Shown here in pieces: positions 1-64,000 of a stretch of 64,000 nt of DNA. Source of the DNA: a virus (taxonomy: Duplodnaviria > Caudoviricetes). Location of the stretch: the IMG/VR virus record IMGVR_UViG_3300037067_006336, positions 1 to 64,000 of that record, one strand, 5' to 3'. Positions within the stretch are counted from its first letter, which is position 1, and every line of letters begins with the position of its first letter. The notes under the pieces are model-generated. The model was given only the letters and a program-made list of their open reading frames with translations. It was not told the DNA's origin and ran no database searches. Both the position numbers and the translations under genes were made by a program.

Positions 1-2
1 AG

Positions 3-386
3 GTTCCAAACAATGTGTACCCATCGTACGGGGCTGGGTTGTACACGGCCTTTTTATCAAATATGAAAATGGCCAAAGGTTACGGGGATGTTTACCTTGT
101 ACTGAACGCGAAACCATTGAAACCGGTAGTTGTTAACAACGTGAATGAAGCCGAGATTTACCTTCAGGGTCTAGTAACCGATTATTGCAAGAAACACGGC
201 CAACCTAGAAGCCTTTCATACTTCGAGGATAACACCTCTTACGAGGAGGAAATAATGAAGAAAGGTTTCGATGGGATGGTTATAAAGGGAAGGGAAATGG
301 TTAACTTCAAACCAGGAAAGAACGTGAAATACTTCAAAACAGACCAGGAATTGTACGATTACTGGCAAGATTACATAAATGATTAA
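3..386 (+). CDS. C-terminal part of an ADP-ribosyltransferase-like (ART-PolyVal-like) protein, 5'-truncated by window edge
   Basis: Frame is open to the window edge; motifs YGAGLYT...AKGYGDVY...GFDGMVI...EMVNF resemble ART-like domains of phage polyvalent proteins. Confidence 0.45.
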   Translation, partial: VPNNVYPSYGAGLYTAFLSNMKMAKGYGDVYLVLNAKPLKPVVVNNVNEAEIYLQGLVTDYCKKHGQPRSLSYFEDNTSYEEEIMKKGFDGMVIKGREMVNFKPGKNVKYFKTDQELYDYWQDYIND

Positions 387-393
387 AAAGGGG

Positions 394-424
394 AAATGGG
401 GGTATTTGTTAAATACCCCCATTT
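394..424. terminator. Intrinsic terminator between convergent genes
   Basis: Perfect 14-bp inverted repeat AAATGGGGGTATTT-gtt-AAATACCCCCATTT. Confidence 0.8.
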
Positions 425-459
425 ATTAGAATGATGTTAGATAACATCACAACATACCT

Positions 460-630
460 TTATTCCTTATCATTACATGTCATACTTCCTTCATTGGTTC
501 TGTTTTTCAATTCATCCAGCACTTGTGTTAATTCTCGTTGCTTGACAAAATAGTTGATATGAAATAAACTTTTCTCCATCAACCATTGTTCAAGTTCTGT
601 CTTGCGTTCCAGCAATGCTTCATAACTCAT
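460..630 (-). CDS. Small hypothetical protein (56 aa, MSYEALLERK...)
   Basis: Read manually (below ORF-track cutoff); start overlaps the stop of 630..815. Confidence 0.6.
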   Translation of the reverse strand: MSYEALLERKTELEQWLMEKSLFHINYFVKQRELTQVLDELKNRTNEGSMTCNDKE

Positions 631-815
631 TACACGCATATTGTCTCGTGTTTGTGTATGTTTGCACGTAACCTCTCAATCTCTTGTTGGGCTGCTATTT
701 TGGCTTTCTCGAAACTAAGTCTGTTATTGTGCTTACCGTTTTCAACCGCGTTCTCGATTTGTTTCTGGAGAGCCGATATCTCTTCTTGTAGATTTTCAAT
801 CTTCATTTTGGTCAT
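630..815 (-). CDS. Small coiled-coil hypothetical protein
   Basis: ORF track; tight packing with neighbours. Confidence 0.65.
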   Translation of the reverse strand: MTKMKIENLQEEISALQKQIENAVENGKHNNRLSFEKAKIAAQQEIERLRANIHKHETICV

Positions 816-826
816 GTTATCCTTTA

Positions 827-1000
827 TTAAATGCCACGGTATTGTTCCACTAATTTTAAATGTTTTTTCTCGTTTTCCACCTCCCGTAATATGTCGGATG
901 CCTTCAGGAAATCGTTATCAAGCTCAAGTCTATGAGCCTCGTTAACTAGTTTGGATATGCGGACCCTTGTCTCCAGTATCTCATCGTTTACCGTTTTCAT
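827..1000 (-). CDS. Small hypothetical protein (57 aa, MKTVNDEILE...)
   Basis: Read manually; A-rich leader; fills gap. Confidence 0.6.
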   Translation of the reverse strand: MKTVNDEILETRVRISKLVNEAHRLELDNDFLKASDILREVENEKKHLKLVEQYRGI

Positions 1001-1075
1001 TTTTCAAATTTTAAATTTGCTAATTGTTTCCGGGGTTGGGTTGTATTTACCCGGTATGAATATGTTTACGTGCCT

Positions 1076-1089
1076 TATTGCCACCGTTA
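1076..1089. repeat. Right end of att-like element, family A (partial)
   Basis: TATTGCCACCGTTA is identical to 2146-2159. Confidence 0.7.
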
Positions 1090-1098
1090 GCCACAAGT

Positions 1099-1608
1099 TT
1101 AAGACCTGCGTTCATTCAGGCACTCTTCGACCACGTTTGAAACAGCTAATGCCATTTTTGACTTGAATATGGCATCCTGCTTTAATTCGTTTGAAACTTT
1201 ATCAAATAGCCCATCATTATTCGAAATGATATTACGAGCAACTTTATGAGAAAAAGCGTTAATGATTGAGTTTTTAAATTCATCGGTTCTAATTACCGTA
1301 TTGAAACTTTCAGAAATAAGTTGCTTTAAAAATGTCGTATTTTCAGAAACAACAGCTTCTACCAGTTTTTTCAATGGAGAACTGTAATCGGTTAAAACTT
1401 TCTGAATACTTTCATTCATTGCTATTTGAGCTGTTCTCAAAATATCTTGTTCCAACGTAATTGGAACGTGTTTTTTATCTGTTTTGGCATTAATTGTTTC
1501 AACCTGCAATTTCACATCTTCCCGGAACTTTGCATTTTCTGTTCTTAAATCTTGGACAGCTTTAAATAAGTTGTCGATTGTTTGTTGTTCTTTAGTTGTC
1601 ATAATCAT
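1099..1608 (-). CDS. Hypothetical protein (cassette 1)
   Basis: 169-aa ORF, AT-rich codons; stop ~10 nt from the TAAC core. Confidence 0.8.
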   Translation of the reverse strand: MIMTTKEQQTIDNLFKAVQDLRTENAKFREDVKLQVETINAKTDKKHVPITLEQDILRTAQIAMNESIQKVLTDYSSPLKKLVEAVVSENTTFLKQLISESFNTVIRTDEFKNSIINAFSHKVARNIISNNDGLFDKVSNELKQDAIFKSKMALAVSNVVEECLNERRS

Positions 1609-1641
1609 TTAATATTAAGGTGATTAATAAAAACCTGTGGC

Positions 1642-1761
1642 TAAAAGAATTAGATGTTCCTGGTGTTTTAAATGTATACATTAATAATTTATCGCTCATA
1701 ATTATAAAAAATACTTTAGTAATATAAAAATACCCGCAATGTTGCGGGTATTTAAGTGTTA
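1642..1761. repeat. Degenerate att-like element, family B
   Basis: End GCGGGTATTTAAGTGTTA (1744-1761) matches 2556-2573 at 17/18; left core decayed to TAAA; contains hairpin 1728-1753. Confidence 0.6.
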
Positions 1762-1795
1762 TGGGTAAGCATAAAACAGCCTACCCATTTCACAG

Positions 1796-2023
1796 TTAAT
1801 CTGGCATTTTAACTTTTTTGATATTGTCAATTTGCCACTTTTTAAACTCATTAAATCGCTCAACAATACCTTGTAAATGGTTGAAATGACATCCACCATG
1901 TACGCAATCTTTAAAATATCCTGCAATCGCTTCTACACTATGGTAGTCTTTTGCTGTTAAAACAAAGATTGGAATACCTTCGCGTTCTGAATCTTTGATA
2001 ATTTTTTCGTCTTTTGCTGTCAT
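1796..2023 (-). CDS. Hypothetical protein (cassette 2)
   Basis: 75-aa ORF with PIFVLTAKD...KMPD motif seen in small phage proteins. Confidence 0.75.
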   Translation of the reverse strand: MTAKDEKIIKDSEREGIPIFVLTAKDYHSVEAIAGYFKDCVHGGCHFNHLQGIVERFNEFKKWQIDNIKKVKMPD

Positions 2024-2074
2024 TGTTTTAATTTTAAATCGTTAATATATGATTGTTTAATAAATGCCTACCCA

Positions 2075-2159
2075 TAACACACAATATAAAAATTGGATAT
2101 CAGCGTTCGTGGTATTTTGAAAGGTCGGCACAAGCCAACTTTCCATATTGCCACCGTTA
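2075..2159. repeat. attC-like element (85 nt), family A
   Basis: TAAC-aca-CAATAT-aAAAATTGG...CCAACTTT-cc-ATATTG-ccacc-GTTA imperfect hairpin. Confidence 0.7.
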
Positions 2160-2513
2160 TCGGTAATGATTAAAAACGAGCAGCCGAGCCTTTTCTAAGT
2201 ATTCAGCAGCTGATTTTCTGACACCTTCCCTCCATTTATCTGAACGAAGATTAACGATAACTGTCTTTCCTGTGCTTGCTTCGTGCATAGGCATTGCATT
2301 TTTACGAGAATATACAGCTTCTAAAGCTGACTTTGCGAATTGCTCACGGTCATAATGTTCTTCTAAATCAACCTGACCAGCCCACATACCAGCTTCAAAA
2401 GCTAATTGTAAGGCTACGTCAACAATTTGAAGAAAATCACTACCGCTAACACACGCCTCACCCACAATGGTAGGCTGTGTAGGTGTTTGAAGTTGTTGTT
2501 CTCGTGCGTTCAT
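2157..2513 (-). CDS. Hypothetical protein (cassette 3); first 21 codons lie inside the att-like element
   Basis: 118-aa ORF; its stop is the TAA of the TAAC core; V22-S-G-S is encoded by GTTAGCGGTAGT. Confidence 0.75.
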   Translation of the reverse strand: MNAREQQLQTPTQPTIVGEACVSGSDFLQIVDVALQLAFEAGMWAGQVDLEEHYDREQFAKSALEAVYSRKNAMPMHEASTGKTVIVNLRSDKWREGVRKSAAEYLEKARLLVFNHYR

Positions 2514-2573
2514 TTGTGTTATTTTGAAAGTTATTTACTTGTAACCCCACCACTGGCGGGTATTTGAGTGTTA
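2447..2573. repeat. attC-like element (127 nt), family B
   Basis: TAAC...GTTA bounded; 2460-2474 pairs with 2546-2561 (G-T wobbles and one extrahelical C on the - strand). Confidence 0.7.
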
Positions 2574-2582
2574 ACAAACAGC

Positions 2583-2966
2583 TTAATTCGCTGCTTCGAA
2601 AAGTTCTGGGTTCTCGTAAATATTACCAAGAATTTCATATTTGAAATCTTTTAATTCTTGAAAAAGCGAATATGATATTGATTTGTCATTTTTGATACTG
2701 CAATCAAGCATCCACTGACCAAGCATTTCATCAAAATAAACTTGCATTGCGCTTTGAATCATCTTTCCGTCAACTTCTGTCCAATCTCCTATAATATCGC
2801 CATCATATATTTCTTTTTCATTCTTGTCCTTAAAAGGAGAAAGTTGAAGGGGAATTATATCTTCCGTGAAATCCCAATGTAAATGAGCAATATCAATTAA
2901 GGAATGTTCGTATGTCATTTTTTTGGTATGACACAACCAGAATTTAAATTTAATTTCTTGTTTCAT
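2583..2966 (-). CDS. YopX-family protein (cassette 4)
   Basis: EIKFKFW...KDKNEKEIYDGDI...EILGNIYENPELF signature. Confidence 0.9.
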   Translation of the reverse strand: MKQEIKFKFWLCHTKKMTYEHSLIDIAHLHWDFTEDIIPLQLSPFKDKNEKEIYDGDIIGDWTEVDGKMIQSAMQVYFDEMLGQWMLDCSIKNDKSISYSLFQELKDFKYEILGNIYENPELFEAAN

Positions 2967-3008
2967 AATTATTTGATATTTAATTTATTCGTGTAAAAGC
3001 CGATTTGT

Positions 3009-3133
3009 TAACACAGTATAGCGGTCAATAAGTGTTTTCGTGGTATCCTGAAATTTGCAGCCCGTAATAGCATCTTTGTAGCTCGACAGCGACACGCTCC
3101 GCATCCCTTACATGCCTCTATACTCGACCGTTG
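3009..3133. repeat. attC-like element (125 nt)
   Basis: TAAC-ac-AGTATAG...CTATACT-cgacc-GTTG; shares central TCGTGGTAT--TGAAA with the other elements. Confidence 0.65.
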
Positions 3134-3361
3134 TACGCTATTTAACAGACCAGCAGCTAACCCGTGGTATGGTTAATTGCCTTGTTAGTACTAAGTTTAA
3201 GCGTTACCACCCGCTTTTAATTCTGCGGAATTATTAACTAATTGGTTTGTGCCTCTACCATCTTTTCATCAACTTCCTTGAAATCTGCAATGGTGTTGAT
3301 GAAGAAATTTTCCCTATTATACATGATTTTTACTCCTTTCAATTTTGGTTTTAAAATGATG

Positions 3362-3382
3362 GCAGGGGATTCAAGCCCCTGT
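3362..3382 (-). terminator. Probable terminator after 3414..4076
   Basis: GCAGGGG-attcaag-CCCCTGT hairpin. Confidence 0.5.
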
Positions 3383-3413
3383 CATATTGTTTTCCCATTA
3401 ATGTACTTTGATG

Positions 3414-4076
3414 TTACAAGGTCTCGATAGTCTCGGTGATTTCCCTGGCGTTTTCAAGGATGTATGCTTTCAATGCATCCTTGTCATCACCGAATTTTAT
3501 CTTCGCCTCCGTGAATAACAAGATGCTTACACTGTATTTCTTGTTACCTACAAGGACAGGCATTTCCTTGTCCTTTATCTGGGAAGGTCGTGGTTTAAGG
3601 TAGGTTAACACGAAGGTTAACCGTTGGGCGGCTTCCGCCATTAAAAGCAAGTCATCAACTTGTTTTCGAAGCGTACCTTGTATATAGGTATGTTTATCCT
3701 CCTTGCGTTGGATCGCTTCCTCTTTCATCAAGTTTATGCACGTCTCTCGTGCTGCCTTGTTCTCCCAGTGTTTAGCAAGTAGCATTAAACCACCGGATGT
3801 TATGAAACCCTTTATACCAAGTTTCTTCAAACCTTCCTGGATCCTAGGTTCACGCGCAGCATTATACTGTGCCGTGTAGTTTCCTTCAATTGCCTCAAAA
3901 TCGTTATTCTCCAACCACTCGGCGCTGGAGAAATCCTTCCCCGTTAACACTTCCTTTACTTGTTCCAGGTCTGAACCGATAGTTTCAATACCTGGTACTT
4001 GGTTCATTGCTTCGTTCCCTACTTCATTTACATCTTCAAGACCTTGTCCTTCTAGTGTTTTTGCTACTTTTGTCAT
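3414..4076 (-). CDS. Hypothetical protein
   Basis: 220-aa ORF with A-rich leader. Confidence 0.8.
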   Translation of the reverse strand: MTKVAKTLEGQGLEDVNEVGNEAMNQVPGIETIGSDLEQVKEVLTGKDFSSAEWLENNDFEAIEGNYTAQYNAAREPRIQEGLKKLGIKGFITSGGLMLLAKHWENKAARETCINLMKEEAIQRKEDKHTYIQGTLRKQVDDLLLMAEAAQRLTFVLTYLKPRPSQIKDKEMPVLVGNKKYSVSILLFTEAKIKFGDDKDALKAYILENAREITETIETL

Positions 4077-4120
4077 ATGTTTTAATTTTAAATTAGAAAT
4101 ATTTGATGTTCCTTACAATC

Positions 4121-4214
4121 ATTATATCCTGTATTTCATGAAATACCCGTGTCAAGGGTGTATTAAAATTACACCATCTCATGTAATCCTTGCAGTTACT
4201 GTGTTACATGAGAT
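4121..4214. promoter_or_regulatory. Palindrome/hairpin cluster upstream of 3414..4076
   Basis: Perfect palindrome GTATTTCATGAAATAC (4131-4146); inverted repeats 4157-4175 and 4176-4186/4204-4214. Confidence 0.5.
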
Positions 4215-4580
4215 CATGAAATGGCCACCGAACCACCCATGGTATGTTGGTTGACATCATGATATACCTGATATCTATGTGGTTTTATTGATCATGATCT
4301 CATGATATGTATACTGCTTTATTGGTCATGATGTACTAATATCTATATTGTTTGACTGCTCATGATTTACCGATATGCTTGATTGATCATGACGTACTGA
4401 TATGTTTGATTACTCATGATGTACTAATATCTATATTGTTTGATTACTCATGATGTAATGATATGTATACTGCTTGTTAGCTCATGATGTACTGGATATC
4501 CGTATTACTTGATTGATCATGATATGCTGTATATCCGTGTTGCTTGCTTGATCATGATGTACGATATACATGTTTACCAT
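4214..4580. repeat. Degenerate tandem array, unit ~34-35 bp, core TCATGATGTACT
   Basis: TCATGA at 4214, 4257, 4292, 4300, 4326, 4360, 4387, 4414, 4448, 4482, 4517, 4552. Confidence 0.85.
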
Positions 4581-4638
4581 GATAAAATCTAACGTATGAC
4601 ATGGTCTCAAACCATAGATATCGTAACGGTTAATGTTT

Positions 4639-4683
4639 AAAAAGGAAGGGGGAACCCCTGTCATCACGACTGGTCTCCCCCTG
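4639..4683 (-). terminator. Probable intrinsic terminator
   Basis: AGGGGGA...TCCCCCT stem next to an A-tract. Confidence 0.5.
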
Positions 4684-4760
4684 GTTCTAACTTAAATCCT
4701 TGTTGCATATGGCAAACAACAAAGTTCTTTATTTATGTTGTGACTATAACACCGGTGAGA

Positions 4761-4976
4761 TTAAACACTTAAACACTGTGGTAATATTCCTTTATAGTTT
4801 ACAGGTCCATACCCTGCGTCAAACTTTTGGAACAACATGTTAAATATTTGATCCTTTTGCTTTTCCTCATGACTAGGAGTGTCCTTGCAAATAAACGAGC
4901 GTAACCCTCGGTTAATCGCAGCTTCACGAACCCTTTGGGCGTGTGTCCTGCTGTTAGGATCAATGTAAATTTCCAT
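4761..4976 (-). CDS. Hypothetical protein
   Basis: 71-aa ORF. Confidence 0.6.
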   Translation of the reverse strand: MEIYIDPNSRTHAQRVREAAINRGLRSFICKDTPSHEEKQKDQIFNMLFQKFDAGYGPVNYKGILPQCLSV

Positions 4977-4996
4977 GTTATATCCTTTTTAAAACA

Positions 4997-5452
4997 CTAT
5001 TCAGGAATATTTAGCTTGTTAACACCGAAAGTCTTCCTGTAGTTCTCATTTATCTTTACTGACATTATTGCCTCGATGTTCATTTTAATATTCTCATGGT
5101 AAAAAGATGTCCATGTCAATGTATTTAGGTCACATTTACTCGATGGTTTGCATTCCCCACCAACGGTTATCCCGTGTACCTTGAACCCTGCTTTAGAACA
5201 TTTCTTCCTGAAGAAAGTAAACGATTTATGCAACATTTCATCAGTTACGAACATTGTTGGTATCCCCTTCCTGTAGTTAAATTGCCCGATCGCTGTCTTT
5301 TTCAAACCCTCGTGGGGAGAGAACCTTGTCTTGATCCTCGAGTTAAGCGGGAAAGGACACTGATCCTTGTCTACCATGATATTATTAGTAGCTGTTTCAA
5401 CTGTTAACCGGTACAACGGGAACGCTAATATTGCTTTCATCATTATCTTCAA
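4997..5452 (-). CDS. Hypothetical protein
   Basis: ~150-aa ORF; exact start uncertain. Confidence 0.65.
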   Translation of the reverse strand: MKIMMKAILAFPLYRLTVETATNNIMVDKDQCPFPLNSRIKTRFSPHEGLKKTAIGQFNYRKGIPTMFVTDEMLHKSFTFFRKKCSKAGFKVHGITVGGECKPSSKCDLNTLTWTSFYHENIKMNIEAIMSVKINENYRKTFGVNKLNIPE

Positions 5453-5516
5453 TTATTATTTTCATATCCTGTAAAACCTACATACCCATCGTTTCATGTT
5501 GAGGTTGTTTATATAT

Positions 5517-6524
5517 TTATTTCAACGGTCTCACGAACTTGCTCTTCCAACCAGGGGGCATCGGTTCAACCGCTGGTAGGACACCGGCTAGCACACCCAG
5601 GATGTGACATATGACATCGATAGTCCAACCGTTACCCACCATCTTCCTGGCCTGGGTCTCGCTAACACCGGTTCCATTAAAATAATCATCTGGCAATGTT
5701 TGTAACCTGCACAGTTCCTTCAAGGTGTAGTAACGAAACGGTAGTTTTTTCTTGAAAGCATCCGGGTAACGTCCAACAGGTAACGGGGTTAGGACGTTAT
5801 CCTTGTCCACGGTAGTGATGCAGTTACTCTTGTCACTGTTGTCACCCCTAACTTCAAGGCATTGTACCAGTGGTAATGACAGGTCGTTATCATCCCTTAC
5901 CCCACGGTGGTTGAAACGTCTACCCAGTATGGTTGACTTGTTCAAATCCCTCCCGCGTATGGCACCAGGTTTAATGTTCTTCACGACGTGATCTTCCAGT
6001 ATGTCATGTAACTTGATGTTCTTGTCGGGTGGTTGTGTTATCTTGAAATTAGCCCAGTAAAGGCGTTCCCTGTTCTGTGCTGAAACCAGTTTGCTGTTGA
6101 TCAGCACCGGTCTAACACCTAGCAGGCTCGATATTGTTTCCTCTATATCCTTCCCCATGACGACGTTCTCCAGCAACCAGTACCTTGGTTTAACTTCCAT
6201 CAACAACCTTAAGAACTCGAAGAAAAGCTTGCTGCGGGGGTCATCGAAGTTCAGCCTGTTACCGGCCATGGAGAACCCCTGGCACGGTGACCCACCCATC
6301 ATTAGATCGATCCCGGGAAGGTCAGAACACTTTATGTTCCTTACATCACCAAGCTGTACCGTGCCCGGGTAATGGTGCTGCGTTACCTTGATGGAAGCAG
6401 GGTTAACCTCGCTGGCGAAGTACGTCCCGTGTTTGACACCGAGTCTTTCAAGTGCTAACTGGCCACAACTCTTCCCGTCGAACAACGATAACACGTTGCC
6501 GAACTCGAAATTACATTGATCCAT
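5517..6524 (-). CDS. DNA (cytosine-5) methyltransferase
   Basis: VLSLFDG (motif I), GGSPCQGFS (IV), LLENV (VI), QNRERLY (VIII), RLQTLPD, GNGW (X). Confidence 0.95.
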   Translation of the reverse strand: MDQCNFEFGNVLSLFDGKSCGQLALERLGVKHGTYFASEVNPASIKVTQHHYPGTVQLGDVRNIKCSDLPGIDLMMGGSPCQGFSMAGNRLNFDDPRSKLFFEFLRLLMEVKPRYWLLENVVMGKDIEETISSLLGVRPVLINSKLVSAQNRERLYWANFKITQPPDKNIKLHDILEDHVVKNIKPGAIRGRDLNKSTILGRRFNHRGVRDDNDLSLPLVQCLEVRGDNSDKSNCITTVDKDNVLTPLPVGRYPDAFKKKLPFRYYTLKELCRLQTLPDDYFNGTGVSETQARKMVGNGWTIDVICHILGVLAGVLPAVEPMPPGWKSKFVRPLK

Positions 6525-7018
6525 CAGATGAAGTAAACCTTGTAATCATCCGTTATGCCATCCGTGTAATATAATACCACCTTGCCGTTCAACGTGGATA
6601 TAACCGGTAATACCTGCGTGCCATCCGATTTCTTCGAGAAGACGAACATCGAATCAACGTTCCATGAATTGTTGGTAAGGTTGGTTATCTCCACCTGGTA
6701 ATCGTCAACCCGTTTCAAGGAGTACACCATACTGTTGGATGTCTGTTGCTCTACCTCGCCGTTAGCCCACGAGGCCTTCACGGTCAACGTTGACTTGGAA
6801 GTTTGGAGAGTGTTCAACATCGATGATAACAAACCGTTAACGTTCAACACCGAGTTGATGTATGAAACGCTACCCTTTAATTTCCTCAAGTACGCCTGTA
6901 TCTTCACGAAGTTCTTCCCCCCTATGTAAATGTTGCTTGAGACGGCATTCTTTGACTCTATGCCGTCAAGCACGGGGTCAGTGCTTGATAAAAACTGGTC
7001 TAGTTCTGCTTGTGTCAT
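6524..7018 (-). CDS. Hypothetical protein
   Basis: 164-aa ORF, translationally coupled. Confidence 0.75.
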   Translation of the reverse strand: MTQAELDQFLSSTDPVLDGIESKNAVSSNIYIGGKNFVKIQAYLRKLKGSVSYINSVLNVNGLLSSMLNTLQTSKSTLTVKASWANGEVEQQTSNSMVYSLKRVDDYQVEITNLTNNSWNVDSMFVFSKKSDGTQVLPVISTLNGKVVLYYTDGITDDYKVYFI

Positions 7019-7284
7019 GACTTGTAATTTTTCTCGTATGTTGCCTTCAACCTTGACATGTCACCATCGGTTAACTTCTTCCCGGTGACACCTGTGAAGG
7101 ATGAAACCGATGTGATGAAATCAGTCACGTTGGACGTGTTAACAGCGTGCCACCGTAACCCTATCTTGTTGTCCACGTTAACCGTTATGTTTCCCATTAC
7201 CAAACCAGAATCTAACTTGAATTGCAATGATTCGTTCCGGTAAATCTCACCTATTCTCGTGAGTGTCGTATCTTTTTTCCCCAT
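7015..7284 (-). CDS. Hypothetical protein
   Basis: 89-aa ORF, ATGA overlap. Confidence 0.7.
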   Translation of the reverse strand: MGKKDTTLTRIGEIYRNESLQFKLDSGLVMGNITVNVDNKIGLRWHAVNTSNVTDFITSVSSFTGVTGKKLTDGDMSRLKATYEKNYKS

Positions 7285-7289
7285 GATTT

Positions 7290-9269
7290 CTATCGATTGT
7301 TCAATAATAAACGTATTTCTTCATCACTCAGGTCACGGCTGATCAGTATGGTGGTCATGTTGTTCATATTACTTTCTATCAGTGGTTTACGTAACCTTTT
7401 CTCTATTTCTTCCCTCTCGTGGTTCAAGCGGGTATTTATCTCCGTCCCGGTGTAAGTTAGAAGGTAACTCAAACCTGCCTTTATGCCAGGGTACTGGTCA
7501 ACTGCTGCCTTCATCTTCTTGGATAGGCGTTGTATCATGTCCCACACCTGGTCACCGTCTATCAATTTACGACCTTTCTCCCCGTTCTCGTGGTAGTAAC
7601 GTGTCAGTATCTCGCCTATCTCGCGGTTGTTGTACGCGAATTTCTTGCTGTCACCATCAACAGATATTACCTTGAACTCGATGCCAGTCATTAACTTGAA
7701 AAGCTTGTAATCGTACTTGTCGAATATCTTCATGTTCGTCACTTCCCTCTCGCCACTGTTCGGGTTTACCCTTGTCTTGAACAGGTTGAACAAATCTTTC
7801 AAGCTCTTCAAGTACTCCTCGTACTCGACGCGAGCCTCTATAAGCTCGTTATCATTAACCCTGTGGATGTTGTTCCACACGTCTGAATCGTACTCGCCAT
7901 CATCACCCGTGTACTCGCTCTCTGTTTTAACACTAGGTATAGGTTTTACCTCATGTATGTTATCGGATATATCGTTCATGAGGTCAACCGGGAGATCTCG
8001 TAACTCGGGGTTTGCGTTCATGAATATCTTGATTGATTTCTGTTGCTTGTGAACCATGTCAGCCATTGCGTTACGGCTTATGGTACCACCTGTGCGGGCT
8101 ATCTCGTACAGTCCCTTGCGAATCTCGTTCGAGATGTAAACATTGGCGAATCCCTGGAACGATACCGGGTTATCCTTTGTTTTCTGTATCTTGTACCACT
8201 TGTCAAGGGCGAGTGATAAACCCAGGAAACCGTACCCGCTGGCATCGTTGACGTACTGGATCAAGTTCTGCCTGGAACATATATCATACGCTATCTTGTT
8301 AACCAGCTCGATGTGGTTAGCTGCCAGCATTTCCTTCGGTTCTTCCTCCCTTACCGTGTTGTAATCGAAAATCTCGTACATGACGTTGGTTATGTCGTGT
8401 TTACCGGAAAGGGTTGACATCTCGTTTGATGCCTCGAACTTCACTGTCTCGATATCCAGTTTCAGCTTGTCAATCTTAACCACGTCCACGTTTTCTCTCA
8501 ATAGTTGTCCTATCTTGGATGTGTTCATGGTGTAGAACTGGGAAATACTCATCACATCATGGTACTTCTTGTCTATCAGGTTATCGTAGATGTGCGCCAT
8601 CAACCTGTCGTATGCCGCGCGCACGTTTGTTGTTTCCGATGCCTTCTCTAGCTGTTTAAGCATGTCATCGTCATCATCTGAATCAAGGTCTATGAAGTTC
8701 TCCGTGTCCTCGTCAACAAGTGCCGACAAACCAAGCACGCCCCTGTACTCTCGTACCAGGAACAACACGCTACTGGGGTTCGTGAACCTGAATTCCTTCT
8801 CTAGTGCATCACGTTTAGCCTTCATTTCCTTTAATTTCCCTGAGTTCCTTATCTTGTCACCAAGTTCCGTTCCACCCGTAGGTTTGGATAATACCTTCAT
8901 GAAATCCTTGCGTTGTTTGGTGAGTTCGGATATCATCTTGATACACTTCGAATGTAACTCGGGGTTAACACGGGAGTATTGTTTCGCCTCCATGTTCAAT
9001 AACCTTATCTGTGTTTCAATTGTCTTGAAACCTGGTGACGAGTTCAGGTAATGTTCTGTCCTGGTGCGTCCCATCTTGTTCATTGCCGATGTGGCTGATG
9101 AAAGCTCGGGCATACGCTCGGTTGTCCTGGTTCCCTTCAATCGTGTTACCCGCATGTCATCATTTACCCCGGCGTGTCCCGCGAAGGTATTAACGGCTTC
9201 AGCCGTGTCCATGTCAAGGAGTTGGTCTAGTTCCATGACTTTTTCACCCTTTTCCACTAAATTCTCCAT
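7290..9269 (-). CDS. Sigma-70-like RNA polymerase sigma factor with long N-terminal extension
   Basis: Region 2-like NHIELVNKIA...GFLGLSLALDKW...FQGFANVYISNEI; region 4-like NNREIGEIL...QVWDMIQRLSKKMK. Confidence 0.7.
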   Translation of the reverse strand: MENLVEKGEKVMELDQLLDMDTAEAVNTFAGHAGVNDDMRVTRLKGTRTTERMPELSSATSAMNKMGRTRTEHYLNSSPGFKTIETQIRLLNMEAKQYSRVNPELHSKCIKMISELTKQRKDFMKVLSKPTGGTELGDKIRNSGKLKEMKAKRDALEKEFRFTNPSSVLFLVREYRGVLGLSALVDEDTENFIDLDSDDDDDMLKQLEKASETTNVRAAYDRLMAHIYDNLIDKKYHDVMSISQFYTMNTSKIGQLLRENVDVVKIDKLKLDIETVKFEASNEMSTLSGKHDITNVMYEIFDYNTVREEEPKEMLAANHIELVNKIAYDICSRQNLIQYVNDASGYGFLGLSLALDKWYKIQKTKDNPVSFQGFANVYISNEIRKGLYEIARTGGTISRNAMADMVHKQQKSIKIFMNANPELRDLPVDLMNDISDNIHEVKPIPSVKTESEYTGDDGEYDSDVWNNIHRVNDNELIEARVEYEEYLKSLKDLFNLFKTRVNPNSGEREVTNMKIFDKYDYKLFKLMTGIEFKVISVDGDSKKFAYNNREIGEILTRYYHENGEKGRKLIDGDQVWDMIQRLSKKMKAAVDQYPGIKAGLSYLLTYTGTEINTRLNHEREEIEKRLRKPLIESNMNNMTTILISRDLSDEEIRLLLNNR

Positions 9270-9318
9270 TGTTCCAAATATTTAAGTTAGATATTGTATA
9301 TTTTTCCAGAATCTAAAA

Positions 9319-9507
9319 TTACATATCGTGTATTTCCTGGTTTAACATTAGACAATCCACGTATCTTATTATTTTATTTTTCAAGACATCTAAACCACCA
9401 GATTTCTCGATTTTAGATTGCTCGATGTAAAGGGAAACCTGTACCTTATTATCATTACCAGGTTTTCTCCCTGCGTTTTTTCTTTTCCCCCCGTGTGTGG
9501 TTTCCAT
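9319..9507 (-). CDS. Small DNA-binding protein (GGxRxxAGRK motif)
   Basis: HGGKRKNAGRKP N-terminus; AT-rich. Confidence 0.7.
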   Translation of the reverse strand: METTHGGKRKNAGRKPGNDNKVQVSLYIEQSKIEKSGGLDVLKNKIIRYVDCLMLNQEIHDM

Positions 9508-9662
9508 GATATTTTCCCTAAAAATTCCTCATTAATGATTTGATCCTACAAATCTACAACTATTTTTGAATTTAAATACATTTTATCTTGATTTTTTCAA
9601 GATTATCGAAAATAAATCAAATGTTTTCCATATTAATTAGATTGGTGCATCATGTACTGGTA

Positions 9663-11234
9663 TCATTTGAAAGCCGGGTTTGCATTCCCGCTCATGTTGG
9701 TTGCCGAGCTGCTGTCGGGGCTGCTTGATGAACCTGACCTTGTCACTGGTTTATCCTTCTGTACCACGGATGCCGAGATACTCTTCACACCATCCGCGAT
9801 GAAATCGTAAGTTTGACCTATGGCGTTATCAACTTCCTTCTTGTCGAAACCGAAGAATGAGAAGGCATCCCTGGAGGCATTCTTGTTTGTCTTCACCACG
9901 TTTACTGATTTAGGGGCGAAGTAAATCCTGTGTTTACCCATGTTGAAGGGCATCTCTATACCCGCCCTGCCCCTGTTCTGGGCAGGCTTCAGCTTCACCT
10001 TGGCACGCATCTTCGTCGGGAAATCGCCGTAACCCAACGCGTCGGTGGGGAACGATACTTCCACGTCCTCCAGTATCAGGTTACCTATGCACATTATGGG
10101 GTTAACAGGGTTACCGATGGTAAGGTGCCAGAACCCGGTTGGTTCCCCGGACAACAGGCTGTTCATGGTGAGTATCCCTGGTCTACCAACCTTGTCGAGA
10201 ATCTTGCCCATCGCTAGTGCCATTCCCCCTTGCATGGCTGTCTTCAACGCGTCAACCGCGGATGACTTATCACCGAAAGTCTTCAACACTGATTTCAAGT
10301 CGTTGGTAGCCTTTGATAGTATGTTGTCCATGTCGGTGGTGTTCATGTACTGGAAGCGCTGGTAGAACTGCGATGGTCTATCACCAACCCAGTACCTGGC
10401 ACCTGGCCAGAACTTCCCGTCGTTGAAGCAACATGCCAGTATATTGGCCAGGATGTCCTTCATGGCGTACTCCGGGGTACGACCGTTCTCCGACCGTAAC
10501 TCGTAATCGAACTGTATGTCGAAATTCTTCTCGAATTCCAACCCCACGTCGCGTATGTTGGTGTTGGTTATGCTGTCAACAGGACCGTATACCTTGTTCT
10601 GGTCGAATTTGGGGTCTAGCATCTTGGCGTTCTCACCCATAAGGTGATTGTTGTACAGGTTAGGGTCGAACACCGTGAAAGCTTTCTTCATGAAACCTGA
10701 TAGTCCGGCCTGATCTCCCTGCATGGTTGATTGCTCGTACTCCGCCGTTAGTTCCTTCCATTTCATCTTGAAACCGAAACCAAGGAGTTCCTCCATCTTG
10801 TTGACTTCCTGGTCGAAGTACGTCACCATCCGGGCTATGTCGGGTTCCCCCTGCGATTCCTTGTCCCATATGTTATCGGTACAAGGGTACGGGTAACGCC
10901 TAAGTGTTATCAATCGGTTAACGGGGAACCCAAGGTTCTTGCAGTACAGGAAATCATCAACATCATACCTCATAGCACGAGTTTCCATCTTGCACAGGTC
11001 AACGAATGAAAGTGCCTTGAACTTGTCACGGTTAGATGGGATATCTTTTTCCATCGCCGGGAAATCGTCCGCAAGCTTTATCAGGTGCAACTTGTTCATC
11101 ACCGAGTTGGTGATTTGGCCGTTCTTGATCTTCGATGGGTCGGCACCCTTCGGCACCACTATGTTACCGGTATTCGTGTACTCTGGTCCCGTGACGTAGT
11201 TGTTTATCCTGTCTAGTTCAACGATACATCCCAT
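9663..11234 (-). CDS. Putative baseplate/tail-tube initiator-like structural protein
   Basis: 523 aa; WHLTIGNPVNPIMCIGNL...FPTKMRAKVKL resembles tube-fold baseplate proteins. Confidence 0.45.
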   Translation of the reverse strand: MGCIVELDRINNYVTGPEYTNTGNIVVPKGADPSKIKNGQITNSVMNKLHLIKLADDFPAMEKDIPSNRDKFKALSFVDLCKMETRAMRYDVDDFLYCKNLGFPVNRLITLRRYPYPCTDNIWDKESQGEPDIARMVTYFDQEVNKMEELLGFGFKMKWKELTAEYEQSTMQGDQAGLSGFMKKAFTVFDPNLYNNHLMGENAKMLDPKFDQNKVYGPVDSITNTNIRDVGLEFEKNFDIQFDYELRSENGRTPEYAMKDILANILACCFNDGKFWPGARYWVGDRPSQFYQRFQYMNTTDMDNILSKATNDLKSVLKTFGDKSSAVDALKTAMQGGMALAMGKILDKVGRPGILTMNSLLSGEPTGFWHLTIGNPVNPIMCIGNLILEDVEVSFPTDALGYGDFPTKMRAKVKLKPAQNRGRAGIEMPFNMGKHRIYFAPKSVNVVKTNKNASRDAFSFFGFDKKEVDNAIGQTYDFIADGVKSISASVVQKDKPVTRSGSSSSPDSSSATNMSGNANPAFK

Positions 11235-11235
11235 T

Positions 11236-11727
11236 TCACTCGTGGTTTAAAATTTCATCGATATCTTGCCTCATCCTCATTATGTCATCCCTCACCTTGG
11301 TTAAATAATATTTACGTAACTCGGTAACATCATCAAGTTTCTCCCTGGTGAAGAAAGCATCAACCTTGAAACACCAGTTAGAGAAATCGAACCCATCATG
11401 AAACGATACTATCCTTGATGAATTCGATACAGTACCCCTTGATATCATGTACATGTTGGAGTTCTTGTTGTATAGATGTTTCTTCCTGGTATTGATATCC
11501 TCTAGTATCGATGTCAACATGATCATGTACGTGTTATGTAACATATCATCCATGTTGACATCGATAATAATACCGGCACCAAGTAACGGTCGATGATAAT
11601 TACCATTCGTCATGAACATGAAATAACATTCATCACCTGTCATGAGTGGTTTGTTATCATGATTGTACATGTTGATGAAAACATTACCTACTTTGGCACA
11701 TGATGCACCACTTAAATCGAGGTTCAT
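11236..11727 (-). CDS. Hypothetical protein (TCATGA-rich DNA)
   Basis: 163-aa ORF. Confidence 0.7.
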   Translation of the reverse strand: MNLDLSGASCAKVGNVFINMYNHDNKPLMTGDECYFMFMTNGNYHRPLLGAGIIIDVNMDDMLHNTYMIMLTSILEDINTRKKHLYNKNSNMYMISRGTVSNSSRIVSFHDGFDFSNWCFKVDAFFTREKLDDVTELRKYYLTKVRDDIMRMRQDIDEILNHE

Positions 11728-12758
11728 GAATGTTTGTTTTTATCGAACCTTGATAGTAACATGTCAACATCAGATAACTTCTTGAATATATCACTATCAT
11801 GATAGGTGTGTGTATTTGTATTATCGACTTCAATCATGATTGAACCAGTATCAAGGTTATTATGTCTTGAATCATTCATGATTGGTTTGATGTTAGATTT
11901 TGAATTAAACTCGATTACCTCATGATTCAACTTATCGATGATATCCATTTGTTTATCGATGACACGTTGTAATTCCTTGATAGTATCATGATCAACATGT
12001 TTAACCGTATCACCAGTATGATCAAGATGTTCATGATCTCCCAGCATAACTTCCATCAAACCCATCTTGATCATACTAATGAGATCATGTGTGTTGATGT
12101 ATTCTGCAATAAAACTAACAACATCATCATGATCAAACTCCAGCATATCGGATAGTTGTTTGACTTTCATGATGTCAAAAGGTACCTCGATACTAACACG
12201 TGTTGATCTTGTCGTGTTGTATGCCTTCATGATGATGGGTCGAATAACCTGGAACTCGTCATGTTTAACATTGTTATCTTGTTCCATCATGACATGTTTG
12301 TTTGCATCTTCCCTGATAGTATTGGTAACACGTGGTTGAGTGATCTTGGAACCTTCCTTACTCGATGTAAGTGCCTTCTCCTTGTCCATATCAGTAACGG
12401 TTCCTATTCCATCGAATATTCTTGATGGTAGTTTCCTGGTGTTCTTGATGTCCTTTTCAGTCATGATCGTATCGAAGTACACGTACCTTGATAGTATCTC
12501 CTGGCTAGACATCACCTTGTACTTGGTGGCATCATCCCTTAAAACGGTGTATCTCGCGGTGTCAATCTCTAGCGGTGAATCAGGAGGAACGTACTCCCCG
12601 TCTGATATGAACCACGCGTCTTGACCGAACTGGTCTTCAGGAGCTTGCTTCAACACGCGTATCATGTCTTTCAACGACATGTCAGTGGATGTCTGGTTCT
12701 GTGATTGCCCGCGTATCACGTAGTGACCGAGCTTGACTATGTTACCTTGATTATTCAT
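11724..12758 (-). CDS. Hypothetical protein with His-Asp-rich C-terminal half
   Basis: Likely start MNNQG at 12758 (avoids 82-nt overlap; A-rich leader). Confidence 0.7.
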   Translation of the reverse strand: MNNQGNIVKLGHYVIRGQSQNQTSTDMSLKDMIRVLKQAPEDQFGQDAWFISDGEYVPPDSPLEIDTARYTVLRDDATKYKVMSSQEILSRYVYFDTIMTEKDIKNTRKLPSRIFDGIGTVTDMDKEKALTSSKEGSKITQPRVTNTIREDANKHVMMEQDNNVKHDEFQVIRPIIMKAYNTTRSTRVSIEVPFDIMKVKQLSDMLEFDHDDVVSFIAEYINTHDLISMIKMGLMEVMLGDHEHLDHTGDTVKHVDHDTIKELQRVIDKQMDIIDKLNHEVIEFNSKSNIKPIMNDSRHNNLDTGSIMIEVDNTNTHTYHDSDIFKKLSDVDMLLSRFDKNKHS

Positions 12759-12790
12759 ATTATCTGTTTTAAAAATTTTACGCAAGCATG

Positions 12791-13222
12791 TTAATAATGT
12801 TTCCTTGAGGATATTTCCATACCCAGGGAGGCGTGTACCCTCCTTAACGATTCCGTTGTCACCGGTTCCCATATGTCATCATCATTGAAATTATCTAGTT
12901 TCGAGATGTCATCAATGACACTCGTTATTATGAATTTCATCGTTTTCAACTGGTGATCGTTGATGTTCCTGAACAGGTAAGCAGCATCGAGTATGTTGCT
13001 CTTAAGGGTGTTGTAGAACTTGTAAACCACGTGTAGTTCCTTCATGTTGAACCCGTCAACCATGAAGTTGTTCTTCATGTTAAAACAGTAATTAAGGAAC
13101 ACGAGCACGTTGTTCACGTCTCGTGCATCCATCTCATGTAACCCGTCGCAGGCCGATATCTTCCCGGTGAAATCAACGTTCACCTTCTCAATGTTTCCCA
13201 TTTCATGTTTTATTTTCCCCAT
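12791..13222 (-). CDS. Hypothetical protein
   Basis: Likely start MGKIK at 13222. Confidence 0.65.
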   Translation of the reverse strand: MGKIKHEMGNIEKVNVDFTGKISACDGLHEMDARDVNNVLVFLNYCFNMKNNFMVDGFNMKELHVVYKFYNTLKSNILDAAYLFRNINDHQLKTMKFIITSVIDDISKLDNFNDDDIWEPVTTESLRRVHASLGMEISSRKHY

Positions 13223-13482
13223 GACTCGATAACATCGAGCTGGTGTTTCTTTAATCTCATTATATACATGTACTGCACTATCGTCCTTCGGTGGGTGAAA
13301 GCAGGACGACACGCGTCGCAGAAACTCGTGGCAGGAGAATGCCTCCTGTAACTCGGGTATGTCGTGCAACCACATTTAAGGCAATGCCACTCGGTCCTGG
13401 TAGTGAAAGAATAAGGGTTGTCAGGTTTCAGGTTACCGAGCACAACCTCTAGTGACTGGTCCAGGGTTAGTTCAACTTCCAT
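13210..13482 (-). CDS. Small zinc-ribbon protein
   Basis: CLKC...CDAC. Confidence 0.65.
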   Translation of the reverse strand: MEVELTLDQSLEVVLGNLKPDNPYSFTTRTEWHCLKCGCTTYPSYRRHSPATSFCDACRPAFTHRRTIVQYMYIMRLKKHQLDVIESWGK

Positions 13483-13495
13483 GATGCATTAGTAT

Positions 13496-13537
13496 AAAAA
13501 TAAAAGGGAGGTTCAATTTAACTTGAACCGCCCTTAT
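13496..13537 (-). terminator. Terminator after the major capsid gene
   Basis: AGGGAGGTTCAA-tttaac-TTGAACCGCCCT with A-tract. Confidence 0.75.
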
Positions 13538-13560
13538 TTACATGTTATTTAAAACCGGTA

Positions 13561-15444
13561 CTAGGCCCAGTTGTTGTCGTTGATGAACACCCCGACGTAG
13601 TAGTTCAACTCAGGGTAGAAACCGATATCAGCTATCGCGAAACGAGACCACACGCGGATTAATTCAGCCATTGTGGTAGGGTCAATCGTCTGGCGTGAAG
13701 CTGCAAGGTCATATGCCAGGAATTTAGAACCTGGATCCTTGTCATCACCACGGCGACCGAACAAGATACGTGGGTCGCGGAACCTGATCTTGGGGTTCTT
13801 GTAGACGTTGACCGATTCGAATATCGTGCCGGCGTACTGTAATTCGGGTGATGTTTTCATCGAGGTTACCGATGGACAAACAGAATATGACGCGTGTTTC
13901 TTCAGTGTGGCACACATGGTTCCACCAGCCACCAGGAAGTCGTAACAACCGATGCGGTTCTGGTAGCTGCCGAACTCGACGATCTCGAGGATACGCGAGT
14001 AAAGGCGTTCCGCGTGGGTAGTCTGGTTCTCGTAACCTGCCGACGTGATGGAGTTGGTGATGTCACCCATGTCATCGCGTCTGTCAGTTCCCGTCATGTC
14101 CTGGAACACCACGTCAACGGCACTCATGTCCTTGGTGGTGGTGGCAGGTGCGCTGATGAATAACGAGAAGTTCTCACCCTGCGACTGGTACACGTTAACC
14201 GCGTGTTGGACACCCATGCGGTACAGGTGTGTCAAGATAACCTCGTCGAGAGATTGGATTAACTGGTTCTGCACACCGGTGTACAGGTGCGATATCACGT
14301 TGACACCAACGGCCGCCATGTCCTTTATCTGGATGTTAGTGGTGTTTGCCTCGATCTCGAGCCCTACCATTTCAATCTGCTTGTCAAGGGTCACTACTTG
14401 CAGGCGGTGGATAGGTCCCTTCTCTTGCTGGGCACGTGCCATCCCGCCGAGCGAGTTGTTATTGGATGCAGCCTCGGCGATGTTCGTGCGAACGGCAGAA
14501 GCGTAACCGATCGTCAATGCTGCTTTCGCATGGTCGATTGCTGTTCCATCAGTATTATCGGTGATGGTATCACCGGTACCGGCACCAGCCCATACTCTTG
14601 CCCCTGTTTCAAGGTTGACAGCATCGATCACTGCCTTGATGGTAACGCTGTTATCCCATGTGTATGTGATCGTGCTGGTTTCAATCGTAGACGTGCCCGT
14701 GGCAAGTACTTCAACAGTCATAGCGGGGTGAACAAGAGAGCCCAGCATGAAGCGAACTTTCAATGCTTTGCCGTCGTTAGCACGGATCACGACTTCAGAC
14801 GTTGCTCTTTCAAGGGCTTTAGTCTTGATGAAACTGTACGTGAACAAGTAACACACGATCTCCATGTACGATGGGTTGTAACCAAGGCGGTCGAACGTGC
14901 CACCACCGTAGACGGTATCAACGTACTGGACACGCACGACGGGGGTATCGGTAGCGATGACGGGCATCAAGTCGAACCCGATGCAATTCAACGCGATGTG
15001 GTTCTGTAAACCGAATATGTAAGATGGTATATCACCGGAACCAGGTTTGTAACCGGGGTTCCATATACCGCCGGTAAGGCTGGTGGAAACACCTGGTGAA
15101 GAGAACTCTCCCATTCCCGTGATGGATTCAGACGCGCTTTCAAAGAACTTAGACAAGTTACCTATACCCTTGAAGATCTGCGAGTCCTCGAACAATGGTT
15201 TCTCACCTACCATCTCGGACACGCGGGCACGGTTAGCGTACTGGTTAGCTGCGAACGAGATTCTTTCCTTCGCTATGTTGTCACGGCCTGATGCTTTTGG
15301 AGAACCCTCGTAACGGCTTAATTCCGTTCGGAACGCGTTCTCGATAAGAGGTTTGAACTTGCCAGCCACTTTCTCCTCGAGCTGGTCGTGCTTGTAGATA
15401 GACTTTCTATCCAATACTAGTGGATTATTCATATCCTTTTTCAA
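13561..15444 (-). CDS. gp23: Major capsid protein (T4 gp23-like)
   Basis: IGFDLMPVI...YVDTVYGGG, GMARAQQE, LIQSLDEVIL, SRFAIADIGFYPE; follows portal-protease-scaffold. Confidence 0.85.
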   Translation of the reverse strand: MKKDMNNPLVLDRKSIYKHDQLEEKVAGKFKPLIENAFRTELSRYEGSPKASGRDNIAKERISFAANQYANRARVSEMVGEKPLFEDSQIFKGIGNLSKFFESASESITGMGEFSSPGVSTSLTGGIWNPGYKPGSGDIPSYIFGLQNHIALNCIGFDLMPVIATDTPVVRVQYVDTVYGGGTFDRLGYNPSYMEIVCYLFTYSFIKTKALERATSEVVIRANDGKALKVRFMLGSLVHPAMTVEVLATGTSTIETSTITYTWDNSVTIKAVIDAVNLETGARVWAGAGTGDTITDNTDGTAIDHAKAALTIGYASAVRTNIAEAASNNNSLGGMARAQQEKGPIHRLQVVTLDKQIEMVGLEIEANTTNIQIKDMAAVGVNVISHLYTGVQNQLIQSLDEVILTHLYRMGVQHAVNVYQSQGENFSLFISAPATTTKDMSAVDVVFQDMTGTDRRDDMGDITNSITSAGYENQTTHAERLYSRILEIVEFGSYQNRIGCYDFLVAGGTMCATLKKHASYSVCPSVTSMKTSPELQYAGTIFESVNVYKNPKIRFRDPRILFGRRGDDKDPGSKFLAYDLAASRQTIDPTTMAELIRVWSRFAIADIGFYPELNYYVGVFINDNNWA

Positions 15445-15490
15445 ATTAAATGTTTGGTACTGTTTTTAACTAAATTCCAGGTTAATCACG

Positions 15491-16057
15491 TTAACTTAAC
15501 CCGTAGTGCTGGCGCAATGATTGCTTTAGGTCGGCTTGTTTCTGCTTCTTCTTTTCATCCGCGGCTTTCTGCTGTTCCTTGGCTTTCTCTTGCTCTTTCA
15601 CCTTTGGTTCATCTTCTTTCTCCTTCTGGTGTTTGTCTTGCAAGTCTTTAAGCTGCTTGGATTGCTGTTGTTTCAACTGTTGCATTTCCTTCTGGTGCTT
15701 CTCGTCGATTTTTTCCTTGTCACCTTTTTGTTTCTGCTGTTGTTTCAACTGTTGCATTTCCTTCTGCTTCTGTTCTTTCTTCTGCTGCTCTTTCTGGCTC
15801 TCGAACAACCCCTGTAATCCTTGCTGTTCATCATCGAATTCGAAATCATCAGGATCAGTATCGTCATCTTGATCAAGGTCATCGAAACCCTGGTCATCGA
15901 AGTCGAAATCATCATCCTCGAACATGAACCCGTCTTCTTGTTCCGACTCGTTCATGTTTTGCAGTTCTATTGAATCTACCCCTTGTATCTCCAGGGTAGC
16001 TTCAGTTTCATTGGATTGTGCGATCGCGTGCAACGCGAATCCTTTCATTCCTGACAT
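15491..16057 (-). CDS. Acidic, Q/K-rich prohead core/scaffold-like protein
   Basis: Between protease and capsid; low complexity; 32-bp direct repeat 15663-15694/15735-15766. Confidence 0.55.
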   Translation of the reverse strand: MSGMKGFALHAIAQSNETEATLEIQGVDSIELQNMNESEQEDGFMFEDDDFDFDDQGFDDLDQDDDTDPDDFEFDDEQQGLQGLFESQKEQQKKEQKQKEMQQLKQQQKQKGDKEKIDEKHQKEMQQLKQQQSKQLKDLQDKHQKEKEDEPKVKEQEKAKEQQKAADEKKKQKQADLKQSLRQHYGLS

Positions 16058-16105
16058 GTTAATAGATTTAATTGTTATGGACTAGTTAATAGAATATTTA
16101 TTTAT

Positions 16106-17173
16106 TTACACGCTCGGTTCAAACGTTACCCCGCTCATGTTCTCTCCAGGGACGAAACCACCGGAACCCTCTTCATCATGGTATGACAATACCCCCTTGA
16201 AAGGTTCCCTCCGTTGTTGCGCCATATCTACCTGCTTGAAGAAACTTTCCTTGAACATGGATTGTGCCGTGTCATCAGACTCGTTCAGTTCCTTGTCGGC
16301 ACTTGATTTCATCTTCCCCTCCAACTTGTCCTGGTTCGGTACATCACCTTCCTGCATCTTCTCCTGGTCCTTTTTATCCTGGTTGCCTTCCTTTTCAGCT
16401 TCCATGAGAGGTTTCAAGGCTTGCTTGCTGAAGTACCACTGGTAGAATGGCATGAATCTCGACTCGTCACAAGACTCGAACAACGCGTACTCTGTCTTCA
16501 TTGTTGCCAGTTCATCATCGTATATGATCCCGCTGAAATACCCTAGGGTGGACAGTTTACCGTTCGGTGAACCGGTGCTCTCGTTCAGGCAGTAGAAATC
16601 AAGCAACGCGTTGGGGAAACCTGGCTTGTAAACAAGGTCGTATGTTGTTAGAACCTTGACCGAACAGTTGAAAGTGCCGTCGGGGTTCTTGGTCTCCTGC
16701 CCGGCAGCCCTGGCTGACACGGCTAGACACCCCCCGGATTTCACTATTTCTTGTGCTTTCAACCCGCCAGGGGTGTCTAGTAGTATCAACATTCCCATCA
16801 CGCACATCGTTGATGGATCGTACCATACATCGATCAACTTGTGTGACGCGTTGTTGTAGTTGGGGGTGTACTTCTCCGGGTGTTCAAGTTCACCGTAAAC
16901 ACCATGCTTGCTGAAAATCTGTTGTTTCAGAACCTGTACCATGTACAGGTACGAGTTAAGGTCGTAATACCTGAAATTGCTGTTCGGCATCCTGTTAGAC
17001 AGGTCGGCGAACACCCCCTTCAACACGATGCCCTTGTACTGCCCCCCCGTTATAGGGTTAACGAGTATCGTTGATCTTATGTCCTCGTAAGACACCATTT
17101 CAAGGGGAACGCTGCTAGATTCAACCAGTATGAACTTCCTGGGGTCTACCTTGCTTGTTTCTGTTGCTTCCAT
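16106..17173 (-). CDS. gp21: Prohead protease (T4 gp21-like)
   Basis: NFRYY, YGELEHP, ASH, LDTPGG, VSARAAG, TYDLVYKPGF. Confidence 0.9.
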   Translation of the reverse strand: MEATETSKVDPRKFILVESSSVPLEMVSYEDIRSTILVNPITGGQYKGIVLKGVFADLSNRMPNSNFRYYDLNSYLYMVQVLKQQIFSKHGVYGELEHPEKYTPNYNNASHKLIDVWYDPSTMCVMGMLILLDTPGGLKAQEIVKSGGCLAVSARAAGQETKNPDGTFNCSVKVLTTYDLVYKPGFPNALLDFYCLNESTGSPNGKLSTLGYFSGIIYDDELATMKTEYALFESCDESRFMPFYQWYFSKQALKPLMEAEKEGNQDKKDQEKMQEGDVPNQDKLEGKMKSSADKELNESDDTAQSMFKESFFKQVDMAQQRREPFKGVLSYHDEEGSGGFVPGENMSGVTFEPSV

Positions 17174-17205
17174 TTACCGTGTTTTTACACCTTATTTATC
17201 GATGG

Positions 17206-18927
17206 TTAGAAATTACCATCATCATGGGATATGTTTGACCTTGCATTCGATGTCTGGTTGTTTTCTTCATCTTGTCCTTCACTGTCATCCCATTGACCTG
17301 GTGAACCGTTAACATCTTCATCTTCCTCTACTGGTTCCTCGTTACCAGGAGTACCTTGAACCGGTTCACCTTCTTTTGACTTGAAACCTAGTATGACCTC
17401 TTCCTCTAACCTGTCATCCTCCATGCTGTCGAGCTGTTCCTTGTTGAAATCAATGATGTTCTTGGCTGCCCACCTGACAGGTATGGTTTTACGCATTTTC
17501 CCTTCGGCATCCTCCTGTTCACCGAACGCCACTATGTTGGTGGCAAGCTCTACCTTCTTGCTGAGAACCTCTATCTCGGCCAACCGCTCGTACTGGTTGT
17601 AAGCCACCCAGTCCATCTTGATGGCATCCAGTAATGAAAGGTCACAACCGATCTCTACCTCTTTCAATGTTAACTGAATGCGTATAGGTTTGATGAACAC
17701 GAGCGCGAATGCCTTCCTGTACGTGTTAACTATCTTGGAGAAGTTTACCTCGATCTTCCTTAACGATGACACGTCGTTGAACCCCCAGTTATCAGATGAA
17801 TTCGGGTCAATGCGATCGTACGGTATCTCGGTGTCCTTCCAGTATAGTTTCTCCCAGTATGTCAGCGAGTCGGTTTCCGTTAAATCTGGGCCTGTCGAGT
17901 TAACCTCCTCTATTTCCGGGTGTCCCGAGTTCTGTGTTTCACCCGTGAAGAACTCCCTGTAACCACTGTTGTTAGGCTTGTTGTTGAACAGTACCTGACC
18001 GTCCGTGTGCATGGAGAACTGGTTGGCGAACTGTGATTTAGATTCTGTTAGCTTCTGTATAGCCTCGTAACGACCGATATCACCTAGCCCTAACTTGATG
18101 TGCATCCTTACCTGGGACTTGGCAGCGAACCACAAAGCCTTAGATGTCATCATGGATTTCATGATGTTGAAGGACATGCGCAACCTGTCCACGTACGACA
18201 CGTAACCGAAATCATACTTGTTGAACTCTATCAAGACGACCTGGTTCTCGTGCAATACCCTCTCCCTTCCACCATCCGACATGGCTTTCATGACGTAGAA
18301 CACGTAATCACCGTCCTTTATCTTCTGCAAGGTAGACGGATCTATCGGCATCATACCTATGATATCTTTCGGGTTCTTCAGGTTATCGTATAGGATCTCC
18401 CACGCTACCTTCCCGGTGATGATGTACTCCTTCAACTTATCGAGAAGACCTTCATCGTTGAACAACAGGTACTGGTAAAGTTTAGGGAAGAATACCTGGT
18501 CGAGGTACTCCTGTATTGCTAGCGCGGTTTTCTTCTTGTCCTGGGGTATGAATGAATCTTTCAACCTTGGGGAAACAGGGTACTTGTGCTGGTCGGTATC
18601 CATGATGGCGATCTCGTTTGCCATTATGTTAACGGCCTTACGTACCTCGTTGTTCTCGGAGAATATCAACAGGTCATTCCGGTAATTGATGGCCGTGAGA
18701 GGGGAGTACGCGTACATGTAACGGTAGCGTATATCCGGGTTGAACACCATCGAGGAAGCGTGTGATGCGTCCGAGTGGTATATCGGGTCTGATGATACAC
18801 TCTTGGCTCTCTCCATTGCCCTCGCGTCGATGCGCTTGTCAGTGGTGTTGGCCAGCAGTATCTTCTTCGATATGTCCTTGTCAACATTCCTCGCTGTTAG
18901 CGCGTTGACACCCATTGATAATTTCAT
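17206..18927 (-). CDS. gp20: Portal protein (T4 gp20-like)
   Basis: EVRKAVNIMANE, YIITGK, PIDPSTL, IPYDR, EVNFSKIV...F..IKP. Confidence 0.9.
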   Translation of the reverse strand: MKLSMGVNALTARNVDKDISKKILLANTTDKRIDARAMERAKSVSSDPIYHSDASHASSMVFNPDIRYRYMYAYSPLTAINYRNDLLIFSENNEVRKAVNIMANEIAIMDTDQHKYPVSPRLKDSFIPQDKKKTALAIQEYLDQVFFPKLYQYLLFNDEGLLDKLKEYIITGKVAWEILYDNLKNPKDIIGMMPIDPSTLQKIKDGDYVFYVMKAMSDGGRERVLHENQVVLIEFNKYDFGYVSYVDRLRMSFNIMKSMMTSKALWFAAKSQVRMHIKLGLGDIGRYEAIQKLTESKSQFANQFSMHTDGQVLFNNKPNNSGYREFFTGETQNSGHPEIEEVNSTGPDLTETDSLTYWEKLYWKDTEIPYDRIDPNSSDNWGFNDVSSLRKIEVNFSKIVNTYRKAFALVFIKPIRIQLTLKEVEIGCDLSLLDAIKMDWVAYNQYERLAEIEVLSKKVELATNIVAFGEQEDAEGKMRKTIPVRWAAKNIIDFNKEQLDSMEDDRLEEEVILGFKSKEGEPVQGTPGNEEPVEEDEDVNGSPGQWDDSEGQDEENNQTSNARSNISHDDGNF

Positions 18928-18937
18928 GTTCCTTGTT

Positions 18938-19762
18938 CTAATATTTAACTACCGAGTTATCCTTCTTCAACCTGTGCATGAAGTTATCCAGGTACAGGTT
19001 ATCGGTGAACGTTAATTCCAACATGTCCATGTTCTTGTGTACCTCCATGATGTTGAACGATATGTTCTCCCTCAAGTACGACAGGTAATTCCTGGGTTTC
19101 AACTCGGTTGTTTTCAACTTGATGTTGTTAACTACCTGGTAGTTATCCATCATATCTTTCTTCAGATCATAACATACCATCATGGTGTTCAAACCTTCAG
19201 GGACGAATATCAACTGTTTCTCTCCCCTGTCGTAACATACCGATATGAGTTTCGATGGTTCTATATTGAATGTTTCCTTCAACTCCTTGAGCAAACCGAG
19301 GTTCGTTGATATGTTGAAACCTAACACCATCACGGGACGGTTGGCCAGTATCCTCATCTTTACCAATTCAGGGGTGAAGCTGGTATCATCTTGCTTCTCC
19401 AGGAACATGATAGCCTTCCGCAAATCGTTCTTGAACGTGATGACGTTGAATTGCACGGGGTTCTCTACCCTCCTGTGGTCAACGTTTAAACACTCGTTCA
19501 ATGATGATTGAACGTCAAGGTTATTGTTACCGAGGAAGTTGTAAACACCCTTGAAATACACGTACCTGTTGTTCCTTGATGACATGGTTATACCAGGTTC
19601 AAAGGATGAATCCTCGAACATTGGTTTCAAGCTACCGAAATTGTGCCTGTATATCATGGCGTTCTTCCTTGGTAGCATGTTACCCTTGTCAAGCTGCTCA
19701 AGGCAATCAATCAACGTTCCGATCACTCTACCTTCAGATTCTATGTTTCCAAGGTTTATCAT
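18938..19762 (-). CDS. Hypothetical protein
   Basis: 274-aa ORF. Confidence 0.75.
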   Translation of the reverse strand: MINLGNIESEGRVIGTLIDCLEQLDKGNMLPRKNAMIYRHNFGSLKPMFEDSSFEPGITMSSRNNRYVYFKGVYNFLGNNNLDVQSSLNECLNVDHRRVENPVQFNVITFKNDLRKAIMFLEKQDDTSFTPELVKMRILANRPVMVLGFNISTNLGLLKELKETFNIEPSKLISVCYDRGEKQLIFVPEGLNTMMVCYDLKKDMMDNYQVVNNIKLKTTELKPRNYLSYLRENISFNIMEVHKNMDMLELTFTDNLYLDNFMHRLKKDNSVVKY

Positions 19763-19783
19763 GTTGTTCTGGTTAAAATTATA

Positions 19784-19930
19784 TTATATATCATCGTTGA
19801 GTACCACGTCTACCTTGCTGTCAATTGTCGATAATTTCTTCCCGCACACGTGCAAGATGGTGGCAACGATCTCGTTATTGAGTATGTAACTGGCGAAAAG
19901 CCGGCTGAAGAAAAGGTAAAAATTCCCCAT
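19784..19930 (-). CDS. Small hypothetical protein (48 aa)
   Basis: Read manually; fills gap. Confidence 0.45.
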   Translation of the reverse strand: MGNFYLFFSRLFASYILNNEIVATILHVCGKKLSTIDSKVDVVLNDDI

Positions 19931-19935
19931 GTTGT

Positions 19936-20205
19936 TCATGTTTTAGCATCGTCGATAAGCAACCTGGTCTCCATGTTGAGTAGTTTAGCCCTCAGTGGTT
20001 TCCATACCTGTTCCGCCTGCACGAAGGCGGCGTTCTCAGCCATAAGTTGCAAGTCGGGTGACCATTCCCCATTTACCTGTGGTAACATTTCCAGCATGGA
20101 CTTGTACAACGCGATGAAATCCACCTTGGTCTGGGGGTCTAGTTTACCGTACCTGGCAACATCTTTAATTACCGGTGTGAAGTTATCTGTTTTCGTGAAC
20201 GGCAT
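19936..20205 (-). CDS. Hypothetical protein
   Basis: 89-aa ORF. Confidence 0.65.
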   Translation of the reverse strand: MPFTKTDNFTPVIKDVARYGKLDPQTKVDFIALYKSMLEMLPQVNGEWSPDLQLMAENAAFVQAEQVWKPLRAKLLNMETRLLIDDAKT

Positions 20206-20211
20206 ATATTC

Positions 20212-21018
20212 TTACTTGGTTCCTATCATTGATTTCCAGTTGACGTTCGGTATCGAGGGTATGTGGTTCTTCCTGCAAAACGCCTTCCACTCGTTGACGA
20301 GCTTGTTGGCGGTTATGGAGTTGTAACCCCTCGATGGTATGAAGACCGCCTTGTGCCAGTCCTTCATGGGGAAGCGGGCGATCTCCCGCATCCTCTGTGG
20401 TATGTACATCCTCACGCAGAACTTCACACCCATGCGTTCCAGTTTCTTTATTATGTGCTTGTACTCGATCCTCACTGGTTTCTCCTGCTTGAAGAACAGC
20501 TGGTACCGGTACATCTTCTTGTAAATCTCGAACACCCCGCACAGGACCACTATCCTGACGGCCGGTGGGAGAATGTGCAGGTTGAACCCGATGTTCCTGA
20601 CACCCAGGTTTGTGCTGATAGGCCCTAGTGATAGGACGAGGGGGTACTGGTCGAACCACGGCAGCACACTAGTGCCCTTGTACTTCGGGTTCTTGTACTC
20701 GAACATGAACAAACCCCCCTGGTACAACAGTACCTTCTTGTACTTGTACTCGTCCGGGTTCTTGAACACTGTCTTGAAAACCCATGATATCGCTTGTGAT
20801 GCTGGTTTGTTATCAACCCACGGGTTCTTTAGTATCTTGGATCTAAGGGAGTAGTACCCGGTCTTTACCTTCGATGACTCCTGTTTCTCGTGTTCCGCTT
20901 GCGAGGCGCGTGCTTCCCCGAGTACATGGCGGTACTTGTCCTCGTGTAATTCCTTGTTCGTGACAGGTATTTTTCCCATGTTGAACAACTCGTTGAATGG
21001 TACTGCCCGGCGCTTCAC
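20212..21018 (-). CDS. gp2: DNA end protector protein (T4 gp2-like)
   Basis: GGLFMFEY..PKYK..LPWFDQYPLV...GFNLHILPP. Confidence 0.85.
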   Translation of the reverse strand: MKRRAVPFNELFNMGKIPVTNKELHEDKYRHVLGEARASQAEHEKQESSKVKTGYYSLRSKILKNPWVDNKPASQAISWVFKTVFKNPDEYKYKKVLLYQGGLFMFEYKNPKYKGTSVLPWFDQYPLVLSLGPISTNLGVRNIGFNLHILPPAVRIVVLCGVFEIYKKMYRYQLFFKQEKPVRIEYKHIIKKLERMGVKFCVRMYIPQRMREIARFPMKDWHKAVFIPSRGYNSITANKLVNEWKAFCRKNHIPSIPNVNWKSMIGTK

Positions 21019-21027
21019 GTGTTTTTT

Positions 21028-21357
21028 CTATTCTGTTTTCCCCGCGTTCTTTATCTCGTTGATCTTGGTTATAAACCCTTCGACACCTAGTTCGTCTTTC
21101 AGGTTAGACAGGCGTGTTAGTTCGTCACCATCATACCCTAGTTCCAGTAAATCGTTTAACTCGAACAGGTTGAAAACTGATAAAAGGTAATGGAATGCCC
21201 TGTCGAAACCCCATTTGGAACTACCGGTCAACATCTCACGCAGGATAATAACCCGGTAAAGATGCGTGTATGACGTGGTGTTTAGTTTTAACGTGATATA
21301 TTCTAGGTCTAGGTCTGAGAACCTGGTTCTCGATCCATCTTGTCTCGTTATAGTCAT
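21028..21357 (-). CDS. Hypothetical protein
   Basis: 109-aa ORF. Confidence 0.65.
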   Translation of the reverse strand: MTITRQDGSRTRFSDLDLEYITLKLNTTSYTHLYRVIILREMLTGSSKWGFDRAFHYLLSVFNLFELNDLLELGYDGDELTRLSNLKDELGVEGFITKINEIKNAGKTE

Positions 21358-21378
21358 GGTAATTTTCGTTAATGTTGG

Positions 21379-22002
21379 TTAATCCCCGTAAAATATTTCA
21401 GGTTTACCGTCCCAGTGGTGGGCGATATGACCTTCAATCTTGACACTTGCTTCCAGCTTGAACGTGTCATCGTTACTGTAGGCCTTGTTGAAGATGATGT
21501 TGCACGTTAACTGCACGTCACTTTCACTGTCAGGGTTAGCCGTGACAGTACCGTTCTGACCATCACCACTTAAAAGCGTCTGACCTATCTCTACAACTTT
21601 CAACTGTTTGTTACCAACAGCTTTAACCTTGTAAAAATCCACGATACGCATGGTTGCACCCCATGTACAGACAAGTATGTCACCTACTTTGAAGAAATCC
21701 CCCGCGTTTACCTTGGCTGTTTCTTCTCTCAGCTTGTCCTTTTTCAACTTGTCATTCATCATGTTAACCATATACCAGGTGTTATCTTTCCTGGTTGACA
21801 CGTTAAAAGCCTCGTTCTTCGATATGTAAAAAGCTTTTACACGTGGTTTAGTATCCTTTCCTCCCAACATGTAAACCCATTCTACCGGTTTACCATTCTT
21901 TGATCCTATAGTGGCCACGAGCGCCACCCCTGCGTACTCGAATTCCTCGATGACGGTATCGTCATCAGGTATCAATTTCTTTAATTCCTCCAGTTTTGAC
22001 AT
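21379..22002 (-). CDS. Hypothetical protein (GDILxxxWG...VDFY family)
   Basis: 207-aa ORF with a motif common in mobile-element proteins. Confidence 0.75.
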   Translation of the reverse strand: MSKLEELKKLIPDDDTVIEEFEYAGVALVATIGSKNGKPVEWVYMLGGKDTKPRVKAFYISKNEAFNVSTRKDNTWYMVNMMNDKLKKDKLREETAKVNAGDFFKVGDILVCTWGATMRIVDFYKVKAVGNKQLKVVEIGQTLLSGDGQNGTVTANPDSESDVQLTCNIIFNKAYSNDDTFKLEASVKIEGHIAHHWDGKPEIFYGD

Positions 22003-22020
22003 GTTTCCAGTTGTTTAATT

Positions 22021-22557
22021 TTAATCACATAAAATATCCTCGATAGAATTTATCGAGTCATCGTAAATCAAGCTAGGGCCGTTGTTGTTAAACAGTAACG
22101 CTGAATCGTTACTCTCGAAATAGTACAGCACGTTGCTGAACCTACCCGGTTTGTAACGTATGGTGAAATACCTGTCAACGATGTTGTAATCAATGCAAAC
22201 ACATGACTCTATGATTGACTTCTTGTATTTACCCAGCATTAATAACAACGGTTGTTTCGTGGAGAACTCTTTCTTAGGAATGATTATGCTAGTACGGAAT
22301 CCTGATTCCTGGTTCTTGCTTATAATGTCAAATATCTTCCCGTAATCAACCCGTACTTTCTTATCCCCGTGCTTTATGATGATCGTGTTAACGTTACCCT
22401 TGTAATCACGGTCGAGTAATTCAACCATGTCGTTAATATTCCCGTCCTTTATGAAAACTATAGATGCCTTTATGTTAAGCTTCATGAAGTGTACCATCTC
22501 GGCCGGTTCTATCTCGTACAACTCGACAGCACCCTTGTTGTTCCTGAATTTAGCCAT
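22021..22557 (-). CDS. Hypothetical protein
   Basis: 178-aa ORF. Confidence 0.7.
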   Translation of the reverse strand: MAKFRNNKGAVELYEIEPAEMVHFMKLNIKASIVFIKDGNINDMVELLDRDYKGNVNTIIIKHGDKKVRVDYGKIFDIISKNQESGFRTSIIIPKKEFSTKQPLLLMLGKYKKSIIESCVCIDYNIVDRYFTIRYKPGRFSNVLYYFESNDSALLFNNNGPSLIYDDSINSIEDILCD

Positions 22558-22561
22558 GTCA

Positions 22562-23080
22562 TTACCTTTTACCTTTTTGTTGTTTCAACTGCTTGCCTTT
22601 ATTAATTATTTTCTCCCCCTTCCCGAACAAGTTTGCCTCGCTCTCGACCTTGAACTCGTAACCGTTGGCCTTGCACCATATTATTGCCGCCCTCCACTTG
22701 CACGCGTTCTTGTATAGAACCGGGTCTCTTTTTATCAACGCAATGTTGGCCGGTTGCGGTCTTTGAGATGCAGGTTTCACCTCCACCACGTACTTCTTAC
22801 CACTTTCCATGTGGACAGTGAAATCAGTGACGTACTCGTGTCTCCTGAGAACAAACTTACCGCCAACCTTCTCCTTCATGAAGTACGGTATCCTTATTTC
22901 CTCTGATGACCATTTTACCACGGGGACACTCAGCTCTAGCTTGCACATGTACCGGAACTCGTAACTTGACCTGAACTTGATAGGTCTATGCCCGTAGTAC
23001 TTCAACGGTTCGTGGTATTCCTCGAAGTTCCCGTTGAAGTACCTGGAGTTAGCTTGAGACGATGGCACGAATGTTCTCAT
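22562..23080 (-). CDS. gp4: Head completion nuclease (T4 gp4-like, TnsA fold)
   Basis: RSSYE, WSSEEIRIPY, YVTDF, VEVKP, N.CKW.AA..WC. Confidence 0.9.
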   Translation of the reverse strand: MRTFVPSSQANSRYFNGNFEEYHEPLKYYGHRPIKFRSSYEFRYMCKLELSVPVVKWSSEEIRIPYFMKEKVGGKFVLRRHEYVTDFTVHMESGKKYVVEVKPASQRPQPANIALIKRDPVLYKNACKWRAAIIWCKANGYEFKVESEANLFGKGEKIINKGKQLKQQKGKR

Positions 23081-23085
23081 GGTGG

Positions 23086-24237
23086 TTAAAATCCAGCCCT
23101 AACGTGAATCGTGTTCGTTTTCCTGGGCACGGTACCGCTTTGATCCAGCAGTGACCCACCGTTGAATATACTATCCCCGCTGACATCTAGTTTTATCCCG
23201 GGTGGTACCAGCACGCGTGTATTCTTGATGAAAGATGAATCGATACCGGTTATGTTCTTTACTTGAATGATGATGAACGTAACCTCCTCATCCCCGCTCG
23301 ATATCTTGTTCAACTCCTGCACGTCATCCGACATGTTGTTGTAAGCCAGGCTATCGTTGATTGATCCAGAGAAGAAAACGTACTGGTTGGTCACGCAACC
23401 ACCCTCCAGGAATTTCTTAACCCAGTTCTTCGCGCTCGGCTTGTTCTTGAATTTCATGACGTGGAAACCGTCACCATCAGGCCTGTAAATCATGTTCAGG
23501 TTACGTAATAGCCCGTTTATCGTGTCCAGGTACTTGTAATCAATGTTACTTATGTTACCAACCAGTATCTTGGCATTGATCGGGTTCACGTGTTCGGTCA
23601 CGAAATCAACGATGGTTTCCTTCTCCGCGTTCGTTAGCGTGGTGACGTTTGTTAACCCGTACCTGGCGTTATCCTTCCTGGATGTGTCGTGCAACTCGTT
23701 TACTTGACTCGTAACAAGTGGCATATATGATAGTTCCTCGTTCTCGAAATCAGTTATCACGTGCTTGTCTAATGCTGACCTGAAGGTTTTCTCCCACGTG
23801 TTGAAATCCCACACCATCTTGTCAGCGTACTCGTTGCCAAACTGGCGGCACGTCATGTCCACGATGAATAACAAACCTGAATCCCTGACAAGTATCGCTG
23901 TATGCCACTTGTTCTGGTGTCCGCTGTAGGTGTAACCGTGGAATTGTTCCCTTATATCTATGGAAACTAGTTTCGCCATAGCACCCCTGTCAGCCAGGAG
24001 TAACTTGAAAATCTTGTCGTTGAGCAAGGCTTGTGATGCCGAAACACACCATCCCGTCGTGCCTAGACCATCACCGACACCTTTCGGCTTGTCCGATATG
24101 TCGAATTCACCTGTCAATGATTGACCCTTCCTGTAAGCGAGTGCCAAGCCGTTCTGCACGTCACCCCTGTTGATGAATTTCCTTATGACGCTCATGTAAG
24201 GTGACACCACCTTGTTCAAATCTGCCGTGTTTTCCAT
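23086..24237 (-). CDS. Papain/transglutaminase-like Cys-His-Asp protein
   Basis: GWCVSAS...WHTAILV...IVDMTCRQFG. Confidence 0.55.
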   Translation of the reverse strand: MENTADLNKVVSPYMSVIRKFINRGDVQNGLALAYRKGQSLTGEFDISDKPKGVGDGLGTTGWCVSASQALLNDKIFKLLLADRGAMAKLVSIDIREQFHGYTYSGHQNKWHTAILVRDSGLLFIVDMTCRQFGNEYADKMVWDFNTWEKTFRSALDKHVITDFENEELSYMPLVTSQVNELHDTSRKDNARYGLTNVTTLTNAEKETIVDFVTEHVNPINAKILVGNISNIDYKYLDTINGLLRNLNMIYRPDGDGFHVMKFKNKPSAKNWVKKFLEGGCVTNQYVFFSGSINDSLAYNNMSDDVQELNKISSGDEEVTFIIIQVKNITGIDSSFIKNTRVLVPPGIKLDVSGDSIFNGGSLLDQSGTVPRKTNTIHVRAGF

Positions 24238-24250
24238 GTTTCTTCCTTTA

Positions 24251-25438
24251 TTAAATTACCTCGATTACCTGGTGTACGGAATCTGCTTCATCCTTTGACA
24301 AGCTCTTGTTATATACCACCTCGTAACCTATCACCACCTTCTTGCCGGAATGTTCCTCGTCTTTCCGTATCGCCTTGTCACCTGACGTGAAGGGAAGGTA
24401 CAATTCTGTCTCGATAACACCTAGCGGGCAAAGCTCGAACGATATCATGCTGGTGTGCATCTTTATGATGTTACCTGCCATCAGCTTGTTAACCCTGTCC
24501 TGGTACCACGGGTTAACGTGATCCTTGAAAGGCTTGAACGTGTTCAACTGGTTCGATCCAATACCAAGGTTTGAACTTGTCTTTAATTTTTTTACCTCAT
24601 CACCGTCAATACCAACTCTGTACTCGTTGTAAGTAGAGTAATGAACATCGCTGTAATTTGTATCTACAGTGTACCAGTCAACTGGTATCTTCTTGTCAAC
24701 AACACCTGGTTCACCTTCCTTCAACTTGGACTTGAACACCATGTCAACAGGTGTATCCAGTGCTTCACCTGTAGACCAGTCAACAGTGTACTTATCAACA
24801 GGCGACCTGCGTATCGTATCCATGTTACCGACGTGGAAATGGTACAACGGGTCGATGCAGAAAACAGCGGACGTGTACCTGGTTATTATCTCGGTAAAAT
24901 GATCAATGTACCGGGTTCCCGGCATGATGTCATTCCCGGGGTTGAAGTTTAAATCTGCATCATCATAAGTGTACAACCCCATTGACGTGGCGTTGCATAT
25001 ATCCTTCATGATGTCCGTTATGCTCTTGTCCTTGAATGAAACCTGCTTCCCGTTGTAAAGCTTCTCGTTGTAAAGCATACCTGACAGTTCCATGATAGCG
25101 TCTCCAGCTTCCGAGTACGTGGTGTTGAAAAGGCAGTTAAACTTGTAGTACGATTTCCTCCAACCGAAAAACAATACACCCTTGTCGATGTCATTCTTCA
25201 AAGCTCCTCGTATCAAGTACTGTTCATCGTTAACCGCACAGGTGAATGTTGGTAAGCTGTTCAATCTTACATTGATGTTTAACGACCTTAGTTCCCCCAT
25301 ACCTAGCACGTACCCACCTATCATCATGACGGGCTTGTTACGGAACTCGTTCACAACCCTGTCAACCGATTCCGAGTTCTCGTCCGCCTCTATCTTGATG
25401 TCCTCTACCTTGACGCCTGGTTTAACGAGTAATCCCAT
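24251..25438 (-). CDS. Putative baseplate hub protein (gp27-like)
   Basis: Size and position next to the LysM-like wedge gene; SITDIMKDIC motif. Confidence 0.45.
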   Translation of the reverse strand: MGLLVKPGVKVEDIKIEADENSESVDRVVNEFRNKPVMMIGGYVLGMGELRSLNINVRLNSLPTFTCAVNDEQYLIRGALKNDIDKGVLFFGWRKSYYKFNCLFNTTYSEAGDAIMELSGMLYNEKLYNGKQVSFKDKSITDIMKDICNATSMGLYTYDDADLNFNPGNDIMPGTRYIDHFTEIITRYTSAVFCIDPLYHFHVGNMDTIRRSPVDKYTVDWSTGEALDTPVDMVFKSKLKEGEPGVVDKKIPVDWYTVDTNYSDVHYSTYNEYRVGIDGDEVKKLKTSSNLGIGSNQLNTFKPFKDHVNPWYQDRVNKLMAGNIIKMHTSMISFELCPLGVIETELYLPFTSGDKAIRKDEEHSGKKVVIGYEVVYNKSLSKDEADSVHQVIEVI

Positions 25439-25442
25439 GATT

Positions 25443-25877
25443 TTAAATTGTTATGACACCGGTTGCCTTGTTGTATTCTATTTCCTTGAGCGTCACGCCT
25501 AGTTTCGGTACGGTAACTTTCGAACCGTTGGCCTTCATGTTGGTGTTGTTCAACGATGTATTGTCCGTTGTATTCAACACACCAGGAACTGAAGCATCCG
25601 TATCTATGACCTTCATGTTCAAGAATAATACGTCCATGTCGGGTATGTCGAACATCATACCTACTTTCATCTCCTTTATATCGGAAATGTTATTAAAAGA
25701 CAAAAGGAAAGGTAACAAGTGCATGTTATCTTTACCGTAGTACCTTGATATTATCTTGTCTACCTTCCCCCATGATTTGGCATCTATGATGATGCTATCG
25801 AGAAGTGGTACGTCACCGTTCCTGGTATCGTTCTGGAAATTGTTGAACTCTTTCGATTCTATGTAGCTTTTTTCCAT
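25443..25877 (-). CDS. Baseplate wedge LysM-like protein (gp53-like)
   Basis: VDKIISRYYG...LLSFNNISD..EMKVGM.FDIP. Confidence 0.65.
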   Translation of the reverse strand: MEKSYIESKEFNNFQNDTRNGDVPLLDSIIIDAKSWGKVDKIISRYYGKDNMHLLPFLLSFNNISDIKEMKVGMMFDIPDMDVLFLNMKVIDTDASVPGVLNTTDNTSLNNTNMKANGSKVTVPKLGVTLKEIEYNKATGVITI

Positions 25878-25885
25878 GGTTACGT

Positions 25886-26512
25886 TTATCTCAGGGAGAT
25901 GTTATTTACCGCCATGTCAGGTATGATTAAATCCACGTCGAACCCGTTGAAGGTGAAAGTGCAATCGAATGTCTTTGACTCGTTGAATGCCCCCGTGTAC
26001 GAGAATGTCAACCCCGGTACCGATGCCACGTAAGCATCACTGAACTTGAACCTGAACATCGGTACCTCTGCCGAGTCCATCATCACAGCGGTTATGTAGA
26101 AATCAGTAATCTCACGTTTCCTCTTGTAGTACTTGTGGAACACCTCGTAACAGTACATGTAGTTCAACACCGTGTTCCTGAAAGTCACCGTTAGTTTCAA
26201 CGGGTTGATTATCTCGTTGTCCGGTGATGTCCCGGGGTATGACCTGTTCTGGGTCACGTTGGGCATGTCGTCTGAACCTCCCCACCCGCTAGGTCGTAAC
26301 TTCCCTATGTTGTTGAAACCGTTTACAACCAATTCATTCAGGTCAATGCCAGGGGTGCTGAACTCCTGTATGGTCTCGTGGAAATACCCCCTGAGTGTCT
26401 TCAAGGGGTAGTTCCTGTTGAAAAGGTAGTTATCGTACTTACCGGTCAATTCCACCGGGAAGAAAGGGTCTCCGAAATCTAGCCTGAAATTAGATAGTAC
26501 CGGGTCTAACAT
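25886..26512 (-). CDS. Tail-tube-fold protein (gp3/gp54-like)
   Basis: Likely start MLDP at 26512 overlapping the upstream TAG; PGI...LTVTF...TFDCTFTF. Confidence 0.55.
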   Translation of the reverse strand: MLDPVLSNFRLDFGDPFFPVELTGKYDNYLFNRNYPLKTLRGYFHETIQEFSTPGIDLNELVVNGFNNIGKLRPSGWGGSDDMPNVTQNRSYPGTSPDNEIINPLKLTVTFRNTVLNYMYCYEVFHKYYKRKREITDFYITAVMMDSAEVPMFRFKFSDAYVASVPGLTFSYTGAFNESKTFDCTFTFNGFDVDLIIPDMAVNNISLR

Positions 26513-26886
26513 GTTTCCCTGGTGTAAAGTGAATCGATTGATATAGAGTTCTTGTTCCTTGAATTCAAGTCGTTCCATGCCGTGACAAGATCACATTTAA
26601 TCATCTGCGTGAAGAAAGCGAAATGATTATCAGACCTGTCATAATCGAACTTGTCCCATTTCTCCCATGCCCTGATCACCGAGAACGATACACAAGCTTC
26701 GAAATCCTGCCTGCAATTCCACACGAACTGGGAGCTAGACGCGTATTTCCTGGATATCTTGTAAAACATCTCAACTAGTTTCCTTGACGGTTCACCGGCT
26801 TTCAAACTGTCCTCGTACTCGTCTTCAAGCTCGGCCGGTGGAACGTAGTAAACCTTCCTGTCAGTCAGGTTCATTATCATACCCAT
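26506..26886 (-). CDS. gp55: Late-transcription sigma factor (T4 gp55-like)
   Basis: MFYKISRKY...KFDYDRSDNHFAFFTQ. Confidence 0.8.
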   Translation of the reverse strand: MGMIMNLTDRKVYYVPPAELEDEYEDSLKAGEPSRKLVEMFYKISRKYASSSQFVWNCRQDFEACVSFSVIRAWEKWDKFDYDRSDNHFAFFTQMIKCDLVTAWNDLNSRNKNSISIDSLYTRETC

Positions 26887-26912
26887 ATCACGTAGATTAT
26901 AAATTTATAAAA

Positions 26913-28331
26913 TTACTCCCAGAACTTGAAGTTATTGGTGAGTTCATTTCGTTCTTTCAATGTTTCATCAAGTGTTTCATCTAGTCTTTTCAACCGTGAA
27001 TCTATCTTCTCCTTGGCCTCGGATCCAGTTTCAGAAATTTGTTGCAAGTTCTTCAAATCAGATATGGCATTCGATAATTCTTTTTCAGATTCAACCAGTG
27101 ATACTAGTTTTCTATCACGTTCGCCCACCATAACGATTTCTTTCTCGATCTGTGAGTCAAAGAATTTTGAGACGCCACAAGAATAATTAGACTTACCGTT
27201 TTTCAATATTGATTCTATGGTGTCACTCATGTTGGAGTACGTGTCGAATACCTGGTTGTAAGCCGATACATCGCTTGACCCGATTATCGTTGGTCTCATA
27301 TCAGGCTTACTATCCCTGTTATCAAGGATAACATATGATGATTCATTCATGTTCTTCAACACGTTTAGTTCATCACATGTAACCAGGTCATCAGAGTTCT
27401 TGCAAACGTTGATGAAGTTATCGGCTGCTTGAAGGTACTGGTACTTGTCGAAACCATCAACCATAGTAGGGTTAGACTCGTATGCTTGTACTGATTCTAA
27501 CAAGAGTTGCCTTGCATCATCAAGCGTTATCTGCTCGTTATTGATGCATATATCCCCGGATACAGCATCCAATGTTATGTTGAAATCCCATGAACCAGCA
27601 GGTGAGAACGTGTTACTAGTTACGTCGAATGCTGTTTGATTCAATGATTTCAAATTGTTCTTGATTTGTTCCGGTACCTCGGTTTCTTTCAACGCGGTGT
27701 ACTTCTTGGATGTCCTGTCATACTCCACGGCACATGATTCAAAGAATAACACGTACTTGTTATTCATGATGTCTTCTTTCCTCAAGGCAACAGGGGAATA
27801 GTTGATAATGTTGGCTGACTCGTTCAATGTCTTGATGTTCTTCGATGGTTCTTTCAACTCGAGTGCCTTCTTGACAGATACAAGCAAGTTGGATTTCAAC
27901 GAGTCGAATACACCAGCCTTTATCATTTCCTCTATCTCGGATCCTGGTTTGTTGAATGAATCCTTGAAGTCCTTTATGGTGGAGGATGGACTCGGGTGGT
28001 TAAGCCTGGTCAACGTGCTGAAGTGTTCTTCCTTGCACATGTTAATAAGGAAGTTCAAATCACCCCCCGCATCATCGACTGATTTCTTGCAGAAATTTAC
28101 AAGTTCTTTCAAGCTAACATCATCACCAGCCACTTTCTCCGCACCGGTTATGAAAGCGCGTAACTCCGTCATCGGGGTTTCCGACTCGTTCAATTTCTTG
28201 AGGTTCTCCCTCAGGTATTCCGACCCGCTCAACGTGCTGGCCTCTGTTTGTGATAACTTCTCGATTATGGTTGAAACAACAACCGGATACGAGTTATTAC
28301 CTACTAGTTTCTTTAAAAATTCCTTGTCCAT
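26913..28331 (-). CDS. Probable internal head/virion protein
   Basis: Late-promoter motif upstream; repeated L/M-N-E-S motifs. Confidence 0.55.
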   Translation of the reverse strand: MDKEFLKKLVGNNSYPVVVSTIIEKLSQTEASTLSGSEYLRENLKKLNESETPMTELRAFITGAEKVAGDDVSLKELVNFCKKSVDDAGGDLNFLINMCKEEHFSTLTRLNHPSPSSTIKDFKDSFNKPGSEIEEMIKAGVFDSLKSNLLVSVKKALELKEPSKNIKTLNESANIINYSPVALRKEDIMNNKYVLFFESCAVEYDRTSKKYTALKETEVPEQIKNNLKSLNQTAFDVTSNTFSPAGSWDFNITLDAVSGDICINNEQITLDDARQLLLESVQAYESNPTMVDGFDKYQYLQAADNFINVCKNSDDLVTCDELNVLKNMNESSYVILDNRDSKPDMRPTIIGSSDVSAYNQVFDTYSNMSDTIESILKNGKSNYSCGVSKFFDSQIEKEIVMVGERDRKLVSLVESEKELSNAISDLKNLQQISETGSEAKEKIDSRLKRLDETLDETLKERNELTNNFKFWE

Positions 28332-28348
28332 GATGAGAAATATTTATG

Positions 28349-29617
28349 TTATTTACGTGACCTAGATATCACGTTCAATGGTTTAATGCCGTTAAGGAAG
28401 TTCATCGCGTCCGTTTCATCGATTTCATCCTTGTCGTATATGTACCTGAGCAAGGGTTTCACGATGGTGGATATGAACATCCTGAGTAAATCTGGTTTCG
28501 GTAGGTTCTTTACATCTTTCAACGATACATCATCCGGCACACCTATGACCTTTATACCTGATGACGGGTCACAGTAATAGTAATTCATCTTCTGGCCCTC
28601 GAAAGGTTTCTTGTACTCCGATTCAAGCTTGTTATCCCTTATGAAGTTGAACCACGAAACCGCGACTTGTGCTTGTATGTGTGTCCCAGGTATGATGTAC
28701 TTGTTGCTAACAGGGTCTATGGTTACCGCTTTCAGCCCGGACACGCTGCTTATGTTGTAGAATACATCCTTCTCGCTAGTTGTCCTGACGTGCTGGAATA
28801 TCTTCAAGCACTCGGTACGTAACATATCGGATGTGTAGTTGTTAAACAGGTACTTGTCGATCAATACGCTTAGAATTTTCTTCGCCCTGGGTGACATTCC
28901 TCCCCTCTTCATCTCCACCCCCTTGAATTTTAACTTGGGTACAGGTAACAGTTTACCGTTGTTGTAAATTACCACCATGACGTAATTTTTCTTGGCCCTG
29001 AATATGGTTTTACGGGTCGTTACCTCGTGTGCCATCCTCATGTAACCCTTGCGCATGTTACGCTTGTCACACTCTTCCTCGATGGTTGTCTTGATGATGC
29101 CGTTTATGAATTCCTTCATCATGAAGCAGGAGAAATCAACAAGTTCCTCGTCGGATGCAGGTAATGTCATCCCCATCAAGTTGTAAATCCTCTCCAGGTC
29201 GATGTACCTTGAATCGGTATCACCGTAAAGGCATATATCATCCCTCGTACCAGGCTTATAAGGGAGTTTGTCCAACTTCTCGATGCCGGGGTAAAACCTG
29301 CGTAACACTACTAGTTCGTGTTCGTCCCACGATGCGAACAACCTGTTTATGTTTTTATCGATCAGAACAAGGAAGTGTTTCCCGAGGATAGTTATATCTT
29401 CCGCCACGTCAAAATCACACAATGAGAAGTATATCGAGGCAGACGTACCGTAAAGGGAATTACAATTACGTTTGACTACCTGCTCCAGGTTGTTGTACTC
29501 GTTGAAGACACCATCGACCTCAGCAGATAACTTTTCCAACTCTTCATCAGAAATTGTCGAGATGTCTATTGATTCGAACTTGTTCTTGAAATTATTATAA
29601 TTATCCAGGAAATTCAT
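28349..29617 (-). CDS. gp43B: Family-B DNA polymerase, C-terminal subunit
   Basis: Motif B KRNCNSLYG, motif C YGDTDS, KKNY, KGVE. Confidence 0.9.
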   Translation of the reverse strand: MNFLDNYNNFKNKFESIDISTISDEELEKLSAEVDGVFNEYNNLEQVVKRNCNSLYGTSASIYFSLCDFDVAEDITILGKHFLVLIDKNINRLFASWDEHELVVLRRFYPGIEKLDKLPYKPGTRDDICLYGDTDSRYIDLERIYNLMGMTLPASDEELVDFSCFMMKEFINGIIKTTIEEECDKRNMRKGYMRMAHEVTTRKTIFRAKKNYVMVVIYNNGKLLPVPKLKFKGVEMKRGGMSPRAKKILSVLIDKYLFNNYTSDMLRTECLKIFQHVRTTSEKDVFYNISSVSGLKAVTIDPVSNKYIIPGTHIQAQVAVSWFNFIRDNKLESEYKKPFEGQKMNYYYCDPSSGIKVIGVPDDVSLKDVKNLPKPDLLRMFISTIVKPLLRYIYDKDEIDETDAMNFLNGIKPLNVISRSRK

Positions 29618-29635
29618 GGTGATGACATGGTGTTA

Positions 29636-29671
29636 AAAATAAGGGGGAACATTTGATGAACCCCCTTGTTT
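29636..29671 (-). terminator. Probable terminator
   Basis: AAGGGGG...CCCCCTT with A-tract. Confidence 0.5.
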
Positions 29672-29687
29672 ATTATTGAGAACATGT

Positions 29688-30626
29688 TTACAATTTATAC
29701 TCTGCAAGGTCCATGTTATCAAGGGTTGTTGATAACGTTCCATCATCCTGCATGGTATTGATAGAGATGTTGTGACTATCTGACATGGAGAATAAACAGT
29801 ACATTCTACCGTTTACTGCATCCGTGACGAACCTCCCTATATTATCATTATCCCAGTAGAAATCGAACGAGTGTACGCCACAAACAAGAAGGTCAGCCTT
29901 CGTGATATTGAACTTCGTCATGTGTTCTTCCTTCAAATCGGTAACACATTTAACATCTATATCGAACACCTTGTCGAATGCCCTGATTGATTGATCCTTT
30001 GCCTCGAATGATAGCAATGGGCTGTTATTGGCGATTGATTTATGAAGGTCTTTTACCAGGTTAAGTATCTCGGACATGGTTCCTTTCTCGATGATAGCCT
30101 TGGACATGTTATCCCGTGGTGTCATCTCTGCCAATAATTCATCGTAATCATCGATCACGTTTGTTGACATCTCGTCTTCAGCCAGGGTGAACGACGTGAT
30201 TAGTGGTGAACCTGCCTTCGAGTGCCCGCTTATCTTCATACTGTTAGCCTGGAATCCATCTTTAGATTTTCCATCAACGATGGAGAACTCCAGGTTGATC
30301 AGGTCATTCCCGAAAACCCCCAGGAATTTCCTCAATGCCTGACCGTTCAAGAAGTAAACATCGAAAGGTTCGAAATCGAACACCGGTTTTACAGGTTCCG
30401 AGTCAAGATCTATTACCCCGCTACCCGTTAACGGTTCTTTCAACGCGATGAACTTGTCAAGGTCTACCTCGATGTACTTGGTTAGTGTCTTGGCGGTGGT
30501 CTGGCTTATACACTTGATATTACCCTTGCTGAAGTTAAGCAGGATGTGGTTATCAACGATTAATGATTCCCGGAGGATATCAAGTAACATCCCCAGTCTG
30601 AAATTCTCGATTTTAACGTTATTCAT
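29688..30626 (-). CDS. Putative sliding clamp (gp45/PCNA-like)
   Basis: Size, position between the polymerase halves, clamp-like N-terminal pattern. Confidence 0.5.
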   Translation of the reverse strand: MNNVKIENFRLGMLLDILRESLIVDNHILLNFSKGNIKCISQTTAKTLTKYIEVDLDKFIALKEPLTGSGVIDLDSEPVKPVFDFEPFDVYFLNGQALRKFLGVFGNDLINLEFSIVDGKSKDGFQANSMKISGHSKAGSPLITSFTLAEDEMSTNVIDDYDELLAEMTPRDNMSKAIIEKGTMSEILNLVKDLHKSIANNSPLLSFEAKDQSIRAFDKVFDIDVKCVTDLKEEHMTKFNITKADLLVCGVHSFDFYWDNDNIGRFVTDAVNGRMYCLFSMSDSHNISINTMQDDGTLSTTLDNMDLAEYKL

Positions 30627-30654
30627 GATATTTCAATTATTTAGATTATTTGTT

Positions 30655-31215
30655 TTACTTGGTTAATTTTGCCACGAGTTCAACGAGTTTAAGATCGTCA
30701 ATATCGTGGTACATTTCAGCTTTAAACTCGGTAATGAACCCCGTGAGGTCGTCTGGAAACCCTGATTTTAAATGTCTACCACACCTCAAGTGCCTGTAGT
30801 GGTTGTTCCTCTTGATGATCGATACTATTTCGGTTCTGATATCACATTCCACGGTATTTTCATCCATATCCTGCGGTTTATTTTTCTCTGCCTCTAGCTT
30901 GGCTTTTTCTTCTGCCTCTAGTTCTTCATCTTCCAAGTCGGTATCGGATTCATCAACTTCTTCATCAGATTCTGTTTCCTCATCCTTGGTACTTGCACCA
31001 GTTACAGGGGCATTATAATCTTCCTTTGTAACATCCGCTTTCTCCTTTTCGAATTCAATGTTAGATTCCTCGAGTTCTTCCCCGTTATTTGTATTTGTTC
31101 CAGTCACGACGGGAATCTCATCATCCTTCATTACGTTATCGATAACCTTGTCCATGGCATCCGATACTGCCTTGTTAGTCTCTGGCATAGTGTTGTTTTC
31201 TTGACCTGTTTCCAT
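30655..31215 (-). CDS. Acidic hypothetical protein
   Basis: E/D-rich 186-aa ORF. Confidence 0.7.
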   Translation of the reverse strand: METGQENNTMPETNKAVSDAMDKVIDNVMKDDEIPVVTGTNTNNGEELEESNIEFEKEKADVTKEDYNAPVTGASTKDEETESDEEVDESDTDLEDEELEAEEKAKLEAEKNKPQDMDENTVECDIRTEIVSIIKRNNHYRHLRCGRHLKSGFPDDLTGFITEFKAEMYHDIDDLKLVELVAKLTK

Positions 31216-31236
31216 TTTATATCACGTGTTAAAAAT

Positions 31237-31695
31237 TTACATGCAGTTGAGGGCGTACGCGAAGGGTGATACGAAGGCGAAGAACCTTATCGCTAAAACG
31301 CTTAATACCCCTCCCTTATCCAGTATAAACAACATCACCCTGCCGGTGAACGATGAATTTGAATCGTACTCGAATTCTTTCCCCGTTATCTTGTTGTATA
31401 ATGTAGGGTAAACTGACAGGTTGAAACACGCGTAAAAAGCCGTTAACCTGGCTGCCTCTACCATGAATTCCCACGGTGTGAACGTTTGCCACGCGTCGAA
31501 GTTCCTGGCAGCATAAACCACTAGACCCAACATTATCAACTTGGTCAATGTTTGTGACCCGTGCGTTATCATGTTGCATGATTTCTTTTCCCTTGTTGTC
31601 ATGTGAAGTGTGAATGACCTCTTGATGTACCCGTGCTCTATGGCATCGGAAACCACCATGACAAGTAATAGCAAGCATGTTATCATCTGTTCCAT
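31237..31695 (-). CDS. Hypothetical membrane protein
   Basis: Several hydrophobic segments. Confidence 0.65.
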   Translation of the reverse strand: MEQMITCLLLLVMVVSDAIEHGYIKRSFTLHMTTREKKSCNMITHGSQTLTKLIMLGLVVYAARNFDAWQTFTPWEFMVEAARLTAFYACFNLSVYPTLYNKITGKEFEYDSNSSFTGRVMLFILDKGGVLSVLAIRFFAFVSPFAYALNCM

Positions 31696-31736
31696 TTATA
31701 GAATATTTAAAAGTTAGTATTTATTTACCGGTCATC

Positions 31737-32405
31737 TTACTCCTTACCCCTTGAACCGAAAGCACCGTCCCTGTATTTCCTCCTGTAATACACTTCTTCC
31801 AGGTTATCGAATTCATCCCCAGGTACCTTCACTAGTGAAACATCATCAAACCTCTTCAATACCAGCTGGCATACCTTGTGACCAGGTATTAAGGTAACTG
31901 GGGAACCATTAATGGTATTGGGTTGGATGCATATACCACGGGTGTGGTTGTTATCTATCAACCCGAGTACCGGTTCGAAACCATCGGCGAAGTTTGATGA
32001 TTTAGGGCGTATGTCAAGGTAGTGGTAACGTGGAACTAGGAACTTGATACCAAGTGGAACGTTCAATGGCACGAATAAACGGATAGAATATATGTCCTTG
32101 TATGGTGAAGTCTTATAATAAAGTTCATATAAATTATTGGATAAAAAATTCTTGTCAAAATCATACCAATTACCACGTATCGTTGATACGGGTAATGTTC
32201 CTCTGATTCCCCTCCACTTATCTAAACCTTCCACCTGCAAACACTTGTTAAGCCTAACCAGTTCAATAAGGAACGCTTCGTTAATTTCAGGCATGTAAAC
32301 ATCAAAACCAGCATCAGCCACCCCATTCCCATCACTTACCGGGTTAACCGGGTCTTTCACGTCAAGGTACGTGCTGAATTGAATTGTTTTAAACTTGTTT
32401 TCCAT
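31737..32405 (-). CDS. dut: Trimeric dUTPase-like protein
   Basis: DAGFDV, PKSS, GLID, KVCQL, RDGAFGSRG. Confidence 0.85.
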   Translation of the reverse strand: MENKFKTIQFSTYLDVKDPVNPVSDGNGVADAGFDVYMPEINEAFLIELVRLNKCLQVEGLDKWRGIRGTLPVSTIRGNWYDFDKNFLSNNLYELYYKTSPYKDIYSIRLFVPLNVPLGIKFLVPRYHYLDIRPKSSNFADGFEPVLGLIDNNHTRGICIQPNTINGSPVTLIPGHKVCQLVLKRFDDVSLVKVPGDEFDNLEEVYYRRKYRDGAFGSRGKE

Positions 32406-32418
32406 CTTGATTATCTTT

Positions 32419-33957
32419 TTAATGGGAACTTGTAGTTATCCCCCTTCGTTTCTTCTCGTCATCTATTTTCTTCTGCATGTTAAGGTACACGTCGGCGGCC
32501 GCATCCTTGAAAATCTTGCGTTCACCTATCAACCTCTTCTCGATACGAACGTACAATGTTTCCTTGCTAACATCGTATATTCTACCTGTGGGTGTCAACG
32601 CACAACCTTGACTCCTGTATTCTTCCCACTTCTTCTTATCATTGTTAGTAAGAGGGAAACCATCATGGTTAACCTGAATTGAGTCAACCTTACCGTCAGG
32701 GCTGAGCCCCCCTGTTATGATACCGTTGGGGTACAGGGAATTCATGTCAACACCTATCGCGGAACCTGTTTCCTTCTTGGTGGGGTCTTTCACGTAACCC
32801 CCCGGGTAAGGACGGTACTGGTTCCCGGTGTGTTCCGAGTCAAGCAACACGGTGTTCTCCATCATTAGCTGGTTGTAAACCAGTGCCTCGGATATCGCGT
32901 TCTGTGTTACCATCTCGTACGCCATCGTGTTATAGTAAGACTGGAACAAGTCAACGTTAAGTAGTGATGTTTTCTTGTGAAGTAACATGACGAGGATAGT
33001 GTCTGTAAGTGCATACGCGATGTACCTCAGGTAATCGGAGTTGTATAATGTCCTCAAGTTGCCCTGGTACGATACCTTGTGCAAACCTAGTACTTCCTCT
33101 GCAACACCGTCAAGAGAGTAGTTACCCAGGCTAGAGTAAACCTGTGAACCCTTGAACAACATCATGTAATCACTGAAAATCCTGTGAGATGGTATCTTGT
33201 ATTCTATGCTGGTATTATCATTTATGTCTACCTTCTTATCCTGTAGTCTTTGCCTTGGTGATGCCTTGGCGAATGACAACCCTATCCTTGCCATCCTGTT
33301 ACACAGGTAACGCACGTCGTAATCGTATATGTTCCACCCTATATTCGTGTGGAAGTACTTGTTTACGTTCTCGCAGAATGATGATAACAGTTCGTATTCC
33401 GTCTCGAAGAACTTTACCTCGTAATTGTACTCGTGTTTCTCGTAGTAATCGCCGAGCTGTTCACGTAATATGTTGTTGATGTAACCCCTGTCAATATCAT
33501 TGATGCCGTTCAAGGTGTTGTACTTCGGGTGGTTCATGGTGAACACAACGGAATTCAATTCCTGGTCGGTAACCGTTATGGTGGTTACCGGGTTGAAAGC
33601 ATCTTCTTGAGATGAGTAACCGTGTTCATCAGTGGGGAGTACCTCGATATCAAATGATAACGGGTTAGGGAAATTCAATTTCTTTATTGCAAGATCAAGG
33701 GCAGCATCGTAATTCTTCAGGTCACGGTCAATGAAGTAATTCATGTTGTGATTCTTGAAGTAATGTGCTTTCTCCTTCATCACGTTACTACCCTTGAATG
33801 ATTTCAAACCGGGGATGACCAGGGGATGATACTCGTCACATTCAACCAGACGGTAAAAATCATCACCTATATTAACGTTTCCTACTTCGATCTGCCCTTC
33901 ATCGTTGATGAACGATATATCAATATTATCTCTTTTCTGGGAGTAATAAACTATCAT
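32419..33957 (-). CDS. gp43A: Family-B DNA polymerase, N-terminal subunit (3'-5' exonuclease + motif A)
   Basis: FDIEV, GWNIYDYD, YALTD, YPGGYV, DMNSLYPN; ends just after RKIFK. Confidence 0.9.
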   Translation of the reverse strand: MIVYYSQKRDNIDISFINDEGQIEVGNVNIGDDFYRLVECDEYHPLVIPGLKSFKGSNVMKEKAHYFKNHNMNYFIDRDLKNYDAALDLAIKKLNFPNPLSFDIEVLPTDEHGYSSQEDAFNPVTTITVTDQELNSVVFTMNHPKYNTLNGINDIDRGYINNILREQLGDYYEKHEYNYEVKFFETEYELLSSFCENVNKYFHTNIGWNIYDYDVRYLCNRMARIGLSFAKASPRQRLQDKKVDINDNTSIEYKIPSHRIFSDYMMLFKGSQVYSSLGNYSLDGVAEEVLGLHKVSYQGNLRTLYNSDYLRYIAYALTDTILVMLLHKKTSLLNVDLFQSYYNTMAYEMVTQNAISEALVYNQLMMENTVLLDSEHTGNQYRPYPGGYVKDPTKKETGSAIGVDMNSLYPNGIITGGLSPDGKVDSIQVNHDGFPLTNNDKKKWEEYRSQGCALTPTGRIYDVSKETLYVRIEKRLIGERKIFKDAAADVYLNMQKKIDDEKKRRGITTSSH

Positions 33958-33977
33958 GGTAAATTATCTGTGGTAAT

Positions 33978-34295
33978 TTAATTCCATATCATCTCATGAA
34001 ACATTTTATCAGTTTTTTCGATATATGTCTTGAAACCATCCTGCATGATGTAATTCTGGTCATCAGCTTCTAGTTTCTTCATGATATCATTCAACTGGTT
34101 GTTTAATCTTATGCATGTTCCTTTTATTGCTTTTGCATGTTCCTGGTCAGTCATGTTATTCTTGTCATTAACTGCCTCATTGAGACGTTTTAACATGCAA
34201 CCCATGATATCACGTATCATGTGAGATAGTTTTTCACTCGAGTCAACTGGTTCACTGGATGAAATTATCATCCTCACTTCATCTTCAAGGAACAT
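33978..34295 (-). CDS. Hypothetical protein
   Basis: 105-aa ORF. Confidence 0.65.
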   Translation of the reverse strand: MFLEDEVRMIISSSEPVDSSEKLSHMIRDIMGCMLKRLNEAVNDKNNMTDQEHAKAIKGTCIRLNNQLNDIMKKLEADDQNYIMQDGFKTYIEKTDKMFHEMIWN

Positions 34296-34296
34296 A

Positions 34297-34470
34297 TTAC
34301 TTGCTTTCTTGTTTATCCTGTACTTGGGTGTTATTCCCCTTGATAACAGATACTTGTTGATCCCTCAATGCAGATTTACACGAGTCGTCATCATGAACGT
34401 GATGATTCATATCCTCCATGAGGTTCACTAACCCTGTCGATCCTTGATCTTGTATTTCCTTGTGGCACAT
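34297..34470 (-). CDS. Small hypothetical protein (57 aa)
   Basis: Read manually; stop abuts the next ATG. Confidence 0.4.
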   Translation of the reverse strand: MCHKEIQDQGSTGLVNLMEDMNHHVHDDDSCKSALRDQQVSVIKGNNTQVQDKQESK

Positions 34471-34517
34471 ATCATGTATTTTAAAAAAGAATATTATGAT
34501 ATATCCTGTAAATGTCG

Positions 34518-35195
34518 TTATTTAACCATGATGTAACCACTACGAGGGGTACTTGATACGATGCCGTTCTCGATGAAAGTTATCTTGTAAGCCTTGAAAT
34601 CACCGCTGTCACCAGTAGCGTACCTCTCCAGGCGGGCATGTACCAGCTTCTCATTGGCGAACTCAGCGTAACCATCCGTACCTATAACCGGGTTATTGTC
34701 ACCATCGAGAACCATGTCCCCTGTTATGACTTGTATGTTTGGTGCCTTGATGTCGGTAACGATTGTGAACTGAACGGAGTTGGTGAACGTGAAACGGTAG
34801 TAAAAATCATTACCCGATATACACGTCCAGTAAAGGGATGTCAGCGTTGACGGGGGGGTTGATACCGGCACTTCCATGTTTGCCACGTATATCCTGTTAC
34901 CGCTGTAAACCGTGTCATCCTTGTGGTAAACCTGGTTGTCATCGTACCTGGATAACGACACTCTCATGTTCTGTTTCGACCAGTGCGACAAGTTACTTCC
35001 ATCACCGCTAGACAGGTAGTAAAAACACTTGTCATCCGATACCCAAACCAGCTTGTTAACGTAGTTGTAATTAGTGTTGAAAGTTAGCAGATCAGCCGTG
35101 GTTGACACCACGCTACCCTTCACAAGCGGGCCTTTGAACATCAACTCTAGTTGGGCTAACTGTGGTTGAACCTTGTTTATCACCTGGTCTGACAT
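34518..35195 (-). CDS. Virion protein with a CBM5/12-like carbohydrate-binding module
   Basis: YDDNQVYHKDDTVYSGNRIYVAN...TPP...YW; late-promoter motif upstream. Confidence 0.5.
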   Translation of the reverse strand: MSDQVINKVQPQLAQLELMFKGPLVKGSVVSTTADLLTFNTNYNYVNKLVWVSDDKCFYYLSSGDGSNLSHWSKQNMRVSLSRYDDNQVYHKDDTVYSGNRIYVANMEVPVSTPPSTLTSLYWTCISGNDFYYRFTFTNSVQFTIVTDIKAPNIQVITGDMVLDGDNNPVIGTDGYAEFANEKLVHARLERYATGDSGDFKAYKITFIENGIVSSTPRSGYIMVK

Positions 35196-35237
35196 GATTT
35201 ATCCTTTCTTGTTCGTGTTCCATATTTACCCAGGGTA

Positions 35238-35278
35238 ATAAAAAGGAGGGGAGTTACCGGAAACGGTAACTCCCCTCC
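35238..35278 (-). terminator. Strong intrinsic terminator
   Basis: Perfect 15-bp stem GGAGGGGAGTTACCG/CGGTAACTCCCCTCC with U-tract on the - strand. Confidence 0.9.
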
Positions 35279-35299
35279 CCCAAATATCCTGTAAACATG

Positions 35300-36820
35300 T
35301 TACAGTATGTTCATGATGTCTTGTATCGCGCCTGCTTTAGACAGGTCGTTACCACCGATATTTTGTTGTATGCCGGCTGGGACTTGTTGCAACACCTGGG
35401 GGGCAACTTTCTGCATTGACGTTTGAACGGCGAACTGCATTGGTATTTCCTGTGATAGTTGTTGCACCACGTTCTGTTTAACTGCTTCCACTTGAGCGGG
35501 GGTAAGGTTCAACATGGCTAACCCGGTATCGAGTGCTTCCTTGACGTTCTCACCTGCCTCGATAGAAGCCATGATCTCGGAGGTTAACTCGTTTAACGTG
35601 ATTCCTCTCGATTGTAACGTTTTAGCCGTTACCTTTCCAGAATAAAGTGAAAGACCAGCTTTCAATTCCTTCAACTTAGCGTTATTATGTGATATCATTG
35701 ACTGGATCGAGCGTTTCTTGGCGGGATCATAAGAACCGCTGGCAAGCAATTCCATGTATTTCACGTTTGATTTGACAAGTTCAGAGATGCGTGTCTCGAT
35801 CTCTGCTTTCCTCGTTACCATAACGTCTTCTGGGGTGGCGTAAGGTTTCAAGATGTAATCACTGATCACTGGATCACCCACCTTGGCTAGTAATGATGTG
35901 GCGAGTTCGATGTCACCATCGTTGTACATGTCTGCTGCCGTAGCAACGACTTTCTTCAGGTTAGGTGGCAAGGCGGCAATCTTGGCTTTCGCGTCAGAAT
36001 TCACGTTACCAAGGTCAGACTCGTACTTCTCCATGGCGGCTATAACATCATCGATGTTACCTGCTCCTGTCAACCCGAACTGTTTACCCAGGTTGGCTAT
36101 CTGGCGGATTTCAGCCTCGGTATTGAATTTCGATTGCTGTAACCCGGCACGTTTCTGCTCGATGCTCGCTATCTGGGCATTTGCCGCAGATATCAACTTG
36201 GCTTTTTTAGCTTTCAACTCGGCCTTGATCTTCTCTGGCGTGCGTTTGTCCTCTTTAGCTTTGTTTAGTTTCTCTTTCTTGGCTGCCGTCATCAATGCAC
36301 CCGTGCGGACTGCTGACTCACCTGTACACATCAGGATGAACATAGCCCCGGGTATGGCGTAACGTTTCGATGCTGCTTTCTCGAACGTTGTCACGATGGA
36401 TTGTCCGGAAATAACATTAGTTACTGTTTCATCTAACGTGTCCCCGAAATTGTTAACGTCCTTGTCAGGCATCACCACAAGAGCCACGATTGAATCGTCA
36501 TTGTTGAACGATGCCTTGTCAGCATCGTTCAACCCGCCGACGAACTCCTCGATCTTCTCTGCACCATCGTTGAACAAGTACCCGTATGACTTGAAACCTA
36601 TGAGCTTGAAGTTGGGTGCTTTCTTGGCACCGGCAGCACCCTTGCTTGCAGATTTCAACAAGTAAACGTGGTTCATCACCTTGGCGATGACATCCGGTCG
36701 TTTCAAGATAGTCTGCAACACGGTTGCATCAAGACCGTGACTGCCGAGAATAGCCCTCGGGTTTTCCTTTACCTGTTCCAGGGTGTTAGCCAGGAACTCC
36801 TCTTTAGTTATTTTTCCCAT
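35300..36820 (-). CDS. Ala/Lys/Gln-rich coiled-coil protein
   Basis: Likely start MGKIT at 36820; the ORF-track extension runs into the structured leader. Confidence 0.8.
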   Translation of the reverse strand: MGKITKEEFLANTLEQVKENPRAILGSHGLDATVLQTILKRPDVIAKVMNHVYLLKSASKGAAGAKKAPNFKLIGFKSYGYLFNDGAEKIEEFVGGLNDADKASFNNDDSIVALVVMPDKDVNNFGDTLDETVTNVISGQSIVTTFEKAASKRYAIPGAMFILMCTGESAVRTGALMTAAKKEKLNKAKEDKRTPEKIKAELKAKKAKLISAANAQIASIEQKRAGLQQSKFNTEAEIRQIANLGKQFGLTGAGNIDDVIAAMEKYESDLGNVNSDAKAKIAALPPNLKKVVATAADMYNDGDIELATSLLAKVGDPVISDYILKPYATPEDVMVTRKAEIETRISELVKSNVKYMELLASGSYDPAKKRSIQSMISHNNAKLKELKAGLSLYSGKVTAKTLQSRGITLNELTSEIMASIEAGENVKEALDTGLAMLNLTPAQVEAVKQNVVQQLSQEIPMQFAVQTSMQKVAPQVLQQVPAGIQQNIGGNDLSKAGAIQDIMNIL

Positions 36821-36852
36821 TGTTAGTAAAATTAAATTGTTGATTAACCAAA

Positions 36853-36973
36853 CCCCGGTTCCCGTGGCGTTGGCGCTTTTCACCGATCTCTCGGCTCGTT
36901 CCCAAGGTTACTAGCGTGTCGCGACCAACACCACCAACCCGCGGGAACCGTACACGCGGCCCGTTCCAACCGG
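36853..36973 (-). ncRNA. Candidate structured RNA / 5' leader
   Basis: GC-rich intergenic; long closing stems, CCGA-GAGA-UCGG tetraloop hairpin, G-U pairs on the - strand. Confidence 0.55.
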
Positions 36974-37009
36974 TTATTTTAAACTTGAATATATTTACGG
37001 TGTTACCGT

Positions 37010-39712
37010 TTACCTTATACTGTTCCCGTTACCGTCGGCTACCATGACCTTCAACCTTCCTGCAAGCTTGCTGTTTATGGCTTGCAACTGCTCAACAAGA
37101 GATGTGAATTCCCCTTGTTGCGGGGCTTGTGCAGGCGTATTATTGGCTATTTTAGCAGGTGACGTACCGCTTGATAAAACGGGGGTGTAAGATGTTTCAC
37201 CCTGCTTTCCCTCCTCCTTCTCGATAGCCTTCGTGTTACCGTTCATAGCGTCGATCAACTGGCGTAACTTGTCTATCAACTCCTGCAAGTTTTTGTTGCT
37301 TTCCTTGTCCGCCATTAGTTTTAACGACCTCTCGAGTGCCATCATCTTGTTCAGGTCTATGGTGTTAACAGCCCCAGCTACCATCCTCATGTTGGTGGCC
37401 ATCAAGGTCATGTTGGCATGTATTATCGCCCACCTTCCTGGGTCAGCCATCTTGTCAAGGAACGAACCTATACCATCACCCGCCTGGGTCTGGGAGAAGT
37501 TAACCCTTGATAGTTTCTCCAGCACTGATGCAACAGGTAACAGCAAGGCAGCCTTGGCAGCCACCTTCGTGAGTTGTACGAAACCTAGTGAATCTATACC
37601 CTCTATCACTTTCGTTATCGATGTAACAAGGTTGTTAGCCCCGGCAGGGTCATACTTCATGGTGCTTATCTTGTTAACGGATGTTGCCACCCCTTGTATT
37701 ATCTTCATCACGACCCATGTCAGTGTTGCCCCGGGTATGGCCAGTACGGCTATGGGTAACATGGTTGCCATGGTGGGTATCAACAACCACAGGCACGGTA
37801 TCAAACCACCTGTATCATAAGGACCCATTGCTGTTATACCTGCCATGATACCTGCCACGGCTAGTGTCAATAACATTGTTGATAGTATCAGTGCGGATGC
37901 GACAAGTGCTAATACCGCCGGTGCAGCCAGGAGAGCGAGTGTCACGAACGTGATCGACAATGCCCCGAGGAACGTCATCAAGTTACCCATGTTTATCTCT
38001 AATCCTGATATCATCGAGAATGCCTTTGATACCAGTATCAATCCTAAACCGGTTAACACGAGAGCCCCTGATATCATGAGCAGTGTCATCGCTCCTATTT
38101 TTGCCATCGCCGCTATTGGTGGTGCTCCTAGAACAGTGGCTATCAATGCCATACCCACTATGACTGCCCCAAGCATGGCTAGGTCACCCCACGTGATACC
38201 AGCCTTCTTGAACAACCACAACGCTCCGACCATCACGATCATAGACACGGATAACTTTATAAGGTCGTTACCTATCTTCCCGCTACCACCTACCTTCGAC
38301 GCGAACGTCATCACCAGTACTACCCCGGCTATGAATGCTAGCATCTTGAAGACAGAATCCCACGGGATGTATGCCATTGCCAGCATGGCTAGGGTTAGTA
38401 TGCCTATACCGAGGGCGAAACCTGGTAACCCCTTGGTAGCCCCTGATCCACCCCCGAACTTGTCGAGTAGTATCATCATCCCGGCTACAGCACCCATGAA
38501 AACGACCATCTTGAAGACGGTTTCCCACTGGATGTATGCCATCGCTAGCATCGCGAGCGTGAGTATGCCTATACCGAGGGCAAAACCTGGTAAACCTTTC
38601 GTCATCCCCTTGCCACCGGTGAATTTATCGAGTAGTATCATTATACCGGCCACTGCAGCCATGAACACCACCATCTTCATGACGGATTCCCATTGAACCA
38701 CGTTCATGACAACCAGCGCCAGGGTTAGTATACCTATACCACCGGCAAATGAAACCATGCCTTTCGGGAGGTCGTTCTTTTTCTTCCCTGCCAGGAACAT
38801 GTACATCATCCCGAGGAACACACCCATTTTCAACAGTGATCCCCACTCCACGAAGGACATTGCTACCAGTGATAAGGTGAGTATACCTATGCCACCAGCG
38901 AATTCAAGCATATTGTCAGGTAATGTTTTCTTGTCCAGTACTTTAGCCATACCCCATGTGAATCCTACCACTAGTGCCAGTGATAACGCTAGCGTGGGGA
39001 TCATGGCAGCTAACCCCATCACGACAAGTGCGCCAGCAAGCATGAGCATGCTGATGGATATAGACCTCATGGGTTTATCGATCTTCTCGATGTTCTTGAC
39101 GAGTGAATCCATTGCGGTGGTGAACGGTTTTACTTTCTTCTCGTCTATCTCCAGTAACTTGTGAAGTACCCTGGTTAATGTTTCTATCTTCCTGAAGAAG
39201 GGTTTCTTCAATTTAGAATCAAGATCCATCACTGCCTTGGATATACCGAGTATATCGAGTACCTTCATCTTGTCCTTACCACCGGAATCACCTTTGGCAG
39301 CACCTTCTTTCCCTGACTTATCGAACATACCGGCGTTAACCTTTATATCGATAAGTTTCGGTATGTCTAACCCTATCTTATCATTGCCTTTTTTATTCTC
39401 CATTATACCCATCATCCTGGCATCGTTCTCGTACTGGTGTGAGAACCATGATGCCAGTATGGTTGAAATCCTGTCTAGTGTCACCTGTGACTTGGACTTC
39501 GCAACTATCAATGAATTGAAACCAGCCGTTATGATGGTTGTCATGGGCTTGGCTAGTATGTCTGATTCCTTCCTGGCGTAGTACTTCAAAGAGTTGAGTA
39601 TCTTGTTTCCAGCATCAGTACCGGCCGCTATGTTGGCAAGCATGACTTCAACTGGAGCTAGACCCATCTCGATCTGCGTGGATGGCGAGTTCTTTTCCCT
39701 GGTTTGCTTCAT
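37010..39712 (-). CDS. Tape measure protein
   Basis: 900 aa; ~50-55-aa hydrophobic repeats (GIGILTL...W...KM); downstream of tube/hub genes. Confidence 0.7.
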   Translation of the reverse strand: MKQTREKNSPSTQIEMGLAPVEVMLANIAAGTDAGNKILNSLKYYARKESDILAKPMTTIITAGFNSLIVAKSKSQVTLDRISTILASWFSHQYENDARMMGIMENKKGNDKIGLDIPKLIDIKVNAGMFDKSGKEGAAKGDSGGKDKMKVLDILGISKAVMDLDSKLKKPFFRKIETLTRVLHKLLEIDEKKVKPFTTAMDSLVKNIEKIDKPMRSISISMLMLAGALVVMGLAAMIPTLALSLALVVGFTWGMAKVLDKKTLPDNMLEFAGGIGILTLSLVAMSFVEWGSLLKMGVFLGMMYMFLAGKKKNDLPKGMVSFAGGIGILTLALVVMNVVQWESVMKMVVFMAAVAGIMILLDKFTGGKGMTKGLPGFALGIGILTLAMLAMAYIQWETVFKMVVFMGAVAGMMILLDKFGGGSGATKGLPGFALGIGILTLAMLAMAYIPWDSVFKMLAFIAGVVLVMTFASKVGGSGKIGNDLIKLSVSMIVMVGALWLFKKAGITWGDLAMLGAVIVGMALIATVLGAPPIAAMAKIGAMTLLMISGALVLTGLGLILVSKAFSMISGLEINMGNLMTFLGALSITFVTLALLAAPAVLALVASALILSTMLLTLAVAGIMAGITAMGPYDTGGLIPCLWLLIPTMATMLPIAVLAIPGATLTWVVMKIIQGVATSVNKISTMKYDPAGANNLVTSITKVIEGIDSLGFVQLTKVAAKAALLLPVASVLEKLSRVNFSQTQAGDGIGSFLDKMADPGRWAIIHANMTLMATNMRMVAGAVNTIDLNKMMALERSLKLMADKESNKNLQELIDKLRQLIDAMNGNTKAIEKEEGKQGETSYTPVLSSGTSPAKIANNTPAQAPQQGEFTSLVEQLQAINSKLAGRLKVMVADGNGNSIR

Positions 39713-39724
39713 GTTGTTATTTCA

Positions 39725-40036
39725 TCAAACCTTTAGTAACGTTGTTGACAGGTTGTTTATAATCCCCTTGGTGACGGTTGATATCTCGGATAGGTCCAGT
39801 AACGTGTACTTCTTACCGGCGGAGTATGCCGTGTACTCCATGGTTACAGGGTTGTACGTTACCATGATGATCTTCTGGGCGGTTCCCCGCTTTCCGCTCA
39901 CCATCACGGTCACGGTACCCACCTCGTCTGATTCCGTGTTTATCAATATACTTACACCACGTTTTACCTGGCTTCTAGTAACCTTGTCAAGCGCTAGCCT
40001 CAAGGTCGTGTTACTGGTTATGTTCTCTATGATCAT
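39725..40036 (-). CDS. Hypothetical protein
   Basis: 103-aa ORF. Confidence 0.65.
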   Translation of the reverse strand: MIIENITSNTTLRLALDKVTRSQVKRGVSILINTESDEVGTVTVMVSGKRGTAQKIIMVTYNPVTMEYTAYSAGKKYTLLDLSEISTVTKGIINNLSTTLLKV

Positions 40037-40122
40037 GACTGGTTCTTAGCTGGTTCAAAGGCGAATGGTATATCGAATAAGTGATATCTCGCCACGTATT
40101 TACACGATCGGTGAACCGTCGT

Positions 40123-40446
40123 TTAAAATTTAACCCTCGGTGCATTACCAACCCTGGCTTGTCTCATCATGCTGTTGGCGTGATTTTTAGATGCGGCCAT
40201 CATGTCATCCGCTGACTGGTTGTTACCTCCACCGTTCTGCTTGGCTCCCTCCTCCGTTATCTTCATGTAGTGTTCTTTCATCCTCGACAACCTCCAGAAC
40301 TCGATATTCTCCAGTTCCGGTATGCTGTTGTTAGATTTCATTGACAGGTACATCAACTCCTTGTCGTACTCTTCAAGGTTGATGGTTGAATTCATGTAGA
40401 AGTAACGGTAGAACTCTATGTCGATACCGAGTGCTACTTCTATCAT
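40123..40446 (-). CDS. Baseplate hub assembly chaperone-like protein (gp51-like)
   Basis: SIPELENIEFW pattern; follows the gp26-like gene. Confidence 0.45.
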   Translation of the reverse strand: MIEVALGIDIEFYRYFYMNSTINLEEYDKELMYLSMKSNNSIPELENIEFWRLSRMKEHYMKITEEGAKQNGGGNNQSADDMMAASKNHANSMMRQARVGNAPRVKF

Positions 40447-40477
40447 GTCATTAACTACGTCCCTTGGTGTACATGTA

Positions 40478-41473
40478 TCAAGCAGTAAAAGATTTTTTAG
40501 TAGTGGTGATGAAGAACTTGTCCCAACCAGGAAATTTCACGCGGCTTTCCCCCTCGGTACCGCATCCATCAACGTGACATTTATACGTTATTGTTTCATG
40601 ATTATCAAGTTTCAACCCCGATATAATCGTGAGGTAAGCATCATATAACTTGTCGTTATCCTTTATCTTGTTGAACTTTACAGCTATTTCCTTGACTGTT
40701 TCATCTCCGGTCTCGTAAAGGAATGATGCAACTGTCAGGAACTTCTTGTCGAATATGGCGTTCATGATGATCTTGTCCTTTATTTCCTTGTCGGTACCCA
40801 TGTTGTTCTTCGCGTTGATGATGTAGGTCATCAAGCGTGACTCTATATCAAGGGTTGGCACGTGTACGGTTATTACCTCTCCCCCGATATCCTGGAACCA
40901 TGACGAATCGAACGTGAATACCCTTCCGTCGTATGCAGAAACAAGATCATCACTCATCATGTTAAACCTTAGCGAATACGGGGTTAACATGACTTCTTGT
41001 TGCTCGTGACACGTAGGGCACATCTCGATGTTCTTTAATTTATTACCATCACCCGTGATGTACAAATCACGCAATAGTAACATGAAGAACGTCTTATGAC
41101 CAGGATTTATCTGTGATGATGATATTACCCTGTTGTTATCCAGGTCAACTATCTTTATACATTTACGTATAAGATCCCCTATGGCGATCACCATCCCAAG
41201 GTGGTCATCAGGGTGTATCGTGGACAGGTTGGCCACCTCGTTGGCAAGAGGTTTCCTTGCGGCGAACTTCCACGATACGGGGTAACACCTTGTGTCGAAC
41301 GGGAAACGTAGCAATGGCGTGTAAGCATCAAGTATGTTAGCGTGTTCTTGTTCCCTCGTTTGTACCCTGGCTTGTTGGTCATTAATGGTTTGATCTATTG
41401 GTTTCAACCCGTTCTTGGCCTCGTTCTCAAGCTCCTCTAACTTGTCTAGTTTCGATTTCTTATCGTTTGACAT
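40478..41473 (-). CDS. Baseplate hub subunit (gp26-like)
   Basis: LLLRD, CPTC, VPT, C-terminal C...CG. Confidence 0.6.
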   Translation of the reverse strand: MSNDKKSKLDKLEELENEAKNGLKPIDQTINDQQARVQTREQEHANILDAYTPLLRFPFDTRCYPVSWKFAARKPLANEVANLSTIHPDDHLGMVIAIGDLIRKCIKIVDLDNNRVISSSQINPGHKTFFMLLLRDLYITGDGNKLKNIEMCPTCHEQQEVMLTPYSLRFNMMSDDLVSAYDGRVFTFDSSWFQDIGGEVITVHVPTLDIESRLMTYIINAKNNMGTDKEIKDKIIMNAIFDKKFLTVASFLYETGDETVKEIAVKFNKIKDNDKLYDAYLTIISGLKLDNHETITYKCHVDGCGTEGESRVKFPGWDKFFITTTKKSFTA

Positions 41474-41518
41474 GATCTGTATTATTAATGATGATGATGT
41501 GAAAATATATTATGTTAT

Positions 41519-41917
41519 TTACACCTGTGCATCCCCTGCCTTGTTGAATAGTTCCCTGAAGTATTCTACCTCGCTAGCCTGTATCCTCTCCTCCCTATCT
41601 GCTTTCTCCTCTGCTTTCAACAACGCGAGTTGATCCGGTGTCAACCTTTCCATCCTGGAAGTATCTACCTTGAAATCCTTGAAAATCCTGGAGTAATCAA
41701 TTGACCCTGTTCCAGGTTGCCTAAGGTACATCCCCGGGGTGTTGTTCTTGTCGTATATGTTAACCTTACCTGTCTCCAGGATGGTTAGAACCTTGACTAT
41801 TTCATCACCGTAAGTTGTTACATGCAGGTGATGCAACGGCACGGGAACGGGAGAAACTACCTTATCGACCCTTTCTCCCGTTCCCGTGTTCTTGTTCCTG
41901 TCACGTTTTACCAGCAT
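41519..41917 (-). CDS. Hypothetical protein
   Basis: 132-aa ORF. Confidence 0.65.
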   Translation of the reverse strand: MLVKRDRNKNTGTGERVDKVVSPVPVPLHHLHVTTYGDEIVKVLTILETGKVNIYDKNNTPGMYLRQPGTGSIDYSRIFKDFKVDTSRMERLTPDQLALLKAEEKADREERIQASEVEYFRELFNKAGDAQV

Positions 41918-41920
41918 TGT

Positions 41921-42508
41921 TTACGAGGATAACCTTGGATCGTTGGTCACGTCTGAAACCCATGAAGAATCGAACGTGCATGTCAACTCCTGCATGTCAT
42001 GCGAGCTGTAATCAGCCGGTTGGTCGTTTATGTCCGACATGGGGAACAACTGGTGGGCCATCCTGCGCCAAAATATCGTGTTGTCACGATTATACTTCTC
42101 GACAACCAGGGCAGCGTCAGCGTAATCTTTCTTCAACGTTTTCTCCCCTGTTAGCGGGTTATGTTTGAACCTTGACCATTTCAACAACGCGTTCAATACG
42201 AATGCCCTGGAGTTATCGTCAAGGAAGTTGAAGAACTGGACCTCGATATCGTAGAAGGTTTCCTTCTCGTTTGAATCGTAACGGAACTTGACTGTCTTGA
42301 AACCCGCCTCTATAGTGTTGGCAGCTTTCTCGACGAACAAGCCGTTAACCGATTTAACGTACTCCCTCAGGAACGAGTAATCACCGAGGGCATCTTTCAA
42401 GTTACCCATCAACACGAAATGGGCGTTGAAGTTACTCGCCACTACCGGTTCGTCCTTGCGAACGGCAGAGGTGGAGTTTGTGGCGTGTGGCAAATATGAA
42501 CTAGGCAT
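41921..42508 (-). CDS. gp19: Tail tube protein (gp19-like)
   Basis: LPH..NS...EPV..NF, NPLTG..LKKDY, YNR, LTCTF. Confidence 0.8.
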   Translation of the reverse strand: MPSSYLPHATNSTSAVRKDEPVVASNFNAHFVLMGNLKDALGDYSFLREYVKSVNGLFVEKAANTIEAGFKTVKFRYDSNEKETFYDIEVQFFNFLDDNSRAFVLNALLKWSRFKHNPLTGEKTLKKDYADAALVVEKYNRDNTIFWRRMAHQLFPMSDINDQPADYSSHDMQELTCTFDSSWVSDVTNDPRLSS

Positions 42509-42555
42509 GGTTTCCTTTGTTTTTCAATGTTATTTTCTATGTTATTTACACCTGG

Positions 42556-43710
42556 TCAACAAGACCCCTTGTATTTGTTTACCTTCTTCATCTCCAGTAG
42601 TGTTTTCTCGGCACCACTGATGACTTCCTTGGCCTTCGTCACGTGCAGGTTCAAGAGTTTCCGTATCGCTATGTTGGTGTTGAAAGCCTGGTCACAAGAT
42701 TTCATGATATGGATCAAGTCATTCATCGAACGAACATCAACATTATCGATGTAACACTCCACCTTGTTGAAATCAACCACGGGCATCATGTCAGTATCCT
42801 GGTAGCATACTTTAGATGCAGCCCTAGATGAATGCAACTTACCGACAAGCTTCTCATACGTATCGATATACTCGTTGTAAACTTCCCTGTTCATGAACGA
42901 CATGATATCCTTCTTGGAATCGATGTACGTCCTTATCAAGACGGCACAATCGAACACAAGTGTTTGTATGTCCGGTATTAATGTCTTCAACACGTCATGA
43001 TGGCGGTACATTGTCTCGATACCTGAACCCCTCATGACTTTCCGCAATAATTTCAAGTGGAATTCATCATCAACCGAGTACGTGTTGGACTTCAATGACA
43101 TTGATTCGGCCTCTTGTTCCATGTACTGCTTGATGGTGGCGTAAGCGTTATCAAGGTGGTAATTGCTACCCCAGCGCTTGTTGTTCTTAGATAACACGTT
43201 AGCTAGCGATGAATACAATGCTGATTTCTCCTTGCACAACTCGATCTCCTCGTTACGTGAATTAGATGAAACGAAAGGCAGACGTTTGAAATTAACTGCG
43301 TCAGGTGTTACAAGGCCTGAAGACTCGAACATCTTTGTCATCGAGTGACCGCTTAACACCGCTAGTGTTGACACGCAACCAAGTACATCCATGGTACCGG
43401 CATTCTCGAACAACGAGGTTAGTTTGGATAACTCGTTGACGTATTTCACCGGGCTTAATTTCATGGCATCCGATTGTAATGCCTTCGATAGATATTCTAC
43501 TTGCTTGTAGAAATCCGTTTTCTTGAAGCTATCATCAGCGAACATCATCTCGTTCATCGACTCGTAAACTTTCGTAAGGTTACCACCGTGTACCAGGGCT
43601 TGTTTCCTGAACATACTTTCCACTTGTTCCCGTGGTAACCCTGAACGGGAGGTCATCTCGTTGATGACCTCGTCCGCCGGGTTCATGGTGTTTATATCTG
43701 ATAGTTTCAT
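42556..43710 (-). CDS. Probable virion (head) protein
   Basis: 384 aa; VYES/LFEN/MFES motifs. Confidence 0.55.
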   Translation of the reverse strand: MKLSDINTMNPADEVINEMTSRSGLPREQVESMFRKQALVHGGNLTKVYESMNEMMFADDSFKKTDFYKQVEYLSKALQSDAMKLSPVKYVNELSKLTSLFENAGTMDVLGCVSTLAVLSGHSMTKMFESSGLVTPDAVNFKRLPFVSSNSRNEEIELCKEKSALYSSLANVLSKNNKRWGSNYHLDNAYATIKQYMEQEAESMSLKSNTYSVDDEFHLKLLRKVMRGSGIETMYRHHDVLKTLIPDIQTLVFDCAVLIRTYIDSKKDIMSFMNREVYNEYIDTYEKLVGKLHSSRAASKVCYQDTDMMPVVDFNKVECYIDNVDVRSMNDLIHIMKSCDQAFNTNIAIRKLLNLHVTKAKEVISGAEKTLLEMKKVNKYKGSC

Positions 43711-43713
43711 ATG

Positions 43714-46029
43714 TTAGTCGATTTTCAAGTCGAATATGATTTTCTCCAGCGAGTTCGATGGAGTATACTCTATATGTACTACTTTCATCTTCGCGTTGGC
43801 GATTTCCTTCGTGTTGTTGTTGGCATCGCACTGGACGACGAAATTAGCTTTGATTGCCCCGGCGAGTGTCAACGCTTGTATGAAGTTCTTTGATTGCGTT
43901 TCAAGCCTGAGGTAATCATCGTAGTTATCTGTCTTGAATGAATCCTTCTTACCCAGCGTGTACAGGTTCTCCTTGATGTAAGCGAGTAATTCTGAATTCT
44001 GTATCTGAGATTGTTTCGATGTTGCTTTCTGGGATGTAAGGTTGGAGAATATCGTATAAGCACCATCAAGTTCAATGATAGCGTTGTACCTGAACTTCTC
44101 CGTGTACTCCCGCTCGTCGTCACTTATCAATGTTTCCAGTGCCACGATACCATCGATGTAACCTGTCTCGTTAGCAATTATATCATACGCGTATTTCTTC
44201 CCGTAGAACAGGTTAGATACAAGACCCGCGACAGGTCGTGTCGTTGACGTGTTAATCACGTTCCCGGGACCGAACGAGAACGCCATCGAGGAACCGGTGA
44301 TGAACTTGGTCAATAACTTGCTAGAGTAAGTCTTGTTGCCACCTTCAGGCAGGTAAGACCAATCGAAGGTGTACCTTGCCCCGGGCATCTGTTTGAACAT
44401 CGGGTTGGTTGAATCAACCATGTCCTCGTAAAATGGCTCGTTGTAAATCACCCTCAAGAACCTGTTAGAAATGTCCAGGGTGTTAACCAACGTGCCGTAC
44501 TGGTGCTTGTAACCTGGTTCAACGAATGATTTGAAAGCATCAACGATGTAACGTAACCCTTTCGTGTTCTTTATACCCTTGATTATACCAGGGTTGTTCA
44601 TCATGTCCAGTATGTCGTTCTGCCTTGACGCGCTACCGTTGGTGAACTGCGCGATCCTAGGCTTGTAACTAGTTATGTTGAAAGGTTTCACGCTGCATGA
44701 ATCAACCCAGTACACTACCCTGGTTACAGTGGTGTTAGTGCTGGTGTAAAGCAGTTGACCGGAACACGTGATCTTCACCTTGGTGTAAGTATCGGTTGAA
44801 ACTCCTATGATGGCAGCCTCGTCCAGTACCTCTATGCCTGTTACCTCCACTATCGTGTCATTAACCCCCCGGAACTTGTCACCTACTCGTATCCCCTGCT
44901 CGAACGATCCCTCGAACTGGGTCTCGTTAACCTTCACGCACTTGTAAGATACCAGGTTGATACTGGGGGATGGTGAGACATTCTCGGCTTTAGCCGTGAG
45001 AGGGTACACCGTGGTGGCGGTTGTAAGCGCGGTCGGTGTAACGTGTGATAACATGTAATCAGACGTGGCAACAATTCTTGCTCCAGCTCCATCGAAATAG
45101 GTTTTCCCGTTCATGTCGATTAGCGTTGTATCAACTGATTCAAACAAGTCATCGTTGATGAAACAAATCATACCTGATTTAATGTAATCAGAGTTCATGA
45201 TAACGTCTATGGATAGATCACTGTCCGTTTCTGATTTAAGGTTAGGTATGATCGAACCGGTGTACTTCTTGATGAAACCTGCTTCCGCAACTTCGGTTAG
45301 CGCGTCCAGGTCATCCAGGGAAACGTTACCGTCCTCGTCGAAGTACTGCCCGTAATACTGGTTCGTAGAAACAGTTGCCGGGTTGAACGTGTTAGCGAAC
45401 ACGTACACATCAACGAACGTGTCCTTCACGATCATGTTCGGGTCAATTACCGGGTACTCGTCAATCTCTAGGACGGTCCCTGATATCGTTGCATCACCCT
45501 CACCCGTTAAATTGGTTATTGACCTAGCCTTGGTGACGATGACCGATGTGTCGAATATCCCTACCGAACCGAATGTAAGGAACGCGTCAGACGTTAGTAA
45601 TGACGGTATGTTTTTCGGTTTAGGAGACCAGAAACTATCTATGTTGAACAGTGCCGTGTAAGGGCAACTATCGAGTGATTCATCGTTTATGTTGGGGTTC
45701 AGCCCTAGCACGGTACTGATATCACTATCCTCGAAAGCCCTCAAGTTTATGACAGCTAGCGGTCCACCCTGCAAGGCATCAACACACGTGGAAATCGAGA
45801 AGTTGCCACGTTTCTCCATCAACCTCGTGCCCTTTCCGAATATAGAGTAGAAACCAGCGGTATCACCCTTGGCGAATTTCAACAGGACGTTGACAGGTCC
45901 CTTGTCGACGTTTATGAATATCAACCTCATCTTGTTCTCGCTCTCGATAGGTGCTACCTGCGAGGCATCTGTCACGATGAAGTACACACCGGCAGCCTTA
46001 GATGCTACCTGCAAGAATTTTATTTCCAT
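43714..46029 (-). CDS. gp18: Tail sheath protein (gp18-like)
   Basis: AGVY..TD.S N-terminus; VQCDANNNT.EI...IEYTP C-terminus. Confidence 0.9.
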   Translation of the reverse strand: MEIKFLQVASKAAGVYFIVTDASQVAPIESENKMRLIFINVDKGPVNVLLKFAKGDTAGFYSIFGKGTRLMEKRGNFSISTCVDALQGGPLAVINLRAFEDSDISTVLGLNPNINDESLDSCPYTALFNIDSFWSPKPKNIPSLLTSDAFLTFGSVGIFDTSVIVTKARSITNLTGEGDATISGTVLEIDEYPVIDPNMIVKDTFVDVYVFANTFNPATVSTNQYYGQYFDEDGNVSLDDLDALTEVAEAGFIKKYTGSIIPNLKSETDSDLSIDVIMNSDYIKSGMICFINDDLFESVDTTLIDMNGKTYFDGAGARIVATSDYMLSHVTPTALTTATTVYPLTAKAENVSPSPSINLVSYKCVKVNETQFEGSFEQGIRVGDKFRGVNDTIVEVTGIEVLDEAAIIGVSTDTYTKVKITCSGQLLYTSTNTTVTRVVYWVDSCSVKPFNITSYKPRIAQFTNGSASRQNDILDMMNNPGIIKGIKNTKGLRYIVDAFKSFVEPGYKHQYGTLVNTLDISNRFLRVIYNEPFYEDMVDSTNPMFKQMPGARYTFDWSYLPEGGNKTYSSKLLTKFITGSSMAFSFGPGNVINTSTTRPVAGLVSNLFYGKKYAYDIIANETGYIDGIVALETLISDDEREYTEKFRYNAIIELDGAYTIFSNLTSQKATSKQSQIQNSELLAYIKENLYTLGKKDSFKTDNYDDYLRLETQSKNFIQALTLAGAIKANFVVQCDANNNTKEIANAKMKVVHIEYTPSNSLEKIIFDLKID

Positions 46030-46059
46030 GTTTTTGACTTTTAAGCATTTTCATCAATG

Positions 46060-46067
46060 TATTTATA
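46060..46067 (-). promoter_or_regulatory. T4-type late promoter TATAAATA
   Basis: Exact T4 late consensus ~30 nt upstream of the sheath ATG. Confidence 0.65.
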
Positions 46068-46839
46068 CGCTATCGTTTTTGCCCCTGGCAGCCTTTTCGG
46101 CCGCCCGTTTCTCCAGTATGGTTTTCAAGAATTCCTTACCGCTGCGGTACGTTCCCCCGGTATCACCGGTTATCTCCGATGTATCGGGTAACTCCCCGCC
46201 ATTGCCGTTCAATTCCTGGTCACACAGTATGTCGGTCTTCATCTTCTTCAGTGTCGATGGAATGTTCCTGTATGTTTCTTTCAACTCGCGCACCAGCTTG
46301 AAATGCTGTGACACGAGGTTATTATAGGTTTGTATTATCGCGTAATCCTCGCCCATCGTGGCATTTATACGTTCTAATATGTTGTTTAATACCATCTTGT
46401 TCATCTCCTCGAGTTGCAGTAGGTCGCTCAAGTGTCTCATCTGCAATGCCCCGATCTGCCGGATGTACGTTTCCTGGGGTTTTGATAACTCCCCACCCTT
46501 CATCGACAGTATGAAGGTAACTATCTTGGACACGATGCTCTTTGCTTGTTTCGTGTACCTCTCCTCGATCTTACCAACCTCTATCTTGGAGAATTCAGCA
46601 ACAACTAGCGAGGTGTTCCTGTCCCTTGTCTCGTAAGGTGTGAGCGCCAGCACTTCGTTGAATGACTCTACATCATCGATGTCATCGAACGGGTTTAACT
46701 CGTCGTCATCCTTCATAACCTCCGCGTCCTGGGAATCCATCCCGGGATGACTGCCCTTGTCCTCGAAATTCCTCTCCAGGTTATCCCAGTCGTCAGGGTT
46801 ATCGTTTCCCTTGTTCTTATCTTTTTTATTATCACCCAT
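46063..46839 (-). CDS. Possible terminase small subunit
   Basis: Position between the gp14-like and sheath genes; acidic N-terminus, helical core. Confidence 0.35.
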   Translation of the reverse strand: MGDNKKDKNKGNDNPDDWDNLERNFEDKGSHPGMDSQDAEVMKDDDELNPFDDIDDVESFNEVLALTPYETRDRNTSLVVAEFSKIEVGKIEERYTKQAKSIVSKIVTFILSMKGGELSKPQETYIRQIGALQMRHLSDLLQLEEMNKMVLNNILERINATMGEDYAIIQTYNNLVSQHFKLVRELKETYRNIPSTLKKMKTDILCDQELNGNGGELPDTSEITGDTGGTYRSGKEFLKTILEKRAAEKAARGKNDSV

Positions 46840-46844
46840 GATTA

Positions 46845-48665
46845 TCAGAATTGTTTCATCTCGAGGAACGGGTTAACGTTATCCTCCAGTATCATCTTGT
46901 TGTTTATTTCCAGCCTTATCGTACCGGAGTAGAACGACCCGCCGTACAACCCTACCTTGTTGATGTTAAGTGGTGTCGTACTGGCACCATCGAACACGTG
47001 TATATCGTTGAACGCTAGAGTCCTGTTGTGATTCTCTATGTTGAACACGTTAACCGAAACCTGTTTCAAGACAAGATCGTAACCTATCACCACCTGGTAG
47101 AACTTCATCAGTTCGAACTTGAGGTTAACCTTGAAAGTGTTGCTGTTGGAATCAGCCACGCTATTGTTGGTGAACTCCATGTAAGAACGGTTCATCTTCA
47201 CCGAGTAAACAACGTCCTCGTTATCTACCACCAGGTCGAAAAGTTCCCCCGCGAAGTTCATCACGGGTATGTAGTTGAAAGATAACGCTAGGTTCTTGTC
47301 AAGCACGGTGCTGAACTTGTTCTTAGAGGTGTAATCATCCATGTTGTAGAACAGTGCTACCGTTCTCTTCACCACCCTGGTGTTATCGTACATCATGACG
47401 GGGAACGAGTTAATGTCGGGGTTGACCGATACTATCTTCAACCTCCTGTCGTAGAATTCCCTTTGTGCCTCTGTTTCCTTTAATGACACGTGGAAGTTAG
47501 AATCGATGTTCTTGTTCGTGTAGGACTGGTTAGATTCACGTTTCTCGGTTGATGTAAGACTCGTTAATTTTCCTGGTGTGAGTATGGTGGATGCCTTGAC
47601 GGCATCCAGGTCACCAAGCAACGAGCTGTCAACACCTTCCATCTCCCCTGTTAAATCAACATCATCATCCTCTATCCCATCTTGCATGAACTGCAACCCT
47701 GGTTCATTGAATACATCCGATAGACCAGGTACCCCCTGGTATGCTGAAAGTAACCTGGAATCCATGGTAACGCTCTGGTCATCTTCCCATTTGGCAAGGA
47801 ATACCTCCCACCATGCCACTTGTCCCATGAACTTGCGCACAGGGTTAGCACCTGTTACCCGGTACAACCTGGATAGGAACGGTACCCAGACGTAATCTTT
47901 CTCCACCGGTATCACGTCACCGAAGGCTATCTTGAAACGCTCTATGACGACGTGTAGTATGATGTCATCGGGCAAAGCCAGGTCCCAGTCAGAGTAAACT
48001 AGCTTGTCCTGGGGCACATCCCCGTCGGGGAACTGCACCATCAATTTCTTTATGTTAGTGACCTTCCTACCGTTATTAACGGAGAAGGTGTTGTTGGTTT
48101 CCGACGCGGTAGTCTTGAAGTAAACACACGGGAAACCACGCGAGCTGCTAGCGGCGAAACACCTTTCCTTCCAATCTCTCACACTAACATCAATCCCGTC
48201 GAACACGTTCCACCTGGGGAAACGATCCACGTACCTTTCAAGCATGATGAAACCAACTACATCCTTGTCATTGATATCAATCACTGTTGAATCATACGTG
48301 ATGGAATCGATGTTAACGTAATCCAGGTTGAAGTTATCCATGCTAACATCAAGCGATTTAACCGCATTCAACCCTGTACCGGCCCTCGATTTGAAACGAA
48401 CCATTATGGAGATGTACACGGGTAACACTACCTCTGGTGGAATCGAGAAGTTACCACGGGTAACGTGGTCAGCGTAATTAGTAGCATCGATTGAATACGA
48501 GTACAATAACTCGAACGAATCATGCTCGAACGTTCCCGAATCAACATCAACACCAGCACTAACAGTTACGGTAAGTGACGATATGTCGAATGTAACGAAC
48601 GGTTCTATCAATAGAACCATAGTGTTAGACGTTATTGATAGCGGTCTTGTATCGTTGGATATCAT
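46845..48665 (-). CDS. Neck/head-closure protein (gp14-like) with extra domains
   Basis: GFPCVYF...FKIAFG..IP.EKDYVWVP...LY.V. Confidence 0.55.
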   Translation of the reverse strand: MISNDTRPLSITSNTMVLLIEPFVTFDISSLTVTVSAGVDVDSGTFEHDSFELLYSYSIDATNYADHVTRGNFSIPPEVVLPVYISIMVRFKSRAGTGLNAVKSLDVSMDNFNLDYVNIDSITYDSTVIDINDKDVVGFIMLERYVDRFPRWNVFDGIDVSVRDWKERCFAASSSRGFPCVYFKTTASETNNTFSVNNGRKVTNIKKLMVQFPDGDVPQDKLVYSDWDLALPDDIILHVVIERFKIAFGDVIPVEKDYVWVPFLSRLYRVTGANPVRKFMGQVAWWEVFLAKWEDDQSVTMDSRLLSAYQGVPGLSDVFNEPGLQFMQDGIEDDDVDLTGEMEGVDSSLLGDLDAVKASTILTPGKLTSLTSTEKRESNQSYTNKNIDSNFHVSLKETEAQREFYDRRLKIVSVNPDINSFPVMMYDNTRVVKRTVALFYNMDDYTSKNKFSTVLDKNLALSFNYIPVMNFAGELFDLVVDNEDVVYSVKMNRSYMEFTNNSVADSNSNTFKVNLKFELMKFYQVVIGYDLVLKQVSVNVFNIENHNRTLAFNDIHVFDGASTTPLNINKVGLYGGSFYSGTIRLEINNKMILEDNVNPFLEMKQF

Positions 48666-50809
48666 ACCATGAATGTCTTGTCGAAAAATATCATAAGGTT
48701 ACTACCTATCGAGTAATTTTGTGCCCACCTTATGTTCATGTTGACATCTATGTAAAATAATAACCTGTCACTGGTGCCTGTTGGAACGATTGAAATACCT
48801 TCCAGGTAAAATAATGCCCTTGGCTGGTTCGCGACGGGGCTGCTCAACATGTCGTTAACAGGGGACCCGTGTATTATTCTTTCCTGGGAAACACTGTTAC
48901 CCCTGTTGTAACCTGCCCCGTGATCCACGATAGATGATATTAACAAGTCCCCGTATGCATTGGTGTTGACACCTGATCCCCACACGGAATATGAAGGTGA
49001 AATGAAACCGTTGATATTCAGGAAACCTGACCCTACCCTGCATGTCAACTTGCACTCTACGGGAGGGAAACCAGGAGAGGGGGGGTCGTACAACGTGATG
49101 TTAGTCTGGATGTAATGCGGTGTCCCCGGGTTGCTGTACACCGGCAAATCCCACAGCGTGAAAGGCAATGAAAATTCATCGTTACTCGGGGACGACGTGA
49201 TGAATACCGGGTAAAGTTCCCTTGTTGTGGGTCCGTAAAAATTAGTCGCTAGTTGTTCATCACTGACAGTTACCATACTGAAGTAATAGTTAACTCCCTG
49301 TGAACCCATGTAATTGAATATGCTCCCTGTTTGAGACAAGGCATGCTTGTACGATGTACCCTTGTAAAGTATGATACCATCGCTAAGGTAACCGCTCTGG
49401 TTTGTCGTTACACCCGGCACTTCCCTGGTTGGTTTCACGCCTTGTAGTATGATCGCGTGTTTATCGTTACCGACCTGGTACTGGTCATCCCCTACACCCG
49501 TGGTTTCGTTAGCCCTTGTCACTAGCGTGTCACGAACCATCATGTTGGACCTGTCCATCAACACTTTCAACTGTTTCTCGGTGGTAAGGTTATCATCGTT
49601 AGTGGTTGTTGACGGTACGCTGAATCTCACGACGGGGTTGAAACCGTTAGACAGGTCTATGGTGGATACGGCGCTGTTCCTCGTTGGGTCAATGTAACCT
49701 GACGCGTTGAACCACGCTAGCTTGGATACCATCGAGGCCATGTGTACCTTGTTTACATCAAGCTCGTAAACCTGGAATAATTTAGAGTAAACCATCCTGT
49801 CATAACCCAGTAACAACCTGGAGTACTCGCTGTCAAGCTTACCCTGGTGGCTCTTCAATACAAGGAACCCGTTACCATCCTTGTAAATTGACGCGAAGTT
49901 ACGCAGGCCAACGTTCACATCATTCATCATACCTGACTTGTGACCTATCATGATACCGTTACCGTAGGTGTCCTGCATCAATACCTGTGATGGTATGTTA
50001 CCTTCCCCAGGAGCGTACGAGTTATTGAGTGACCCGCTGTTCAAAGGGTCCACGGTTTTGATCAACAGGCTTATGTAAGCCTTGACCGACCCGGTTATCA
50101 CCGTACCCATCCCGCTTACCGGGAACAACGTGTCGGATAACCCGAAGTACTTGTGACCCGTGATGACATCCCTGTTACTAGGATCGCTACCTACGAAACC
50201 AACGTACTTCGGACAGTAAGTATCCGATTGTAAGACATTGGTTGTTATACCAGAGCTACCAAGGTCCGGTGTCCTCTTCGCTATCGAGGCATACTGCTCG
50301 TAAATGTTGATCAGTGATGTTATGGTCACGTTGTTATCAACATAGAACTTCACCCTAGATTCTATCTTGGAATCCAGGTTAGCAAGTGTGTTCGTCTGCT
50401 CGTTGAACGATAACCCGGTTGCTGATATGCTGTTAGTACCAAGGTCGAAAGAACACATCGCCGAGTTAGTCAGGACAATGACATCGTTATCGACGAGTTC
50501 ATCCACGCCTAACGCCAGTAACAATTTCTGTTTCTCTATGAAGATTGACAGCTTGTTGTTGATGAAAGAAACGTTAACCTGGTTCGATGATGTTACCTCT
50601 CCCTTGAACGTGGTGTCAAGAACGAAGTTGGAGAAGTTCACGAAGATGAAAACCGATCCCCTTGTCCCCCTTAACCCCACCCCGTCAGCACCGTTTGATC
50701 CGGGTATACCCTTGTACAAGGGTGAATTCTCGATGGTGGCGAAGTTACGGTTCAACACCTCCAGGAGTTGATCCATGCTCTCGTATGTTACCTTGCTTAA
50801 CGTGCTCAT
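48662..50809 (-). CDS. Tail fibre/baseplate-associated structural protein
   Basis: LNRNF, short collagen-like GIPGSNGADGVGLRGTRG. Confidence 0.55.
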   Translation of the reverse strand: MSTLSKVTYESMDQLLEVLNRNFATIENSPLYKGIPGSNGADGVGLRGTRGSVFIFVNFSNFVLDTTFKGEVTSSNQVNVSFINNKLSIFIEKQKLLLALGVDELVDNDVIVLTNSAMCSFDLGTNSISATGLSFNEQTNTLANLDSKIESRVKFYVDNNVTITSLINIYEQYASIAKRTPDLGSSGITTNVLQSDTYCPKYVGFVGSDPSNRDVITGHKYFGLSDTLFPVSGMGTVITGSVKAYISLLIKTVDPLNSGSLNNSYAPGEGNIPSQVLMQDTYGNGIMIGHKSGMMNDVNVGLRNFASIYKDGNGFLVLKSHQGKLDSEYSRLLLGYDRMVYSKLFQVYELDVNKVHMASMVSKLAWFNASGYIDPTRNSAVSTIDLSNGFNPVVRFSVPSTTTNDDNLTTEKQLKVLMDRSNMMVRDTLVTRANETTGVGDDQYQVGNDKHAIILQGVKPTREVPGVTTNQSGYLSDGIILYKGTSYKHALSQTGSIFNYMGSQGVNYYFSMVTVSDEQLATNFYGPTTRELYPVFITSSPSNDEFSLPFTLWDLPVYSNPGTPHYIQTNITLYDPPSPGFPPVECKLTCRVGSGFLNINGFISPSYSVWGSGVNTNAYGDLLISSIVDHGAGYNRGNSVSQERIIHGSPVNDMLSSPVANQPRALFYLEGISIVPTGTSDRLLFYIDVNMNIRWAQNYSIGSNLMIFFDKTFMV

Positions 50810-50815
50810 TTATTT

Positions 50816-53800
50816 TTAAATTTTCCTGGTGAATCTAAGCATCAAGGCATCACCGGTATTGAAACCCGTGACCTTGAACTTGTAATTTGTGGCATCCGAT
50901 ACCTCGAAACGTAACCTTGTTGACCCGTCAAGCAGTATCTCGGCGAGATTGTAAAACTTGTCGAGCAAGTAAGACGCGTAAGCCATGTTTATATACCTTG
51001 TGACGTTCTTGTCAATGGTTGATATGTAGGCACTGTTGTCGTTGTTTATGATGAAAGCACTCGTGTCTCGTGACAGGTAACCACCGAGTATCTCCCTGGC
51101 GTCAATGATGTTGTCATCGGGGGTAAGGTTTATCATGATGTCAGCATCCGCCGTGAATAGCGATGATACCACGTTCCCCTGTACCTCTTCCCATGAACCC
51201 GTGGCGTTCACACCTTCCGTGATGTAATCAAGATCGTATAATGTCTTTATGTTGTTATCACCCTGTATGTTCATGATGCTACTCACCATGCCGTAAGGGT
51301 GGTAAGCAGCGCTCAACCGGTACACGTTCAACAATTTACCGAACCACACGCACGTGTTGACATCACATGGAACAGGCACCAGACCGACGTAACGTGTTTC
51401 ATCCCCTTCGACATTTATACCGGTGCTACCGGCGTACTCGATCATGCTGGTTAGTTTCATGTTCCCCAGTATCTTCCTTACCTGCAACACTGATAGGAAC
51501 TTGAACTTCAACTCCGACCTGAATAAATCCCTGAAGATATTCCATACCTGGTTACGGTCGAACAACGTGATGTATGTTTCAGGAGTGTAAAGGTCATCCC
51601 CCGATAAGTCGAACTCCGCTATGACCTCTTCATCCGTCATGTCCCCGAGGGACACGTTCGAAGGGAACCGGAATACCTCCCTGGTGATGGTGTTAGGGGC
51701 ATTGTTATTCATGGTCACCACCTTCCTCACGTGGAAGTACTGTTCCACCAGGCTCAAAGACGGGCTTGTAGGGGATAAAAGCATATCGTACAACGTGTTA
51801 GACGGGTCATCAGCTAAACGACACTTCTTGATGTAATTACCGAAAACTCCTTGCCCGGCATCCGATACTTCCACCACGTTCGATGCAGGGGTAGTGAACT
51901 GAACCATGGATAAAGGATCCTGCATGTAAACGGTCCCACCATCGTAAAGGTCTATAACGATATCCTCGCACCACAAGAAATCACTGGTAAGTGCCACGAT
52001 ACCCTTGACGGTAACTTTCACGCTTATCCTGTTTCCAGAGTAAACGTAGAAGGTCGAGTCACCTGTTGCAGGGAACACGTTTAGTAGGTCGTGTTCATCA
52101 AGTAACAGGTCACCGCGTGTCAAGGCAACGTACCATTTGCCGTTGAAGAAATACTTCCAATCCCTTACAACCACATCGTTGAAATAAACGTAACTAGATA
52201 CCGGTAACTTCCAGAACTCTTTACATAAAGACAAGCTACATGTCTTAAGGTCGGCAACGTACTCGTTTGATTCCGAGAACGACTCGTTAGATGCTAGGAA
52301 GAAAGACGGGTCGATGACAGAAGCGTTATTAACATCACCCCCGCGTATCAGATCAGTGAAGTTAACGTACTTGCGTACCTCCACGTAAAGTTTTCTCGCG
52401 TTATCATCAACAACGGCAACGTATGTTACCTCCTCGTGTGCAGGGTTGTCAGGTACCAGGTAAACGGCGAACCTGTAACCGTCGAACTCGCTTGACAACC
52501 GGTACTTTACACCCAGGAACACCGTCTCGCAGTAATCACCGGTGAACCTTATGTCGGATGTTATGAGTGGTTCGTTATCGAAGTACCTGAATGCCCTGTC
52601 ATCACCAGCCACGTAAGAAGGTGCTTTCCCCTTGATTAAAAACCAGTTGAACGCCAGGTCATCATCCCCGTCCCCGGTACTGGTACAGGCGTTAGATACC
52701 CAGAATACCTTGTCAAGGTTCAACAGGTTAGGGGTTATGCAGGATGTCATGCCTGATGATAGGAGAAGTGAACCGATTATATCAGTATCCTTTACATCAA
52801 CCGTTGTATCAAGGGTATCACCTGGTTTCATGAACGGGTTGTTGGCCATTACCTTCATCTTGTTGAATGATGCAAGAACGTCCTGGTTCATCGATGGGAA
52901 AGCATCCATTAATGATGTCACGTAACTGTCCTGGTTGTATGGTTCGAAACCTGTCAACCTTATGTTTGTCTTTAGGTACTCGACAGGTTCAAGCATGACG
53001 GTGTATTCCATCAAGTCCTGGTAAACCTCGCATTCCGTGATACCGTCGAACACCACGGGTGGTTCAACCCTCACGATAGTCTTACCGTCGAACATGAACT
53101 TGTCGGTTATGTCGTGATACACGCCGTTAACCCTTATGGTATTAACGTTGTCAAGTAGCGTGGGTTGCCCCATTAACCACGTGTCGTTAGATGTTATTCC
53201 CCTGAATTGCCTGTAGTTGGATGAACCTGTAACCCTGTCTAGCACATTGTAATACCACGGGATCAGCATGGAATACTCCTCGTTGAGCGTGTCATCCATG
53301 TTTGATGTAACCTTGACAACCACCTGGCTACCTGATTGCACGCACGAGAAATCGAACATCGAGTTACATCCGGACGTTGCGTTGGTGCAGATGGTTCTCC
53401 ACGTCTCGAGAAGTGATGCCGGTTTTATGTCCGCATCTTTAACCACGTACTCCAGGAACAAGTTACCTGATGGATCCAGTATCTTTAGTGACTCGTTGGC
53501 CTCGGCCCTGTTAACCATGAAACGGTACTGGGGTTCACTTGTCGATACCTCGTTGATGCTACCGGTACCGGTTATATCGATGTATTCATCCAGCGTGTAT
53601 TCTTCACCATTAAACAACTGGTCCCACTCGATCCTCCCGGTGAACGGCTTCAACTTCAAGTTGATGTAACCATCAACGATGTTACCCCCGGTTACCGTGT
53701 AGGATGACAGGAAACCGTGGAAATTATTGAAATGAACATTGGAATTAGAGTACTCGAACTCGAACTCGAAGTTAATCAAACGAGGGTAGAACATGTTGTT

Positions 53801-54454
53801 ATTGGCGTACTCCTCGAGTATTATTTCGCCGGAATCCTTCAATGAATTAGAAACCCCCTGGATCTTCAACATGTCAAGCTTCCTGGTACAAGGTGAGTAT
53901 TTTTCATGTGAATACCCGTGCAGATCGATGATCGAATCCTCGTAGTTCATGTACACTGGGTAATCTAGCTCTCGTGTTGAATCTACCTCATCTAGTATGG
54001 CTTTCAACCCTATCTTATCCAGGTCGTGAACCATCAACACCCTGCTTCCACCGACTATCACGTTCCAGTCAATAACCGGTTCGTTGGGTGCAAGTAGCAT
54101 CACGAAGAAATCAGGGTACCTTGACGGATCCTTCGTTGAACCCATGTAGTAAGGCAGGTGGTACGATTTAACCCCTGATTGCTGGTAAGCCCCTAGGGAT
54201 GTCCTGGACGGGTCAACCCCGTTATTCCTGGCCGACGAAAGGAATATCGATACCTGTTGCAAGAACGACAAGCTCTTGTCGTATGATACCCTCCTGTTGT
54301 TGTAATCATCCAGGAACATGTTCCCATCCTTGTCGATGACTACCTTGTACTCCCCTGATAACCTTGTCTCGGCTGATGCCATGCACCCCCTTGATGTATC
54401 GAAATAACTTGTTCCGTTCAGGTTGGACGGGTTTGATAGAACGGGTGTACTCAT
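50816..54454 (-). CDS. Large structural (baseplate-like) protein
   Basis: 1212-aa ORF in the structural operon. Confidence 0.55.
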   Translation of the reverse strand: MSTPVLSNPSNLNGTSYFDTSRGCMASAETRLSGEYKVVIDKDGNMFLDDYNNRRVSYDKSLSFLQQVSIFLSSARNNGVDPSRTSLGAYQQSGVKSYHLPYYMGSTKDPSRYPDFFVMLLAPNEPVIDWNVIVGGSRVLMVHDLDKIGLKAILDEVDSTRELDYPVYMNYEDSIIDLHGYSHEKYSPCTRKLDMLKIQGVSNSLKDSGEIILEEYANNNMFYPRLINFEFEFEYSNSNVHFNNFHGFLSSYTVTGGNIVDGYINLKLKPFTGRIEWDQLFNGEEYTLDEYIDITGTGSINEVSTSEPQYRFMVNRAEANESLKILDPSGNLFLEYVVKDADIKPASLLETWRTICTNATSGCNSMFDFSCVQSGSQVVVKVTSNMDDTLNEEYSMLIPWYYNVLDRVTGSSNYRQFRGITSNDTWLMGQPTLLDNVNTIRVNGVYHDITDKFMFDGKTIVRVEPPVVFDGITECEVYQDLMEYTVMLEPVEYLKTNIRLTGFEPYNQDSYVTSLMDAFPSMNQDVLASFNKMKVMANNPFMKPGDTLDTTVDVKDTDIIGSLLLSSGMTSCITPNLLNLDKVFWVSNACTSTGDGDDDLAFNWFLIKGKAPSYVAGDDRAFRYFDNEPLITSDIRFTGDYCETVFLGVKYRLSSEFDGYRFAVYLVPDNPAHEEVTYVAVVDDNARKLYVEVRKYVNFTDLIRGGDVNNASVIDPSFFLASNESFSESNEYVADLKTCSLSLCKEFWKLPVSSYVYFNDVVVRDWKYFFNGKWYVALTRGDLLLDEHDLLNVFPATGDSTFYVYSGNRISVKVTVKGIVALTSDFLWCEDIVIDLYDGGTVYMQDPLSMVQFTTPASNVVEVSDAGQGVFGNYIKKCRLADDPSNTLYDMLLSPTSPSLSLVEQYFHVRKVVTMNNNAPNTITREVFRFPSNVSLGDMTDEEVIAEFDLSGDDLYTPETYITLFDRNQVWNIFRDLFRSELKFKFLSVLQVRKILGNMKLTSMIEYAGSTGINVEGDETRYVGLVPVPCDVNTCVWFGKLLNVYRLSAAYHPYGMVSSIMNIQGDNNIKTLYDLDYITEGVNATGSWEEVQGNVVSSLFTADADIMINLTPDDNIIDAREILGGYLSRDTSAFIINNDNSAYISTIDKNVTRYINMAYASYLLDKFYNLAEILLDGSTRLRFEVSDATNYKFKVTGFNTGDALMLRFTRKI

Positions 54455-54492
54455 GTATTTTTATGTTGGTGGCTTCGTTGCTGTTTTCAATA

Positions 54493-57400
54493 CTATCCCT
54501 GGGTGAAAGAAGAGGTAACACTGGATATATTCAAGCTATCCTTGACATTAACCTTGGATTTCAACCTGGAGTAAACTTTCAGGTCAAACCTGAATAAATC
54601 GTTATCAACCAGCAGGTCTATACCGATCTTCTTACCGTACTCGAGTGATTGTGTCGTGTCGTAACCGAACTCACCATTGATGTTACCTAGCCTGTCAGTC
54701 ATCCGGTACTCGTAAACAACCGGTATCAACAACTCGGAGTTAGCCGGGACGACCAGTACCGAGGTAGTCGTGTTACCTGACACCACCAGTTTCCCTATGT
54801 TCTGCAACACGGGGTAAAGGAACGCGCCGCACGTGGTCTTGCCAACCGAGTAGAAATCATTGTCATCGAACCCGCACACGGCGTATAACGTGTTGATGTC
54901 AACCTCGTTCTGTACCGTTGGTGCTTTCAACACCGGGGTATAAGCCCTAAGCCTGTTGAATTCTAGTGTCATAGGATCAGACACGGAGTTTAACAATGAC
55001 GGGTTGTAAAGAGGGTGTTCGGTCGTGTAAGCTATGAAGTTAGTGGTGTACTGGGGGTTTAGTGCCCCTAGTTTCTTTATCTCCACGTTGTTCACAACAT
55101 CAATGTACACGAGGTTCTTGTTAACCGCGGAATTGTTTATATCTACAGGCGTCACGGACTCTAGTGTTGTCGCTGGTATCACCAACCGGTAAGCGTCGCC
55201 CTGCTGCCCTGTCAGGTCAACGTTCCTGAAGTACGTTACCAGTCTCGATTGTTGCCTGAACGTTGATGATGAAACGTTCGACACCGGGACGTTGTAATAC
55301 AACGGGGCGTTGGTAGAGTCGAAATCGGCACCGGGAACCAGTGACCTTACCTCTACAGGGGTACTGTTGTTGTTCCTTACCTTGATGTAACATTGTTTCC
55401 TCACGATGGTGCCCCATTTAGACGTGGTGCTGACAGGTGCAACGTCCACGTAGTTACCGGCGAACAACTCGATGGTGGTGTTGTTCGTGACGCTGAACGT
55501 CTCGTTGTTGAAGTCAACTAGTTCGACGTTTACCCTGGCCTTAGAATCCTTGTTCTCGACGGTTGTCAACCTTGATATGATGTTCTTTATACACTCGTCA
55601 AGCGGTATGTTCTTGCGTTCTGACGTGAACTGACCGGAAGCTATCCTGCTGGCGATGTGGTCGAATTCCCTCTCGTTCTCGATGAACGCACCTGAAACGT
55701 GCTTGTCCAGTCCTAGCTCGCGTAGCAACGCGTTGAACTCGGCTTTCTGCAAATCGCTGGTGTTCTGTTCAACGGAGTACGACAGGTTGTTAGTCCTGAG
55801 GTTGTTGGGGAAATCCACCCTTAAAGGTTCGGACCATTGACCCTTCAGGGGTGCCAGCGGCATACCTGCCTCGGATACAGCCCTCACGCGTATCTCCATA
55901 GACTCGTTCTCGTTGATGCTTATGCTGCAATTATTGATGTTGACATCTTCCGAGCTATCCAGTATGTTCGTTTCCCATGTTAACGTGCCGTTGCTGTTCA
56001 TCACCTTGTTCAACGTCCTGGTAGGTATGTCCGACCAAGGGGAAACGGTAACGGTAACATCGTTACCTTCATCATCTTCCATCTTGTATGAAAGGGCATC
56101 AACGGTATCGATGTCTTTAGCAAGGTAACGAGCCTGCACGTCGTATTTTATTATGTTCTGTTTCTGGGTCAATGTCGATGTCTTCGGCTTAGCCACGGGC
56201 CAGTAACCTATGACCCTGTACTTCGGGGTGGTATTCTTCAACCCCGACTTTGTAGCGTTGGAATCTATCTCCCTTGACACGCTCAGCAGGTTAGTCTTCA
56301 ACGAGTTCAACTTAGCGGTCAGTGTTTGAACCTGTGACCTCTTGTATTCTTTCTCCGTCGCGTTCTTGTAATTACCCTTCGCCACGTCGGAGTTGTAGGT
56401 GTTTATCTGTTTCTGCGTGAAATCAACATCATCCTGTACCTTCTGCTTCTGCTTGTTGAGTTGCTCGATGTCCGTGTTAACCTTGGAGTCTGTCACGTGC
56501 TTGTTGATCTGTACCACCTTGAAGTTGGAGGCTTTCAACACCACCTTGTCAGGTATCACCCCCAGTGATGCTGGTATGCTTGTCTCGAATATCAAGGAAG
56601 AAAGGTACGAGCTGTAGTTAGTGACGTAACTTGAGAAGAACTCGTCGAGCGTGTACGACACGTTATCCTGTATTACCTTGTAAGTGCTGGTGTCAAGCTT
56701 GATTCCGGTACTGGGGTAAGATATGCTCTTCAAGGATTCCGTAGATAGGAACACCACGACCTGTTGTGTTGGGAACACGGGTACGTTCACGATGCTCGTC
56801 GTGTCTGAAACAGCATCAAGAACCTCGTTGAAGCATAACTTGTCTATTCCCACGTTTAACGTCTCGGAACCTGACACCCTCGTGACCGATACTGTTCTAC
56901 TTACCTTGTCAACACTTGTTACCTGCCATTTCGATGCACCGGTAGTCGTGACTAGGAAATCACCATCCTTCAAGGACACGCTAGAACCGTTGATGTACAA
57001 ACCAGAATACGTCAGCTTGTCAAGTATTAAACTGTAAACGTTATTTGATGTCTTCGATACTGTCAAGCTCTCTATGTTGAACTTCCCGAAGTACTTGACT
57101 TGTTGCCTGGTGGTGTTTAACTCCCTCCTGGTGTTAACGTACGTTAGTTTACCGGTCGAGGCCAGGTACTCTATCTCTAGCTGGGTTGGTGATGCTGATA
57201 GTGTATCCCACCCTGTCTTGATGTCATATACCTCGCATATGATACCCGAGGATAACTTGGAATCAACCGTTACCGGTAACTTCACCATCGGGTACACCAG
57301 GTCATTGATTAATGATACCTTGTCAACTACACACGAGTTACCATCGTACGTGAAATTAGACAGGTACTCAGCGTTCATGAAAGACGTTCGAGTTACCTGG

Positions 57401-57669
57401 GACATCGATCCATCAGAGTTAAGGACGTACGATATGTTATCCTCGTTCAACAGCGACTTGAAGTTACTATCGATCCTGGTTAACTCCTGGAGTATGTTCT
57501 GGAAAGAATTGACGGTAACGGTGGACGTTGTACCGTCGGGATTCCTCTGGGTGGTGGTAACGTTGGAATTAGAGGTGGTGGTTGCATCCTTGAAAGCCCC
57601 GAGGAGATTGTAGATGTTCTCGTACAACCTCTCCATGTTATCAACCATTTTCTCGATACTTGTCCTCAT
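54493..57669 (-). CDS. Large structural (baseplate-like) protein
   Basis: 1058 aa; late motif upstream; central coiled coil; Fn3-like RVRAVSEAG. Confidence 0.55.
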   Translation of the reverse strand: MRTSIEKMVDNMERLYENIYNLLGAFKDATTTSNSNVTTTQRNPDGTTSTVTVNSFQNILQELTRIDSNFKSLLNEDNISYVLNSDGSMSQVTRTSFMNAEYLSNFTYDGNSCVVDKVSLINDLVYPMVKLPVTVDSKLSSGIICEVYDIKTGWDTLSASPTQLEIEYLASTGKLTYVNTRRELNTTRQQVKYFGKFNIESLTVSKTSNNVYSLILDKLTYSGLYINGSSVSLKDGDFLVTTTGASKWQVTSVDKVSRTVSVTRVSGSETLNVGIDKLCFNEVLDAVSDTTSIVNVPVFPTQQVVVFLSTESLKSISYPSTGIKLDTSTYKVIQDNVSYTLDEFFSSYVTNYSSYLSSLIFETSIPASLGVIPDKVVLKASNFKVVQINKHVTDSKVNTDIEQLNKQKQKVQDDVDFTQKQINTYNSDVAKGNYKNATEKEYKRSQVQTLTAKLNSLKTNLLSVSREIDSNATKSGLKNTTPKYRVIGYWPVAKPKTSTLTQKQNIIKYDVQARYLAKDIDTVDALSYKMEDDEGNDVTVTVSPWSDIPTRTLNKVMNSNGTLTWETNILDSSEDVNINNCSISINENESMEIRVRAVSEAGMPLAPLKGQWSEPLRVDFPNNLRTNNLSYSVEQNTSDLQKAEFNALLRELGLDKHVSGAFIENEREFDHIASRIASGQFTSERKNIPLDECIKNIISRLTTVENKDSKARVNVELVDFNNETFSVTNNTTIELFAGNYVDVAPVSTTSKWGTIVRKQCYIKVRNNNSTPVEVRSLVPGADFDSTNAPLYYNVPVSNVSSSTFRQQSRLVTYFRNVDLTGQQGDAYRLVIPATTLESVTPVDINNSAVNKNLVYIDVVNNVEIKKLGALNPQYTTNFIAYTTEHPLYNPSLLNSVSDPMTLEFNRLRAYTPVLKAPTVQNEVDINTLYAVCGFDDNDFYSVGKTTCGAFLYPVLQNIGKLVVSGNTTTSVLVVPANSELLIPVVYEYRMTDRLGNINGEFGYDTTQSLEYGKKIGIDLLVDNDLFRFDLKVYSRLKSKVNVKDSLNISSVTSSFTQG

Positions 57670-57709
57670 GGTGCTATTGAAATTTATTAATATTATTTAC
57701 TGGGGTGGG

Positions 57710-58522
57710 TTATTCATGGCGGAACATTATGATATCCCCTATCCCGCTGGAGTTCTTGATCATATCTTCCACCTTCTCTTGATCCTCGATGTTATTGAAC
57801 ACCTGCTCGATGTTCAACTGCACGTTTCCTGGTAAATCGGCAGTGAAAGCCCCTGGAACCCTTCGTTCCTCGCTCTTCATGACCGCCAGAACGTGCCGGA
57901 AGTAAAGGTCGTCGTTGTACAGGTACTGGATGTCAACGTTAGCGAGAGTCTCGAGCACCATGTCGTACGATGGTTCCTCGAACAGTTGCAATACTTTTTC
58001 CAACCTGGAGTACTTGAAAGCTACCGGGGTACCGTATATCGATTGGAAGTTGGTTTCCTCCACCATCTTCGCTGCCGCCTCCATGATGTACAAGCTGTTG
58101 TTTATACCCAGGATCGATTGACCGTAAGGAGCTGACCTCTGCAATAACTGTATGTTGTTTATCAACTCCTGGGATGTCGCCGGGTTGTTCTTGTCAACCT
58201 GGTAGATCTCCTGCACGACGTTTATGTTCGACGGCATCTTCACCCACCTTCCCATCCTGGTGTTGGGTTGCTCGGAATCCCAGAAGTTAGCGACTGATTC
58301 TTTCGTCAGCCTGAAGAACTTCCTGGTCGTGGAACCATGGTAGTACCGGTAGAAGAAACGGGCACTCTCTATCATTACCTGGACGATCATCCTCTTGTCA
58401 GGCTTGAAGGGTAACCTCCCGAAAGATGTTAACCTGTTGGTTAACCTGTTAACGAACTGTATGTCGGCGGCGGATAAATCAACCTGCACGTCGTTGTCCA
58501 CGATGACTGACATTATTATCAC
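57710..58522 (-). CDS. gp13: Neck protein (gp13-like)
   Basis: ARFFYRYY...LYND..F..V.A..K...LPGNVQLN. Confidence 0.75.
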   Translation of the reverse strand: MIIMSVIVDNDVQVDLSAADIQFVNRLTNRLTSFGRLPFKPDKRMIVQVMIESARFFYRYYHGSTTRKFFRLTKESVANFWDSEQPNTRMGRWVKMPSNINVVQEIYQVDKNNPATSQELINNIQLLQRSAPYGQSILGINNSLYIMEAAAKMVEETNFQSIYGTPVAFKYSRLEKVLQLFEEPSYDMVLETLANVDIQYLYNDDLYFRHVLAVMKSEERRVPGAFTADLPGNVQLNIEQVFNNIEDQEKVEDMIKNSSGIGDIIMFRHE

Positions 58523-58762
58523 TTTTTAAATTACTATTACCGGGAACACCCCGTTACTTATGTACCCGTACGATTAAAAAAGATATGGTAAAAATACATA
58601 TGTTACCTGGAAATATCATTTCAATGCCCCATTGATATGCTTTTATCAATCCAACCTTGATTATTTATTAAAAAATAAAGGGTATTCTCGTTATTCCAGG
58701 ATATACAAGGTGTGGGGATGTTAAATCCATCTAAAGATAATTTTGAACTAAAAATTAAAATC

Positions 58763-59578
58763 ATGAAAAAATACATACTTGCAACATCTTTAAACTCGGG
58801 GTTTGCCGAGGATGGAGAAGATTTGTTATCTAGCGATGAACAAACTGAAATGTTTAATGAAATCGTGTATCAATCACTCGAAAAGAGTAACTTAAACTGG
58901 AATAAATACTCCAATCTTATTGATACAGTTGCAAAGAAAATTGTCACAAGGTTAAATGGGAAAACACGTAATAAAAATGGAATTTATCATACTTGTAAAT
59001 GTTTTAACGACAAGACAAAAACAATAAAAAGAAATGTTCCTGATAGGTTGAACATATCAGGGTGTAAATCTCGTGAAATATTTACCCTGGCGAAACAGGG
59101 TTACTGTCCAAAAGCTGATTTACATCTAAATAATAAACTAACGCTTGATAACTATATCAAAATAAATAAATTCATTGATTCTGAAGTAAAAATTAACCAG
59201 TCAATTACTGGTTTAACTATTAATGATCTTAAAAAGGCTTTAAATGAAAGAGGTTATTTAATTGAATCAAATACGTGTTCAGGTAGTGGGTCGCAGTACG
59301 TATGGTTATCGAAAATCGGTTCTGATGAACTTGAATTCGGTGTACGTATATCGGACCATTCACTTAATGATAATAACTATCTTGGTGCAGGGGTAGTGAA
59401 TTTTTACGAGGTGGTTCCAAACGATAGTTTTATTGAAGACACACTTACCTTAATTACAGAATACGAAAAACTTAAATCTGAATATGGTAACGTGTATAGC
59501 GGGTGGGTATGGTCTGAAAGATCAATATATGATATGAATTCCATACAAGATGAACCGGAGTTTTATTTTAAATTATGA
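58763..59578 (+). CDS. AT-rich hypothetical protein (C-terminal S.Y...RISDH motif)
   Basis: Likely start MKKYIL at 58763; opposite strand to neighbours, AT-rich codons. Confidence 0.75.
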   Translation: MKKYILATSLNSGFAEDGEDLLSSDEQTEMFNEIVYQSLEKSNLNWNKYSNLIDTVAKKIVTRLNGKTRNKNGIYHTCKCFNDKTKTIKRNVPDRLNISGCKSREIFTLAKQGYCPKADLHLNNKLTLDNYIKINKFIDSEVKINQSITGLTINDLKKALNERGYLIESNTCSGSGSQYVWLSKIGSDELEFGVRISDHSLNDNNYLGAGVVNFYEVVPNDSFIEDTLTLITEYEKLKSEYGNVYSGWVWSERSIYDMNSIQDEPEFYFKL

Positions 59579-59682
59579 AAATAAAGGAAATAAAAGCAAC
59601 ATTATTGAAACAAAGTTAACAGTAATGACGTAAAAGATAATATAATTACCAGGAAAGTTAAATTAAAGAAAGGGAAATTACC

Positions 59683-59868
59683 ATGAAAACAATGATAGTA
59701 ACATCGAGAATCTTAATGTCTGCCGCTCGTGCCTTGAAGAATTGTTGGTTAGACATATCCGATACCATTCTAGGACTCGTGGTGATACTGATGGTATCCA
59801 CGTTCATCATGTCGTGGTGTGTTGACGGGTTTGACCGTTACGTGAGCAATTTCTTGTCAAGTTTTTAA
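59683..59868 (+). CDS. Small membrane protein
   Basis: 61 aa, one TM segment. Confidence 0.55.
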   Translation: MKTMIVTSRILMSAARALKNCWLDISDTILGLVVILMVSTFIMSWCVDGFDRYVSNFLSSF

Positions 59869-59888
59869 CACGGGAATGTATGATTGGT

Positions 59889-59938
59889 AAACAGGGAAAA
59901 GGGCGTTGGTTCAATACACAAACGCCCTTTTCCCGTTT
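59889..59938. terminator. Bidirectional terminator
   Basis: GGGAAAAGGGCGTT...AACGCCCTTTTCCC between convergent genes. Confidence 0.8.
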
Positions 59939-59949
59939 AAAATACCGTG

Positions 59950-60549
59950 TTAAACGTGGGAGGCTTGTATTCCCCTATCCTTGCAGAATCCAGCAACGTC
60001 GAAGTTAGGACAGGTCTTCTTGGATAGACGGTTGTGACCTATGACGATCAAACCAGGGACCACTTGTAACTGCATCCGTATGTACGATTCCAGCTCGTCT
60101 AGTTGATGAGGGGTGTAAAGGTCAGATGCTTTCAACCCCTTGCCATCCTTTACCTTCCCGTCCCTGGACCAACCACCTGCCAGGACGATATGCCTTGATT
60201 CAGAGTTGTACCCCTCGGCACCGTTCGTTACTTCCCTTGAATCTATGACGTTGTCGAACGTGTAAGGCACAAGGTTGAATAGTTGGCCGTTCCTGTTTAT
60301 CATGTCGGAGTAACCAACCTGTGACCACCCGCGCCCGGATACCTTGGATGCCTTGATTGATGTCCCTGAAGGTAGTAACATGTATTCCGACTCAAGTTTC
60401 GTGACGGGTACCTGTTTACCCTTGTAAATGATACTACCATCCCCTTTAGTCCTTGGTCCCGTGTGCCATTTCACGATGTCATCCATGGTAACCTGCATGT
60501 CGTAAGGCGTGTCGGTGCAATGCACGACGAGGTACTTCATCTTTCCCAT
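59950..60549 (-). CDS. N-acetylmuramoyl-L-alanine amidase endolysin (T7 lysozyme-like)
   Basis: VVHCTDT, GWSQVGY, GYN, GHN, KTCPNF. Confidence 0.9.
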   Translation of the reverse strand: MGKMKYLVVHCTDTPYDMQVTMDDIVKWHTGPRTKGDGSIIYKGKQVPVTKLESEYMLLPSGTSIKASKVSGRGWSQVGYSDMINRNGQLFNLVPYTFDNVIDSREVTNGAEGYNSESRHIVLAGGWSRDGKVKDGKGLKASDLYTPHQLDELESYIRMQLQVVPGLIVIGHNRLSKKTCPNFDVAGFCKDRGIQASHV

Positions 60550-60553
60550 TTTA

Positions 60554-60886
60554 TTATATTTTAGATTCTACCTTGTTAACTACATCATCCGCTATCTTTT
60601 CCTTGTTGTCCAGGAACTTCCTTATGACGGTTGACCCTATCAAACCCATGACTATGACCATTACCGCCGATAGCTTGGTATCTATACCGAACCCGTACGT
60701 TATCGCTATGCCGAGAGCGATTGATATCATGGAGTACAAGAAATCCTGGATGTAGTACTTCTTGTCTTTCAACTCCCGGTTCTTCATGATGTAATCGGCC
60801 AGTAACCGTATAACTGATGTTGATAACCCCAGGATGTACACCAGCCAGTACTCCTGTATCGATGCTTGTAATGTCGTTGTCCCCAT
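60554..60886 (-). CDS. Putative holin
   Basis: 110 aa, ~3 TM segments, adjacent to endolysin. Confidence 0.6.
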   Translation of the reverse strand: MGTTTLQASIQEYWLVYILGLSTSVIRLLADYIMKNRELKDKKYYIQDFLYSMISIALGIAITYGFGIDTKLSAVMVIVMGLIGSTVIRKFLDNKEKIADDVVNKVESKI

Positions 60887-60887
60887 A

Positions 60888-61484
60888 TTACATGTTATTT
60901 ATGTTATTAAACGTTACTTTACGCATTACCAGTAGCATCATGAACACGTTAGCTATCACCAGACTAACCACCGGGTCGTACAACGTGTTCAACATGATGA
61001 AACCACCAAGTACCGAACCCACTAGTATCCTTGGGTAATAATGTTTCAACTTCCCGACGTGGAACCTGGACCTCACGAAATCGTTGAACCCGACACCAGT
61101 CGAGTCCAGGTATGACAGGCAAACGTCCATGAACCTACCGTACCTATTAAGCTCGAACAGCATGTAGTAAGATGAAAGCGAGCATACCACAAGGGAGTAC
61201 CTGCTATCGAAACCGTTCATGTACTCGTGTATTATCAAGCACTGTAACGCCATGAGGAGCATTACCCTAAACGGGAATAGTGCAAGAACCCTTGGTATGG
61301 CGTTGAAAGCCTTGTAACCCTTCTCGTTTGTCATGGTTACAACGTTACCGATGTACTCCCCTATGGTGAAGAATACCTTGCTTGCCGTGAATAACAAGTA
61401 CGCGCTGGACAGGATGTTCATGAATATACAGAACGTCTCAAGGTTCAGGTATGTCATGCTAGTTGTCATCTTGATCCCCATCAT
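60888..61484 (-). CDS. Multi-pass membrane protein (lysis cassette)
   Basis: Several TM segments. Confidence 0.6.
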   Translation of the reverse strand: MMGIKMTTSMTYLNLETFCIFMNILSSAYLLFTASKVFFTIGEYIGNVVTMTNEKGYKAFNAIPRVLALFPFRVMLLMALQCLIIHEYMNGFDSRYSLVVCSLSSYYMLFELNRYGRFMDVCLSYLDSTGVGFNDFVRSRFHVGKLKHYYPRILVGSVLGGFIMLNTLYDPVVSLVIANVFMMLLVMRKVTFNNINNM

Positions 61485-61818
61485 CTTTCAGTTCATTAGA
61501 TAAATCTACACCGGTGTATTTCTTCAATACCTTGCCTACTATGATGTTGAAATTGTTGCCGACAACGTTGAACAACCTCGCGATGTGCTCGCTGCTGACA
61601 GCTACGAACAACCCTACCAGGAACGATAGTATGTTGCTTATGCCGCATATCTCCAGCATCAACATAACGCCACCGGTGAACACCACCATGGTAACCAGGT
61701 ATAATACCTTCCCCCTCCTCGATAACTTGTAACCGTTGGCTATCCGCCTCAAGTATTGCAAGTACCCAACCGCCAGCAGTATCACACTAAATACCAGGAA
61801 CTCACTCTTGCGTGTCAT
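61459..61818 (-). CDS. Putative holin/antiholin
   Basis: 119 aa, ~3 TM segments, layout similar to 60554..60886. Confidence 0.5.
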   Translation of the reverse strand: MTRKSEFLVFSVILLAVGYLQYLRRIANGYKLSRRGKVLYLVTMVVFTGGVMLMLEICGISNILSFLVGLFVAVSSEHIARLFNVVGNNFNIIVGKVLKKYTGVDLSNELKDDGDQDDN

Positions 61819-61872
61819 GTCTTGTCAAATTTTATGATTTATATACACGCTAGAACGAATCCCTGTTATTTG

Positions 61873-62247
61873 TCAGGCTTTCACCTTCGCCTGGTTAGCC
61901 AGGTAAACGAGGTGTTTGAACCTGGATACAACTTCATCGAACTTGGCGTTCAACGAGCTGAATGATGCGAACTCTGACTGGCATAACTCGGTTATGGAAA
62001 CCAGTTCCTCGCACATGACAACTATGTCGTTACCGGTGATGAATGACGCGGCGATACTGTTGGCCTCGATGTCACCGAACGTGACGATGCATTCCTCTGC
62101 TATCTCGTCCTGCGAGCTACTCAATGCCCATTGGGAATCACCCAGGAAATTGTGCTCCGCGGTATCTTTCGAGTTCCAGTGCATTTCCTTGAAACGGGTG
62201 ATGTAACCTTCCACATCCCGTAACCACTTGTGAATTGTTGAATCCAT
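61873..62247 (-). CDS. Ferritin/Dps-like protein
   Basis: HWNSK..AEH..L...DEIAE. Confidence 0.7.
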   Translation of the reverse strand: MDSTIHKWLRDVEGYITRFKEMHWNSKDTAEHNFLGDSQWALSSSQDEIAEECIVTFGDIEANSIAASFITGNDIVVMCEELVSITELCQSEFASFSSLNAKFDEVVSRFKHLVYLANQAKVKA

Positions 62248-62285
62248 GATTAATTGTTTTTAAATGTTAAAACCTGTAAACCTAT

Positions 62286-62687
62286 TTACGATTGTTGTTT
62301 CATGATACTCATGTTCCATGTACCTGTATCCATGGAGTACTTGTTAACGTGTTCACCGTTATCATCGAGTATGTTCACACTCACTAGTTCTGCCAGTGAC
62401 ATCGTTACCATGTGTTTAACCTTTGAACCGTTATCATCATGATGTTCGATTACCCTGAAAGCAACGAACACGTTAACCGTTGTATCGATGAGGTCTATGC
62501 CTTGACCATCCCCGATGTTACCTTGTAACCACTTGATCATGTCAACCTCGATAACCCTGATCGATATATCATCACTTGTATCGAATGGAGTTAATATTAT
62601 ATCGGTTGCATCGAACCCTGGTATACCGGTACAAACCTCGTTTATTAATTCCCTTAACGTTCCTGTCTTGATTACTGTTGCTTCCAT
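62286..62687 (-). CDS. Hypothetical protein
   Basis: 133-aa ORF. Confidence 0.65.
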   Translation of the reverse strand: MEATVIKTGTLRELINEVCTGIPGFDATDIILTPFDTSDDISIRVIEVDMIKWLQGNIGDGQGIDLIDTTVNVFVAFRVIEHHDDNGSKVKHMVTMSLAELVSVNILDDNGEHVNKYSMDTGTWNMSIMKQQS

Positions 62688-62699
62688 GATGTCTTGAAT

Positions 62700-63670
62700 A
62701 CTGTGTTTTACATGTTGTCTTGATTAACATGATATCATATATGTTTGATTGATCATGATGTACTTGGTGAATATATGTTTGATATCACATGTATGCTTAT
62801 ATATTCATGATGTATATTATGTGTTTATCATGATCGATGTATTGTGTATGTTAAATGTATCATGAAGTACTTGATATGTTGGTATGTATATGTTTGATAT
62901 CACATGTATGCTTATATGTTCATGATGTATATTATGTGTTTATCGATGTATTGTGTATGTTAAATGTATCATGAAGTACTTGATATGTTGGTATGTATAT
63001 GTTTGATATCACATGTATGCTTATATGTTCATGATGTACTTGATATGTATATTATCCCATGTTCGATGTAATATGTATGTTGAATGTATCATGATGTACT
63101 TGATAGTAGGTTTACAATGATCAATGTAATGTATGTTGAATGTATCATGAGGTAATTGGATATATGTTTATCATGTTATGAATATCATATGTATTTGATA
63201 GATCATGTTGTATAGTGTATGTTTGATATGATCGATGTAATGTGTATGTTGGTCGGATCATGATGTACGCAATGTGTGTTTGATGTATCATGTCATGCTT
63301 GATATGTATATGTTCGATATCACATGTGTACTTGTATGTTCATGATGTATGGTGTATATGTTTATCATGATACAAATAACATATGTATGCTTATCGATTC
63401 ATGATGTACTTGATATGTATATGTTGACAGATCATGATGTAATAAAAGTTATATGCTAATAGGTTAATGATGTACATGGTGAGTGATATTTTATTACATC
63501 ATGGTATACTTGTTATGTATATACTGTACATGATACCATAAGTGTATATGTTCGATACAATGTCTATGTTGAATGTATCATGATGTACTTGATAATAGGT
63601 TTATCATGTTGTATGTTCATGATGTACTTGAAATGTATATGATCGAATGTTTAATGATATACTTATTCGT
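62700..63670. repeat. ~1-kb non-coding degenerate array, core TCATGATGTACTTGAT
   Basis: 16 TCATGA by eye; ~110-115-bp near-exact tandem duplication 62773-63040; no ORF >=60 aa. Confidence 0.85.
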
Positions 63671-63673
63671 ATG

Positions 63674-64000
63674 TTATACATGTTTACTCGATAGCTTCAT
63701 TAACATCAATTCCTGCTTGACATGACTGTAGTAACACTTGCAAGCTAACGCGAATGAATCGATGACATCATTAACCTTCGATGTCTCGACAACCGGTAAT
63801 AGTTTTTTACCATCCCACATCTTGACGAATATATCACACATGTCATCCTTGCTAGAACCTCCATGAGATGAGAAGAAGTACTTGAGCTCTGATGCTGTTG
63901 GAGTGTCTAACCTAATGATGATATCGTTGGACAAACAGTACTCGATTATCTTGGACCTAACGAGTGCTTGTAATGATATCAAACCCCCAACGATCTTCAA
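63674..64000 (-). CDS. RuvC-like Holliday junction resolvase, C-terminal part (truncated by window edge)
   Basis: ELKYF..HGGSSKDDM...NDVIDSFAL. Confidence 0.65.
   Translation of the reverse strand: MKIVGGLISLQALVRSKIIEYCLSNDIIIRLDTPTASELKYFFSSHGGSSKDDMCDIFVKMWDGKKLLPVVETSKVNDVIDSFALACKCYYSHVKQELMLMKLSSKHV

Follow-up and report, generated by a model that had tools for sequence, protein, structure and literature searches.

The stretch of DNA that we analysed (the window, 64,000 nt) belongs to a phage genome of 162 kb, and within its positions 1086-3133 lie four co-oriented minus-strand genes that encode proteins of 75-169 aa. Each gene is flanked by GTTA-X and X'-TAAC, where X and X' pair over 14-17 nt at each of the four cassettes, and the spacers between units measure about 85, 127, 120 and 125 nt from TAAC to GTTA. 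G+C makes up 32-35% of the block, against about 45% genome-wide, and the stop codons of the array genes fall 0-35 nt from the TAAC core. A preliminary description, made from the sequence alone, had reported four complementary end pairs, spacers of 85-127 nt, stop codons in or near the TAAC core and an AT-rich block; our measurements agree on each point, and all four end pairs were found in place. The features of the array are as follows.

3160-3222, minus strand: half element (3' half, ending in GGTTA), at the upstream edge of the array
3008-3133, minus strand: spacer of the YopX cassette, 125 nt, CAAC...GTTA; a weak family member
2570-3012, minus strand: cassette 1; GTTA (3012-3009) plus X, and X' plus TAAC (2573-2570)
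2583-2966, minus strand: gene of cassette 1, 127 aa; Pfam YopX (1.1e-11)
2446-2573, minus strand: canonical element of cassette 2, a 128-nt attC-like hairpin; 79.6 bits with covariance model R1
2156-2450, minus strand: cassette 2, encoding an unknown protein; GTTA (2450-2447) plus X, and X' plus TAAC (2159-2156)
2074-2159, minus strand: short spacer variant, 86 nt, TAAC-GGTGG-CAATAT...ATATTG-TGT-GTTA
1758-2078, minus strand: cassette 3; GTTA (2078-2075) plus X, and X' plus TAAC (1761-1758)
1796-2023, minus strand: gene of cassette 3, 75 aa, unknown, with one distant relative elsewhere
1642-1761, minus strand: degenerate spacer, 120 nt, ending in TTTA, not GTTA
1086-1645, minus strand: cassette 4; TTTA (1645-1642) plus X, and X' plus TAAC (1089-1086)
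1099-1608, minus strand: gene of cassette 4, 169 aa, from a widespread phage family
1068-1085, minus strand: truncated spacer start, GGTGGCAATAAGG..., at the downstream end of the array

The ends of cassette 3 (1756-1772 / 2064-2080) pair at 16 of 17 positions, the sole mismatch being a G.T at position 11, and of all inverted repeats spaced 100-1000 nt apart in the 162-kb genome theirs is the longest. Cassette 2 (2156-2171 / 2435-2450) has 14 of 16 positions paired, plus a G.T at position 11, and cassette 4 (1087-1100 / 1631-1644) has 13 of 14. For cassette 1, whose ends are GTTAACAAATCGGCTT / AAGCTGTTTGTTAAC (2570-2584 / 2997-3012), a 9-nt pair at 2570/3004 had been described; the position was right but the length was not, as the pairing extends to 15 nt, with a G.T at position 11 and a single bulged T. 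The core at the upstream junction of cassette 4 reads TAAA on the plus strand in place of TAAC. The cassette 2 reading frame (2157-2513) starts within the hairpin element, and the start of a homologue in L220 (60% amino acid identity) likewise lies within an element matched by R1.

The 162-kb genome contains about 50 inverted repeats that span 14 nt with one mismatch or none, and we estimate an expectation of ~0.4 17-mers per genome, so that the inverted repeats of the window are only marginally beyond chance. The window alone is therefore not decisive, and the case rests on comparison with other DNA.

Spacer elements in the window

Plain inverted-repeat scans were too noisy in AT-rich DNA, with reversed-sequence controls yielding at least as many hits, and we therefore used an anchored alignment and the covariance model R1 instead. 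The element at 2446-2573, which was among the 11 training sequences of R1, is the only strong match to the model in the 162-kb genome. The spacer at 3008-3133 scores 19.6 bits (E 0.22) and begins with CAACGGTCGAGTATAG, as other family members do. Neither the short spacer (2074-2159) nor the degenerate spacer (1642-1761) was detected by R1; the latter contains an intrinsic-terminator hairpin at 1728-1753.

The first 14 nt of the short spacer are repeated at 1076-1089, and the truncated spacer start is a direct repeat of 2138-2159 (86% identity; family D11), TAACGGTGGCAATA occurring in the genome only at these two sites, 1068-1085 and 2138-2159. The motifs shared by the spacers are confined to 1068-3133 and occur nowhere else in the genome. 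At the opposite edge, the half element at 3160-3222, about 24 nt from the next element, matches, with 92% identity over 65 nt, an element of the huge phage LR756500.1; the full element there has a 13-bp stem when folded and reaches 68.6 bits with R1. The array thus ends in a half element on one side and a truncated start on the other, and no distinct attI-like site was identified there. The preliminary description had counted three clear hairpins and one degenerate one; only one of the four is fully canonical, so that part of the array in the window may be decaying.

Copies of one cassette in unrelated contexts

At least 10 contigs from viruses and metagenomes (including L080, L081, L126-L128, L130, L133, L134 and L138) carry the cassette of gene 1099-1608, with 85-97% identity. 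These copies have identical ends and at least 10 unrelated downstream contexts. Downstream similarity always stops at X'-TAAC, with different sequence directly after it in every case, and upstream homology stops in 7 contigs at TAAC/G, beyond a spacer of ~128 nt. G1 matches the window at 89.6% nucleotide identity over exactly 1086-1644, and G1 and G2 have only spacer and cassette in common. From the homology breaks at X'-TAAC and TAAC/G we infer that the mobile unit is the spacer plus the gene, with the crossover in the TAAC core (G/TTA on the plus strand of the window). The preliminary description had read the complementary ends as marks of discrete mobile units, had placed the crossover at G/TT and had proposed looking for breakpoints there in relatives; the breaks fall exactly on the TAAC core, in keeping with all three. 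The copy of gene 1099-1608 in the window lacks the upstream spacer that goes with it in seven other contexts and has a TTTA core, so at least one event at this locus broke the simple rule.

Homologues of one gene carry at least six different X/X' pairs, every one of them self-complementary, and L135/L136 show a compensatory double change in the pair. Cassette ends that do not match were seen elsewhere in two cases, G3 27992-28375 and L148. There are also copies of gene 1099-1608, 85-91% identical, without any cassette ends (L131, L132 and L137), and the two bacterial copies that were found both lack them. We found no cassette common to a phage and a bacterial array, no relatives in IMG/VR of the neighbouring 220-aa gene (3414-4076), and no match among cultured phage records (tblastn with gene 1099-1608; blastn with the G3 array).

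A conserved hairpin with a fixed wobble pair

The spacers belong to a conserved family of hairpins of ~127 nt with the bounds TAAC...GTTA. In the stem of 12 pairs, pairing is found in 92% of cells versus 58% in shuffles, 271 cells carry double changes versus 75 in shuffles, and controls with the stem slid gave 32-47% paired. The suggestion that the TAAC...GTT elements fold is accordingly well supported: the hairpins are conserved and covary strongly. Between cassettes, spacer identity is only about 56%. The paired cassette ends extend 11-15 bp beyond the core, and 59 of 62 cassettes, of phage, metagenome and bacterial origin, have a G.T wobble at position 11, at a distance of 11 nt from the core, often adjoined by a bulge or a T.T. 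These G.T pairs are restricted to one strand of the elements.

The site precedes the gene in 16/16 phage units and 8/8 metagenome units, whereas all 21 bacterial units have the canonical order, gene then site, opposite to that of the phage cassettes. In this respect the likeness to integron cassettes drawn in the preliminary description fails, as the phage hairpin element lies upstream of its gene. The G.T is kept on the element strand in 25/25 bacterial cassettes, where the genes are on the other strand; the wobble goes with the strand of the element and not with that of the mRNA.

Bacterial arrays and the recombinase

A scan with R1, a check of the kind proposed in the preliminary description, found the elements beyond the window in 100 of 151 sampled Bacteroidia genomes, arranged in arrays. 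In four of the five bacterial genomes checked, the end of the array adjoins a gene for an Xer/IntI-like tyrosine recombinase of 369-399 aa, co-oriented with the cassettes; L218:9173-10285 is one example. These enzymes score 213-233 bits on the XerA/integron-integrase model and 206-208 bits on TIGR02249 (integron integrase), for which the cut-off is 265; about 50 positions of the TIGR02249 model, the IntI-specific region among them, are unmatched. The enzyme beside the arrays is therefore not a canonical integron integrase, a point on which the integron-like reading of the preliminary description needs correcting. None of 10 sampled bacterial cassette proteins matched a family named as an immunity protein.

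A tyrosine recombinase had been expected elsewhere in the phage or in the host. The first of these places receives no support, since PF00589 (tyrosine recombinase) has no match in the 162-kb phage genome, nor in eight other array-bearing phage records (nine with this phage). Because the same elements lie beside an Xer/IntI-like enzyme in Bacteroidia, "elsewhere" points towards the host. That the phage array is served by a recombinase of the host family is an inference from bacterial adjacency only, and no activity was observed.

A probable orphan array of an integron-like system

We believe, with a probability of roughly 75%, that the block represents an orphan array, made up of cassettes for site-specific recombination and part of an integron-like system of Bacteroidia and phages; no recombinase activity, circle or empty site was observed. 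Phages and hosts seem to share a gene-swapping system of this type that the phage alone could not run. On the minus strand, a unit would consist of C-[hairpin element, archetype ~127 nt]-GTTA-X-[5'UTR, gene]-X'-TAA, with units joined head to tail at the TAAC core. A recombinase of the family described above, from the host or a co-infecting phage, would excise a unit as a circle, in which X'-TAAC-element-GTTA-X could fold on a single DNA strand into a long hairpin, and the unit would re-insert into a resident element, at its TAAC core. The logic would be that of attC x attC or attC x attI recombination, in which the bottom strand of attC takes part and is cleaved at AA/C, and the complementary ends of a gene unit would be the trace of its circular form.

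Several observations count against the simple model: the non-matching ends of two cassettes elsewhere, the close copies of gene 1099-1608 without cassette ends, the lack of a cassette common to phage and bacterial arrays, and the state of the spacers in the window, three of which are weak, short or degenerate.

A further proposal, on which we are evenly divided, is that Bacteroidota phages of unrelated types (here one of 162 kb, others of 37-40 kb, and a huge phage of 462 kb) keep their own cassette pool within the Xer-type system of the host. Each gene would sit behind a folded site of ~127 nt, in the orientation opposite to that in the host, and would be exchanged between phage genomes by the recombinase of the infected cell.

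Comparison with known systems and alternative explanations

The rAID-1 (recombinase-associated acquired interbacterial defence) clusters of Bacteroidales, present in 226/423 genomes, are defined, in the parts of the publications available to us, by an XerD-like tyrosine recombinase at the 5' end of the array with >44% identity to BF9343_RS08045, at least two co-oriented short low-G+C genes, conserved repetitive intergenic sequences and orphan immunity cargo (Ross et al. 2019, bioRxiv 10.1101/471110; PMC12247911). As far as those parts describe it, the bacterial arrays with the element family of the window, in 100/151 genomes sampled here, match this layout, although identity of their recombinases or repeats with rAID-1 proper is not established. 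The window meets the gene criterion, with four co-oriented short low-G+C genes; its intergenic sequences comprise one canonical element and three variants, and the published motifs were not compared. It differs in being phage DNA without a recombinase, in its cargo (YopX, a widespread phage family and two unknown proteins, not immunity genes), and in the opposite orientation of its genes relative to the element. The available text of the rAID-1 papers yielded no site structure, crossover point or phage link (bioRxiv 10.1101/471110; PMC12247911).

Sedentary chromosomal integrons with long, uniform attC sites share with the present system one-gene cassettes and imperfect-palindrome sites with ...AAC/GTT... 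cores, by which the elements qualify as attC-type sites. Also in common are a crossover in the core, strand-specific folding, complementary cassette ends derived from one site of the circular form and, in the bacterial arrays, a neighbouring tyrosine recombinase of the Xer/IntI clade. We take the element length to resemble that of Vibrio repeats. It could thus be argued that the block is a fragment of a canonical integron, with true attC sites served by a classical IntI. Clusters of attC sites without an integrase (CALINs) have been reported in 17 phages, partly virulent and including a phage of the Bacteroidota host Polaribacter, and their sites, called by canonical attC models, are recombined by IntI1 (Qi et al. 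2023, PMC9892861). The window resembles them as a row of cassette-like genes with hairpin sites in a phage without an integrase, and its crossover polarity agrees with the attC bottom strand; whether canonical models call the present elements, or IntI1 recombines them, is not established. We nevertheless regard this explanation as unlikely. The array-adjacent recombinases fall below the integron-integrase cut-off, leave the IntI-specific middle segment unmatched and are co-oriented with the cassettes, and in the phages the order of gene then attC is not met. The elements are present in two thirds of the sampled Bacteroidia genomes, and classical integrons are far rarer among genomes than that. 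Finally, we know of no attC sites in which pairing reaches 11-15 bp past the core and includes a fixed G.T, here often adjoined by a bulge or T.T.

We give less credence to regulatory cassettes of the PeSL type, in which terminator/promoter spacers would be shuffled by homologous recombination and the complementary ends would be incidental. PeSLs are promoter-terminator cassettes in hyperplastic regions of T4-like phages, where they mediate indels and mini-circles (Arbiol et al. 2010, PMC2839356; Comeau et al. 2014, PMC4122927). The small accessory genes, the short structured intergenic motifs and the implied gene shuffling are similar, and the window offers one good intrinsic terminator (1728-1753) and TATA-rich stretches directly 5' of GTTA. 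However, promoter-like sites are at background (20 found, 16.5 expected), and a sigma-70-type early promoter with a stem-loop terminator, recurring across the hyperplastic regions of a genome, which defines PeSLs, is not seen, as the shared motifs are limited to the block. PeSLs recombine through conserved promoter and terminator sequences, whereas the spacers here are divergent, their identity of about 56% being too little for homologous exchange, and yet the breakpoints fall within a 4-nt core. Homologous recombination would predict neither covarying, complementary unit ends nor a fixed G.T, and the same elements adjoin a tyrosine recombinase in bacteria.

Less probable again is a device acting at the RNA level, with stems and hairpins in the transcript serving RNase III-type processing or 5'-3' end protection, and apparent mobility reflecting selection for intact transcription units. 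It would account for the phage stem mismatches, all of which are G.U on the sense strand, and for spacer folds that are more stable on that strand in 12 of 17 cases. It does not account for the bacterial arrays, where genes lie on the opposite strand in all units and the mRNA would have C.A mismatches in place of the G.T, nor for breakpoints exactly at TAAC in at least 10 contexts, and no Rfam family matches the elements, leaving a ribozyme or small RNA reading unsupported. A secondary function in phage RNA, for instance in termination or processing, remains possible. The reading as inverted repeats that flank four small genes by chance is refuted by the same end architecture, with its wobble at one position, in 62 cassettes and by unit boundaries that coincide with homology breakpoints.

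Several other candidates were set aside. A genome-wide phage promoter based on the motif TTTCAAAATACCACGAA was rejected because the motif is found only in this block; the 76 exact matches to it in IMG/VR fall within unrelated coding sequence and are consistent with chance. A transposon duplicating TA or TTAA was rejected because end sequences differ between cassettes, and an IS200/IS605-type element because each end of such an element has a hairpin of its own, whereas here the two ends pair with each other. Xer pdif modules have sites of 28 bp, and those described here exceed 80 nt.

Implications for possible gene exchange in Bacteroidota phages

Gene capture through the recombination of single-strand hairpins has its textbook case in the integrons, which have been tied to a single enzyme family, IntI. 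The system described here appears to run parallel to them, with an Xer-like recombinase, and to our knowledge the only published form of it is the "integron-like" immunity arrays described in gut Bacteroidales. Its site can now be described by a TAAC core, a covarying hairpin of ~127 nt, paired cassette ends and a fixed G.T wobble, and a site so defined offers a concrete substrate for biochemistry. How cassettes are born is an open question for integrons, and matched cassette and non-cassette copies of one gene are material for its study. If phages do maintain their own pool, the gene 1099-1608 family, with close homologues both with and without cassette ends, may make cassette birth directly observable. 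The system reaches phage genomes of very different sizes, without a recombinase, which suggests that phages of one host phylum may trade accessory genes singly by such a route.

The cassette block of the phage

The source contig of this T4-like phage is 162,117 nt long, and the window is its first 64 kb. Positions 161968-162117 repeat positions 1-150 with one mismatch over 150 nt, which shows the 162-kb assembly to be circular or terminally redundant; the record lists it as linear and 73% complete despite the overlap. Within 1086-3133 lie four minus-strand genes, each preceded on the gene strand by GTTA and an end (X), and followed by a complementary end (X') and TAAC. We refer to this unit as a cassette, and to the hairpin between cassettes as the spacer, or element; R1 is our covariance model of the spacer.

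Features of the cassette block
1099-1608, minus strand, cassette 4 gene (ORF)
1642-1761, minus strand, degenerate spacer with terminator hairpin (fold, terminator scan)
1796-2023, minus strand, cassette 3 gene (ORF)
2074-2159, minus strand, short variant spacer (fold)
2157-2513, minus strand, cassette 2 gene (ORF)
2446-2573, minus strand, strong spacer member, the only strong one in the window (R1)
2583-2966, minus strand, YopX family gene (Pfam, 1.1e-11)
3008-3133, minus strand, weak spacer member (R1)

G+C content is 32-35% in the block and ~45% elsewhere in the genome, and the motifs common to the spacers are locally unusual, occurring nowhere else in the 162 kb. The genome has ~50 inverted repeats of 14 nt with a single mismatch at a spacing of 100-1000 nt; the longest inverted repeat at that spacing is the 17-nt pair flanking 1796-2023, and by our estimate one such pair genome-wide is not improbable. 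When the window is taken alone, the array is not shown to exceed chance. A tandem array with TCATGA cores and a 34-35-nt period (4214-4580) directly adjoins the block.

The mobile unit and its breakpoints

Many relatives were found for gene 1099-1608. In nine contig loci (L080, L081, L126-L128, L130, L133, L134 and L138; 85-97% amino acid identity) the same cassette ends are kept, and the sequence past X'-TAAC differs in each. By blastn, the alignment of the window with another phage genome, G1, spans exactly 1086-1644, and G1 and a third, otherwise unrelated phage genome, G2, have only 696 nt in common, namely a spacer and this cassette. Upstream, homology in seven contexts runs through the ~128-nt spacer and stops at TAAC|G. 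From these breaks we infer that the conserved unit is the spacer plus the gene, cut at the TAAC core on both sides; they fall in G|TTA on the window's plus strand, in agreement with the G/TT crossover proposed in the preliminary description.

More distant homologues of this gene have X/X' pairs of at least six different kinds, all of them self-complementary, and L135 and L136 carry a compensatory double change relative to the common type. Pairing is thus maintained rather than accidentally inherited. There are exceptions: the window copy of the gene differs in its upstream spacer and has TTTA as its core, and two cassettes elsewhere have mismatched ends. Three metagenome contigs (L131, L132 and L137) hold copies at 85-91% amino acid identity without GTTA-X or X'-TAAC; their similarity to the cassette form begins ~30 nt before the ATG and ends at the stop codon, making them candidate before/after pairs for cassette origin or decay.

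The spacer element

The archetypal spacer is 125-131 nt long; it opens with TAAC-G-N4 and the first stem arm, continues with an A-rich interior of ~70 nt, and closes with the second arm, 2-3 nt and GTTA. RNAalifold gave a stem of 12 pairs, 11 of them with compensatory changes. As the preliminary description had suggested, we built a covariance model from the elements: R1, made from 11 copies, finds 72 across the DNA set analysed, nearly all full length. In the R1 alignment 92% of stem cells are paired, versus 58% in shuffles and 32-47% with the partner slid, and double changes number 271 versus 75 in shuffles; because the alignment was fitted to R1, pairing is somewhat inflated. At one position of the stem, 50 of 65 sequences have a G.U pair. 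An Rfam search of the elements matched no family.

The ATG of ORF 2157-2513 lies in the apical part of an element, and the frame continues across the stem arm, GTTA and X (2447-2513). A homologue in L220 (60% identity) is arranged likewise and lacks any internal Met, so this start looks real; the first ~25 residues of the product are not conserved. At 3134-3163 only ~24 nt (GTTAGCTGCTGGTCTGTTAAATAGCGTACAAC) separate a half element from the next element; this gap may represent a vacant cassette position or a docking site of the array.

Paired ends and a fixed wobble

We paired the ends of 62 cassettes, counting from the G of GTTA. A single mismatch falls at position 11 in 59 of them, with G in the arm after the element and T in the arm before TAAC; position 10 holds either a regular pair, a T.T or a bulge of one base. 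All four window cassettes meet the position-11 pattern (that of gene 1099-1608 by reading the arms). For the YopX cassette it bears out the pairing noted earlier and extends it to 15 nt, the 9 nt first given being too short.

At the 3' end of cassette 3 (1775-1795) a second copy of X (ATGGGTAGGC) lies 8 nt before X', giving X' a second possible partner in a short local hairpin. Phage genome G3 has the mirror arrangement, with local mini-hairpins of the form X'-TAAC-loop-GTTA-X at ~27,540-27,600 and ~30,075-30,105.

Arrays in other phages and in bacteria

Complete phages of 37-40 kb have regular arrays of the same architecture, with at least 10 cassettes in G3 and others in G2, L112, L118 and L121; the 462-kb phage LR756500.1 likewise bears an array. 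Just upstream of the G3 array (complete 38.8-kb phage; L108:1232-7564) are encoded an Erf-like annealing protein, an SSB, a primase-helicase, a helicase and a small endonuclease/resolvase-like protein. All belong to single-stranded DNA metabolism and could be relevant to hairpin-based exchange.

We sampled 151 genomes of the class to which a Sphingobacterium MAG belongs; R1 found matches in 100 of them, the elements being exactly 127 nt and in arrays. Of these genomes, G098 (locus L215) is unpublished; it contributes only two cassettes to our tallies, and no claim depends on it. Within the bacterial arrays, all 21 of 21 units have their gene on the other strand from the element, which gives the integron order of gene followed by site. 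Genes of phage (16/16) and metagenome (8/8) arrays share the strand of the element, so that the site precedes its gene. The G.T wobble follows the element strand in both groups and is therefore not an mRNA feature; it is consistent with folding of a single DNA strand whose polarity matches the attC bottom strand (5'-AA|C ... GTT-3').

The recombinase

A tyrosine recombinase of 369-399 aa adjoins the array end in four of five bacterial genomes examined, and has the same orientation as the cassette genes in both of the arrays that were read completely. It scores 213-233 bits on the NCBIfam XerA/integron-integrase model, 206-208 bits on the integron-integrase model (cut-off 265), with the IntI-specific middle segment skipped, and about 175-190 bits on XerC/D. 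At L218:9173-10285 and L217:1074-2183, ~95 N-terminal residues precede the SAM-like and catalytic domains and matched none of the families searched. We identify the bacterial arrays with rAID-1, the recombinase-associated interbacterial defence clusters of Bacteroidales, on layout only, without sequence comparison with a reference protein.

Our literature search turned up no paper connecting rAID-type sites with phages or describing the structure of these sites. CALINs, attC clusters without an integrase, have been documented in phages (PMC9892861). Among phages, the closest precedent for shuffling through intergenic motifs is the PeSL elements (promoter-terminator cassettes) of T4-like phages (PMC2839356, PMC4122927), which, in contrast, work by homology.

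The preliminary description had placed the recombinase elsewhere in the phage or in its host. Our search for PF00589 gave no match in the 162-kb genome, in G1-G3, in four further array-bearing viral contigs or in LR756500.1, several of these records being rated complete, and we infer that the recombinase is supplied to the phages in trans.
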